A stretch of DNA of 62,600 nucleotides, filler included, from Stramenopiles sp. TOSAG23-2 (taxonomy: Eukaryota), in NCBI GenBank assembly GCA_900128395.1. It is 6 parts of 6 records of this genome, joined end to end, with 100 filler letters (N's around TTAATTAATTAA, not from the genome) between each part and the next. Parts side by side here need not be neighbours in the genome. Positions count along the whole stretch, not along the records: positions 1 to 10,364 come from LT650022.1; 5 more parts are not named here. One strand, given 5' to 3'. Shown one piece after another: positions 1 to 62,600 of the stretch. Made by a program: the position numbers and the translations under genes. The notes beneath the pieces are model-generated. The model searched no databases, had not been told where the DNA came from, and worked only from the letters and a program-made list of their open reading frames with translations. Each line of letters starts with the position of its first letter. Within the stretch, counting starts at the first letter, position 1.

Positions 1-1
1 G

Positions 2-1114
2 GATAATAGCACAAAATATATAAATCCAAAACATTTAACAAAAGATGGTCAATTGAAACCACGTAGACCATTGCCACACGTCATGGAATCTGATTTTTTC
101 GATAGTATAGTTGAAACAGATGATGGTCGATTTATATTTAGTGGTATTTTAAATGGATGGCCTGCCATGACTGAATTAGAAGTCATCTCAATAACATGTT
201 CAATCAAATCATTAATTGGTCGAATCAAAATTAAAAGGACTTGGAATAAAGGAGATTCAAAAGGCAAACCAACATTTCCAAAAGATAAGCGAATAAGAAG
301 TGTAAGGGCAACATTGCATGCGCCATTATGGACAAAATATGGTTGGAGCGAATTGAGTCGTGGGCGTGTCTTTTATTATTCTCCATTTAGGACCAATTCC
401 AAAAAAATGAATTATGGCACAAATTTAATTGCTGATATTCGTAATGAATTTCAAAATAAAAAAATGCCCAAAGCAAAACGTGCACATATGATTGCACATC
501 GATATTCAATAGCAAGAGAAAACATAAAAAATATGTTAACATACCATGCATTGGTTTTAATTGAATGGGATCATGGGAAATATACAACTATTTTTGAACT
601 GGCATGGTTAAACGGTTTAGGTGGATATGGAGGAAAATCAAATTGGGTTGATGATCGTGATAAAGAACGTCCAAAATTGTTGGAGGCTATGCCAAATGAA
701 ATGAAGTTGCCATGGTTAAGCAATTTCAGTGAAATACGTGTTATAGATCACCCTGCAAAAAATGTAGAATATTTTAAATCTTTCTTAGATAAATTTTCTG
801 GAGATAAACCACCAGCTCGATTTCAAACACCAGAAATTGCACATTCAGGCGATGTACGATTAAGTCATTGTGGTATGGATGATCTGGTTCAATATTGTAT
901 AAATTATATTTTAGATGATCCGAAATATACAGAGGAAAATAGAAATTGTCAAACATTTGCAGCAGATTTCTTTTCATTTTTATGTGCTAAAAAACATACA
1001 AAGCCATATTATCCATTGAATCGTTTAATGTATGTGCCACATAGACATGCGTTTTTATATGAACCAAAAGAAGATGATGAAGAAGAAATGGAAAAGGGGG
1101 AAGATGGAAAGTAG
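2..1114 (+). CDS. 5'-truncated protein with a putative permuted papain-like (PPPDE/LRAT-type) domain
   Basis: Frame is open from position 2 to TAG at 1112-1114. A His (LTYHALVLIEW) precedes a Y-x4-RNCQTFAADF motif, the order seen in permuted papain-like amidases. Confidence 0.5.
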   Translation, partial: DNSTKYINPKHLTKDGQLKPRRPLPHVMESDFFDSIVETDDGRFIFSGILNGWPAMTELEVISITCSIKSLIGRIKIKRTWNKGDSKGKPTFPKDKRIRSVRATLHAPLWTKYGWSELSRGRVFYYSPFRTNSKKMNYGTNLIADIRNEFQNKKMPKAKRAHMIAHRYSIARENIKNMLTYHALVLIEWDHGKYTTIFELAWLNGLGGYGGKSNWVDDRDKERPKLLEAMPNEMKLPWLSNFSEIRVIDHPAKNVEYFKSFLDKFSGDKPPARFQTPEIAHSGDVRLSHCGMDDLVQYCINYILDDPKYTEENRNCQTFAADFFSFLCAKKHTKPYYPLNRLMYVPHRHAFLYEPKEDDEEEMEKGEDGK

Positions 1115-1307
1115 AAATGGTATGATAGTAGGGAAACACACTCACAAATTATCTATCATATCATTATATGCATATCATTATATGATAAAAAGCAAAATGT
1201 GTGTGTAATATACGAGTAAAATGTTCGTACGTATTAATGTACGCGGTTCGTACGTATAATATTTTAAAAGATATCATATTTTTCATTTTATTATAAAACG
1301 AGTAATT

Positions 1308-3101
1308 TTAATTTCTTGGCGTTATACGTATTGGAAACGTAATTTCACCATTATCATCTTGAGCTAATTTCCACGTATCAGTCTTTGATGCACTATTTGA
1401 ATTTTTAAGATATTGACTAATTTTTGATTTATTTTTTTCTTCACTATCTTCTGATCGTTCATCTTCTTCTTCTGTTACAGCAGCATCATTATTTGTCTCA
1501 TTTACAAGTGAAGGATTATTATTTCCAGATCGTATAACATCTAATGGTTTATTTATTAATACAACATTTGGCCTTGGACCAGTTCTTGGATTATGTTTTG
1601 TCGGTAATTCAATATGTGCAGCAATTGGCATTTCCAAAATTTCATCAGGTGATTTAATTCTTATGATGGTGGATACTGTTCCAACTTTCTTTGCGATTAA
1701 TCGAACTTCAACTCTCCGTGATAAACCCGGTGGTAATGCGCCACATTTCAAAAATTTACACTTTAACCAATCATTATTGTCTGCAGTTGAAATCAATGAT
1801 AATTGTAATGATTCTAACGATATATTTAAACAAGAAAAAGTTAATTGATATGTTTGACCTATGCATAATCTACCAAAATTTAACATCCCTGGTTTTACTT
1901 CAATTGAAACTCCTGGACGTAACGATAAACTTTGTTGATAAAATACATTTGATATACTGCTATTTAATTGCTGCATTATAGTTGAACTTTCATTAATACT
2001 GTCCATGGTACTGTTTCCAGCACCACCTAGCATCATTGTATTATTGTCTTCCTTGTTATTAATCGTACTATTATTGTTGTTTGACAATAACAATGAACCT
2101 GTTGAACGACTATTTTTCAAAATTTCAGTCGCTGCATTACGTGTCGCACGTCGTACAGGTTGTTCAATTTTAGCAAAACGTTCATTAGCAGTTTTATTAA
2201 GATCATATTTAACTACGCTACCGACGCGTACAGGCCTTTCACGGGGTTCACCAAAAATATCATATAGACGACATGGTAAACCATGTAAATGATATGTTCT
2301 ACCAGGTAAACCAGCAGGTCTTGCTGCTGAATATCTTGATTTTTGTCCATATTTATTAACAGAGCGAAACATGCTACTGTTACTATTATTACCATCAAAT
2401 AATTGATTATCCAAAATCATACTATTGCTATTACCATTTAAATTATTTAAACCACTAAGGGATGAGGATTGTTTCAATGATGATTTTTTCCTATTTCTTT
2501 TCGTTGCAGTTGGCCTACCACTTGATAAATCCAACGTAGATGATTGCAATGCCCAATCAATATCTGCAGCTAACGTATCTTCATCTTCTGCTATTGCTAA
2601 CTCGTCCTCAATTTTAGTAACAAAAAATGATGTAGTTTGTTTACTATCTGCCGCACCAAGCCATAATAATAATTCTCTCTCATCCATATCGTCGATTTTT
2701 GTTCCTACAATCCCGACAGGGACACTGTATTCAAATGCAGGGTCTTGTACTGTTTCTAATATTTGATTTACATATGTATCAGTGGAAGATAATTTTTTTA
2801 ATATATTTATTGCATCTTTTTGTTTAATACGACGACCTTTAGGTTCAACTTTTGATTTAAAATTTTTTTCATATACTTCGACTAATTTATCTGACAGTTT
2901 TGTACGTGGCATATGATCCCATTCAGCTTCTAAAAAACTTTCATTGGTAACATCTTGTTTCGACATGTTTAAATATTTTATCTCTTGTTTTTCTTTAGCA
3001 GTATATTCACGATTTTGTCGTTTGCGTTTAAACCCTTCTGGATCTTTTAAAAATTCTTTCCCAACATTTGAGTTCCAATATTCACCTGAGGTAGTATACA
3101 T
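1308..3101 (-). CDS. Uncharacterised protein with a C-terminal ASH/Ig-like (ASPM-SPD2-Hydin type) domain, probably ciliary
   Basis: 597-aa ORF containing VKPGMLNFGRLCIGQTYQLTFSCLN...LPPGLSRRVEVRL, a typical ASH-domain pattern. Confidence 0.55.
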   Translation of the reverse strand: MYTTSGEYWNSNVGKEFLKDPEGFKRKRQNREYTAKEKQEIKYLNMSKQDVTNESFLEAEWDHMPRTKLSDKLVEVYEKNFKSKVEPKGRRIKQKDAINILKKLSSTDTYVNQILETVQDPAFEYSVPVGIVGTKIDDMDERELLLWLGAADSKQTTSFFVTKIEDELAIAEDEDTLAADIDWALQSSTLDLSSGRPTATKRNRKKSSLKQSSSLSGLNNLNGNSNSMILDNQLFDGNNSNSSMFRSVNKYGQKSRYSAARPAGLPGRTYHLHGLPCRLYDIFGEPRERPVRVGSVVKYDLNKTANERFAKIEQPVRRATRNAATEILKNSRSTGSLLLSNNNNSTINNKEDNNTMMLGGAGNSTMDSINESSTIMQQLNSSISNVFYQQSLSLRPGVSIEVKPGMLNFGRLCIGQTYQLTFSCLNISLESLQLSLISTADNNDWLKCKFLKCGALPPGLSRRVEVRLIAKKVGTVSTIIRIKSPDEILEMPIAAHIELPTKHNPRTGPRPNVVLINKPLDVIRSGNNNPSLVNETNNDAAVTEEEDERSEDSEEKNKSKISQYLKNSNSASKTDTWKLAQDDNGEITFPIRITPRN

Positions 3102-3606
3102 GGTGGTTATTTATTGTGTATGTATGTATGTGTATATATTAATTTACAATGTATGTTACACGTCGTAGATTTTTTCAAACGATTGTTGATATACACATGT
3201 ATTTTTGTTATGTCTCTCTATATATATATATATGTATCTCTGCTCTTGAACAATTATTTTCTTCTTATAATGTATATATTATTATTATTATTGCACACAG
3301 GAGGATTGAGTTTTTATTTTTTTTACACCGGATAAATGTTTCCATGGGTTGCTAATTTAAGGTTTCTAAATTTTAAAATCTACATTTGTTTTTTTTTTCA
3401 AATGGCACAATGAAATAAAATTGAATGATCTCTGTGTGTTAGTGTGAGATTTAAAGAAGTAATATGGCCCTTCCATTCAATATTTTTTGATTTTAGATAA
3501 ATATATAGATATATTAGTAAATAGAAGAATAAAAGTAGAGATATACATAGTAAGATATATATATATATATATATACATACAGATATTATATAATTGTTAT
3601 AAAACA

Positions 3607-4341
3607 ATGTTTCAAACAAAGACGCAATACGATCGTGGTGTGAACACGTTCTCACCGGAAGGTAGATTGTTTCAAGTGGAATATGCAATTGAAGCAATTA
3701 AACTTGGTACGACTGCTATTGGAATTAAAACAAACGAAGGTGTAATTTTAGCAGTAGAAAAAAGAATCACTTCCTCGTTGATGGAATCTAGTAGTGTTGA
3801 AAAATTAATGGAGATTGACAGAAATATCGGTTGTGCTATGAGCGGGTTGACAGCAGATGCACGCACTTTGGTTAGCCATGCACGTGCTGAGTGCCAAAAT
3901 CATTTTTTCACATACGATGAACCTTTAAAAGTATCCTCGTGTGTACAAGCTGTTTGTGATAAAAAAATTAAATTTGGACATGGTGGTAAAGATAGTGTAA
4001 GTCGTCCATATGGGGTTGCATTATTAATTGCAGGTTGCGACAAAGATGGCGCTGCGCATTTGTTTCATACCGATCCATCCGGAACATACATCGAATATAA
4101 AGCAAAGGCTGTTGGTGTAGGCCAAGAAGGTGCACAAAGCGAGCTACAAGAGAATTATAATGACAATTTAACTTTAGTCCAAGCAGAAAATTTAGCACTA
4201 AACACTTTAAAACAAGTTATGGAAGAAAAAATTGAAGAAGAAAATGTTCAATTGGCATCGATTACACCAAAAGATGGTTTCAAAGTTTATTCAAGCGAAG
4301 ATGTACAAAGTATTATGAAACGTTTATCAGAGGATGAGTAG
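3607..4341 (+). CDS. PSMA5: 20S proteasome subunit alpha type-5
   Basis: MFQTKTQYDRGVNTFSPEGRLFQVEYAIEAIKLG alpha-subunit signature. True ATG at 3607, not the upstream TTG of the ORF track. Confidence 0.96.
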   Translation: MFQTKTQYDRGVNTFSPEGRLFQVEYAIEAIKLGTTAIGIKTNEGVILAVEKRITSSLMESSSVEKLMEIDRNIGCAMSGLTADARTLVSHARAECQNHFFTYDEPLKVSSCVQAVCDKKIKFGHGGKDSVSRPYGVALLIAGCDKDGAAHLFHTDPSGTYIEYKAKAVGVGQEGAQSELQENYNDNLTLVQAENLALNTLKQVMEEKIEEENVQLASITPKDGFKVYSSEDVQSIMKRLSEDE

Positions 4342-5322
4342 ATGATATATTTATATATCTAGCAAGATCAACACAAACTCTTTTCTTTCCTCCAAAAGCA
4401 GAAGTAGCAGCATAAAGAAGTGAGGATTCTATACTGATATATACTGTAATACTATTGTGCTATTCAGAAGATAGATTTTTAGAGTTTTAAAAAAAGATAA
4501 AAGATTTTCAATATTGTGTGCTGGTGTGCACTTGTTCTATTATAATTATACTGGAAGACTAGTACATATTTTCCTATATGATCCCCTGTCAAGAGACCCT
4601 AATCCTAACCTTCTCCCAGCATTTTTCAACTTAAACTCTACTCAGGAAACCTTAACGAGCAAATCCACTACGCACCTCAAGAATCGGAGCGTAGCGTATT
4701 TACTCAGGGGATATATGGCACTTTTTTTGACCTAGGATTTAAAGTACAAATATTAGACTACTACATGAACAATTGAAATGAGATAAATAATTCAATCTTT
4801 AATAGTGGATTGAAAATTATTTGATAGGGAATTTAAAGAGCCATTTTATTTAGGCCGTCACAGCACTATTTTGATTTTTTTATTTGTACTTTTGTAGTCT
4901 AATTATACCTATCAAAACAAAAATCCGTAATGCTGTGCACGGCCTATTAGGGGTTTATTGCTGTGTACCTGCTATTTGTTTAAGGTAAAAAATCTCCAGT
5001 CACAAAACCTGCCAAGTCTCTTTCCAGTACTTAAACTCTTCCCTCTTCCTCCCAATTATACTATTATCCACACACATATATTTATACTCGTAATATATAA
5101 ATAACTATATATTTAAATGGCATTAAATAGAAAAAGAGTGATGAAGTATATTCAGTGTCAAAGAGAGATATTATATATATATATATTCAACAAGTATTGT
5201 GAAACTGAACGAAACGAAATATAAGAGAAAAAAAATCAATTCTATCCATATATATGAAATATAATTTTATTTATAAAATTATCACAAAAAAAGTAAAAAA
5301 TTAAAAGAGAGAGAAAGAAATA

Positions 5323-6294
5323 ATGGCACGTTTAACAAGACCAAAAAATAATCAAGTATTTCAGATACATAGTATTTTATCAGCAATATTAGGCCTTTTA
5401 ATATTCATTTTTCCACATTCCTGTGGTGTCTTCTTTTTAGAAGGTTCGACGAGAAATGGTATTGAATCAGAGACTGGGCATTTGTTAATACGTATGTATG
5501 GTATATTAAATATTGCTAATGCTTGGATTTTAAATATAACATCGAAAAAAGCAACAGCGCTTACGAAGAATTGTTTAATATATGGTTATGCATTTTGCTA
5601 TGTATTTTCATTTTTAGAAATATGCCATAGATCTGCCCGTCAAGATACCATGAATTTTGGTTTCTTTGGAATTATCTTCATGTTATTCTATTTGGCATAT
5701 GCAGTTGTATACTGTTGGATATGCTTTACTTCGGAAGATGAAGAGGATGTAGCTGAATCAACAAGTAATCCTGTATTTACAAGATATGACGGTGGTTTAA
5801 GTTTAGATGGGATATTTTTAATTGCTGCTACTGGTTATGGTTTAATAGGGGTTACCGGGGTACTTATGCCAAAAGCTTATAAGCTTATTTTCAACACTGG
5901 CTCGTTAGGGGTAGGTTTAGAAAATGGTGCAGCAATTTGCGTAGTACGACTTTATAGTTTCCTTCTATGTGCAACTGGTTGGTTTATCTTTATTATTGGA
6001 AGAACACCAGGGCAAAAAAATCGTTTAGCATTTGTTCAAGCTTTATGCATATATTCATTAATGGCAGTTGTTACGATAGTGCAGAAAAATCAAGATGAGA
6101 CTGGTTCAATCTTTGGTACAATGGCATGCTTAGTTTGGGGATTATTTCATGTTGCTATGGCTGTTGCATGTGGGTATTATTGGAAAAAAATATCAGATGC
6201 ATCAGCAAGTAATAATGATGGCACTGGTGCAAGTAGTAGTTTAAGCGGTAACAATGATGATGAAGTTGCTAATGATAATACACCACTTGTATAA
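5323..6294 (+). CDS. Multi-pass membrane protein with two tandem ~4-TM TP53I11-like repeats
   Basis: About 8 hydrophobic segments. Internal repeat LLIRMYGILNIANAWI / CVVRLYSFLLCATGWF. Confidence 0.55.
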   Translation: MARLTRPKNNQVFQIHSILSAILGLLIFIFPHSCGVFFLEGSTRNGIESETGHLLIRMYGILNIANAWILNITSKKATALTKNCLIYGYAFCYVFSFLEICHRSARQDTMNFGFFGIIFMLFYLAYAVVYCWICFTSEDEEDVAESTSNPVFTRYDGGLSLDGIFLIAATGYGLIGVTGVLMPKAYKLIFNTGSLGVGLENGAAICVVRLYSFLLCATGWFIFIIGRTPGQKNRLAFVQALCIYSLMAVVTIVQKNQDETGSIFGTMACLVWGLFHVAMAVACGYYWKKISDASASNNDGTGASSSLSGNNDDEVANDNTPLV

Positions 6295-6682
6295 AAAGAG
6301 ATGTAAAATTACATGTGAAGGTATTTTCAATGTATGGATTGATGTGTTTCAAAGTATGACGAAAAGTGCATGTTGCAATTTGGTTTTATGTAGCAAAAGA
6401 AAAAGATTCTACATATATATATATATAGAGAGAGAGAGAGAATACCATTGAAGGTAAATGGATGGTATCAACTTGCAGTTGATGAAAAACGGACATCATA
6501 GGAAGGCGGAGAATAAATTGTACCAGGGTACAAGTCATTAGACCACTCTTGCCAAATGCACATTTGAAAGCAAAACGATTATTATACGTAATATAATTCG
6601 TATATACATGTATATATATATTATATATATTTTTACAAAGGTACTTTTTCAACATGATGCACACACACACACGACACACTCT

Positions 6683-8779
6683 CTACGAATTTGCACGATT
6701 ATAACTGACTTTTGATTTATTTTGTTTTGAATTTTTTTTCGCCATCTCTTTCATATGTTTTTTTTGTTTACTTTGAGCATGCTTTCCACTTTTATCTACC
6801 GCTCTAGCAGTTGTACCGTCACTACTGCTTTGCATCACAACATCATGTATGACATGATTCCATATTAATTTTGGTAATACAGCAATTTCATCCTCTGTGT
6901 CATCATTTTCCCCTTTTCCTTCTACTTGTCCTTCAGCGCCTTTCTTTACTAGCTCACCTTCTACACCTTCAACTTTAGCAACTGTATTTTTTATCTTCAT
7001 ATTTAAAATGACATCTGCTTTTTTCCAATCATCTTTTACAGCTTGATTAAAAATATCGACTAAGGTATTTGCTAATAATTTACAGCTACCATCTTCCGCT
7101 TCAATATTCAAATCTTCAATTAATACTTCATCTAAAAACGGCTCAATTTCATCAGGATAAATATCTCCATTTTTCTTTCCATTTTTCTTACGCTCCCATC
7201 TTTCTAAAAAATTAAATTCTAAATCATCGAATAATTTATCAACTTTTTGTATAGTATCATGACCACCAGTATCATGAGCCAATGCAAATTGAACGATAGG
7301 CCATTCATAAATCAATTTTGCCAATACGTTGCTAAAACGACCAAACGTTTGCTTTGCAAGATATTTCTTCTCATTGTAAACAAAATATGCCCATAAAGAT
7401 GATTGTACACCAGCTTTAAAATCCGTTGGTGCATCACCAACACCACCATGAGATATATCGTATCCATACGATTCTGATAATTCATTGCACCATTCCACAA
7501 ATTCACGATTGGTAAATTCAAATTTATGGTTTGCATATCGCACTTGATCATTATGCATATTATATACTGAATTAAAAGATTTATTCACTGTAGTTACTAT
7601 CAATATTTTTGGACGAATAACATCAAAAACAAAATCAGTAAATTCAGATAATTTATCTTTTGACAACGTATGAACATACTCTGGAATGACTAGTGTTTCC
7701 GAGGAGCAATTTTTTACGATACTATATTCTTCAGCATTAAAAGTAGTAGTTGTAGTAGTACTGCTATTTTTCTTTTTCATATCATTATTATTTACGGTAC
7801 TATCCTTTTTTCCATCATCTGCTTTGATAAATATATTATCATCTATGGCTTCCATCTGTTTAGCATCAACATGGTAACTTGATATGTTCAATGCAACTTT
7901 TCTTGGTCGTATTGTGGACGTAGCATTACCAAAGGTACCTTTTTTTAACGTTGATATAGAATCATTTAACGATGACAAATCATTATCAATAATACACAAT
8001 TGTTGAACAATTGGAGAATTATCACGTATTGATTCTAATAATAAATTACCTTCGTTCGTGCCAATTATACAAACCCTTTTTGCTTTGAACTTGCGTAATA
8101 GACTTGATATTAATGATATTCTTAATTTGCGAACGCTCTTTTCTGCATCAATATGTACCGCTGACATAACTGCTGACATAGATGTTGTAGAATTATTATT
8201 ATTATTATTATTGTTATTGTTACCATTTTTACTATTATTGTTATTATTTTTGCGTGTATTTGCAACAACTTTCCACTCGTCACCTTGATCATCAACTTCG
8301 ATATTATCATTTCTTTTGTTGTTTGTATCTTCTAATTGTACATTTGATATTATTTGTTTGTTAACTGTATTATTTTTTTCTGCTGTTGGTGGTGGTGATA
8401 TTGTCGTCGGTTTGTTGCTGCTGATACCGTTTTCTTTTTTAATATTAACATTATTAGTAGTAGTAGCAGTAGTAGTAGTATTTTTTACATTAACATTCAC
8501 CTTCATGGTATCTTCCTTATCACCATCAATTTCTATTTGCTTTTTTTCTAACTCCAATTTATGCTTATTTAATAAGTCAGATTCAGCCTTCCTATTTTCA
8601 GCCTTTAATTCGCTGATTGCCAGTTTCTTTTGCTTACCCTTTAAACCACGAGTAGCCTCTTTTCTTTTCTTTTCAATTGTTACCTTTAATGCTTTTACTT
8701 CATTTCTATGTCGTAATTTAACTTGATGCAACGTCTCATTATTATTTTCTTCCATTTTATTTGTAGCAATTGATGTCAT
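6683..8779 (-). CDS. Fusion protein: Otu2/OTUD6B-like N-terminal coiled coil + degenerate Hen1-type methyltransferase + Tsr2 domain
   Basis: N-term LRHRNEVKALK...LLNKHKLELE. Middle KAKRVCIIGTNEGNLL, FVFDVIRPKILIVTTVNKSFN, RYANHKFEFTNREFVEWC, YGYDISHGGVG. C-term LIYEWPIVQFAL..TGG..DEIEPFLDEVLIEDLNIEAEDGS. One uninterrupted 698-aa ORF. Confidence 0.75.
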   Translation of the reverse strand: MTSIATNKMEENNNETLHQVKLRHRNEVKALKVTIEKKRKEATRGLKGKQKKLAISELKAENRKAESDLLNKHKLELEKKQIEIDGDKEDTMKVNVNVKNTTTTATTTNNVNIKKENGISSNKPTTISPPPTAEKNNTVNKQIISNVQLEDTNNKRNDNIEVDDQGDEWKVVANTRKNNNNNSKNGNNNNNNNNNNSTTSMSAVMSAVHIDAEKSVRKLRISLISSLLRKFKAKRVCIIGTNEGNLLLESIRDNSPIVQQLCIIDNDLSSLNDSISTLKKGTFGNATSTIRPRKVALNISSYHVDAKQMEAIDDNIFIKADDGKKDSTVNNNDMKKKNSSTTTTTTFNAEEYSIVKNCSSETLVIPEYVHTLSKDKLSEFTDFVFDVIRPKILIVTTVNKSFNSVYNMHNDQVRYANHKFEFTNREFVEWCNELSESYGYDISHGGVGDAPTDFKAGVQSSLWAYFVYNEKKYLAKQTFGRFSNVLAKLIYEWPIVQFALAHDTGGHDTIQKVDKLFDDLEFNFLERWERKKNGKKNGDIYPDEIEPFLDEVLIEDLNIEAEDGSCKLLANTLVDIFNQAVKDDWKKADVILNMKIKNTVAKVEGVEGELVKKGAEGQVEGKGENDDTEDEIAVLPKLIWNHVIHDVVMQSSSDGTTARAVDKSGKHAQSKQKKHMKEMAKKNSKQNKSKVSYNRANS

Positions 8780-9247
8780 CTTTGATATATGTATGTGTGC
8801 GACAATTTTTTAAAAGGGCTGATGATTTATTGAGTTCGAAGGTTAGATTTTTCTATTCTTCCTCTGTATATGAATGATTTCCTTTCTTGTTTTTTTTTTG
8901 CGAATTTCATGTGTGTCACCTTGGTACAGTATATATGTGATATAATAAATACTACAATGGATGGCTTTCAACACATACATTTTTTTTTTATTATCACGAC
9001 GCGAGGAGGGATTTGGGACGCTGTGTCTATTATACTGTACCGTAGTCTGGTGGTAGAGAATATCCTATATAATTAAATATGTAAAAAGAAAAAAATAGCA
9101 TTACATACACACAGGTATTGTTAAATGTGAGAGTTTGTTGATTTTTATTATCTGTAGACCGACTATCATTGCCAGATTGCTATAGAATCACATTTTCCTC
9201 CTCTTTCACCATACCAGCATAGTATATATATTTACAATATAATGATA

Positions 9248-10006
9248 CTAATCTTTCCCCTCTTCTTCTTCCCAATCTACATGTTTCACATCATTTACCT
9301 CGTCGAAATAATATTGCAACATGTTTTTAATCATAAATCGTACGGTAACAGTACTCGATGGACAACTAACACATGCACCAAGCATCCGCAAATGAACAAT
9401 TCCATTCTCATCAAAAATAACAAATTCAACATCACCTCCATCTGCTTGGACATGTGGTCGAACTTTCTCATCAATTACGTTTCCTATTTCATTAATAAGG
9501 TCTATGTTTGAATGTTGGACGACTTTCCCTTCTTTTTTTTCGTTAGACAATATCTTTTGAATGTTATGATTATCGCCGATATGCAAATCAATCTGAGATT
9601 CATGATTATACGTTTCAAAAAAATTTATCATTTCCACCGATACACTTTTCTCAACATCTTCCCATTCAATATCGATATTATTTTCTATTTGTAATGTTAT
9701 ATATGTATCGCCAAAAAATATATTATCGACCCCATGCACATTTAAAATATTCTTTGCTAAGCTTGAATAGTTCGCAGCAAGATCAGGCGTTGAAAATTGC
9801 CTTGGCAAAGATGCATTATGCAAAAAAGATAAATATTTATTAAATACATCATCTATATCTTCTAATGCTTCAAACTTAAAAGCAAATGGATTTGGTGTTG
9901 CTTTTGCAATAAATGATATACAACGACGATGATGATGAACATTTGTTCGTGATACACATTGTTTACATATTGATAAAATATTAGGTTGTACAAATTTATG
10001 AAGCAT
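9248..10006 (-). CDS. NFU1: Mitochondrial Fe-S cluster scaffold NFU1
   Basis: Nfu_N (TPNPFAFKF) plus NifU C-terminal domain VRPHVQADGGDVEF...GACVSCPSS; basic presequence-like N-terminus. Confidence 0.93.
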   Translation of the reverse strand: MLHKFVQPNILSICKQCVSRTNVHHHRRCISFIAKATPNPFAFKFEALEDIDDVFNKYLSFLHNASLPRQFSTPDLAANYSSLAKNILNVHGVDNIFFGDTYITLQIENNIDIEWEDVEKSVSVEMINFFETYNHESQIDLHIGDNHNIQKILSNEKKEGKVVQHSNIDLINEIGNVIDEKVRPHVQADGGDVEFVIFDENGIVHLRMLGACVSCPSSTVTVRFMIKNMLQYYFDEVNDVKHVDWEEEEGKD

Positions 10007-10364
10007 TTTACATTAGTAATTGATTCGTTGTTTTGTTTATACTATCATTGTTGTATAATTCCGTCTGCTTCAAAATATTTTCTTCATGCATAGATATTAT
10101 TTATGAGTCCTATTGAATAATGCAACAAATCCCTTGACTTGCAACGCACCAACACTTGTTGCACTTCTTTTTGACATTTGATAACCAAAAAATCACAGCA
10201 TCAGCGAATAATAAGTACAGCTTTATCCTATCAGTAAAAGTACTAATAAGTTTTTTTTTTATACTTTTTAATTACCCCTTCTCTCAAGTACAAAAAATAC
10301 CTAATCTGACCTATCAAATATATCAAACACTACAAATCTATTGAGTATATGAAAAGGACTACCA

Positions 10365-10464
10365 NNNNNNNNNNNNNNNNNNNNNNNNNNNNNNNNNNNN
10401 NNNNNNNNTTAATTAATTAANNNNNNNNNNNNNNNNNNNNNNNNNNNNNNNNNNNNNNNNNNNN
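10365..10464. other. Artificial contig linker N44-TTAATTAATTAA-N44
   Basis: Identical 100-nt spacer occurs five times; the 12-mer gives stops in all six frames. Confidence 0.98.
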
Positions 10465-10834
10465 CCGCAAGTATGAAAAAAACCGGCACTGACTTGTTGA
10501 AAACGCACGTTGCTGCCATCGCTGTTTGAAGGCATTATTATACCTTCATCATTAGTTTGCCTCTTATTATTCCATCCAAAACATTCAATACCACCATTTT
10601 TTTTGGTTACGCCACAGGTGTGCGCAAGACCAACACTGACTTGAGTAAATGTAGAACCATCCTTTGGTTTTCTTGGTTCTTCTTTGTTGCTACGATCATT
10701 TTTGTTTGAACCAAAGCATTCAATATAACCGACATTTGTTAAGCCACAAACATGCATACCGCTTGTACCTATGAATTGCTTGAGAGCCTTGGTTGCCCCT
10801 GAACCTGAACCAGAACCTGAACCAGAACCTGAAG

Positions 10835-10865
<31 letters not shown>

Positions 10866-10931
10866 TGATATTGCAGCTCTACACGATATGATCAACGTAC
10901 AAATTAACACTATCCTGTAAAACTTCATCAT
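10465..10931 (-). CDS. Secreted or surface RCC1/CRINKLY4-like beta-propeller repeat protein, 3'-truncated at the contig end
   Basis: Signal peptide, (SG)n linker, then repeats HVCGL..IECFGSN, QVSVGLAHTCGV..IECFGWN, QVSAGFFHTC. Confidence 0.75.
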
Positions 10932-12389
10932 TTTTTTTAGGTGTGCCCTGATTTCAATATACTTTTGCAGCTTTTAATAATATAGATTAATAATAATAAT
11001 TAATATGTTCAATTATTTAAATTGTTTAAATTGTATTAGAGAATTATAATTATCAGTTAATAATGCCTTTGTGTTTATATGTATAACTTACTATTTGAGG
11101 TAGAATATGTTTATACATATAAAAGACAAGATTATATGTATACTGGTATATAACACAAATGTAATAATACATCTTGTTAGTTTTAGCAATCACTATTTAA
11201 GAAGGGGATAGCATAAAAGATTTTCATTATCCAGCTTTTTTAAACAAAGGGTTTAGGTTTCCCCACTTTTTTAAAGATCGGAAAGCCAAAGTTTCAAAGT
11301 TTCCTCGTTTTGAAGAAAAAGCTGTGAAAATCAGTGGTTTGATAGCCTATTACTTATACTTCTTAGTATATTTTACGAGACTAAAAATTTCAAATCCTCA
11401 GCAGCTCAGCAGGACACGCGCTCCTTGTACTTAACCTGTAATATTCCTATCAATATATGTATACTCCGGCTAATTCCCGAATTCATCAATAGTTGTCCAC
11501 AAAATTATTAATGTCCTTCTACTATTTTTATAAATACAGAATCAAGTATATTGTTTTAATGTTATTTATATCTTAATAGTGTATTTAAATACCAATTGAA
11601 TGTTTTTAGCATTTCATAGCATTGTAATAGGTATATAGCACCTGATATTTGTAGCATTACATAGGATTGACAAACGTATTTTTTCACGGTATGTAAAGTG
11701 AAATTTAATATTAATTTTTGTCGAAATTTATCTAAATACCAAATACTATATTTTTGTTGAAATTTATTCAAACACCAAATACAATATTATATACCGTAGT
11801 GTTTGATATCATTTATTCTATTTATGTAATAAATCGGAAAATTAAAAAATGATGATTCGCTGTTTGCATTTTTGACGAAGGTTAGTACATTTAATTCTTA
11901 TTCTTTTTGTTGTATTGTTACCTATATCTATTTAGTATACATGTTAGTAGTTTTGTTTATATTTGTACCTATCTAACTAGGTATATTTAATGTTATTTTC
12001 ATGTTATATGTATTAATAATGATGATGGAAATGGTGTTTAAATGATTCCATATAGGGTGATGAAAATGGAATGAATCAATTGATCGATCTGGTTTATATG
12101 ATAGATAGAATTGATAGATGGAATCAGGTAGACAGGTAGGTGAAATATTATCATTCAAATACAGTGTGTTTCCATTGTGTATCCAATTACATTTAATCCT
12201 AGTTTTTGCAATTCATCATATTGAATTTTTATTAGTTTTACTTTTTTTTTTTTTGGTATAATTACATAATTCATATTTTTTTAAAATTAAAGAACATTAT
12301 ATTTTATTTAACTCAATTTTCTGGTTTATTTGTATTATATTTCGAGATTGAACACGACACAACAAAATATATATCGAAAAACAACAGGG

Positions 12390-13955
12390 ATGGATTCATT
12401 TATATCGTATTATGATCTTGGATTGGAATATTTAAATATATATACAAAATGGTGGATTACACAATATGAAACAAATCCAATCCATGTGATATTGGAAACG
12501 TTGCTTATTATATTTATTATATATGTATATTTTAAAAGACCATCTGCGAAAAAATCACAATTATCAGAACATGAAATTAATGATTTAATTGAAGAATGGG
12601 TACCCGAACCATTAGTACCAGATGATAGTAATAATAGTAATGATAATAATAATAGTAGTAACACGGCTATGATTGCGAATGATATATCCACTGATTTTTT
12701 AGTTGTAGAAGGACGTAAAGGGTCTGTCGTATCAATACAAGGTTTAGGTGATTTAATTGATATGGCATCATTTGATTTTTTAGGTTTTGCAACAGATGAA
12801 TCCATTAAACAAGAATGTGTTGAAGTATTACGTACATATGGATGTGGTAGTTGTGGACCACGTGGTTTTTATGGGACGGTTGATTTGCATTTAGAACTTG
12901 AAAATGCAATTGCAAATTTTTTTAATGTGGAAGAAAGTATCATGTACAGTGATTCTGGATCAACCGTTGCAAGTGTTGTACCAGCATTTTCTAAACGTGG
13001 TGATTTAATTATTTGTGATCAACATGTCAATGATAATTTATTAACTGGAATGTTATTAAGTAGGAGTAAGATCATCGTATATAAACATAATGATATGAAT
13101 GATTTAGAACGAATATTAGTAGAAATCAAACGTAAAGATGCAAAGACGGGGAATTCACCAAAAACACAACGACGATTTATTGTTAGTGAAGGTTTATTTC
13201 GCAATACAGGTCAAATTTTAAATTTACCAGTATTAAATAAATTGAAAAAAGAACATGGTTGCCGTTTAATACTTGATGAATCCTTATCATTTGGTGTCTT
13301 AGGTAAAACGGGACGTGGTGTTAGTGAACATTTCAACATGCCAATCGATTCCATTGATATCTTGGCATCTAGTTTAGCAACTAGCTTAGGTAGTGTTGGT
13401 GGATTTTGCATTGGTAATGAACGTGAAGTAGTCGATCATCAACGGTTAAGTGGTGCAGGTTAATGTTTCAGTGCATCTACACCACCATTTGTTGCAAAAG
13501 CTGCTACTGTTGCATTGGAGAAAATGACTGAACATAATTACAGATTGCAACATCAATTGAAATTGAATTTAAATGAAATTTTGGAAGGTATCGATCAAAT
13601 ACCACAATTAAGTGTGACTTCGAATGAAAATTCACCAATTATACATTTACGTTTATCAAATGAATGGCGCACAGATGATATTCGTGATGAAATCGATGCA
13701 TTACGTAGTATTGCAAATATGGTACGGGAGGATGGCATCTTAATAGTCGAAAGTAAATATGTACATAGTGCAATTAATTTAAAAGCTATTAATGTTAAAA
13801 TTAATGGTAATCGTCGTGGAAAGAAATTATTAACACCATCCTTCCCAGAGACGACATTACGGATTGTAACAAGTGCAATGCATAAGATGGAAGATATTGA
13901 TACATTGATTAAAGCATTGGATGTTGCAGTGAATGAATTGTTTGCTAATAATTGA
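12390..13955 (+). CDS. SPTLC1: Serine palmitoyltransferase subunit 1 (LCB1) with one in-frame TAA at 13461-13463
   Basis: YGCGSCGPRGFYGTVDLHLELE, LILDESLSFGVLG, DHQRLSGAG*CFSASTPP. The two track ORFs are in the same frame. Confidence 0.92.
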
Positions 13956-14295
13956 AAAAAAGATATTATATATTATTAATATGTACGTACGCGAAGTAAA
14001 AATATATATTATATCTAAAATAGTATGTGAGTGTGAATGGAACAGGATTTTGAATTTATAAAATGACCTATATAAAAGTAAATAATATATAATTGAATAT
14101 AATTTTAAAATACACACCGTGTGTGCAACAAACTTTTGCATATATGTATTTTAATTTTTAATATTTTTTTTAAATCATTCTAAGACACTCTCGAATACAT
14201 ATATGTGATCCACTCTTACTGCCAGGCGCGCGTGTGCAATATATTATCTAACTGGCGCCACGTGGTGCTTTAAAAGCATTAAGAACGCGATTAAT

Positions 14296-14787
14296 TTATT
14301 GTTGTGATTTACTATCTTTAGGTGCAGGTGCAGGTGAAACCAATCTGTATACGTAAAACATTGACATGATAGCACTTAAAAAGAAAATCAAACCAGCTGG
14401 CACTATGTATTCCAATGTTAGATATATATAATTCTGTTAGTACAATGTGAAATTTATTAGAAAAGTCTTCTTTATTCTTATGCATTACTTACTAAATTTT
14501 GCATTTTTATTTAAATATCTATCCCCCATAACATATGTTAAAATACCAGATATAACCAATGAAAACATAGTATATGTACGTGTTGCAGATGCATATTCAT
14601 GTGGCATGACTGTACCAGACTTACATTTATTGTATTCTTTTAAACTTTGCATTCCAAGAAACAATACCAATGCACCACTTCCACCGCCAGCTGCTAAGCT
14701 TACTGTTGATCCTGCAGATAAATATCCAGCAACACCACCTAATAATAACATACCACCATATGGTAACGAAAAGCAAAATTCATACAT
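14296..14787 (-). CDS. TMEM14: TMEM14/FAX family membrane protein, 2 exons (14787-14493, 14402-14296)
   Basis: PYGGMLLLGGVAGYLSAGSTVSLAAG. Removing the 90-nt GTAAGT..TACTAAC..CATAG intron restores the conserved KFMPAG motif. Confidence 0.9.
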
Positions 14788-15672
14788 TTATTATTTTTTT
14801 ATTACTTTATAATTTATTAATAAAATTTCCAATTATTATTATTTTCACGTATTATATAATTTATATATATATATATTCAATTATCACGATAACTTTTTCT
14901 ACTAAATCTGTTTTTTTTGTGTGTGTTCAACGTTACTATTCCTTGTTTGTTTTTAAAATATTATATATGTGATTTTTTCAATTCGTTTCTGTTTTGCAAT
15001 GTATACCTCTCTACTCTAAATGTATTATAATATATATCAATTATTAAGTTAATTATTCTATTATACTACTAAATTTCATAGTCAATTTGAATTTTTTTGT
15101 TTCCTATCAAAATATAATTATGATACTTATAAAAGGGAAAATTTAAATTAGAATAAATGATGTGGTTAAAATCTAAGTTATAATAAAAAATTAGAATATA
15201 AAATGTTCTCTTACTCATATATTATATAAATTTCTTTTACTCCCGTTCATTAGCATCTCAAATCAAAAATGATTTTATAAAGTTTGGATATATATCTCTC
15301 AATAAAAAAAATTACTCACTCCTCTACGAGCTATTTATGATCTATTTTAAACACACTTATATATATCATACACTGTCATCAAATGACCAAAGTAATTTAT
15401 GTGCAATTGCACTTCTTGCAAAATACAATGGAAGAAGAAGTATTTTTCGGTATTTTGCAAATTGCAAATTAACATATTATACGTATGTTTGGAATATACG
15501 ACATCGTATAATTTTTGGTACGACTTTGTACGAGAAGTAAAATATTTTGAATGTTTGATTAGATCATCTTTAAAAAAATAGATACAGTATGCATATGCAT
15601 TATGCTTTTTTTCATTTTTCAAAAGAGTGTTTCCTTTTTTTACACGCTGTACTATAAAATTTTACAGTTATT

Positions 15673-18600
15673 TTATGAATTAATTTTAGCATCATTTTCT
15701 TGCGCATCTTGAAGTTTCTTTTTAGTTATTGAAATACCACCCGTCAATGCAGCAAGTTCTTTGCCTAACGCTCTTGCCTCTGCCAACGCAGCTTCTTCGG
15801 CTTCATCATCATCTTCATCAAATGCTTTGTTTACTCTTTCATTGGCTTCTGCAATCTTAGCTTTCAACTCATCGATTTTTGCCTGGTCTATTTCTGCCTC
15901 TACCTCACTCTCCATCTTCTTTTTCAGTGCTTTTCTTTCTTTCTTCAATTCTTTTGCTTTTGCACGAGCGGCATTTGTTGCATCTTCATTTCCAGCTTCG
16001 TTAGCTTCGGTCATTTCTGTTTTTGCCGATTTTATTGCTTGATCTAATTTGGCTAATTTTTCTTGATCGCTAACTTCTTCTTCTTTTGGTTTTTCAGGAA
16101 CAAAAGATAAATCGACAGCTTTCAATTCTCCACTGTTTAATTTTGCTAACGTTTCTTTTTGCAGGTGAACTTGATAATTATACCCAATTTTCTCCATTTC
16201 AGTAATAATTTCGCTTAAACTAGCTACATCACCTTTCCAACGAGCAAGTTCTGCTTTAAGAACTAGAACATCCAATGGTAGACAATCGATTTCAACAGCA
16301 TATTCTACAGTATTCAACAAGTTCTCAAACGTTTTTCCAAACGGTCGGTCTTCTAATGCCAACGTTATCTTCGCTGCATAAGCTTGCAGGCCACATCTGA
16401 AAGTGCCAGGGTTTATCTTTGCATACATTTCAATTTGCTGTCGAAAGGCAAACAAAGCTTTTCCAAAAATTGGATCTGCGTCTGGTTCCCCTTTTATGCG
16501 TTCAAAAATCATTAAACTTGGTAATAGGACAAAAGCCTGGTTGCATTCTAGATGGGGATCACCTGGTCCCAAAGTGCCATTGATACCCTTACTAGAAAAT
16601 CCATATTGCATTTTACAAAAATTCATCGCTTTCTCCCAATTACCTTCAAGGCATTCAACAAAGTTTATAAATACAGACATAAAAAATTTGAAAAGATTAC
16701 CAGGAAATGAACGTGTAGTATTCGGGAATAATTTTCCCATATTCATTAAGGTATTAAACATCGATTTGGCGCCTTTGATATCCAATGATATAGTACATGA
16801 ATGCATTTTACAAAAATGCACTAGTTGATACCCGAATGCCTTTTGATCTTCCAACGCTTCTGAATCATAACGCACTTTTTCCATGCGATCAATATAATGT
16901 TTGTACATCTTTACATCTCCCAGGGAGAGTAATGCAAAGGATAGTTGCCTTAAATGACCAATTTGATCGTTTGCATACTTAAGATTACCATCGATCATAC
17001 CAAAACTTTCTTCTAGTCGCGACAATGATTTTTTAACCATCTCAGGGGCAATAAAAATATACCATTGATATGGCGATCTGACTGCTCCCGCTCGATATTG
17101 GATCTTCAACCGTTTGTTTGAAGATAATAGTGTCATTCTTCGGTATATCCTACGCACAGCATCAGGATCATCTAGTGTCAATTTCCCTCTGTTTGCACCG
17201 GCCCAATTAGTGTGAAGTATATACCACAGATCCACATTGTTTTGTTTATATGCACTGATAAGGGCATAATACCGATAGTATTCGCTTATTTCAACGACGT
17301 CACTAACAGAAAATCCGTACTTCTCTTTCATCTGCACCCTAAGATTGAAATATAAGCTTGTTGCCAAAGATGCACTAATTAATAATTTTGCTCGATCTAT
17401 GTCGTCAAACGTTCCGTCTACTTTTGTCGGAATATCATCAAATTCCCCATACTCTCGCATCATCATTTCGACAGAAGCTTTTGACCGTTTCTGAGGAACA
17501 AAGGTAGGGTCATTCAGTTTGTGACAGGCATCCCACATTAATTTACTAGCAGTAATACCATCACCATACGAATTTCGAGCAAATCCTAAAAGAGCCATCC
17601 AGTACGGTATGCGATTTGATCCACTCCCTTTACTATACGCAATAGCCTGACTTAACGAATTCACACATTCTTTAAATGCACCAATTTCTAAGGCTTTTAA
17701 TGCCGCATTTTGTAACATATCGCAACCACGATCAACTTCACCACTACGTAACCAATGAAATGCTAAAACATCCATTTCAAATTTTATAGAAGAATTTTCA
17801 TATTCTTCAACAATTGCACGATGTACTTGCCGCCGTTGTGAATCCAACATCAAGTTATGCGCGCACTCAGTTATAATTTGATGAGTAAATTTCATCATTT
17901 TGCTAACTGATTCACCAGTCACTGCAACTACTAATCCACGTGCTGCTAACACTTCAAGTATTGCTTGTAAATGATTAAGATCTTGCGATGATAAAAATTG
18001 TGGTGCGACATTCATTAAATTTTCTTGGCGAAATTCGAATCCGAAACATGAACATACTTTAATCAAAACTTTAGCTTCGTCATCTAGACTATCAATTCGT
18101 TCCATCACAGTATCCATAATTGAACTTGGAAACTTAATAGAGTTGATGTCACCAGTGAAAAAAATATTACCATCATCATCTTTTTTTACCATATCTTTTT
18201 CTTTTAACCAATTAGTCATGGAGGATAGATACATGGGAATACCTCCAGCTTTTTGGTTGAGTAATTTGACAAATTCATCGCTGACTTTTTCACTGCCAAC
18301 ATCCAACGTCTTTGCTATTAAAGTGCGCATCGTATCATGGTCCATTGTGCCTAGTTCCATTAACGTAATATCACTGTTTTCTTTTAAAGCCGCTAAAATA
18401 CGAGAAAATTTGATCCGATCATCATCTTCGAGCCATTCATCTTCCAACGTTTCTCCTTCATCTTGTAATGCTTTATCTGCGCCACCAGCTTTTTGTTGTG
18501 AAATCATGTTGGGTGGGCGAGTTACAATCATGACGATGCTACCAATGCTTAATTGTGGTAAAACCATCTGCAGCATGATCCATGATTGACTGTCAATCCA

Positions 18601-20580
18601 ATGTGCATCTTCAAACACAAATATTGTATTTTCCAATGATTGGAATATTTTTAGACATACTTTAGCAGCCCGTCCTTCTAGTCGACCATGCTCCAGCTGC
18701 GTGCCTGATGCATCGCGTTTTGCCAATGTTGGCAATATAATACCAAGTGCATTAATATCATCTTCATCCAATTGGTGGTTAAATTTTAACGCAAGAACCT
18801 CTCCATATGATGGTGATGTTGATAAATTTGCGGCAGCAGTCAAAATTTGTCCAAAGGCAAAATATGGAGTTTGCTTCTCAATTGCAGATCCAGTACCCAT
18901 TAGGAAACGAACGTTGTCATCAATTGCCTCGCGCTGTAGTTGCCATACAATTGCACTTTTTCCCATACCTGCTAGACCTTCCAAAATGTAGGCACTACCT
19001 TTTTTTTCTTCCAACATAGCTTTCAAACCAGCTCGAAGTTTTGTCATTTCGCCTTCACGGCCTACAAAAACGCCTTTATCCAATTCATCTTGATTTTTAT
19101 GACGTACAGCTCCTGCTCTTCTTCCATAAGGACGCAATGCTCGAAACATTCCATCTTTACCTTTTACCTCAATAGGATTTGTCATGTCGTATCCAATATA
19201 ATTTTGTGTTGCATTGTAAACACGTTCTGACACTAATATTTTTCCCAAATCAGCTTTGCCCATCAATCGAGCAGCCATATTTGTCTCTGCGCCCATTACA
19301 ACAAAATCATTACGAGAAGGGTGACCACAAATACCAGTAAAACATTGTCCCATCGATATCCCAACTTTGCAAGGGTTGCTTAATGATGAACATGCAGAGG
19401 ACGCCTCTAACGAAAACAACACTGCTCTCAAAGCATCCACTTCGGTAATCTGGGTTATGCCGAAACATGCAATCATTGTACAGCCTTTATCTTCAAATAA
19501 AAAATCACGCATTTGTCCTTCAAATTTTGCAAGTACAGAACGAAGTGCAGAATATACATCATTTAAGTTCGACTCATTTACTCCATCTGAAGTCACCGAT
19601 TCCTTTGCAACTCCAGGTAATGAAAGAAAAACTACTACAACACGTCTTCTTTCGTTTTCAAATTGAGCATTACCACCTTTGGCACGTACTATTGGTGGAA
19701 TGTATGATGATGCAATTTCGGGGCATGAAGAAAGCTCAGCCGTGTACGTATCAATCATACTACCACGCTTAGACATTCGCCTTTGTGTTTCCTCCACATC
19801 TTCTTCATCATCAAGGATATCCTCTGTTTTTGTATCCCGCGTTATTGTTAAGCCGCCATATGCCTTGACAGTACCTGGCTTTGCTCGATCTAAAAGCCCT
19901 GCAGCAATTTTTATTGGCCTTCCAGCAATTAGAAACCATCTTTGTTTAATTCGTTCAAATTCAGCACGTGACATAATACTCTGTTCATCTTTTTTCATTC
20001 TTTGTCTAGCGCTATTAGACCGTGGTGAAGAGCCACGTAATTCCTTTAAATGAATACGTTGCAGAGGCGCACTCGCAGCTAGTCCACCATGCAAATCGAG
20101 ATCGGGGCTTGTATCTTTGATAACTTTTAACATTTCAAGTGCACATTCTTTTGCACGTTCAAATGATTTCTCATCCCCCCTATCTTCTGGGTCTGACGGT
20201 ATTGCAGAAAACGTACAAATTAAACAATCGCCAGCTATTTTTACGACTTCTCCTTCATATCGATGAGTTACATTTACTAAGACTGAAATTGCAGCAGACA
20301 TTTGCGATGCAAATTCTTCCGCTCCTTTCGCATCACCATGTTCTGCGGTTAACTTTTCGCCTAAGGCAGTAAAACCTGAAATATCTGCTAATAATAAACA
20401 TGCTTCGACCAGTTTTTTACTTGGGGCATCAGGCAAAGCACCTTTCGCTGCAATTTCCAAACGAACAGAGCGAGGGATCAAACCAGCTCTTTTTGGCGAA
20501 ATAAATGTTTGAGCCGCCTCGGGATTGACTTTACTTTCGTTGCCAGGCAAATCAAGCTCAACTGCATATTTTTCAGCCAT
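15673..20580 (-). CDS. ADCY10: Soluble adenylyl cyclase type 10-like protein (two class III cyclase domains + STAND P-loop NTPase + helical repeats + coiled coil)
   Basis: LLADISGFTALGE, VVKIAGDCLI, FLFEDKGCT, GAETNMAARLM, Walker A EGLAGMGKS, Walker B FVFEDAHWID. First ATG at 20580. Confidence 0.88.
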   Translation of the reverse strand: MAEKYAVELDLPGNESKVNPEAAQTFISPKRAGLIPRSVRLEIAAKGALPDAPSKKLVEACLLLADISGFTALGEKLTAEHGDAKGAEEFASQMSAAISVLVNVTHRYEGEVVKIAGDCLICTFSAIPSDPEDRGDEKSFERAKECALEMLKVIKDTSPDLDLHGGLAASAPLQRIHLKELRGSSPRSNSARQRMKKDEQSIMSRAEFERIKQRWFLIAGRPIKIAAGLLDRAKPGTVKAYGGLTITRDTKTEDILDDEEDVEETQRRMSKRGSMIDTYTAELSSCPEIASSYIPPIVRAKGGNAQFENERRRVVVVFLSLPGVAKESVTSDGVNESNLNDVYSALRSVLAKFEGQMRDFLFEDKGCTMIACFGITQITEVDALRAVLFSLEASSACSSLSNPCKVGISMGQCFTGICGHPSRNDFVVMGAETNMAARLMGKADLGKILVSERVYNATQNYIGYDMTNPIEVKGKDGMFRALRPYGRRAGAVRHKNQDELDKGVFVGREGEMTKLRAGLKAMLEEKKGSAYILEGLAGMGKSAIVWQLQREAIDDNVRFLMGTGSAIEKQTPYFAFGQILTAAANLSTSPSYGEVLALKFNHQLDEDDINALGIILPTLAKRDASGTQLEHGRLEGRAAKVCLKIFQSLENTIFVFEDAHWIDSQSWIMLQMVLPQLSIGSIVMIVTRPPNMISQQKAGGADKALQDEGETLEDEWLEDDDRIKFSRILAALKENSDITLMELGTMDHDTMRTLIAKTLDVGSEKVSDEFVKLLNQKAGGIPMYLSSMTNWLKEKDMVKKDDDGNIFFTGDINSIKFPSSIMDTVMERIDSLDDEAKVLIKVCSCFGFEFRQENLMNVAPQFLSSQDLNHLQAILEVLAARGLVVAVTGESVSKMMKFTHQIITECAHNLMLDSQRRQVHRAIVEEYENSSIKFEMDVLAFHWLRSGEVDRGCDMLQNAALKALEIGAFKECVNSLSQAIAYSKGSGSNRIPYWMALLGFARNSYGDGITASKLMWDACHKLNDPTFVPQKRSKASVEMMMREYGEFDDIPTKVDGTFDDIDRAKLLISASLATSLYFNLRVQMKEKYGFSVSDVVEISEYYRYYALISAYKQNNVDLWYILHTNWAGANRGKLTLDDPDAVRRIYRRMTLLSSNKRLKIQYRAGAVRSPYQWYIFIAPEMVKKSLSRLEESFGMIDGNLKYANDQIGHLRQLSFALLSLGDVKMYKHYIDRMEKVRYDSEALEDQKAFGYQLVHFCKMHSCTISLDIKGAKSMFNTLMNMGKLFPNTTRSFPGNLFKFFMSVFINFVECLEGNWEKAMNFCKMQYGFSSKGINGTLGPGDPHLECNQAFVLLPSLMIFERIKGEPDADPIFGKALFAFRQQIEMYAKINPGTFRCGLQAYAAKITLALEDRPFGKTFENLLNTVEYAVEIDCLPLDVLVLKAELARWKGDVASLSEIITEMEKIGYNYQVHLQKETLAKLNSGELKAVDLSFVPEKPKEEEVSDQEKLAKLDQAIKSAKTEMTEANEAGNEDATNAARAKAKELKKERKALKKKMESEVEAEIDQAKIDELKAKIAEANERVNKAFDEDDDEAEEAALAEARALGKELAALTGGISITKKKLQDAQENDAKINS

Positions 20581-20826
20581 CTTGCTTCGTGGCTGTTCCA
20601 ATTATCTATGTTTAACCGGATTGACGGACTGACCAAATATCCAAAATATCTGGGAAAAAAAAATAATAAAAAAATATACCAAACGTAAAATTATCAACTA
20701 TAAATGATTCTCTTCTAGTATTAATTCACGATTGTTACGTATGTGACTGCTTGTAGATATATATATATACATACAAACTTAGAATAAATATATTACAGAA
20801 TACAACATCGATATCTTTTAATTCAT

Positions 20827-20926
20827 NNNNNNNNNNNNNNNNNNNNNNNNNNNNNNNNNNNNNNNNNNNNTTAATTAATTAANNNNNNNNNNNNNNNNNN
20901 NNNNNNNNNNNNNNNNNNNNNNNNNN
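20827..20926. other. Artificial contig linker
   Basis: N44-TTAATTAATTAA-N44. Confidence 0.98.
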
Positions 20927-21133
20927 ATTCAATTGTTATTAACTCATATGTCTCTTGATAGCATTAATAAGAAGGACGGGTACGGATACACTCCCCTGGA
21001 CTGGGCATATTTTAATGATAGTCCAATTCGCCAAGAGATCATTGCGCTTATACGTTCAAAAGGTGGAAAAGCAAATTTACATGATGAAAATGGTAGACAT
21101 GTAGGAGATGGTAATGGTGATTTAAATCATTAA
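20927..21133 (+). CDS. 3' end of an ankyrin-repeat protein, paralogue of 21550-22347 (5'-truncated)
   Basis: LLTHMSLDSINKK..TPLD..DSPIRQEII..KGGKAN.HDENGR.VG.GNGDLNH, near-identical to the downstream gene, including the 3' flank. Confidence 0.85.
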   Translation: MQLLLTHMSLDSINKKDGYGYTPLDWAYFNDSPIRQEIIALIRSKGGKANLHDENGRHVGDGNGDLNH

Positions 21134-21549
21134 CAACACAATCAGAGGAAGACGTCCAGAATGAAAGAATTGTTTGCATAGAGAAGATGTCGTCCATCTA
21201 ATCAACCAGTTCAATTCATTGTTGTCAATCGGAGATGGAGCAAACGGGGAGTGTGAGAGGTGTGTGGGAGTGGTGAATATAATATATATATGACGCATTT
21301 GAAACCTAAAACAGAAATTAAAACGAGAATTATTTACTTTAACCAAAGCCTTTCGCCTTTCCAAATGTTTTCCCTCTTCTATATATTACGTTTCTCTGCC
21401 TCGTCATCTCTTGTCGTTCCTTTCGCTTTTCCTCTCCGGCCAGTCGAGGGTTTTATCAATTGAATTTGAACTAAGAAATATATATGAAATAGAATAATGT
21501 TGAACTATATAGATAACACACAAGATATATATATATATGTATATACAAG

Positions 21550-22347
21550 ATGGCGTCAAGAAATACAAAACAACGGAAAGAGGTGAAGGACGATGATGAT
21601 GATGAAATTAAAAACATATACGATGTATGTGGTATACCAGGTTTGTTTAAAAATATTTTAAAATTTTTAAATGTTAAAGCTATATTAAAAATGAGTGAGT
21701 CTTGTTTAGTGAAAAATTTAGGACATGCAAGTTTTAATGAGTGTGTAACTGAAGCGATAAGTAAACCAAAACAGTTGTTTGAGCTATATCAAAGGTATGG
21801 AAATGAATTTGAAGGGAGGTCGGCATTGGTATGTGCATGTGAACGTGGACGTATGAATGATGTGTTATTATTTGTAAATTTACATTGTTTTCATAAATAT
21901 ATTGAAAAAAACGGTGTGAAAGAAGGTAATATGACGTTGAACGAGATGGTGAGTCAATTCGGTACAAATAGTAGTGGTTTGGAACGTACACCTTTAATTG
22001 CAGCTGCAAGATTCGAATATTTCCAAATAGTTAAATATTTAATTGAACAAGGTGAAGCTGATCCTAATATTGCAAATAGTGATGGAATTAATGCATTACA
22101 TTGGGCAGTATATTGTAACAGAACGACTACTGAGTTGATTCAATTGTTATTAACTCATATGACTCTTGATAGCATTAATAAGAAGACCAGGTGGGAACAC
22201 ACTCCCCTGGACAGGGCATATATTGCTAATGATAGTCCAATTCGCCAAGAGATCATTACACTTTTACGTTTGAAAGGTGGAAAAGCAAATTGCCATGATG
22301 AAAATGGTAGAAATGTAGGAGCAGGTAATGGTGATTTAAATCATTAA
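21550..22347 (+). CDS. Ankyrin-repeat protein with an F-box-like N-terminus
   Basis: Ankyrin motifs SALVCAC, TPLIAAA, NALHWAV, TPLDRA. N-terminal IPGLFKNILKFLNVKAILKMSESC resembles an F-box. Confidence 0.8.
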   Translation: MASRNTKQRKEVKDDDDDEIKNIYDVCGIPGLFKNILKFLNVKAILKMSESCLVKNLGHASFNECVTEAISKPKQLFELYQRYGNEFEGRSALVCACERGRMNDVLLFVNLHCFHKYIEKNGVKEGNMTLNEMVSQFGTNSSGLERTPLIAAARFEYFQIVKYLIEQGEADPNIANSDGINALHWAVYCNRTTTELIQLLLTHMTLDSINKKTRWEHTPLDRAYIANDSPIRQEIITLLRLKGGKANCHDENGRNVGAGNGDLNH

Positions 22348-22745
22348 CAACACAATCATAGGAAGACGTCCAGAATGAAAGAGTTGTTTGCATAGAGAAG
22401 ATGCCGTCTATATCTAATTCTCGCATCACTTCAATTCATTGTTTAATTGGATATCATCAAATATAAATTTTCCATTACAGATATAGATCCAAGAAGGATG
22501 AGATGGGGCAAACGGAGATTGAGAGACTAGTGTGTGAGTGGTAAAAATGTGAAGGCAGTGCATGTTTACAAAAATATGAAAAGAAATTTTAAAATTATTT
22601 TACTTTATACTGTGAAGCTTCTCTAAACTCTTCTCCAAGGAAAAAAAATATGTAATTATTATATTTAATTATGGTGTTTAATAAATATCTCAAATCAATC
22701 ATCGTCGCATCTTTATTTATTTTACTAATAGCTTACCAAAATTAT

Positions 22746-23888
22746 TTATTTCTTCTTCTTTTTTTTACCACCACCACCACGTTTTTTCTTCCCAGCACCT
22801 TTACCACCTTTACCTTTTTTACTTTTTGATTTGCTTTTACTTTTTGATTTGCTTTTACTTTTTGATTTGCTTTTTTTTGATTTACGACTTGATTTACGAC
22901 TACCACTTCGACCACGTGTTTTATTGCCTTCAACAAAAACCAATGAGTATTCTTCCTCCAATGGCATCTCAAATTGATCATTTTTCACACGTAAAACTTC
23001 ATATTTCATCAATAATTTTAAATATTTTTCATAAATATCTTTGCTTACATTTGCATTCATCGACATGGTATTGAAATATTGATGACTTATATTGTATTCC
23101 ATTGCTACTTCGTTAATATGTAATGTTTTCAATTCTTCATATTTTTCTTTCGTTAATTTTAATTGTTCTTCCGTTTCTTTTAAAACTTTTCTAGTATGAG
23201 CATGACGATCCATTTCTGTTTGAAACTCTTTTTGTGTTTGTTTTAATTCACGTAACGTTGCACCTTGCTCAACTGCTTTTATAGCACATAAATCTAATGC
23301 ATAGGATGATGTAACCTCGTTAAAAGCACTTGAATCTACTAACATACTTTTTAATTCTTCTATACGTTGATTTGCTGCACCTAAACGATCTACGAAAAAG
23401 CTTAATTGTGCACGTTTTGCATCACCTTCACTTAAAACGGTTTTTAATCGACCAGAAACATCTTTCATTTCTTTTATTAATTTTCCTCTAGCTTCCCGTT
23501 CCAATGCACGTACTGCATCTAATGATCTAAAGAATGCTAATACGGATATAGAATCTTGATTCTTTTTCAATTGTTCTTGTGCAGCTTTTAATTTCATTTC
23601 CTCACGTACGGTTAATGATAATATTTGATCGATTCTATCTTCTATTGCTGGTTCATCCATAAAACTATATAAACGTGTTTGGTTTAATTTTCCTGTAAAA
23701 AGTGATAAAATAATTCATATATGTTGTGTTAGCGATATAATGTTTGGAATATAATAAAAGAGGTATTTAGTTGTGTTATATATATACATACCTGTCATGA
23801 CTTCTTTCCCTATATTTACATTTTTTCTACGTTTCATTTGCTCCCTTGCACGGCGCATACGTTCTTGATATTTTGCATACGAACCCAT
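22746..23888 (-). CDS. Coiled-coil protein with a (KS)n/Lys-Gly-rich tail, 2 exons (23888-23792, 23692-22746)
   Basis: A 99-nt GTATGT..GCTAAC..TACAG intron joins MGSYAKYQERMRR...EVMTG in frame to KLNQTRLYSFMDEP. Confidence 0.7.
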
Positions 23889-24840
23889 GTTGTTTATACC
23901 GTTTGCCTTATTAAGATTCTATTATGTTATAAAATATATTTTCTACTTTCGATATATCTCTACGGATAAACAACTGTATATGATATGGATAAAATAAAAT
24001 TATACTTCAAACAACGACAATAATGTTTCTATTATAAATTATACTATAATATCAAACAACGACAATATGTTTCTATTCCACACGATTAGTTATTGATATG
24101 TCCAGTTCTACAATATTGTGCTTGGTATAAAATATATTTGTTACTTTCGATATATCTCTACAGATAATTTTGCATACGAACCCATGTTGTTTATACCGTT
24201 TGCCTTATTAAGATTCTATTATTAAATGCTTGTTATAAAATATATTTTCTACTTTCGATATATCTCTACAGATAAACAACTGTGTATGATATGAATAAAA
24301 TAAAATTATACTATACAAACTATGTTTCTATTATAAATTATATTATAATATCAAACAACGACAATATGTTTCTATTCCACGCGATTAGTTATTGATATGT
24401 ACTGTTCTATAATATTGTGCTTGGTATAAAATATATTTGTTACTTTCGATATATCTCTACAGATAAACAACTGTGTATGATATGAATAAAATAAAATTAT
24501 ACTATACAAACTATGTTTCTATTATAAATTATATTATAATATCAAACAACGACAATATGTTTCTATTCCACGCGATTAGTTATTGATATGTACTGTTCTA
24601 TAATATTGTGCTTGGTATAAAATATATTTGTTACTTTCGATATATCTCTACAGATAAACAACTGTATATGATATGAATAAAAAACAATTATACTATACAA
24701 ACTATGTTTCTATTATAAATTATACTATAATATCAAACAACGACAATAATGTTTCTATTATAAATTATATTATACTATCAAACAACGACAATAATGTTTC
24801 TATTCCACACGATTGGTTACATGTCCTGTTCTACAATATT
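23870..24840. repeat. Tandem repeat array, ~191-198-bp unit, ~5 imperfect copies
   Basis: TACTTTCGATATATCTCTAC(A/G)GATAA recurs near 23961, 24159, 24267, 24458 and 24649. Confidence 0.9.
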
Positions 24841-24939
24841 GATTTTCGTCATGTCTATTGCTTTTTCTATACATCATGTGTCCATATATATAAACTTTTT
24901 ACATGGAAATGTGTGCCTTTTTGCAACTGGCAATCTTTT

Positions 24940-25790
24940 TCTAGCTTTTTATTACCTTAATATTGTGCAAGTGTTGCTACCATTGAAGCAGCATGTATTT
25001 TAAAAATTCATTATAAAATGGTTTATTTTCATGCTAAAAATTGTGTTAAAAATTTATTATAAAATGGTTTATTTTCATGCTAAAAATTGTGTTAAAAATT
25101 CATTATAAAATGGTTTATTTTCATACTAAAAATTGTGTTAGCTTGTGTTTTTCATTGTTATTAGTTTTATTTTAAAACACGTGTTAAACTCATATAATTG
25201 ATTTGAACACTATTTAAGGTATATACGAAAAATGGTCAAAAGAATGGTTAAATGTCAAATGTAAATTCTTCACATTTCCTGTATTACCAAATCGCCTTCA
25301 TCATCTTTTTCTGGCATTTTATTACCTTAATATTGTGGCATGGGTTGCTACCATAGAAGCAGCATCAATTTTAAAAATTCATTATAAAATGGTTTATTTT
25401 CATACTAAAAATTGTGTTAGCTTGTGTTTTTCATTGTTATTAATCTTATTTTAAAACACGTGTTAAACTCATATAATTGATTTGAACACTATTTAAGGTA
25501 TATACGAAAAATGGTCAAAAGAATGGTTAAATGTCAAATGTAAATTCTTCACATTTCCTGTATTACCAAATCGCCTTCATCATCTTTTTCTGGCATTTTA
25601 TTACCTTAATATTGTGGCATGGGTTGCTACCATAGAAGCAGCATCAATTTTAAAAATTCATTATAAAATGGTTTATTTTCATGCTAACAATTGTGTTAGC
25701 TTGTGTTTTTCATTGTTATTAATCTTATTTTAAAACACGTGTTAAACTCATATAATTGATTTGAAAACTATTTAAGGTATATATAAAAAA
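24940..25790. repeat. Tandem repeat array, 279-bp unit x3; first unit carries a 46-bp sub-repeat x3
   Basis: ATTACCTTAATATTGTG at 24951, 25321, 25600; TTATAAAATGG at 25011, 25057, 25103. Confidence 0.9.
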
Positions 25791-26077
25791 TTACAAATTT
25801 TGCCCGTTGGCATTTTTGCCAAAAATTAATAAAAAATTAATAAAATACATGTACACATCTCCATATACGCATACACACATTACATCTACGCAACAGGACA
25901 AATAGTTCTAAAGAAGAAGATCATCATTACTGTTAGGTAGGGCATTTCCACATATATATTAACATTCGTATACAATATTTTAATCGTGCATTTTCATCAT
26001 ATATATATACGTATACATTAACATTCGTAATTAAGATTTTTTTTTTTTGATTAAGCCAAATTATTATACTCCACCAC

Positions 26078-27471
26078 ATGTCCCATTACAATAAGAAAGC
26101 GGCATTGACAGGGGATGATACGCAGGAAAGTGCATCGTATCGACGTGTATTAGGTACCGATATTGGTTCATTGGAACATCCATATTTCTCCACATCCGTA
26201 CGTAAATTTGAAACGAAACATGGAAAACAAGCTGCAATGCCAAAGTTTGCAGCATTGATGAAAAAAAATGAATGGAGGTTGCAATATCATATAATAATAT
26301 TGGATTGGTTCATAAATCACATGGTAATTATGATAAAGCATTAGAATATTATAATAAAGGATTAGATATTCGTAAAAATAAATTCGGTAAAGATCATCCT
26401 GATGTTGCAATATCATATAATAATATTGGATTGGTTTATTATGAACAAGGTAATTATGATAAAGCATTAGAATATCATAATAAATCATTAGATATTCGTT
26501 TGAATAAATTAGGTAAAGATCATCCTGATGTTGCATCATCATATAATAATATTGGATTGGTTCAAGATGAACAAGGTAATTATGATAAAGCATTAGAATA
26601 TTATTATAAAGCATTAGATATTCGTATGAATAAATTAGGTAAAGATCATCCTGATGTTGCAGAGTCATATAATAATATTGGATTGGTTCAAGATGAACAA
26701 GGTAATTATGATAAAGCATTAGAATATCATAATAAATCATTAGATATTCGTTTGAATAAATTAGGTAAAGATCATCCTGATGTTGCAGAGTCATATAATA
26801 ATATTGGTACAGTTCATGATGAACAAGATAAATATGATGAAGCATTAGAATATTATAATAAAGCATTAGATATTCGTTTGAATAAATTAGGTAAAGATCA
26901 TCCTGATGTTGCAGAGTCATATAATAATATAGATACAGTTCATGATGAACAAGATAAATATGATGAAGCATTAGAATATTATAATAAAGCATTAGATATT
27001 CGTATGAATAAATTAGGTAAAGATCATCCTGATGTTGCAGAGTCATATAATAATATTGGATTAATTTACAGTAACCAAGGTAAATATGATGAAGCATTAG
27101 AATATTATAATAAATCATTAGATATTCATATGAATAAATTTGGTAAAGATCATCCTGATGTTGCAATATCATATGGTAATATTGGTACAGTTTATTATGA
27201 GCAAAGTAATTATGATGAAGCATTAGAATATTATAATAAAGCATTAGATATTCGTATGAATAAATTAGGTAAAGATCATCCTGATGTTGCAATATCGTAT
27301 AATAATATTGGTGCGGTTCATGATGAACAAGGTAATTATGATAAAGCATTAGAATATTATAATAAAGCATTCATCATTTTTAAGATCAAATTAGGAACAA
27401 CTCATAATCGTACAATTGATACATTAAAAAAGGTATTAAAATTAAGAAAGTGTGTTTTAAAAAAAAAGTGA
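26078..27471 (+). CDS. TPR protein with nine 42-aa kinesin-light-chain-type repeats; the N-terminal ~65 aa are joined by an apparent 1-nt frameshift near 26273
   Basis: 126-bp units HPDVA.SYNNIG.V..EQG.YD.ALEYYNKALDIR. Adding one G in TGGAG gives KKNEW-EVAISYNNIG. Confidence 0.8.
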
Positions 27472-28152
27472 GGAGAGATAATGAGAGATGAGAGGAAAAA
27501 ATATCGAAAAAAACACGCTCTGAAAAACGAAAAACGTTTTTTTACGGAGAGAGTAAAAAATTTAATCTCTAGAGATATATCATGGTTAAAATCTAAGTTA
27601 TAATATTTTTACACTTCTCGTGTTAAAGTAATATGCTCAATACTCAATCGCAAGAATAATAATGTTATCCTACTATAGTAAAGCTCTAATGCACCGAATC
27701 TCTAGGAGAGATACATTTTTTATATTTTTTTTATCTTTTATCTGAGTGTAGATTCAAGACCCCGGACCCATTCCACTAAACTTCCAAGACAAATTGTGCA
27801 TCTTGGACACCACAATCCACAATCTTTAATGATTTAATGAATGATACTATCAGTATGATACCCATATCCATTATAAATGGCAGCACGAAGTAAATTAGAG
27901 ATTTTACACATTAATACAAAGTATACACATTAATGACGAAGTACCTTTTTTAAAAATATTAATTTTTATTAAAAAAATGAATGGTTAAAATCTCTACGAA
28001 GTTAATAATAATTTTACTTCCCCATATTATAACATATATTACTTCGTATCATATATATATTTTAATACGAGCAAAATGTATGCACAGTAATACGCACCAG
28101 TTCACCGATTTGTACGTATATAATATACACCACATATAATTTTTTCCATTTT

Positions 28153-30534
28153 TCATAGCAACATCGTTGCATCCAATTCCCCATCACAAATTGGTGGGCG
28201 TGCACTTATTGTTTGTTCTTGTTGTACACCAACTACACCTTCTGTCAACAATGCATTCCGTGCTCGTTCCACAAAAGCAAGTACAGGTTCTTGACGACTT
28301 CTTCTCCCTACATCCTTTTCCACTTTTTCAAATACACGCGTTGCTCTCAATAAATAAGCACGCATACTTTCTTTCCGTCGACGTTTTGGTAAAAGATCAA
28401 CATCTTTACCTTTATTAAAACCATATTCTTCTTCTTCTCCATCTGATACATTATTATTATTATTATCATTATTATTATTATTACCATTATCGTTTTCATT
28501 ATTATTATTATTATTATTATTATTACGTTCTCCAACACCAGCAGAACGAACACGGCGTTTTGTAGAGGTAGAGGTACTACTATTGCTACCGCCATATTTC
28601 TTACGTCGTTTCATTTTCTTTTCTCTTATTCCATTTGCTGCTGATATTTCCATACGTCTACGTGCTTCTTCTTCAATTCTTAATTGTTTCTCTAATTTCA
28701 ACTTTGCTTTTACCTCTTGTTTACGTCTTTTTCTCATTTTTTCTTTCTTTTTTTTCAATAAATTTTGCTTTATCTCCTCTGCAACACGCTTTTGTTTTTT
28801 TGCCATTTCCACTTTTTTCAATGCATCTGCTTCTTTTTGCTGTAATATCTTTAATTTTTCTTCTTCCTTCTTCATACGTGATACTTCTAACAACCGTTGG
28901 CGTCTACGATATGCTTCTTCTTTTGCTCTACGTTCCATTTCCAATTGAAGCTGATATTCCGCTTCGAATTGTTGGATCTGTCGTAGTTTTTCCTCTTCTG
29001 CTAAGACTTTCTTCAACTCTTCTTTCTTTGCTGCTTTCTTGCGAATGTTCTCCCGACGTTTTTTCTCTTGTTCTTTACGTTTCTCTTTTTGTTTCTTCTT
29101 CCTTTCCTCTTCTTCTTTTGCTAATTTCAATTGTTCCTGCTTTTCTGCGTGTTTTTTTTTCTTTTCGATTTCTAAAGATCGACGCAACTTTTTGCGCATT
29201 TCAAACATACCATCTTTAAATCTTTTTTCACGTTCTTGTTTTTCTTTCTCTTTTTTCATTTCCATTTGTTTTTCATATTGGAGTTGGATTTCATCTTCTT
29301 TTTTCTTTTTTTTATCATATATTTTAGCTCGTTCACGAATTTTTTCTAACCGTTTTTTTTCAATCTCGGCAACACGTAATAATCCATTTACTTTCAAATC
29401 AACAGATGAATCATTTGGTTTTTGTTGTTTTAATCGTTTTAAACCTCGAATTACATTTACAACACCGGATGCCGTAGTGGTAGATACAGATGGTGGTGGT
29501 GGTGGTGGAAGATCCGAGTTGTCGCTACTCCTATTGCAGTTGCTATCGCTATTATTATTATTATTATCATTGCTATGCGTAGTACTTTTTTGTTTGATTA
29601 TTGGTGAGCAGTTATCACTGACATTACTATGTGTAATACTTCCCGTTAAAAATAACTGGAAGCCATTACCTTTGTTATTATTGTCGCATTCGTCGTCTTC
29701 TTCTTCGCTATCATCAACTTCTTCTTCTTCTTCTACTACTACGACCTTGTTGGCAATTACTTTTACTATGATATCTTCCAAAATTTCATTTATTACACGT
29801 CTTCGTGTTTCTTCTTCAATTCGTAATTGGTTTTCCGCTTCTAACTTGGCTTCTTTTGCTAATTTAATTTCTAACTTTTGCTTTCGCTTGATATTTTGTC
29901 GGACAATATAACCACGAAATAATTTCTGCATAGATAATGCTCCCCATAGTTTACGACATAAAGAAATTTGACGTTGATGCATTGCTTCACGAACCCAATA
30001 TTGAATTTTCTTTGCAGCATCTAGACGTTTTAATTTATAATGTTTATAATAATGACGATATTGACGTTGGATCATAATAGCAGCAAATGTTCTTAATTGT
30101 ACAGCACGCACAGTCTTTCGTGTTTTTAACACCCGTTTTGCGATGTGCATGCGATAATTGTTTTGTATTATCAAGGCTGATTTATATAGTAAGAACCTCT
30201 TTTTCCTTGAATCAATTCTTTTTTGTCGTCTTTCACGTTCAACAGCCCTTTTTTTCAATTCATTTTTTACACGTTCCACTTCTTCTTCTAATAACTGTAC
30301 ATTTCTGTCACGTTCATTTAATGCTTGCTTCTTTTTTTCTTGCCTCTCTTCTAACTTTCTTTTATATGTAGCAGCATCTAACGTAGTATTATTGAAAAAT
30401 CGTCCTTGTAAATTACTTGTAAACCGGTTGGAATGTACGTTGGATGAGCGTACATTTGATCCACTTGTTTGCATGTTTACTATCCCCCTGGAATATCTTG
30501 TAGGGGATTCCATCCTCCTATTTTCTTTGGACAT
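28153..30534 (-). CDS. IQ-motif (calmodulin-binding) and charged coiled-coil protein
   Basis: IIQNNYRMH, MIQRQYRHY, KIQYWVR, MQKLFRGYIVR followed by long E/K/R-rich helices. Confidence 0.75.
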   Translation of the reverse strand: MSKENRRMESPTRYSRGIVNMQTSGSNVRSSNVHSNRFTSNLQGRFFNNTTLDAATYKRKLEERQEKKKQALNERDRNVQLLEEEVERVKNELKKRAVERERRQKRIDSRKKRFLLYKSALIIQNNYRMHIAKRVLKTRKTVRAVQLRTFAAIMIQRQYRHYYKHYKLKRLDAAKKIQYWVREAMHQRQISLCRKLWGALSMQKLFRGYIVRQNIKRKQKLEIKLAKEAKLEAENQLRIEEETRRRVINEILEDIIVKVIANKVVVVEEEEEVDDSEEEDDECDNNNKGNGFQLFLTGSITHSNVSDNCSPIIKQKSTTHSNDNNNNNSDSNCNRSSDNSDLPPPPPPSVSTTTASGVVNVIRGLKRLKQQKPNDSSVDLKVNGLLRVAEIEKKRLEKIRERAKIYDKKKKKEDEIQLQYEKQMEMKKEKEKQEREKRFKDGMFEMRKKLRRSLEIEKKKKHAEKQEQLKLAKEEEERKKKQKEKRKEQEKKRRENIRKKAAKKEELKKVLAEEEKLRQIQQFEAEYQLQLEMERRAKEEAYRRRQRLLEVSRMKKEEEKLKILQQKEADALKKVEMAKKQKRVAEEIKQNLLKKKKEKMRKRRKQEVKAKLKLEKQLRIEEEARRRMEISAANGIREKKMKRRKKYGGSNSSTSTSTKRRVRSAGVGERNNNNNNNNNENDNGNNNNNDNNNNNVSDGEEEEYGFNKGKDVDLLPKRRRKESMRAYLLRATRVFEKVEKDVGRRSRQEPVLAFVERARNALLTEGVVGVQQEQTISARPPICDGELDATMLL

Positions 30535-30696
30535 AAGGAATGCTTTTAAAATGAGACCACGTATTTAGAACAATAAAATATTAGGATGTGATACAATATT
30601 ATGGATTGGAATCCATTGACAAACATGTATATAAATATATGCTTTTTGTTTTCAGAGATGAGCTACTAACGTCTACTTTTTCAGCCAAACCAGGTA

Positions 30697-30883
30697 TAGC
30701 ATTACACAACATTGGATATACCAGTAAATAACACCATAAACAAAAATAGCACCTTTGCTTAAAAATAGTACTACAAAAACTTAATAGTAGCTACCTCCTA
30801 TTTATTTCGGAGCAGCTCTAGCATTACACAACATTGGATATAGCAGTAAATACCACCATAAACAAAAATAGCACCTTTGCTTA
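30697..30883. repeat. ~65-bp direct repeat, two copies (30697-30761, 30819-30883)
   Basis: TAGCATTACACAACATTGGATATA.CAGTAAATA.CACCATAAACAAAAATAGCACCTTTGCTTA twice, with 2 mismatches. Confidence 0.9.
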
Positions 30884-30985
30884 TTTACAATCGGCGATAG
30901 GTAAACTAAATATACCTTACTGACTACTCAAGCTTACTTCCTTAATTTAATTTAATTTACTCTCTAATACAACGTTGTGTTTGTT

Positions 30986-31033
30986 GGCATATGAATGATG
31001 ATTTATGGCCCAGCTCATGGAGCTGAATATGCT
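30986..31033 (+). ncRNA. Candidate minimal box C/D snoRNA
   Basis: Terminal stem GCATAT/ATATGC, box C ATGATGA (30995-31001), box D CTGA (31023-31026). Internal CCCAGCTCA is complementary to the conserved LSU rRNA sequence UGAGCUGGG. Confidence 0.3.
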
Positions 31034-31288
31034 GCCTTCCAAAAGAAAAAATTTTAACTAACTATGCAGACCTATATCTATTAATGTCTAATAAATATGA
31101 TCTTGAAACATATCTTCTATGTGCGTATGACTCTTAGATCTACATATATATATATTTAATGTATATATATATATATATGCCGTGAGGATAGGCCCCTTCT
31201 TTCTTAGTGACTTTTTCTTTATCTAAAAGTTCCTCACCTCGTTGTACCGAGTACAGCATATGTATACTCAGGTGTAGGAACTTTCCCC

Positions 31289-31388
31289 NNNNNNNNNNNN
31301 NNNNNNNNNNNNNNNNNNNNNNNNNNNNNNNNTTAATTAATTAANNNNNNNNNNNNNNNNNNNNNNNNNNNNNNNNNNNNNNNNNNNN
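31289..31388. other. Artificial contig linker
   Basis: N44-TTAATTAATTAA-N44. Confidence 0.98.
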
Positions 31389-31800
31389 GGTACACAGGAC
31401 TGGTTATTGACAATGAACAAATAACCAGTTCTGTGTAGGCGCACCACTTTTATGGATAATGGACCCGATTATTAGGACTTCTTGTCGAGTATAATATTTA
31501 TTCCAGCCACAATGTATCAAGAATATTTACAACAATACCCGAATAATTATAAAGGTGATAATAAATGTAGTGTTATGTTCTTCTTCTTATTATAATTATC
31601 AGGATAATACCAATATATTTGCATATTTATTGTTATTAGGTTATGTACACAGTATATAATACAATAATGTATCAATAGTCGCTCGTTGACAAAAGCGATT
31701 TGTTGAGAAGTGATAGTAAAAAAAAAATGCAAGTATTATAAAATTAATCCGCCACTGGTGAATTTTTCTCTTTGGACGCCCGTAGACGTTAACAGAAAGA

Positions 31801-32868
31801 ATGGGTTCGTTTGAGAAACAATGGCGTTATAAAGTGAGAGGCAAGGGTATATCCAAGAAGAGCGTCCGGATTATACTGTTTTGTTCCCTAGTCAACTGCG
31901 TCTTAGTCTGTCATTTGTTCTTTTTCCCCCGAAAGAGCTGCCCCGGCCTGTCTGTGCTGCCGTCGGAGTCTCAGATCATGGCCCGGTACGACCTCGTCAA
32001 CCCAGAGACCAGGGCACGGTACAGGGATATGCCAAAAAAGAAGCCTGGGTTGCTTACGTTGTCGGTGGGAAAGTCAGAGGGTCCCAACGTCGACAAACTG
32101 TTGGAATCGTTCGACGAGGCATTCTTTGACGTGATTCTTTTCCACTATAGCGCAGACGATACCATGGAGGCATGGACATCGACGTACAAATGGGCCAAGT
32201 CCCGGCACGTCCGCCACATTTTTGACCCGCACAAGCTAAAGTTGGATTTTGGCAGGCTGTACCTGTCACCGACAATCACCGACAAGTACGAGTACATATT
32301 TTTTTGGGACGAAGACGGCCAAATTCCAGACGAGTCGAAGAAGTTCTGGGGCAACAGGGCGGTCAAATTTTTCAGCCGAAACAACATAGACTTCGGGGGC
32401 CCCACCTTTACCATGGACAGCACGGTGACGTACGCGCCGAAGTCGAAATATTCCCCGGCCCTGGGGGAACTGAAAGACACGGAGTTGGTGGTTGAGATTG
32501 GTTTTCAGATATGGAGTTCAAAAGCTTGGATTTTCGCCCATCGAATACTTCAGAAGTACCCGTTTCGCCTGTGGTATTTTGACGCCCTCCCGTGGAAGTG
32601 CATTGGGGCAGGGGCCATAAAGCGGATCAAGTACATGAACAGGCTCCCCATTCGCCACGTGAGGCAGTCGAGCGAGGCAAGGCTGCCCCTTGAGACCGAC
32701 ACCATACGGGACGACATAAACTATAGAAACGATATCATTGATGAATTTGGATGCTGCGAATATTTGGAAAAGCTTCGAATGCAGTCGATCGTTACAAGAA
32801 AAGAAGAGGGGGTCGAATTCCTCAATTGCAAGTTGGGGTTCCCAGATTATTTGTTGAGAAAAGAATAA
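31801..32868 (+). CDS. DUF707-family type II membrane protein (putative glycosyltransferase), unusually GC-rich
   Basis: N-terminal TM anchor; LLTLSVG, FDVILFHY, DKYEYIFFWDED, VEIGFQIWS..AW motifs. Confidence 0.75.
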   Translation: MGSFEKQWRYKVRGKGISKKSVRIILFCSLVNCVLVCHLFFFPRKSCPGLSVLPSESQIMARYDLVNPETRARYRDMPKKKPGLLTLSVGKSEGPNVDKLLESFDEAFFDVILFHYSADDTMEAWTSTYKWAKSRHVRHIFDPHKLKLDFGRLYLSPTITDKYEYIFFWDEDGQIPDESKKFWGNRAVKFFSRNNIDFGGPTFTMDSTVTYAPKSKYSPALGELKDTELVVEIGFQIWSSKAWIFAHRILQKYPFRLWYFDALPWKCIGAGAIKRIKYMNRLPIRHVRQSSEARLPLETDTIRDDINYRNDIIDEFGCCEYLEKLRMQSIVTRKEEGVEFLNCKLGFPDYLLRKE

Positions 32869-33195
32869 AAATACATGTTAAGATGGAACCATCTTCGATT
32901 TCAGTGAGATAGATATTAATGTTGGCTGGGTTAATTTATTCTTTGGAGAGTATAGTGTTTGAGCCAAATACAAGGAACTTCAAAAAAAAAAAGCAACAAA
33001 ACAAACAATGAAATGCTGCTTCAAGGTAAAGCATTTAGGAAACGGGTAAAGTATGAATTTTTAAAAGCATTTATGAGATTCACTCTCTATGGGGACTTTT
33101 TTATTTTCCTTCTTTACCTCTTTCCTTTTTTCTTTACCTTTACCCAAATAAGAATAATAATATATTTAATTAAAACCCGAGGTAGATCTCGCGGG

Positions 33196-33372
33196 TCAGC
33201 AAATGCATCGGGCGTATTTCTTTCTTGCATCTTTAGCTTCCTTTTTATATTCTTTTTCAATACGTTTACGCCCTTTTCTGTTCTTCCATGCTTTGTTAAA
33301 TTCGCTAACCAAGTGCGCTCGATGTCTACGCTGTGCCTGTCGCGAGGTTTTTTTTTGTACAACTTCTAGCAT
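33196..33372 (-). CDS. Small basic hypothetical protein (58 aa, ends RCIC)
   Basis: ATG at 33372, K/R-rich helical sequence in a locally GC-elevated segment. No family recognised. Confidence 0.25.
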   Translation of the reverse strand: MLEVVQKKTSRQAQRRHRAHLVSEFNKAWKNRKGRKRIEKEYKKEAKDARKKYARCIC

Positions 33373-34077
33373 GGCCCGGCTGCATATTACATCACTTACT
33401 AGCAGGTGATATGACGGTGGTACGTGATTCACTGTTTTTTTGATTTGACCGGCTGGTTGTCGGAAGTCTTGATAGACTAAATTTTACTTCTGAAAATCTA
33501 CTAAAAGAGTCAACCAAATAAGGTTTTTTATTATGGCATTTCCGCATGGGACTTCGCGTACTTTAAGGGTCTTTACAATGAAACTTTCGCCTGTACTGCT
33601 CTACTTTTCGACTGTATTAGTTTAATTAGTATACGAATTTATTATACCTTGCTTGTATTAGTATACACTGTATCGTATCCGACGTCTGTTTGTGCCACTT
33701 TCCCTCCTGTCGTCATGTTGTGAAAAAGTGCAACTAGTTATTATTGTAGAAAATAGTACTCGTACTAAGTTACTATCCAACCTTAGATAGATTTAGATGA
33801 TTACCTGCCCATAAAAGGACCAGGTACTTGCACTATTTATAATACATTTGTGCTTCATTCACTACTAGCATACTTCATCATTCCAGCTAGCAGCATTGTT
33901 GCCATTTTTTTAATTTATTTATTGTTTTGTTACGTATTATTTATAAAAATAGTATCCCATATACATATCATATTATTCATGACACAAAATAGAAAAAAAA
34001 AACGTGGTATATTTAGTATCTACAATATTATCATTGATATATGTAAAAAAAATAAATATATATATAAATTTGTAAAT

Positions 34078-35106
34078 ATGAAAGTTCATGTGGAATCCGA
34101 GAATGATATACTAACAACTGGTAATAATGTATTAAATGGTGGAAAACGTTGCAGACGGCCAAATTGTAGGTCAACTGCGCGCATTGGTGAATATTGTGAA
34201 GTACATGCTTTACAAAAACATGAAGCGATGGTGTCCAACCCTGATTTATACGCATATTTAAACGATTCAACCCTTCGCTCGCGATTTCAATCGTGGTTTA
34301 TTAAAAAGTCCGATACAGTAAATGTTAATCGCATGTTATTGTGGTATGCTATCGACAATTTTAAATCATGCAGTTCCCCAGAACTTAGAAAATCTAGATC
34401 ACGAAAAATATATAAGAAATATTTATCAACAAACTCTAATTTGCGCGTGCGCGTGCATACGAGAGTCGAAGATCTATGCCAATCATCCTTCAGTAAATTT
34501 GATTTTATTCCTTCTGAAATTTTATACCAAGTCCAAGGGGCAATTTTTTTATCATTGGAAAGAATATTTTTAAATTCGTATATTACGTCAAGTGAATTTA
34601 TTTCATTCGCAGAAATGCAAAAAAAGAAATTAATTTCACAAAAACAAGAAGACGAGGGGAAAAATAATATTAATAATAAAGCCCAATGGGGTTTGCCTGG
34701 TGACTTTTTTCGTAATAAAAGTTTTACCTTGTATAATAGGCAAAAACGAAAATCTAGAGTAGAAAATTATAGAAATAATCTTTTAAGTAATGAGAGAATG
34801 GATTTAAAAAGTGATACAGATCAAATACTCTATACAAATAATACAAGTAGTAGTATAATGGAAAAGTCATTGGATTTTAAATTGGCATATGATACAACGC
34901 GTAATTTAAAAAATGAAATTTTAAATACGAATAATGGAAAGAAAACCCGAACAAAAATATCGCTAATTCCAAGATCAGCTAAAGGTAATGATACTGGATT
35001 GTTAATAACTCCAAGATCGTCACGATTAGAAGAAATGGATGAAGCAAGTGCTGCATTAATAGTTGCGTCTTTTGGTGGGAATGTTGCAAGACGAACAACG
35101 AAGTAA
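34078..35106 (+). CDS. RGS-domain protein with an N-terminal C-x4-C...C-x2-H zinc finger
   Basis: KRCRRPNCRSTARIGEYCEVH; RGS pattern YLNDSTLRSRF...LLWYAIDNFK...SRKIYKKYL...SEF. Likely ATG at 34078. Confidence 0.75.
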   Translation: MKVHVESENDILTTGNNVLNGGKRCRRPNCRSTARIGEYCEVHALQKHEAMVSNPDLYAYLNDSTLRSRFQSWFIKKSDTVNVNRMLLWYAIDNFKSCSSPELRKSRSRKIYKKYLSTNSNLRVRVHTRVEDLCQSSFSKFDFIPSEILYQVQGAIFLSLERIFLNSYITSSEFISFAEMQKKKLISQKQEDEGKNNINNKAQWGLPGDFFRNKSFTLYNRQKRKSRVENYRNNLLSNERMDLKSDTDQILYTNNTSSSIMEKSLDFKLAYDTTRNLKNEILNTNNGKKTRTKISLIPRSAKGNDTGLLITPRSSRLEEMDEASAALIVASFGGNVARRTTK

Positions 35107-35664
35107 GCTATCGTTCAGTGTAGTAGTGAGATATACGTACGTAGATTTTATTTGCCTCAGTTACGTTATATTCTTTATGGAGAGAGTAGGAATTGTCTAG
35201 TTGTATTATTAATTAATACGAATCGTATTTCTTGTCAAATTAATAATAAAATATTATACTTCGTATATCTCATATTTTTTTTATGCATATATATTATATA
35301 TTAAATTATATATTACGTATAAGAAATGACATTTTTGACAGTTTAGAACATTTCAGTAAATGCTATGTCTAATGTTGTCAGAATCTGTGCAATGCATAGT
35401 CTAATTAGAGATGGAAATAATGCCCACGAACCCACGAACCCACGAATCAAATATGCGCCGTATTTGAACCCCTATAGGGATATTTGTATTATATTATTTG
35501 TAAGCTGGTAAGCCAGTAAGCATACAAATGATGTAAAGCATGATGTAGCACATGTTTGTACATATATATTTATAAATAGATTACGCAACATTTAAATGAC
35601 ATACCCTCAAACTCACGCAAATATTATTTTGAATATAATTAAAAGAAACGTAAATGAAAAGACA

Positions 35665-36969
35665 TCAAATAACACCAGCTGAAGAATTTAATGGATCATC
35701 CTCTCCCATTTTTATTATATTTCCCGATTCATTATCGATCGGTATTGTTATTCCAAAGTGTAAAATTACTTTTTCCCATTCCTTAATTCCAAATGTAGTA
35801 TCTTTCGATATTTGTTTGCATGTTTCATGATAAATGTTAACAATTTCCGATGTTGTTAAAAGTTTTTTTGTACAATGTTTCATCATCTTAATAAATAAGT
35901 CTAAATCAACTTTCATATCTTCAATCGTTTTCTTCTTTTTCAATTAGATTAATAATGCTTGTAAATAAATGTGATCAATAATTTGAAATAATATGATATA
36001 AAAAAGTTATATACGTGCATACACACATGTGCACATACCAAAGTTGCCAATATAAAAAAATTTACAAATATATATAGTAGTTTGCGATCAACATGTGCAC
36101 ATGGGCCCCTCTGCTAAGGCTTGCCTGGCTTGCATACTCCGAAAAAATTGGATGTGTCCTTATTAAACACTTATAATACAGTAAGATCCTGATTCTTATA
36201 CGTTTTTTTGGTTATGTCTTGGATTTAGGATGGACACAGCAGGTACTACAAAATAAAACTACACAGTATTGAAAAATGATGAACCATTTATTGGAAATCT
36301 GCGCCGAACAACTCCGAAAGTAGATACCATAGTCGTCTAGAGGACTATTGTGCATCCATAGTCGTCTAGAGGACTATTGACTATTGTGCAATTGCAGTCG
36401 GAGTTGTTCGGCGCAGATTTCCAATAAATGGTTCATTTTTCAATACTTTGTTCATTTCAAATTCGATCAGACAACAATTACTCCTTATACTGTATTATTT
36501 GGGCCCGCATCCCTATGTTATAAATAAATAAAATACGTATATACTAAACAACTTCTTAATCCCCGTAAACCCATCAATTTGAAGATGAGTTTACAGAGAT
36601 AAAATTTTTATATGCTTTTAAAATTTGATTAGACAAAACCTTATTAGTTATGCCATCTGCAACTTCCATTTCCAAATACTGTGATAAATCAATCAAGATT
36701 GAACGTTTAAAATGCATAAGTCGCGTAAAGGTTACAACCTTAGATTCAAGATGTCGCGCAAAAGGAGAATTTGAATCAAAAGTTGAGAAATTTTTACGAT
36801 ACTGTTCCATAGCAGCAAAACATTCATGACCATCTAAATTTTCACTATCATCATCATCATGAACAATATGAAATAAAGCCTCTTCATCACCGTCAGGAGG
36901 CAAGTACTTCTGAACTGTAACTACATTCATGTTGCCATTAGAATAAAGTCTAAGATAAAATAATACCAA
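35665..36969 (-). pseudogene. Fragmented gene with a Tudor-like segment, possibly interrupted by an insertion
   Basis: KYLPPDGDEEALFHIVHDDDDSENLD is Tudor-like. No clean ATG; the two ORF pieces cannot be spliced in frame with confidence. Confidence 0.35.
36265..36447. mobile_element. MITE-like foldback: ~50-bp terminal inverted repeats enclosing a 24-bp direct repeat x2
   Basis: 36265-36317 is the reverse complement of 36398-36447 except for a 3-nt indel; CCATAGTCGTCTAGAGGACTATTG at 36327 and 36356. Confidence 0.6.
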
Positions 36970-37133
36970 AGATCTATTGCGTAATGGATAATGGATATAT
37001 AGGTAACCCTCCCTGCCAAAGTTTATAACGAGATATCAAATATAAAGAGCAAGGTATGGCAATTTACCTGAAATATTTCTTGCTGGCGCACATCATATCA
37101 TATTTCTTATACGATATGATATGATACCTTCTT

Positions 37134-39920
37134 TTAACATGTTTTTTTTACTTCTAAATGAAATGACCATAAGTCATACACCAAACTTTCTGACTTTGTA
37201 GTTAGTTTTGGTAAGTGTTTAACATGGAAAAGACAATTATCAACTATACTTTTTTGATTATTTTGTTTTTTAACATTGTTACTATTAAACTTTTGAAATA
37301 TTTGTTGCAAACATGTTCCAGTTATATCACTTTTTCCATTGCTACTGATTAATAACATCAATAGATACTGATTGTCGCTACCATCGATACCAAGATTCAT
37401 GGATCCTATCCACATTTCTACTAAATTCAACCAATCTTCTTCAAATCGTTTCCAACCACCATCTACAAGAATAACAATACTTTTAATTGATTGTAAACGA
37501 GAAATGACTATAAGTTTATTATCATTTATCATAAAGTCTTCTACTGTATTACAACTTACAGTTATAGATGAATTTGTAGATTTAATTTTAATGTCTGTTT
37601 TACCAATCTTCCTATTTGGAGATATGATTCGATTGACAATTTCATTATATTGTACAATATCGTTGCCTGAACATAAATATATGCGTTTTAACTGTTGGTT
37701 TGTTTTTGCCATTTTAATCAAATTTGGATATATAATAAAATTTCCTGGTTCATATATCAACACTGAATCAATCATCCCCAAATCGTCGTTTAATAATTGA
37801 TTCATCAACGCATTGGATACAAAGCGAAATTTCTTTGCGATGGATGAATTACACGGTTCTTTCACACGATTTAGATCCCATTGCGTGAATTCATTAAATG
37901 ATTTTGGTAAAGATGTTTTATTAAGTAATGATACCAACGTACTCTGTGTATTATCATTACCATTTTTATCATTATATTTGTTGTTATCGTTGTTATTTTT
38001 ATTACCTGAAAAAATTAAGCACATATGTGGGGAATGTGATATATATTGACATCCATAGATACAATGTAGTGCAACTCCATGTTTTTCCCCAACTAATATA
38101 ATGCCTTGAACAACCCAATCAATAAAAATATCTTTCCAATATTCGTAACCAATTTTGCTATGTTTTATATGTATCCCTAAAAGAAACGTTCCATTTATAG
38201 CAAAATGTTGCTTTTTAAATAAATAATCAATATCAGGCCATTTAGAACAATGTTGGAGTGAATGTCCAGTACGAGCAACTTCATCATAACCTAACCAAAC
38301 CACGCGACATCTTCTAGTAACATTCGTTTTACTATCATTTTTCAAAAAATTTATGCCATCATTACATCGCTCCATGATTAAATCTTGCCATCGAATATTG
38401 GAAATATTTGTACACCATTCTGTACTAGAGGAAGTATTATTTTTTTTTTTGGCGTTTATACTACTTTTTGCTATGATAGAATTGTATATTGATTCTGCAA
38501 TGAATTTATCATTTATTGGATTTGATAATACTATAAAAAGGTTGTTCCTTTGCATATGATAATTCTTATCATTGTCAATAGATCTATCTGCTAATTTGTC
38601 ATCTTTTCTGTTGATCGTTAAAATTTCAGATGCAACTGGTATAAGCTTGTTATCTAATACCAATACATTATTATTATCATAACCGTTTCCCACATCATCC
38701 ACTAAAATATGGTAAGTTTTTATCAAATATACAAGACGTTTTGATATATAAATACATGCATTAAACAGCTTAGTACTCTGCAATTTATTTAATTGGAATA
38801 ATTTCCATGTGTCATGAAATGTTATATTTTCATAGCACTTTATTAATTTCCCTTTTCTTTCCTTATTATTATTATTATTATTATCATCATCATCATCATC
38901 ATCATGATTGATTTCATTTTCGGGTATGATAATAATATTATCAATAGCAGACGTGTGTTTAATACTAGAATCATTTAAATTAGACGCGAAAGATAATGAT
39001 CGTGTTGGAATCAATTTTGCAAATTGCTTTTTTGAAAATAGAATTGTGTTCATTTTTGATTTTATAACATATTTTGCAACTCCAATACAATGCATGGTGC
39101 CATAACTTGATTTACTTGACTCGAAATAAACATGAGATACAATAGAATCAATTATTTCATTTTCATAATATATTGGCGAACCCCTTTGGGACAATGTAAT
39201 AGCTAAAGTGGAAGATGGTGATAATAAATCATTTGAAAAAATATTGCTAATATCTTCTTTTCTCCTTCTACCTGCCCTTGAGTTTATTGTACCACAATAA
39301 TCTAACCAACAAAAATCAAATTTTTCGCTCCTTTTCCCCCCTTCTAATTTCACTTTTTTGTGTAAATATCCATCATCTTCTCGTTTCTCTGTAATGATAG
39401 TAGCAATTCCTGGACTGATAGTAGATTCCTGGTTTCCTTTTTTGTATTGATTTCGTTTGTTGCTATTATTGCTGTTATTATCAGTATTATTAGGTTTGAA
39501 AAACTCGTGTGAAGTTGTCTGGAATAGGGTAACTCCTGGGTATTTTTTCTTTATTTCATGAACTACTTGAATATCTGGATTAGCAACAACTATGTTATGT
39601 TCAGATATACCTGTATCAGGATTGTTTAAAATGGTTTCTATGGTTAGACAAGCACTACTTTCCAGAATAAATGCCCGCTTTGTTGCTGTTTGATATTTTA
39701 TTAAACTATTGTTTTGACTATTTTTGATGACAGTAATATATTTTGCTACAACCCATTCGTTTATTTGCTTTTTTAAATAGTGTTTACCAACATTATATTC
39801 CCCACTACCAGTGATCTTCCTCGCTTGATTTTTGCTTAGAAGAATGTTTTTATTGACAAGTTTATTTTGTTGCCACCTACTTTTATTGGAATCCATGTTG
39901 TTTTTAATAGTATCACTCAT
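37134..39920 (-). CDS. Uncharacterised 928-aa protein with an apparent triplicated methyltransferase-like domain
   Basis: Unit 1 AFILES..IVVANPD..FDFCWLDYCG; unit 2 VLVLDN..FIVLSNP..VVWLGYD; unit 3 VLIYEP..IYLCSGND..IVILVDG. Confidence 0.55.
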   Translation of the reverse strand: MSDTIKNNMDSNKSRWQQNKLVNKNILLSKNQARKITGSGEYNVGKHYLKKQINEWVVAKYITVIKNSQNNSLIKYQTATKRAFILESSACLTIETILNNPDTGISEHNIVVANPDIQVVHEIKKKYPGVTLFQTTSHEFFKPNNTDNNSNNSNKRNQYKKGNQESTISPGIATIITEKREDDGYLHKKVKLEGGKRSEKFDFCWLDYCGTINSRAGRRRKEDISNIFSNDLLSPSSTLAITLSQRGSPIYYENEIIDSIVSHVYFESSKSSYGTMHCIGVAKYVIKSKMNTILFSKKQFAKLIPTRSLSFASNLNDSSIKHTSAIDNIIIIPENEINHDDDDDDDNNNNNNKERKGKLIKCYENITFHDTWKLFQLNKLQSTKLFNACIYISKRLVYLIKTYHILVDDVGNGYDNNNVLVLDNKLIPVASEILTINRKDDKLADRSIDNDKNYHMQRNNLFIVLSNPINDKFIAESIYNSIIAKSSINAKKKNNTSSSTEWCTNISNIRWQDLIMERCNDGINFLKNDSKTNVTRRCRVVWLGYDEVARTGHSLQHCSKWPDIDYLFKKQHFAINGTFLLGIHIKHSKIGYEYWKDIFIDWVVQGIILVGEKHGVALHCIYGCQYISHSPHMCLIFSGNKNNNDNNKYNDKNGNDNTQSTLVSLLNKTSLPKSFNEFTQWDLNRVKEPCNSSIAKKFRFVSNALMNQLLNDDLGMIDSVLIYEPGNFIIYPNLIKMAKTNQQLKRIYLCSGNDIVQYNEIVNRIISPNRKIGKTDIKIKSTNSSITVSCNTVEDFMINDNKLIVISRLQSIKSIVILVDGGWKRFEEDWLNLVEMWIGSMNLGIDGSDNQYLLMLLISSNGKSDITGTCLQQIFQKFNSNNVKKQNNQKSIVDNCLFHVKHLPKLTTKSESLVYDLWSFHLEVKKTC

Positions 39921-40137
39921 TTGGATTAATCCATATGTATTTTTAATTTTACAAAATTGTAAACGAAAATGGAAATATTCTTCTGCTATCTAAATTATTT
40001 GGAAAGCGAGCTATATAATTGCACAATTTTATTATGTTATTGTTCAAAACAGAAAGAATTAATATTATACCTTTCTTCTCCCTGAATATATATAGATATT
40101 AACTTTAGAGTTATCTACATTAATTAAAGAGATGGTG

Positions 40138-40139
<2 letters not shown>

Positions 40140-40182
<43 letters not shown>
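40140..40182. repeat. Poly-T tract (43 nt)
   Basis: Direct read; lies between two divergently transcribed genes. Confidence 0.9.
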
Positions 40183-40528
40183 CAACTTTTTTTTTCCAGC
40201 CCTCTAGTATGGAAATAGCATTACCAAATCTTAGGAACTTAGTAAACAGTTTTATTATAAGTATAAAAATAATTTCAATAATAAATAATGGTTTTAGTTT
40301 CGTGTTTTTTCATTTATTATACAGTAGTGCTATTATTATACTGATGATGTAATAATTTTATCATCCAGGACTATTATTATTATTACTATGATGTATGGCC
40401 AAACAATAAATCTGGAATCAGGAATATATATACCAAAAAATAGACTCGCCCTATAGAAACGCTTATGCTAATGCATCTGCGTATATGTAGCACACTGACG
40501 AACACACGGAGTGCCTCACACTGCTGGC

Positions 40529-41608
40529 ATGAGTTTACTTTCATCTAGTTGTTTGAGAAGTACTGTCAAGAAAACAACAGTTGGATTAATTGGATCGGTA
40601 ACAACCTTTGTTTTTATACGTAGTGACTCATTTGCTGGTCATTTTATGTCTGTAATATGTGCGGTTATTGCATATGAATACTATTATATAATTGTACCTG
40701 GATTTCAAGACTTTGAGGTTATCGATCCAAAGAGACACGTATTAAAAGGTGAAAATTATTTAACAAATCATGAAAAGTTTACATATAATTTGGAACCCGC
40801 ATCAGTTCGGCGAAAACGTGGTCCAAGCAAGATGTTTTTAGTACTTTCATCTTTTGTTATGACTTATTTTGCACATTACGGGAACAGTAAGTTTTATTCA
40901 ACTAGTTTAACCATGATAACTTCTGTCGTTGTATCGTTACATTTTATATTTCGTTGGAATAAAGGCAATGCATCACCAACAATTTTGGACTTGTTTGATT
41001 TATTTATTGATGTCTTGGGTATATTCATTACATGGTTAATGGGGCATATTATATTGTTGCGTTATTATCCAATGTATGGCACTGCGTATGTAACAATTGT
41101 TTTTCTAGTTGCATGGACAGCAGATGCGGGGGCTTTAGTCTTTGGCAAACTTTTTGGTAAATATACACCAAAGCTAATGCCTCGTACCAGTCCTAATAAA
41201 ACTGTTGCTAGTTTATTGGGTGCTATTGTCGTAGGGTTATTAACAATGACTTCTTTAGGTTTTGTTTTGATGCAACGTGGTTACTTTTTTAGAATCAATT
41301 TCAGTTTGCAACCACCGCCATTATCTAGCTACGTTCCACTTGTTTCAATTGGGTTTGTTTTAGGGATATCAAGCGTTGTCGGCGATACGTTTGAATCAAT
41401 TATCAAACGCGCTGCTCGCGTGAGGCATTCAGGGGCAACCTTGCCAGGTTATGGCGGTTTTCTAGATTACTTTAATAGCGTTGCTGCATGCGCTGTGGTT
41501 ATGTATTATTTCATCGTCCCTATATTTATACCGTTTTGGGAAAATTACAATTTTGGTCTAATAAACCGGATATTGTACGTTTGGTTTGGTTTGCGCTTCG
41601 AATGGTGA
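40529..41608 (+). CDS. Phosphatidate cytidylyltransferase (CdsA/CTP_transf_1 family), divergent
   Basis: WTADAGALVFGKLFGK, PRTSPNKT, GDTFESIIKRAARVRHSGATLPGYGGFLDYFNS; multiple TM segments. Confidence 0.8.
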   Translation: MSLLSSSCLRSTVKKTTVGLIGSVTTFVFIRSDSFAGHFMSVICAVIAYEYYYIIVPGFQDFEVIDPKRHVLKGENYLTNHEKFTYNLEPASVRRKRGPSKMFLVLSSFVMTYFAHYGNSKFYSTSLTMITSVVVSLHFIFRWNKGNASPTILDLFDLFIDVLGIFITWLMGHIILLRYYPMYGTAYVTIVFLVAWTADAGALVFGKLFGKYTPKLMPRTSPNKTVASLLGAIVVGLLTMTSLGFVLMQRGYFFRINFSLQPPPLSSYVPLVSIGFVLGISSVVGDTFESIIKRAARVRHSGATLPGYGGFLDYFNSVAACAVVMYYFIVPIFIPFWENYNFGLINRILYVWFGLRFEW

Positions 41609-41732
41609 TGCATCATTCGAATATTTTACGGAAGTGCTCGTAGATATTTATTCATTTATTTTACGAAGTACGAGTACGAAAAATCATGGCATGGGTAGCA
41701 GCTGGAAGACCTATGTATGATGAGAATGGAGA

Positions 41733-41832
41733 NNNNNNNNNNNNNNNNNNNNNNNNNNNNNNNNNNNNNNNNNNNNTTAATTAATTAANNNNNNNNNNNN
41801 NNNNNNNNNNNNNNNNNNNNNNNNNNNNNNNN
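41733..41832. other. Artificial contig linker
   Basis: N44-TTAATTAATTAA-N44. Confidence 0.98.
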
Positions 41833-42186
41833 GATCGCCCGGTGACTATGATTTTGAATGATATCCTCTTTCGATAATAGTTTTTTGCAGCCTACAGTAT
41901 TCACATGATGAATCTCATTCTGTTGCGCATTCTTGTTAATATTCGTAACTATCTCAGGTTCGTTAGTCTTATTCCTAATATCTTTTGGATAGTACAATCG
42001 AAAATGTTTAATACATGGAAATTGTCGTGTGCTACCATCACCATATACCCTCTGTTTATATCCTAACATGATTTCGACCTTGGGTGAAACGGTTGCCGTA
42101 TCTTTGGACTTGGAAGAGGTTTTCCATCGCCTCCACCATGTAAGTATCTTCGCCGCTGGGATAGTACGGCGCAAAAAGTACCACAT
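41833..42186 (-). CDS. Hypothetical protein fragment with an IQ-like motif, truncated at the contig edge
   Basis: AAKILTWWRRWK; frame stays open to the gap. Confidence 0.3.
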
Positions 42187-42466
42187 TAATATATATATTA
42201 AATTTTACTTCCCAAGTGGTAAACACTATGCTCAATACTCTATCTCAGAAATAATCCAGTCAGTCCTACTATATATAGTAAAGCTCTAATGCACGTCTGC
42301 ACTCTAATACTCTACAACCATGACAACCATGAGTATCATATCGCATTTATGAATTCGTATATAATATAAATGATACGTCGTATATCATAGCTTTGCTTTT
42401 TATCCATCGGCATTTAAACCTGCCCATAATTTACTTTCATAAAAACCACCATCGGCTTTAGTTGTA

Positions 42467-43978
42467 TTACGTGCCATCGGCATTTAAACCTGCCCATAAT
42501 TTACTTTCATAAAAACCACCATCAGCTTTAGTTGTATTACGTGCAGCTAAAGCTGCGTCTTTGAGTGCTTTCCACATCTCAACATTACCTTCAAAAAATC
42601 CTGGTTCATGGTAATAAATATCATGCTTTTTACAAATTGCTTTTACTAATTTGCGAGCTTGACGTAAGTTATGCCTTGGCAAACGTGGATATAAATGGTG
42701 TTCAATTTGGAATTGTAAGCCAATATGCGCATAATCAAACCATGGATTCGTTGCTACATTCATAGTTGTTCTCAATTGCATTAAATACCACTCCGTTTCT
42801 TTATTTACATACGGTGTACCTTTATAAGTTTCCATTGACCAATGGGAAAGTACGATTTGCACATGCAATATTCCAGCAACAGCATGTGATATTAACATCC
42901 AACCTAATGTTTCCATTCCAGTTGGCATCGAAAATGCGACTGAAAACATCCATACAAAGAACAAACCAATACCAGTCAACTCGGTCCATTTGTAATGGGC
43001 TTTATCATGATCAGTAATCAAAAATATAACACCTTGTGCATACAAATTCCACCTTCCTAATGCCATTAATGGATAAAATACAATATGTTGATTACTAACG
43101 AGAAATTTAGCAAGCCAATCCATCTTAACCCACTTCTTATGATATGTATCCCAAAATGGTTTTTCAAATATTTTATCTGTAATTGCTATCATTGGCATAT
43201 GTTGAATATTTGGATCGTGCTCTACAGCGTTACAAACAATATGATGAGTGTTATGGTCACTTTTCCACCAACAGACAGATAAGCCCATAAATGCACTCAA
43301 TATAGAGCCGATAATGTGATCTTTATGAAAATCATGAGTAACGCCGGAATGTCCCAAATCGTGTCCTAAGCCAGCCAACTGCTGCCAAAAAACACCCATC
43401 ATAGCAGCCCCAACCATCCGCATAGACGTTGTACCGCCTCCAACGTACCCAAGTGAAAAGGCTAGTGCACCAACAAACCAACTTGTAAGCCAAACACCTA
43501 ACTTTGCATACCAGCTGTAATCTGTTTCAAATAACCCATCCTTCAACATTTGTTGCCTCGCTTCTCTAAAATCAGCAACGTGTGGATAAACTTTCACATC
43601 TATGCATTCCCCAACTAAATATTTTGGCAACATGGTTTTATATACTCTTGCTGCGTGGTAGTTTGCAAATACGTCCGTAGCATCTTTACCTGCCATATTT
43701 ACAACTGGTCCAACACCACCTGGATGTCTGTCGATAAAACTAGTTATATCATACACACGCTCATCCAAAATAATCCAGCAATCATCCTTCGTATTATGTT
43801 TTGCAACTTCTTCCATCGTATACTTTGGCAAAGTTTTGCCTCTGAGTTTACTTGGTATTTTTGGGTATAAAACACATTTTTTCGACACACCATAGTCTTC
43901 ACGCCAAATTAACTGCTCATCTTCAGTCGTTTTCTCTTCGCCAACTTTTATGGACTTTCGATTAAATACACGTGCCAT
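42467..43978 (-). CDS. Cytochrome b5-fused front-end desaturase, most like sphingolipid delta-8 desaturase
   Basis: HPGG; His boxes [37 protein letters not shown]. Confidence 0.9.
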
Positions 43979-44583
43979 TTCTTTTCTATATACTTCTTCG
44001 TACCTTCTCTTATAATATTCTCAAATAATTTTCAGTTCTTTTGATAGTGGATTCCTCTTCAAGTATTTCTATACACACTAATTATTATTGCATCAACTCC
44101 ATGCATATATATTATATGCATACAATATTTAAATAGCTTATATAAACAACTGCTGAACAACTTATATACCTTTGGTTTGGTTTAAAAGCTAAAATGAACT
44201 CAGGATAGTAGTGTAATAGGTACATGGTGTAAAAATTAGTGTGTTTTTATGCACGCGACAATTTTAAAGCTACTGTAAAAGGCATTCGATTTCCAATTTC
44301 AGGGCACCACAGGCTTCAGATTTTGTGGCCATAAAAATCATACTCCTTAAAGTACCAATATATTAGTATTAAAATGTAAAAATTGCCGTGTAAAAAATTC
44401 TATTATAGGTTAAGGTGTGGCTACGAGGATGCAATAATCCATCAAACAAGATTTACTTGAGGAAATGAAAAATATACGAATTCGTATGTTTTTTTAATAA
44501 ATGTACGAAGCGTTCGTATTAATAAAGGCACACAAAGAAAAGGAGTTACACACACACACATATGCGGTGCGCGCGAGCAACAC

Positions 44584-47500
44584 TCATTTCTTCCATGACG
44601 TTTTTGGTCTTGGTTGATCTCTCCCGCCATTTTTTTTCTTCGATGATGTATATGCACCAACACCACGCATTGTTTCCTGCATAACACTACCACCTTCCAT
44701 TACTTGCCTTTCATTTATGCAAAGCACATTTTGTTCTCTACGTCCACAATACAATAGATTGTTGCGTTCTTCCTCCACGATTTTATCATTGTTTGTAAAT
44801 AAAATAGTTTGAAATTTATTACCAACCCCATTGTATTTTGATAAGCTACCTTTGTATATTAAAATTTCGTCTACTGCTACTTCAATGCTACTAACACCAC
44901 GATTTGGTGTTTTGGAGTAATTAAATATTTTTATCATAGAAATTGCAACCGGGTGATCAAATGTGAAATATAAATAATTTGGTTTTGGACACATAGATGA
45001 ATATTCTAATGAAGTTGTTAAGGGTGCTAACCAACAAGACGAACATTCATTTTCGCCTTCATTATTTAACAGGCATGACGGTAGCCTCGTATCGACTTCT
45101 ACCATGCTATTAACTTTCTCCCTTTCCGTTTTACCGGTAGTGATTTGATAATTGGGATCTAAAATGTTAATACTATGAGGTGTTGCATTTACTTGTTCCT
45201 CCTTTAAATTGATTTTATTCCCTTCAACATCGTACAATTCAATAGTATCTAAACCAATATAATAAGGATCACCCCAAGTCGACAATAATGCTATTCGGAA
45301 AGTATGCCCACATGGATTAATTGGCGTTTCATAGTCTTGTCGTATTGATAGATGCGTTGTGCTACTTTTCAATGGAATGCTATTTTGTATTTTTATTGAT
45401 TTATTTTCATATGAATTGAAATAAAATGTTTGTTTAAAATCAATATTAACATCGCCTGGGGCTTTACGAAATTTAAACATTCCAGGGAAGGTAAATGGTG
45501 ATATACGAACGGCATTCGCAGATGGACCATCTATGTGACGATAAGCCAAATTTCCATCGATACGTACGATGCAATCTTGAACACCACGGAAAGTATCATC
45601 GGAGGATTTGTTATAATTCCAAACATTCATACCAACAATGGTCATTTCTTTTTTCAAATTTATATTCAACGAATGTTTTCCACCTTTCGTATATGGTATT
45701 AACCACATGTGTCGATCATTCATCGTGTGGCAAACATTATCGACTAATTTATCAAGTGTACGTGGATCGCCGGTATGCCCGCCAACATTTATGTCTGGAG
45801 GTGATGCTTCCATATGGCTTAGATTAAGAGGAAATGGTACAATGCCTTTATCTTCTTCCCAGACTAAAATTTCCATTCCTGTCAATCCCATAAAATGTGG
45901 ATCCCCCCATGTAGTTAAAAATAATATTTCAAGTTCTTCACCTTTAATAAAATATTTTGGTGGGGATGTTAATGCGTAGGTACTTTCACTTTTTGTATTA
46001 AATCTACTCTTGTCTTTGAGAGTTTTTTCGTTTTTGAATTTCGGTGAATTTGGATCGTCAGACGTTTCACCCATTTCTTCTAACAATGTATCTAGCATGG
46101 AGTTGTCAAATGAATTCGATGAATCGCCAATTGAGAGCTTTCTTCCAGCTGCCATAGTACGCGGCCTAACACCTGTTGTTTCAGCATGTTGCCCATGTGT
46201 TTCCTTATAAACTTCCTCATATGTCTTTGTTGGTGTACGCGCGCGTGTGGTCCTCGACAATGATGTATCACCCGTATTTGGTCGTTGATTTCTAATTTCA
46301 TCCCATGCTTCTGAAAGCAACGCGCTTGTATGATCAATATTTTTGTTGTTGTCTTCATCGTTAAGCATATGATCCTCTATCTCAATATTCGACAATATTG
46401 TTTCATTAAATGTAAATAAGATGACTTCTGCACAGTTGTCCATAGCATTTAAATTGCCAGCTGCTTTGCGGATCTTGCCATCAAATATTTTCCTCTTATC
46501 GGCATAAATTTGTATCCATTTGGCACCTCGATAACTGTGGATTCTTGATTTATTATAATTCCAGATACGAATCATGGATATTGTTTTAGTTTGACTGAAA
46601 TTCATTGAAATTTTTGCCGGCTCTTCCGCTTTCGGTGCAAGCCAAACATGCATGTCATCGCAAGTATAATTGTTATTATCGAACAATTTGTCCACAGTAC
46701 GCGGATCTGCGTTATATTCCGGTAAAACATTAATATTAGCCGGTTCTGCATAATATTTACATTGACTTTTATCGTTGAAATCTACTTGTGCCCCATGTTC
46801 GTCAAAAAATTCAATACCAGAAAGGCCAACGTAATGTGGATCTCCCCAGGTTGTTTTTATAACAATTTCAAATGTATTACCACTTGGCAATATGGGTATT
46901 TCAAATTGCTCAGGCGCCCTGTCATGATTAATACTATTTTCTACACGTTTAATCGCATTCTCTTTTCCTTTGTTCTTTGCTGCATAAGTCATTAATGTAG
47001 CCGGTATTTCCTCTAAAGTATTTTCAAATTGAGATCCTGCGGTAGTTGAATCTATTACTTTACCTTCGTATGATATTGCGTTATGTTCTATCATAGGAGG
47101 CGGTGGTGGCGGTACTGGTGGACTAAATTTCAAAGGTCGTGCATCAAGCACCATATTGTTTGTACTCTTCTCTTCTTTCCCGCGTTTCTCGTATCCGTTT
47201 TTCTTTTTTTGAAAATTCCAATGGTTCTACAGCTTTTCCATGCTTAAGCTTTATTGAAGACTTTCGTTTATCTTTTTTTAACCAGAGTGGCGTCCGGATA
47301 GAATTCAAGTCCTCCGTATCGTTCGGCTCGTCTTGCGAGCTAAAGCTGTTGTCGCTATTTTCTTTTCCAACTTCATACATCATTTCAACTCCCTCAGTTT
47401 TACTACCACCAACAGTATCATTTCCTAAATGCTCCGCAGCATTATTTCTAGTTGACAAAGGTCTAATTTCATTTTTACTCCGTTCTCTTGTTGAAGCAGA

Positions 47501-49813
47501 AGTTCGATTATTGGTACTTTTATGCATTTCATATATATCTTTTGGTACAGCAATATCATCTTGTCGAATTTGTTGCTGCTGCTCTTCCTCCAACTTTTCT
47601 TTTTTGATAAAAACTATTGGTGTGGAATAATTAAACATTTTATTACCATGTGCTTTACTAATTTCCCCAGACCAAACATTTTCTCCATCAATTAAAACTT
47701 CAGCATTGCGTATACCAGCAGATGTCATGGCTACAGATCTATTATAATTCCATATTAAAATTTTACTAATATAAATTCTGTGAGGAAATCCAATACTAAA
47801 TTCAATGATTGGTATTGAATCATTAGTTATTGTGCTCTTGCTGCTGTTTCCGCTGAAAAATTCATCGTTGTCTTGAAACGATGATAAGTACATGTGTGAT
47901 TGGCTTGTTGTTTGTTTCTTCCCGTTGACCAATCTAATTAAATGTGCTTTTGGAGACGTGCTACCATTGTCGCTATTTAAACGTATATGGATCCATGATG
48001 GGTCAATTGTAATTAAAGTTTCACTTTGATCAAAAATTTCAATTTCAGTAAGGCCAATTACATCCCGTGCTCCCCAATTAGAAAATGCACGCAATAAGAA
48101 GTTATAACCATTAGGTAAAAAATTATTATTGGAATTCACCAATTCTTCTGGTCTTCCTGGACTTGGCGTTGCGATTGGTTCAGTACTTTTTCTACGCTCT
48201 TCCTCATCTTCTTCTGTATCACTATCATCACCCTTATTAATGTTGTAGATAGGATGTTTCTTCTCCGTATGTTGTTTTACCGGTAATACAATTTTGTTAC
48301 TTTCAGTATTATTGCTATCCATATTTGCTAACATTTGCAATAAATGTTTTTGTTGGTCTTTATTTAAACATTGGACACGTTCTAATAATTTAAAGGTTAA
48401 TTCAGTCGATTCATTCAACGGAATGTCTTTACCGTATTGTTCTTGTTCTGTCTCTTCCTCCTCATGTTGTGGTTCATGTTTTCTCATTTTATCAATTGTA
48501 GAAGAAGAAGTTGATGTTATCATTTTTGCTTTATTTCTTTGTTTCTTGACAACAGATGTAAATGTAGTTTTTATCTTAATTTTATGCTTTGAACGTCGAT
48601 GATTTTGATGTTTTATTTTCTCTGTACTTTTAGAAATAGAACTATTCTCCCTCGCTATTTCTTTAGCTATTTCACGAGCATCATTGTGACTCGCATGCCT
48701 ATCGTTTGATACAGCTGCGCTGTATGGCCTAGTAGACTTGCGTTTTGGTGGTGCAGAGTAAGTTGCCGATACAGGCCGTAATGTTTTGTTTGATCTTGAT
48801 TTTCTTAAGGAGTTAGAATTATTATCGTTGGATACTAAATAGGACGTCTCTGTGCCTGGTATTCCACCCCATGATGGAGTTTCTTTTGAATGGCGGATTG
48901 ACTTGGCTGATTGTACCCGAGTAATATTTTTTTTCGGCAATTGTTGTTGAATCTTCTTTTTCTTACTATTATGATGATGAGGCTGTTGTTGCTGTTTTGA
49001 TGTAATCCCTTTAATTTTGCCCATACCAACAAGGCTTTGTCTCAGCGCATTCATACCGTCCTTCGATTGTTGAGCAGCTTTCAAAATATCCAATACAGCA
49101 TCGCTGTTGGAAGACGAATTGTTGCTTGCGTTTTTAATTAAATGCCTCTGCCCTTCATCGTCATCATCATCACTTTTATTATTATCATCACTATCATATT
49201 CCTCAAATGACTCATCGCTATAGTCAACAGAGTTATCCAAATTACTACTTTTTCGTTGTAACAACATACTGTCACTTGAAGATCTCCTTTCTTGGCCAAA
49301 TGGATACGCATCTTTTGTCAATACATCGCCAGGGCTTCGTGCATTATTACGACTGCTTTTTCGCTCCAGATTTTTTGGTTTCGTCTTCTGTTTGTTCATA
49401 TTCCAACCCTTCCGTTTTCTCCGTTGTTGTTGTAGTGGTGGTGGTGGTGGTTGTTGGCTGTTCTTTTTATTTTTTGAATTTATATTATTATAATTATTAT
49501 TACTATCATAATAATCGTTATTAATCGAAATGCGATTTGTATTCAGTTTTGCTGACACGGAACCTGTTCCTTTTGCCCCTTTTTTAACCCTTTCCGTATT
49601 TGCCCCCCTCACCTGCAAATTGAAGCCACGTTCACGTTTTTCCTTCCTACGCTCTTCTTTTGATTTAGATTTTTTTTCAAGTTGTTTTTTCAAACGGTTA
49701 CGCTCCTGCAATTTTCGTATATATTCCAATTGTCTGGCGTCAAACTCTGATATATTCAAGCCATTCGCTTCTAATCCATCCAATGAATCGTCTTCTTGTA
49801 TAAATGCACTCAT
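44584..49813 (-). CDS. KATNIP: Katanin-interacting protein (KIAA0556, DUF4457 repeats), split by a +1 frameshift at ~47150-47230
   Basis: Four WG..GL..IE and three WNYN (one FNYS) DUF4457 motifs spread over two overlapping ORFs; C-terminal RPKT. Confidence 0.85.
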
Positions 49814-50535
49814 GTTTGTTTATACTGGTTTTTAGTGTTGTTTTGATTTGTATTAATATATGTGTGTGTATGTGTGTTGGTTGTAAATTGCTATTTTGTT
49901 TCTCTTTCCCCTATAAAATACAGTTTTTTTCCATCTATTATTGAAATTATTTTTTTAATTTGCCTGCTGGCCTGCTGGGCCTGGTTGTTGTTTGCACATC
50001 ATTTCAAAAAAATAATGTATTAGCACATAATATTACCTCTGGTATAGTTAAAATAAAATAGATCAATAGCTCTCCTCTAGCCCTATTAGCGAGTTGAAAT
50101 TAGGGCTATAGTATCACTAATCACTATTATAATTTCAATATTATAATGTACTTATTAGATTACAGTTTTCTGTACAATTCTTATTCGAAAATGGGTACTG
50201 TATACCAAGAGGCAAGGAATATGTGAATAGCATTATTTTTGAAAAGTCCTTCCACATCTTAATACCACACACCATAGCATCATCATCATTCACCGTCTTC
50301 TTCTTTTTTGCGGCTCTCTTCTTACCAGCTGCTTAACTTTAGCTGGTTTTAGGGCTCTCCTATCATAATTATACAGTGTATAATATTCACAAGAACGATA
50401 CAATTCAAATATTAGGAAACAAATCAAAATAAATACTGTAGAGAAAAGTGCAGCAAGAGAATTAATAGATACATATATACAAAAAGAGAAAGAATATAAA
50501 TCTATATTCGTCTATTTATATATATTTAAGTAAAA

Positions 50536-51606
50536 ATGGATACCACTGATGCTCCGCAAATAATTGAACATATACATCATAACATCGATTTCACACCATA
50601 TGAAACACGTTGGGTGCCATGTTCAGCCAGAATGGTTGGTTTAGGAATAGCACCACGTGGACACGGTGTATTGAATGTCTATGAGTTAAGTAAAGGTGAT
50701 TTAAAAGTAGTGAAAGAGAAGCAAGCACCGAATGGGTTTAAATGTGCAACATTTGGTGCTTCAAATTTGGAAAATAGGGCAATTGCAACTGGCGATTATA
50801 AAGGTGTTTTGAATATATGGGATATGGAACGTTTAAATACACCAATATATCAAGTACAAGCACATGATAAAATTGTAAATTGTATTGATGGTTGTGGTGG
50901 ACTTGATATTGGTAATGGGGCACCAGAATTAGTTACTGGTAGCCGTGATGGTACCGTTCGTGTATGGGATCCACGGGTCCAGGAAGCAGTAGTGTCATTA
51001 GAACCGGATGAAAAAGAAGCTGCGCGCGATTGCTGGACAGTATGTTTTGGTAACTCGTATAATGATGAGGAACGAGTTGTATGTGCTGGTTATGATAATG
51101 GTGATATTAAAATGTTTGATTTACGTACAAACACGGTGCGTTGGGAATCGAATGTAGGAAATGGCGTTGTTGGTCTTGAATTTGATCGCAAAGATATTGA
51201 AATGAATAAATTATTGACTGCTACACTTGAATCGAAGTTCAGGATATACGATGTTAGAACACAACACAAAGAAGATGGCTTTGCACATTTATCAGAAAAA
51301 GCACATAAATCAACTGTATGGATGGGCAAGCATTTGCCACAAAATCGTGATTTATTTATGACATGCGGTGGTAATGGTGGTTTGAACATTTATAAATATA
51401 AATATCCAGCACAACGTACTGTTAAAGATGCCAATGGCTTATTAAAAGGCGTACCAGGATCAGTTGAACTATTAAATGCTAAAATAATTTCTACCCAACC
51501 TGTTGTTTCATTTGATTGGAGTCCTGATAAACAAGGTTTGGCATGCATGGCATGCTTGGATCAAACTATACGTGTAATGATTGTTACCAAGTTACATTTA
51601 TATTAA
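50536..51606 (+). CDS. WDR92: WD repeat protein 92 / dynein axonemal assembly factor 10
   Basis: IDGCGG..IG.GAPELVTGSRDG, GYDNGDIKMFDLR, FDRKDIEMNKL, HLPQNRDLF. Confidence 0.96.
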   Translation: MDTTDAPQIIEHIHHNIDFTPYETRWVPCSARMVGLGIAPRGHGVLNVYELSKGDLKVVKEKQAPNGFKCATFGASNLENRAIATGDYKGVLNIWDMERLNTPIYQVQAHDKIVNCIDGCGGLDIGNGAPELVTGSRDGTVRVWDPRVQEAVVSLEPDEKEAARDCWTVCFGNSYNDEERVVCAGYDNGDIKMFDLRTNTVRWESNVGNGVVGLEFDRKDIEMNKLLTATLESKFRIYDVRTQHKEDGFAHLSEKAHKSTVWMGKHLPQNRDLFMTCGGNGGLNIYKYKYPAQRTVKDANGLLKGVPGSVELLNAKIISTQPVVSFDWSPDKQGLACMACLDQTIRVMIVTKLHLY

Positions 51607-52169
51607 CTTATAAAAAAAAAAAAAGCATACACACAAAAAAACGAAAAATTTTAGAAGTTTTTTTGAGTTTTTGATTTGCTAGTGAAGAAAAAGAAGAGAT
51701 ATATGTGTATGTGTGTGTAATACACGTAATGCGTGTGTAATTTTGTGAGAAAGTAAAAAAGACACACGTATGCATTACAAAATAATATATATATATGTAT
51801 TCTTTTGAGAGTAGGAATTGTCATCGAGTAGGAATAAAAAATTTAAAATACGCGTAGACTAACATTTATTTTTTAAAGAAATAATTTGTAAAATAATGTG
51901 TTGCTAGCCCTAAATTGTAAAAATATATACACGCACACGTATATCACATTATCATAAATTCAATACTCTGTCTCAGAAATAATACGAATCGTCCGTATTC
52001 AATATCCTGTACACACTACGAATGAAATAATAAAGCTCTCATGCGCCGCCGCAAGCTAATTATGTTTTTTTTTTAAATAAAATATGATATATAAATAAGA
52101 GCATCTTTCAGTTTAGTGAGATAGATTTGTCTCAGTTATTTTATTCTTTTGAAGAGTAGGAATTATCAT

Positions 52170-52269
52170 NNNNNNNNNNNNNNNNNNNNNNNNNNNNNNN
52201 NNNNNNNNNNNNNTTAATTAATTAANNNNNNNNNNNNNNNNNNNNNNNNNNNNNNNNNNNNNNNNNNNN
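52170..52269. other. Artificial contig linker
   Basis: N44-TTAATTAATTAA-N44. Confidence 0.98.
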
Positions 52270-52271
52270 AA

Positions 52272-53705
<1,434 letters not shown>

Positions 53706-54064
53706 AATCTCAAATCGAGGGAAGTCGTATACGTAAGAGAAATTTGTTGTTTGTGTGTGTTGTTGTGTGTGTGGGATATAGTGAATAAAGAGTGTTTTTT
53801 AAAGAGTTTACGAAGAAGGTTCGTCGTATTAATTTATATAATTATGATACGCTCGTACTTCGAACATTTACGAATGATGTAATATGTGATACGAAGTATG
53901 TGATGTTCGATGTTCGTAAGACGTAAGACGGATGCGCATGTAGTATAGAGTTTTACGTTTTTTAAAAAACAATATGTGCTAAAAAATATTTTTACCGATT
54001 TTACACCATGTACTTCACAAACGTTTGCTTTTGTCTGTACGTACTTCTCGGTTAAAAATTTCAT

Positions 54065-55074
54065 TTACTCCATCAAACTATTGGTGATTGGGTATTTTTC
54101 TTTTGCTAATGATGGCATTTCACCTGTGAAATTTGGTGGACGTCGTTCAACAAAACTTTTGACACCTTCGTTATGATCTTGACTTGCAAAACAGATTTGT
54201 AACAATTGTCGATGCATTTTTAAATGTTCCTCTGGATTCCGTTCCATACCTAAATACATTTGACGTTTCATTAATCTCAATGCTAATGGTGATTGTGATA
54301 AATAACGACGAGCTTCTTTCTTTGCTTCATTTAATAATTCATCATGTTCAACAATTTTATGTATAAATCCAATTTCCTTTAATTGTTCAGCATTATGAAA
54401 TTCTGCAGTAAATAACAAACGCAATGCATTTGAATAGCCGATTAATTTTGGTAACAACCATGTGCCAGCACCCATATCTGGTACAAGACCACGCTTTCCA
54501 AAGATCCAATTGACACCACGACTTTCCTTAGACATTATACGAATATCACATAACGTGGCATACTCTGCACCCTGTGTGGGTATGAATGTGTTAATGATGT
54601 GAATTGTTAGAGAGAAGAGTATATATATCTTTTAGGGGAATAGATTATACTACATACCATACCTACGGCCATGCCATTTAATGCACATATAACAGGTTTT
54701 GGAATTGTTGCAATCCACCAACCTTGCCACATCTTCAATTCTCTTGCTGTATCAGGTGGCAATTCACGTCTTGGCACGTCACCTCTTGATTTATTCCCAT
54801 CCCTATCAGCATTTGAAGTATTATCGAGTTCTTTTAAATCAGTACCGGAACAAAAGGAGTCACCACTACCAGTGATAATAATTACACGTACCGATGGATC
54901 TTCGCCTAAATCAACACATGCATTGTAAAATCCAGTTTGCATAGAAAACGTAAATGCATTTTTCGCTTCTGGTCGATTAAATTGTATCACTGCAATACCA
55001 TCCGAATCGACATGTACCGAGATTTTCTCTCCGTATCCATTTCTTAGTCCAACTGCTAATTTTGCTTTTGACAT
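54065..55074 (-). CDS. Enoyl-CoA hydratase/isomerase (crotonase family), 2 exons (55074-54658, 54571-54065)
   Basis: FNRPEAKNA, FCSGTDLKE, KPVICALNGMAVGM|GAEYATLCDIRI, RGLVPDMG; 86-nt GT-AG intron. Confidence 0.9.
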
Positions 55075-55709
55075 TTTAATTTTTAAATTATTATTATAAT
55101 ATACTCGTATTATAAAATATTTTTTTATTTTTTATAATCTAGATGTGTTTAATACACAGCACGCTGTACAAGAAACAATAGGAACTCGTTTTATATCTTG
55201 ATAATTATAAAAAAGTGTGTATAAATATTAATTTTCTTAAAATTTTGTATGTTTTTTACCTCTATTGTTGTATTTATTATTTATTATATGCTATTAAGAA
55301 TACATTGGACACGCGACATGATGTGGTGGCAAACTTCAATCACATCCCCCGAAGCAGCAGTAGAAAACCAGCTAAACATTGCAGCGTCTACATATATTAC
55401 ATACAGCAAATAACAAATGAATCTATAGGGCACCGCTAACATAAAATTACCAATTGCTTATATGTACAATCTGTTTGACAAAGGAATGATATATATGCCA
55501 AAGTATCGGTAAGTGCATTAAAATTATTAGTTTTACTGAATGGTGGTATGAATCATTCTGAACATTTATGCCATATTATTATGTAAAAGCAACTATATTC
55601 GCGGTATATTATCCTCAAACAGTCGTCTGTATACAATGCATCTATACTAAATCAAAATTACCCAATGCAATCAATACAAAGCAATTATCAGATCCAATAC
55701 ATTTTACTA

Positions 55710-57212
55710 CTACCTACTACCACCACCTGTAACAAGTGGTAAAATAAATAATACAGCAAGTATGTAAAAAAATTTCGTCATCATTTCCATATCAATAGGT
55801 ATTCCCATTATGCGTAAATATGGAAGATCTTGTACATATGCAAACATCGTTAATGCTTTGCGTGCCATGTCGGATAGATTACCTTCTTTCATTTTATCAT
55901 CATCTTCATAACTTGCAACAATTGTACCTAAACAATTTTCCGTCACACGTACATATTCCACAACTTTTGAAGATAACATTGCAAATGGCATTAAAACTTG
56001 AAAGAAAGCAAATGTAAATAATCCCAATGTTGTCCTGTGTGGAGTGTGGAGCATACAAAAGAAGAGTGGGGTCATATATGTTAGACGAGACAGGATGTCT
56101 TTTATCAGTTTAGGGGAATCGAATTTTACTTACCATGGTCGAACATACCACCAAGCATTCTCATTTCGTGATGTTAATATAAATGCATTAATATAACACA
56201 TGCTAATTAACCACATTACACCTGCTGTGCTTAACAAGTGACTAACACTTGTACTTGAACTATATTTATGCATAGAACGACACATTTCCATGTGATGTGG
56301 AAGACATTCCTTTACAAATTGCATCACTTCGATTTCTTTATTTTTTCTATGTTGCTCATTAGTCGATGATAATGTAACTTGTTGGTGGTTATTAGATCTA
56401 TTATTATTGTTATTACCCTTGTTGTTCATATGTACATTATCAAATCTATTCAATAATTCAGTTGTTTTTTCTACTAATTTTTGATATTTGGATAAATATG
56501 CTAAAATCACAACGGTTGATGTATTATAAAATGAAAAAAATGCAAATCCACCTGAAAGCCATGCAGATATTTCAACGACTTGTGCAATTATTTTTAAATA
56601 AAATGGTAATGCTTTTGCACTAGCACTTTCAATCCAAAGCAATGGAATCCATAATGTAAATGCTGCCCAAAACCATGTCATAATCATTGGATTCATAACA
56701 TACGTCGTAACACACATACCATCATACTTATCTATTTCTTTTTTTGATAACGGTATATGCATTGATGGTTGTTGCATTGAATCCTTTGCGATACCACTTT
56801 CGTGCCATTTCTTGTATCGATGTCGTATCATAACAACAGAACACGGAATGAAAGCAGCGAATAGAAAATATAATAAATCACATAAACCAGAAAAATATAA
56901 GATAAATCCTTGTAATGACAATAATAAATGTGGAATGTCCCAAAAATAACACCATGCATTGTAGCAACATGATGTTTTAATCCATTTGCCATCATTTTTT
57001 TCCATCATGTGTTGATATTTCACACCTGTCATGGTTAGTAATATTGTTAACGTTTTTGAACTATATGGATCAATATTTGTAGATACGTTGGAAGATGAAA
57101 ATTTCCATGTTTTATCGTTATTATCTGTATTGTTAATAATATTATTATCGTCTAATCCATTTTCTTCCTCTTCATTGTAAGGTGGTGGTATATTTTCTAC
57201 TACGTATGCCAT
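55710..57212 (-). CDS. Seven-TM protein, gustatory-receptor-like/DUF3537-type candidate, 2 exons (57212-56134, 56034-55710)
   Basis: A 99-nt GTAAGT..CTAAC..CACAG intron joins the two track ORFs in frame (VRPW-TTLG). Seven hydrophobic helices, a long loop after TM4, and a terminal IMGIPIDMEMMTKFFYILAVLFIL. Confidence 0.6.
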
Positions 57213-57582
57213 TTTGTTTTTTTTTTTAGCTCAAGTTGTGTATATATTGAAAAAATAATAAATGTACCAAATTGAAAAATGTTTAAAACTTCAATTAGAA
57301 TAAATATTAAATGTATTAATAATAATGATTTTAAATTTCTAATTCTTATATATATTAATATTACAGAGATATAACACAGGGAGATAAAGAAAAATCCCCG
57401 AAAGCAATAGAATTTGAATATAACTTCAATCTGTTTTTATTTCTTACAATCTACATAAAGTCTTCATACAATTGATTTATTCTTCTTTTACATTATATTT
57501 GTTTTTTCTCTTTCATTCAAAGTTCTTTCAACAGAAACCAAACGACAAACATATTAGAAGTTGTTTTCTCATCAAAAAATGC

Positions 57583-58531
57583 TTTGAAAATAATATGAAA
57601 AAATGAAAGAACAAGTTTAATCGATTGTACATCTATATGTATGTATCAGTAGAATATAAAATTGATCATGTATCATCTTCAATATCATATTGTTTCAGAA
57701 ATGCACATCGATTATTGATGTTTTCCTTGCATTGATATGTTACATCCAGTTGAACATTGCATTTCATTCGATATATGTTCATTTATCTTGGTCGTATATA
57801 TCATACATATATGACTTCTAAAATGGTTTGAAAATAATACGAAAAAATGAAAGAACAAGTTTAATCGATTGTACATCTATATGTATGTATCAATAGAATA
57901 TAAAATTGATCAATTATCATCTTCAATATTATATTGTTTCAAAAATGCACATCGATTATTGATGTTTTCCTTGCATTGATGTGTTACATCCACTTGAACA
58001 TTGCATATCATTCGATATCTTTACATTTATCTTGGTCGCATATATCATACATATATGACTTCTAAAATGGTTTGAAAATAATACGAAAAAATGAAAGAAC
58101 AAGTTTAATCGATTGTACATCTATATGTATGTATCAATAGAATATAAAATTGATCAATTATCATCTTCAATATTATATTGTTTCAAAAATGCACATCGAT
58201 TATTGATGTTTTCCTTGCATTGATGTGTTACATCCACTTGAACATTGCATATCATTCGATATCTTTACATTTATCTTGGTCGCATATATCATACATATAT
58301 GACTTCTAAAATGGTTTGAAAATAATACGAAAAAATGAAAGAACAAGTTTAATCGATTGTGCATCGATATGTATGTATCAATAGAATATAAAATTGATCA
58401 ATTATCATCTTGAATATCATATTGTTTCAGAAATGCCCAATAACTATTATTGTTTCCCTTGCATTGATGTGTTACATCCAGTTGAACATTGCATTTCATT
58501 CGATATATGTTCATTTATCTTGGTCGCATAT
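57583..58531. repeat. Tandem repeat array, 244-bp unit, ~3.9 copies
   Basis: TTTGAAAATAATA.GAAAAAATGAAAGAACAAG at 57583, 57827, 58071, 58315. Confidence 0.93.
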
Positions 58532-58885
58532 GTTCATTTGTCATGTTGAAATGGGCCCCGGCCTCTATTAAAACATGTATCGAAGGCGGTTATGTAAATC
58601 GATTTTTGAATAGAAGCACGCGCCGTGTGTGATGTAAATATATTGAAGAGGGGGAAGAATACGTACGTACATTTACTGATTGTAATCACTGACAATATAT
58701 ATATAAATAATTGATTATTATCTCTCTCTCCCTCTCTGTGGTTAAACTATACTTGGTATATATATATATATATATACATATCTTTTTATACGAAATATTC
58801 ACCATTTTGAGGAAATTAAATAATAATTTGTAATTTGTACTACATTAGAAATTATAACCAAAAAAAAAAAAATAATAAAAAAAAT

Positions 58886-60790
58886 ATGAATAATAACAAC
58901 AACAACAATGACCCAAACAAATCTGCTACACGGCGGTTGAAACAAACATTGTCGCATTTAAATACCTCTGCCATCGTTGCGAATACAGGTACTATTAATG
59001 ATAATAATAATTTAACTTTGTCACCACCACGTTGGGATCATAATGAGCAAGATCAAACAAAACTTCATACAAAATGGAATGGTTGGGGTTATGCCGATAC
59101 GAAATTTTTTGTAAATGATGATGGTAATGTGGAATTGACTGGAAACCGGTACAGTACGATCTTCAATACACATCGTGTCATGCCAGCGTTTCGGCCATGG
59201 GTGGAAAAAATCATGAGTGTTGATTTAGCATATTTAAGTTTAGCACGTGACAATTATCCAACATTACCAGATCCAATTTATAACAAGCCATTTTTGGAAT
59301 ATATATCAGATATGAAATGTTATAAAGAAATTTATACGGATCCGCAATGTAGGTTGTACCATGGACATGGACATACATGTCAAGAAATATTTGAATTAAG
59401 ACACCATGAAACAACCAAACGTATGCCAGATGTTGTTGTATATCCAGGGTCGCATGATCATGTAGTGGAAATCATGAAAGCAGCTGTGAAATTCAATGTT
59501 GTCATTATACCATATGGTGGTGGTACCTCTGTTAGTGGTGCATTGGAATGCCCGGAAAATGAAAAACGTATGATTGTTAGTTTAGACATGCAACGTATGA
59601 ATAAAATTTTATGGGTCGATCGTGAAAACATGATGGCATGTATTGAAGCAGGTGCAATTGGACAAGATATTGCAGATAAATTGGAAAAAGTTGGATTGAC
59701 GATGGGACATCATCCAGATAGTGAAGAATTTTCCTCCATTGGTGGTTGGGTAAGCACACGTGCTAGTGGTATGAAAAAAAATGTATATGGTAATATTGAA
59801 GATATTGTTGTTAATTTTAAATTAGTAACACCAACTGGTATTTTGCAAACTGGTGGTGATTTTCCACGGATCAGTGCCGGCCCAGCGGTTATGCAAATGG
59901 CAATGGGTGCAGAAGGTACATTGGGTGTTGTCACGGAAGTATTAGTACGTTTACGTGCAAAACCGGTGACGCAAAAATACAGCAGTGTCGTATTTGCTGA
60001 TTTTACACATGGTGTCATGGCAATGAGAGAAGTTGCACGTAGGCGTTGTGCACCAGCATCCATACGTTTGATGGATAATATGCAATTTCAATTTGGACAA
60101 GCATTAAAAGCACAATCGGATAATCCAATGCGAGATGAAATTATGGGAACAATACAAAAGGCATATTTATTCAATTGGGAAAAATTGGAACAAGATAAAA
60201 TGTGCGCAGCGACCTTATTGTTTGAAGGAACGGAGGAAGAAATCAAAGCACAAGAACGTGCTGTTATGGATGTATGTAAACAATATGGTGGTATTGGTGG
60301 TGGTGAGGAAAATGGTATTCGTGGATATTTTTTAACATATGTGATTGCATATTTACGTGATTATGGATTTGATTTTTACTTTTTATCTGAATCATTTGAA
60401 ACATCTGTCCCTTGGGGAAATGTTTTAGGTTTAGTAGATGGTGTAAATCGAATTATTACGGAGGAATGCAAACGACAAGGTGTCACAGTAGCGCCATTTA
60501 TCTCCTCTCGTGTGACGCAAACATATGATACTGGTGCATGTGTTTATACGTACTTTGGCTTTATGTACAGAGGTATGGAAAATCCAGTTGAAGCGTTTAC
60601 TGCTATTGAAAGTGCTGCTAGGGATGAAATCATCAGGCATAATGGTAGTATTTCCCATCATCATGGTGTTGGTAAACATCGTAAAAAATGGATGCGTGAA
60701 ACAATATCGGACACTGGTATGACAATGATAAAAGCAGTGAAAGATCGTTTAGATCCAACAAATGTCATGGCAAATGGTAATTTATTGTAA
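58886..60790 (+). CDS. AGPS: Alkyl-dihydroxyacetonephosphate synthase (peroxisomal, PTS2)
   Basis: KWNGWGY, IPYGGGTSVS, GHHPDSEEFSSIGGWVSTRASGMKKNVYGNIED, SHHHGVGK; RLKQTLSHL fits the PTS2 pattern RLx5HL. Confidence 0.96.
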   Translation: MNNNNNNNDPNKSATRRLKQTLSHLNTSAIVANTGTINDNNNLTLSPPRWDHNEQDQTKLHTKWNGWGYADTKFFVNDDGNVELTGNRYSTIFNTHRVMPAFRPWVEKIMSVDLAYLSLARDNYPTLPDPIYNKPFLEYISDMKCYKEIYTDPQCRLYHGHGHTCQEIFELRHHETTKRMPDVVVYPGSHDHVVEIMKAAVKFNVVIIPYGGGTSVSGALECPENEKRMIVSLDMQRMNKILWVDRENMMACIEAGAIGQDIADKLEKVGLTMGHHPDSEEFSSIGGWVSTRASGMKKNVYGNIEDIVVNFKLVTPTGILQTGGDFPRISAGPAVMQMAMGAEGTLGVVTEVLVRLRAKPVTQKYSSVVFADFTHGVMAMREVARRRCAPASIRLMDNMQFQFGQALKAQSDNPMRDEIMGTIQKAYLFNWEKLEQDKMCAATLLFEGTEEEIKAQERAVMDVCKQYGGIGGGEENGIRGYFLTYVIAYLRDYGFDFYFLSESFETSVPWGNVLGLVDGVNRIITEECKRQGVTVAPFISSRVTQTYDTGACVYTYFGFMYRGMENPVEAFTAIESAARDEIIRHNGSISHHHGVGKHRKKWMRETISDTGMTMIKAVKDRLDPTNVMANGNLL

Positions 60791-61200
60791 AAATATGTGT
60801 GTGTATATTATACGTATATATTTTGTGGTGGGTGGTGTGGTGGTGGAATGGGGACGGGAGGGTGTAAATAAATAAAATGTGGGAGTGGGGGGATAAGGGG
60901 CGTGTGGATGCACGTCAATTTTTTTCTTGAACAAAAGTTGAAAGAGAGCGCGAGAAGAGGCTGAGGGAGATTAAAAATTAAAATATGTGGTGTGGAATCG
61001 TGGAATCATCTTTTTTCTTTTTATAAAAATATGTGACACATGTAACTATACTAATTTTAGTTTTCTTAAAATATAAAAAAAATTTAAAAAAAATTATGGT
61101 GTAAACTATTATTTCTCTCGGTATTCGTGTGTATATCTTTTTCCTTTTATTACTTTTTACTCTTGCTACTCTCTCTACTCTCGCTACTCTCTCACTCTCT

Positions 61201-62593
61201 CTACTCCCGCTTTACCCGTTTTGACTTTCTTCTCCTTCCACTTTTTGATTCAATCTTGCGTCTAGTACCAGTACTACCATTCTTGTTGTACAACTTTAAA
61301 CTCGCTTCATCTTCCAATGCGACATGTTCGATATTTCTTTTCTCACCAGCATTCTTTTTGTTTTTAGCAGCATATCTTGCACTTTTCATTTCATGTTTAA
61401 TGTGTTCGACACCTACTTGTATGGATGATAATGATGATGCTTCTTTCAAACGTTTGCATAGATCTGTTTTTTTCCCTTTTGTAGATTGACCCAAAGTTAA
61501 TAATGCCTTTTTAATCTCTTTTACAGTCATTTTTTCTGGTACATTCCAATCAATTTTATCGGGTGCACAATGCGATTTAAATACTTTAACTGGTCGTAAT
61601 GGAGTATTCATCATACTCCTGTTGCTGCTACTGCTACTACCACTTTTACCACCATCATCATCGTTACTGACTTTGATTTGGCACTTGTTACATACATAAC
61701 ATGTACGTCCTTTCATGGAAAATGAATTGATAGTATGCCCATACAAACATTTACTTTGATTATAGATATACCTTCTACGTCCATCAAAATTAGATTTTAA
61801 TTTGTCTTTCTCATCAATAGTTAATATCCTACCATCTTTAAAACTGTGGAGCGTATATATATATATATATGAAAGATTGACGAGTTAGCGAGAGATTATT
61901 ATTATTATTTTTTTTAAATAGGTTTATTGGGGAATAATAGAATATATACACTTACCCACGTTGTAAACAATCAACCGAATGATACCATACGTTTGATAAT
62001 TCTGCATCAGATAAATTTGATACTTTGGTTAATGGATGAACACGTGCTTTGTATAATATTTCTGCTCTGTAAATATTACCAACACCAGCAATTTTTGATT
62101 GATCCATTAAAATATCACCAATCACTGCTTTTTGTTGTGATTTTGTACCATATTTTGTACACCCAAAGAAAATATTTTTATCTGCATCGCTTCTCAATGG
62201 ATCTTGTCCTAATTTTTGTTTTTTCATCTCGTATAATGATAAATCGCCATAATTACATGTCATTGCAGAAAGCATGGCACCAATATTATCTTTTTTATTC
62301 GATAATAAACGCAATCTAGTGGTAGGTGTTGGTTCTGGTAACTCATTTAAAGGTGCATTTAAAAATCTTCCGGACATTCCAAAATGTATATGGACTACAA
62401 TTGGGGATGCTTTTTTGCCAAAGAAATAAAATAAATTTTTACCAATAGATTCAATACGATGAAGTGGTTGATTATTGATTAATTTTGCACCTTGCGTAAA
62501 ACGACCGTTCGGGGAATCGCATTTGAATTTTTTATTCAACAATAATTTGATATGTCTGATGCATACCCGTCTTACACCATGCCCTTCTACCAT
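61201..62593 (-). CDS. Fpg/Nei DNA glycosylase (MVEG start) with zinc finger and SAP domain, 2 exons (62593-61956, 61843-61201)
   Basis: MVEGH, GKNLF, HFGMSG, DQSKIAGVGNIYRAE, CYVCNKCQ, SAP motif MTVKEIKKALLTLGQSTKGKKTDLCKRL; 112-nt intron restores QRG-FKDGRILT. Confidence 0.9.
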
Positions 62594-62600
62594 GATAGTT

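Follow-up and report, generated by a model that had tools for sequence, protein, structure and literature searches.

The ribosomal protein eS26 adjoins the 3′ end of 18S rRNA, and in yeast its basic C-terminal segment is bound by the chaperone Tsr2. The N-terminal part of yeast Tsr2 (Tsr2-N) is built from six helices, and its acidic tail keeps eS26 free of RNA (excerpts of PMC6131548). Another factor, Otu2, docks on the small subunit through an α1–α2 hairpin (residues 14–69), which enters the h44/ES12-h9/ES3a pocket and does so on pre-40S subunits as well; according to excerpts of PMC10175282, this 18S rRNA pocket at the foot of the 40S is accessible on free 40S and pre-40S subunits alone. The Hen1/HENMT1 proteins are 2′-O-methyltransferases of RNA 3′ ends, and we take the roles of their SAM motifs and metal-ligand residues as given in excerpts of PMC10781085.

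The window (the whole stretch of DNA that was analysed, 62,600 nt including filler) carries at 6683–8779, on the minus strand, an ORF of 698 aa plus stop codon with no intron. It starts at the first ATG (8779) and ends at a stop codon at 6683–6685, and its stop-to-stop frame extends only to 8809. The sequence-only reading had described one intron-less ORF with three modules, an Otu2-like coil followed by Hen1-like and Tsr2-like segments, and this anatomy is right in outline. Its landmarks were also correctly placed: the string ETLHQVKLRHRNEVKALK begins at residue 15 (about nt 8737), the Hen1 strings RPKILIVTTVN, NHKFEF, WC..SESYGY and GVG lie at residues 389–399, 417–422, 430–440 and 446–448, and the Tsr2 strings WPIVQFAL, TGG, DEIEPFL and EDGS lie at residues 493–500, 504–506, 543–549 and 562–565.

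We propose, with a probability of roughly 55%, that the product of the gene is a Tsr2-type chaperone of eS26, specific to its lineage, tethered to free or pre-40S subunits and equipped with a non-catalytic, Hen1-derived binding module. Described from its C-terminus, it would be an eS26 escortin extended at its N-terminus by two additions.

The Tsr2-type C-terminal half

Residues 469–593 (7001–7375, minus strand) form a six-helix Tsr2 domain, recognised from the Pfam WGG model (PF10273), from predicted helices and from conservation. The PF10273 match (E = 1e-11) reached 45.5 bits where 26.8 is the cut-off, covers residues 482–570 and takes in profile positions 1–79 of 80; all three orthologues tested also scored above the threshold (42–44 bits). 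An HMM of stand-alone Tsr2-type proteins (E = 1.7e-30) and another of 143 non-fused Hen1-type homologues (E = 1.1e-36) each found a sole match among the 563 six-frame pieces of the window, neither of them matching anything there besides the 698-aa ORF, and both matches are far more than chance. In the AF2 model the helices occupy residues 470–491, 494–502, 509–532, 542–555, 565–581 and 586–593 (pLDDT 92–97), the same number as in yeast Tsr2-N, with helix count as the basis of comparison. The first of these helices joins the last Hen1 strand directly, with no flexible linker. Across the four fused lineages compared, the domain is the most conserved region of the protein (identity 0.61, 53 of 125 positions invariant). 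The Tsr2-like segment is thus borne out and its assignment is solid at the level of sequence; the yeast Tsr2 sequence itself gave a weak match only (E 0.07–0.13).

Residues ~470–698 constitute a complete Tsr2-type protein, collinear with stand-alone relatives of 265–269 aa, an observation that the sequence-only reading had omitted together with the conserved basic tail. The stand-alone P0035 (265 aa) is collinear with the whole C-terminal half, and BLASTP aligned residues 475–696 of the window protein with its residues 35–264 in one alignment that runs through the tail (E = 8e-26). The domain is followed by a variable acidic segment (residues 594–639; 6863–7000, minus strand), which stands where Tsr2 has its acidic tail and carries a net charge of −4, and of −8 to −16 in orthologues. 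The conserved basic C-terminal tail comes last (residues 640–698; 6686–6862, minus strand), with a net charge of +9, a predicted helix at residues 666–697 and 17 of 59 positions invariant across the four lineages. By alignment, the tail is common to the stand-alone Tsr2-type proteins P0035 and P0066. It was not seen in the yeast Tsr2 chain 6g03 (156 residues), and is not known from full-length yeast or human Tsr2. When shorter proteins were searched with residues 470–698, 8 of 170 candidates matched, all of them fragments of the same family (61–100% identity); the method depends on 5-residue words in common and picked up neither P0035 nor P0066, so its outcome carries little weight.

The equivalents of yeast D64, E86, D95 and E96 are kept as D514, E544, E555 and D556, and the equivalent of the yeast EDDS motif is conserved or invariant. 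We propose that this acidic surface lets the C-terminal half bind the basic C-terminal segment of eS26, as yeast Tsr2 does. It is possible, but in our view unlikely, that the WGG domain was instead re-purposed for another basic ligand and that the protein is a scaffold in small-RNA or other RNP biology, carried over from its HENMT1 parent. Such a change of ligand could account for the loss of W65 from the yeast eS26-binding triad D64-W65-I66 (W65 is replaced by Lys and I66 by Leu in the window protein, and yeast E61 by Gln), for a WGG motif that reads TGG, and for the basic tail that 6g03 lacks. However, TGG and the basic tail both recur in P0035 and P0066, which score above the Pfam threshold, and so have the look of ordinary Tsr2 features particular to the lineage; the acidic contact positions are invariant. 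In addition, the environmental protein P0049, in which two WGG domains are fused to a RIO-kinase domain, again represents a 40S-maturation context. The eS26 chaperone remains our preferred reading of the C-terminal half.

The Hen1-derived module

Ahead of the Tsr2 domain, residues 199–468 (7376–8185, minus strand) have a predicted Hen1/HENMT1-type Rossmann methyltransferase fold with a degenerate SAM motif I and metal site, and contain a lineage-specific low-complexity insert at residues 321–348 (7736–7819, minus strand). A phmmer search against the PDB matched 3jwg, 3jwi, 3jwh and 3jwj (E from 1.2e-15 to 2e-13) and human HENMT1 (5wy0, E = 5.8e-10), with which the IRPR stretch of the window protein aligns. 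Foldseek, run on the predicted model, returned Hen1 structures as all of its best 10 matches (E from 9e-11 to 3e-9), with a TMt of 0.73–0.83 for each of them save the 779-residue full-length 3htx. The NCBIfam equivalog model of bacterial Hen1, TIGR04074, matched with E = 2.3e-25 and 89 bits, below its cut-off of 340, and is well matched only over its last ~100 positions. The Hen1 module is real, both in sequence and in predicted fold, as had been claimed from the first inspection.

In a FastTree phylogeny (117 of 147 rows kept), the fused proteins form a clade (support 0.998) that is nested in a 71-leaf group (support 0.898) containing none of the 22 leaves with bacterial-type architecture, and the stem branch of the clade is long (0.91, compared to a median depth of 1.55). 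The ESM Atlas clusters nearest to residues 199–698 are small-RNA 2′-O-methyltransferases, all scoring below 0.9 and serving as leads only; none of them pairs WGG with a methyltransferase family. The module derives from a eukaryotic HENMT1-type RNA 3′-end 2′-O-methyltransferase and is held rigidly ahead of the Tsr2 domain.

We compared the residues of 143 homologues with those of four fused lineages. The motif-I Asp, present in 105 of 108 homologues, is Ile in all four, and the Cys of motif I (V/L-x-D-x-G-C-G) is T, T, G and A. Among the metal ligands, the second Glu (139 of 139 homologues) has become H, H, Q and Q, and the first His, which is also the proposed base (137 of 139 homologues), has become T, T, S and C, while E367 and H418 are retained in every fused lineage. 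The motif II Asp (G-V-D) reads D, D, G and G, the window protein being among those that keep it, and the third motif-I position is Asn in the window protein, as it is in 6 of 109 homologues. The family-invariant R414, H418, E421, F427, W430, Y440 and G446–G448 are all kept. Generic methyltransferase Pfam models match none of the four fused proteins, and do match the canonical relatives P0033 and P0085. Catalysis appears unlikely from these replacements, because the motif-I Asp, the second Glu and the first His are lost in all four lineages, and the module is most likely a pseudoenzyme. SAM binding may persist in the window lineage, given its motif II Asp and the Asn at its third motif-I position. 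The functional side of the sequence-only reading had drawn on the ability of Hen1 to bind and 2′-O-methylate RNA 3′ ends; with the motif-I Asp and two of four metal ligands replaced throughout, the methylation part of that model finds no support.

The module could in principle have retained recognition without catalysis. A dead Hen1 domain that reads free RNA 3′ ends might sense the 18S end left by cleavage at site D and license the insertion or removal of eS26, being rigidly joined to Tsr2 and anchored at the subunit foot by an Otu2-type hairpin. In such a protein, the state of rRNA processing would decide when the chaperone delivers its client. We consider this quite improbable; the motif-I and metal-tetrad losses make 3′-end recognition via the canonical metal site doubtful.

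It is very unlikely that, as a literal version of the sequence-only reading would have it, the module is an active Hen1-type enzyme or 3′-end reader that acts on the 3′ end of 18S or on small RNAs, by recognition and perhaps 2′-O-methylation, and couples this to eS26 loading. The Hen1-specific C-terminal half, with the family-invariant residues listed above, is well kept; besides E367 and H418, the His that the window lineage has at the second Glu could still bind metal; the motif II Asp is present in two of the four lineages; and eS26 lies next to the 18S 3′ end. However, these points have to be set against an Ile for the motif-I Asp in every lineage, the replaced Glu and His ligands, a Gly for the motif II Asp in the other two lineages, the absence of a generic SAM-methyltransferase Pfam match and the long stem branch of the clade. 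Within the preferred reading, a tethered eS26 chaperone, the Hen1 module would no longer methylate and would serve RNA or protein as a scaffold or binding surface.

The N-terminal hairpin and the linker

The protein begins with a basic α-helical hairpin (residues 17–93; 8501–8731, minus strand), a candidate Otu2-like 40S-docking element. Its two helices, at residues 17–43 and from 48/49 to 93/94, were modelled by AF2 with a pLDDT of 92–96 in two independent predictions; the net charge over residues 15–93 is +8, and 29 of 79 positions are invariant across the four lineages. Among the invariant residues is R23-H24-x-x-E27 in the first helix, which resembles the RHR-x-E with which helix 1 of Otu2 and OTUD6B begins.

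Using VIA-align, we found that the hairpin superimposes on residues 13–72 of the Otu2 chain 8c83_x with an rmsd of 1.5 Å and 25% identity over 60 residues, at a Z of 7.7, which falls in the method's unspecific range for helical models. The chain ranks 20 of 48,161, and among the best 50 matches listed no other reaches its identity (next, 17%) or so low an rmsd. For 8c83, the Otu2 hairpin had in turn been built from an AlphaFold model (excerpts of PMC10175282). Sequence searches for a relationship came back empty: against the PDB, neither phmmer with residues 1–100 nor a 6-sequence N-terminal HMMER profile gave a match at E ≤ 10, and Otu2 was absent among the 10–11 PDB matches at E ≤ 10 obtained with the whole protein and with two family profiles. 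When residues 1–95 were compared by shared words with proteins of less than 383 aa, 4 of 59 candidates matched, all of them same-family fragments in which no OTU domain was found. Foldseek, run on the hairpin model, gave no match at E ≤ 0.001 (best, APLP2 E2 at E = 1.3), and the best ESM Atlas score for residues 1–95 was 0.89, to unnamed clusters. The OTU catalytic domain (PF02338) had no match at E ≤ 10 in the whole protein, as the sequence-only reading had stated. For its Otu2-like coil, the superposition gives a structural hint and the sequence searches give none; the resemblance of the hairpin to Otu2 α1–α2 is weakly supported by the predicted model.

Between the hairpin and the Hen1 module, residues 94–198 (8186–8500, minus strand) form a Thr/Asn-rich, low-complexity linker that is predicted to be disordered (pLDDT 26–45) and is poorly conserved, with a mean pairwise identity of 0.18 and 2 invariant positions among 105. 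One of its invariant residues is W169, and a basic stretch after W169 is visible in orthologues only. In the arrangement that we favour, the hairpin would tether the chaperone to free or pre-40S subunits, and eS26 delivery, or Tsr2-type extraction and re-insertion, would take place on the subunit. Coupling to the loading or release of eS26 on the 40S can reasonably be inferred.

Gene integrity, distribution and comparison with known systems

The 698-aa ORF is not a chimeric assembly. It is kept as a single uninterrupted ORF in at least four diverged lineages (identity 34–71%), and an independent DNA contig, an RNA-library contig and metagenome contigs carry all or part of it. The ORF is present in full on the metagenome contigs L001 (100% identity) and L002 (99%), and diverged full-length single ORFs lie on L003 (656 aa) and L006 (666 aa); the full-length ORF is also found in clusters on contigs of up to 62 kb. 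Positions 6640–8179 are covered by the independent DNA contig (run X3, record 30), and 7145–7607 by the RNA-library contig (X16, record 16), which spans the Hen1/Tsr2 junction at nt 7375/7376. The DNA and RNA contigs mapped onto the window revealed no joints or introns in the ORF, with partial RNA-contig cover (gaps include 7658–8239 for X15 and X16, and 8046 onwards for X19) and with the Asn-rich stretch 8180–8253, skipped as a repeat, spanned by no mapped contig. The ORF's sequence occurs in RNA libraries, and conservation across the four lineages indicates purifying selection on all four modules, the linkers being exempt. That the protein is nevertheless an artefact, whether a chimera or a read-through of two or three adjacent genes, is scarcely credible: the unspanned repeat and the split gene calls on one relative's 93-kb contig (N-terminal P0180 and C-terminal P0028) are outweighed by four independent contigs with the full-length ORF, by a reading frame that is uninterrupted through the poorly conserved linkers of lineages just 34–45% identical, by the RNA contig across the junction and by the direct passage from the last strand of Hen1 into the first helix of Tsr2.

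Seven of the 11 metagenome loci are real relatives. The loci L008–L011, on GC-rich contigs, were dropped for having a pattern match of only 29–30 residues; in L008 the 30-residue pattern sits inside an unrelated long ORF.

A search of 1.84 billion representative proteins returned only three at E ≤ 1e-30, all from the same fusion family. The Tsr2-Hen1 fusion is rare and confined to a narrow clade of a few uncultured marine lineages, a restriction that the sequence-only reading had not noted. It had known of no described protein with the architecture, and a fusion of Tsr2 with Hen1/HENMT1, or with another methyltransferase, was not found in the searched literature.

Gene fusions often signal functional partnership, and here one polypeptide unites an eS26 chaperone, a descendant of an RNA 3′-end enzyme and a candidate Otu2-type anchor for the 40S foot. 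If the tethered-chaperone reading is true, it suggests that the free subunit can host the delivery or exchange of eS26 by Tsr2-type chaperones, and that the Otu2 hairpin site is a general docking port for 40S factors, beyond one deubiquitinase. Pseudo-methyltransferases that serve as binding modules are growing in number, and the module would be a further one, of Hen1 descent.

Compared to Otu2/OTUD6B, the window protein has a basic two-helix hairpin at its extreme N-terminus followed by a flexible linker, but has no OTU domain, no sequence similarity detectable by HMMER and no recognisable helices α3 and α4, only a loosely basic stretch after W169. It resembles Hen1/HENMT1 (3jwg, 3jwh, 5wy0, 4xcx and 3htx) in its predicted Rossmann fold with Hen1-specific helices and in its retained blocks (R-x-x-x-H-x-F/W-E...F..W...Y, TT-x-N-x-x-F-N and GVG), eukaryotic-type proteins being closest to the fused domain. 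In contrast to Hen1, it has replaced the Pro of TTPN, the His and the Asp of RHxDH and the Arg of WTR, all typical of the family, and its domain is fused to Tsr2. With yeast and human Tsr2 (PF10273; PDB 6g03/6g04) it shares the Pfam match, the conserved acidic positions and an acidic segment after the domain, whereas it adds ~470 N-terminal residues (the hairpin, the linker and the Hen1-like domain) and a basic tail that is otherwise seen only in a few stand-alone environmental Tsr2-type proteins.

A single gene with modular conservation

The window carries, at 6683-8779 (-), a single open reading frame of 698 codons that encodes an N-terminal hairpin, a Hen1-like domain and a Tsr2 module, conserved in that order. 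The whole frame recurs on two independent metagenome contigs (L001 and L002, 100% and 99% identity), and diverged relatives are likewise full-length single frames (L003, 656 aa, 61% identity; L006, 666 aa, 34% identity). A word-based search through 5.8 billion proteins yielded 7,295 candidates, of which 5 proved to be relatives, each with the Tsr2 Pfam domain; they form four clusters on contigs of up to 62 kb, and full-length members have 600-700 aa. No joints were seen in run contigs over the frame; a DNA contig of another run covers 6640-8179, and an RNA-library contig covers 7145-7607, crossing the Hen1/Tsr2 junction. The contigs, the diverged orthologues and the lack of joints bear out the one intron-less frame proposed by the sequence-only reading. 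A read-through artefact is excluded, because the frame remains open through barely conserved linkers.

Conservation across the four fused lineages is modular. Mean pairwise identity is 0.55 in the hairpin, 0.18 in the linker, 0.46 and 0.49 in the two halves of the Hen1-like domain, 0.10 in a low-complexity insert, 0.61 in the Tsr2 domain, 0.25 in the acidic segment and 0.50 in the C-terminal tail. In one relative, on a 93,257-base contig, the gene is called as separate C-terminal and N-terminal pieces (P0028 and P0180), and P0028 starts with unrelated residues, suggesting that a frameshift, an intron or a gene-calling error is involved in that relative.

The window is AT-rich (GC about 0.25-0.41), and its gene content is dense, eukaryotic and mostly without introns, with neighbours encoding a proteasome alpha subunit, an Nfu/NifU protein, a flagellar PapD/HYDIN-like protein and an ankyrin protein. 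Across marine metagenomes and metatranscriptomes from 13 studies, the stretch is at least partly present in 20 of the 24 listed runs, six of these 20 being RNA runs. This makes the source organism an uncultured marine flagellate.

A multi-pass membrane protein with no Pfam family (5323-6294 (+)) adjoins the fusion gene convergently, an arrangement conserved in the 61%-identity lineage (L003 2434-2970 (-)). Between the two convergent genes, at 6450-6590, summed contig depth is very high over about 110-140 bases in each of the four runs (reaching 6,240 in DNA run X3 versus about 19 across the gene; 263-414 in RNA runs), and contig ends cluster at 6480 and 6586. This stretch occurs once within the window; we found no tRNA and no phage match in it, its best Rfam match has E 3.9, and folding of its minus strand is slightly more favourable than that of shuffled sequences (z -1.98). 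A small RNA is one candidate explanation, a conserved or multi-copy element another. Elsewhere, a 1,635-aa frame (15673-20580 (-)) combines an adenylate/guanylate cyclase catalytic domain (E 5.6e-18) with an AAA_16 ATPase domain (E 9.3e-16), and long frames overlap on opposite strands at 26168-27471 (400 aa (-), 399 aa (+)) and 28153-30534 (793 aa (-), 288 aa (+)).

Origin and decay of the Hen1-like domain

The proposed Hen1-fold segment is confirmed by phmmer matches to the bacterial Hen1 methyltransferase domains 3jwg, 3jwi, 3jwh and 3jwj (E 1.2e-15 to 2e-13), followed by human HENMT1 (5wy0, 4xcx; about 6e-10) and plant HEN1 (3htx; 1.2e-6); a family profile improves the Hen1 PDB matches to about 3e-18. 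The match to the NCBIfam equivalog for bacterial Hen1 is only partial (89 bits versus a cut-off of 340). In the AF2 model (pLDDT 73 overall, above 90 within domains), every one of the ten best Foldseek matches in the PDB is a Hen1 domain, which is expected and adds no independent weight because Hen1 homologues were in the model's input alignment. Their TMt is 0.73-0.83, except for full-length plant HEN1, whose 0.22 reflects normalisation by its 779 residues.

In a FastTree tree of 117 of 147 rows, 30 rows below 70% coverage being left out, the fused clade (support 0.998, stem 0.91 substitutions per site) is nested in a 71-leaf group of non-bacterial-type proteins (support 0.898), and all 22 leaves with the bacterial C-terminal-domain architecture fall outside that group. 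The domain's named top matches are protist transcriptome proteins, and its IRPR stretch aligns with human HENMT1. We conclude that the domain descends from a eukaryotic HENMT1-type enzyme. The N-terminus of P0085, a canonical, active-looking Hen1-type protein of 279 aa, reads E-E-E-W-E-V..RKK and resembles residues ~165-180 of the fused family, upstream of the Hen1-like domain, where acidic residues precede the invariant W169 and a basic run follows it; this motif may have been inherited with the methyltransferase parent.

To compare active sites, we aligned the four fused lineages with 143 Hen1-type homologues that the exhaustive search had returned. The Hen1 SAM motifs are VADLGCG and GVDI, and the metal ligands, plant E796, E799, H800 and H860, correspond to human E132, E135, H136 and H181, as described in PMC10781085. 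In motif I, the Asp (105/108 homologues) is Ile in 4/4 fused lineages, the first Gly (109/109) is retained and the Cys (95/109) becomes T, T, G and A; the motif-II Asp that binds the SAM ribose (103/112) reads D, D, G and G. Among the metal ligands, the first Glu (134/137; E367) and last His (143/143; H418) are retained, while the second Glu (139/139) reads H, H, Q and Q, and the first His (137/139) T, T, S and C. Several generic Methyltransf Pfam models match the canonical relatives P0033 and P0085, and none matches any of the four fused proteins; the Hen1-specific C-terminal block is well retained. The domain is under purifying selection, yet its canonical cofactor and metal sites are gone, and because of that loss it is most likely a pseudoenzyme (probability about 0.8). 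One fused lineage (L003 228-2198 and P0004) keeps the family-typical Pro of TTPN, where Val stands in the window protein and the remaining lineages (TTVN), so the motifs decayed stepwise.

The N-terminal hairpin and the Tsr2 module

Residues 17-93 are predicted as a two-helix hairpin in two runs (pLDDT 92-96); residues 15-93 carry a net charge of +8, with 29 of 79 positions invariant. The suggestion that this N-terminus is Otu2-like is weakly supported: neither the sequence-based searches of the hairpin and protein nor Foldseek on the hairpin model returned Otu2, and structural superposition gives a hint of it. When the hairpin model was structurally aligned with every one of 48,161 PDB representatives, 8c83_x from the Otu2-bound Ub-40S ranked 20th, with 60 residues aligned (model 17-84 on chain 13-72), an rmsd of 1.5 A, 25% identity and a Z of 7.7, where the tool regards Z below about 13 as unspecific for helical models. 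Among the best 50 rows, all other identities are 3-17% and no rmsd is below 1.5 A. The rank is meaningful because Otu2 had been named beforehand. A further caution is that the hairpin in 8c83 (alpha1-alpha2, residues 14-69; PMC10175282) itself derives from a fitted AlphaFold model. We put homology to the Otu2 hairpin at about even odds.

The Tsr2-like segment also held up, with a Pfam WGG/TSR2 match at residues 482-570 (45.5 bits versus a cut-off of 26.8) and in 3/3 orthologues tested. The last Hen1 strand (459-468) leads directly into the first Tsr2 helix (470-491) in the AF2 model, and the two domains are probably one rigid unit. The window protein reads TGG instead of the eponymous WGG, a variant shared with the stand-alone Tsr2-type proteins P0035 (265 aa) and P0066 (269 aa), and BLASTP aligns residues 475-696 of the fused-family protein P0001 with P0035 35-264 in a single alignment (30% identity, E 8e-26) that spans the acidic segment and basic tail. 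Because of both features, the C-terminal half is more than a domain: it is an entire Tsr2-type protein, belonging to a particular environmental subfamily. Tsr2 takes part in a different fusion in two other environmental proteins, P0049 and P0186 (729 and 718 aa), where a tandem pair of WGG/Tsr2 domains (108.9 bits) is accompanied by a UVR motif and the beginning of a RIO-kinase domain. Here too, Tsr2 is combined with a factor of late 40S maturation.

Rarity, and comparison with Otu2 and yeast Tsr2

Each module is already known in kind; what is new is the combination and the putative Hen1-derived pseudoenzyme. An exhaustive search of 1.84 billion representative proteins gave 913 matches at E<=0.001 and only 3 at E<=1e-30, all from the fused family; the others among the 150 matches listed correspond to one part of the protein, Hen1 or Tsr2. 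The searched literature yielded no account of a fusion between Tsr2 and a methyltransferase, in agreement with the earlier claim that the architecture had no known description.

We propose that the hairpin docks the protein onto free or immature 40S subunits. The Otu2 hairpin inserts in an rRNA pocket (h7-h8 loop, h9/ES3a, h44/ES12), its N-terminal domain gives 40S-over-80S specificity, and Otu2 is present on pre-40S too (PMC10175282). The ~105-residue disordered linker would let the Hen1-Tsr2 unit reach the platform holding eS26, the Tsr2 half would hold eS26, and the dead Hen1 domain would add an extra contact, the 18S 3' end being an attractive guess for its ligand. The basic tail, which stand-alone relatives also have, may serve in nuclear localisation or in contacting rRNA.

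Like yeast Tsr2-N, the modelled Tsr2 domain has six helices (pLDDT above 90). In yeast, E61, D64, E87, D95 and E96 make charged contacts to the eS26 C-terminal segment, and mutating the D64-W65-I66 triad impairs eS26 binding (PMC6131548). The yeast Tsr2 PDB sequence matches the fused family weakly (E 0.07-0.13), and that alignment places invariant D514, E544, E555 and D556 opposite yeast D64, E86, D95 and E96, and invariant E562-D563-G564-S565 opposite yeast EDDS; unlike yeast, the window protein has Lys at the W65 position. Yeast Tsr2 delivers eS26 to pre-40S (PMC6131548; PMC4161973) and, under stress, extracts it from mature ribosomes and puts it back (PMC8880767). A subunit-tethered Tsr2 would be compatible with either role.
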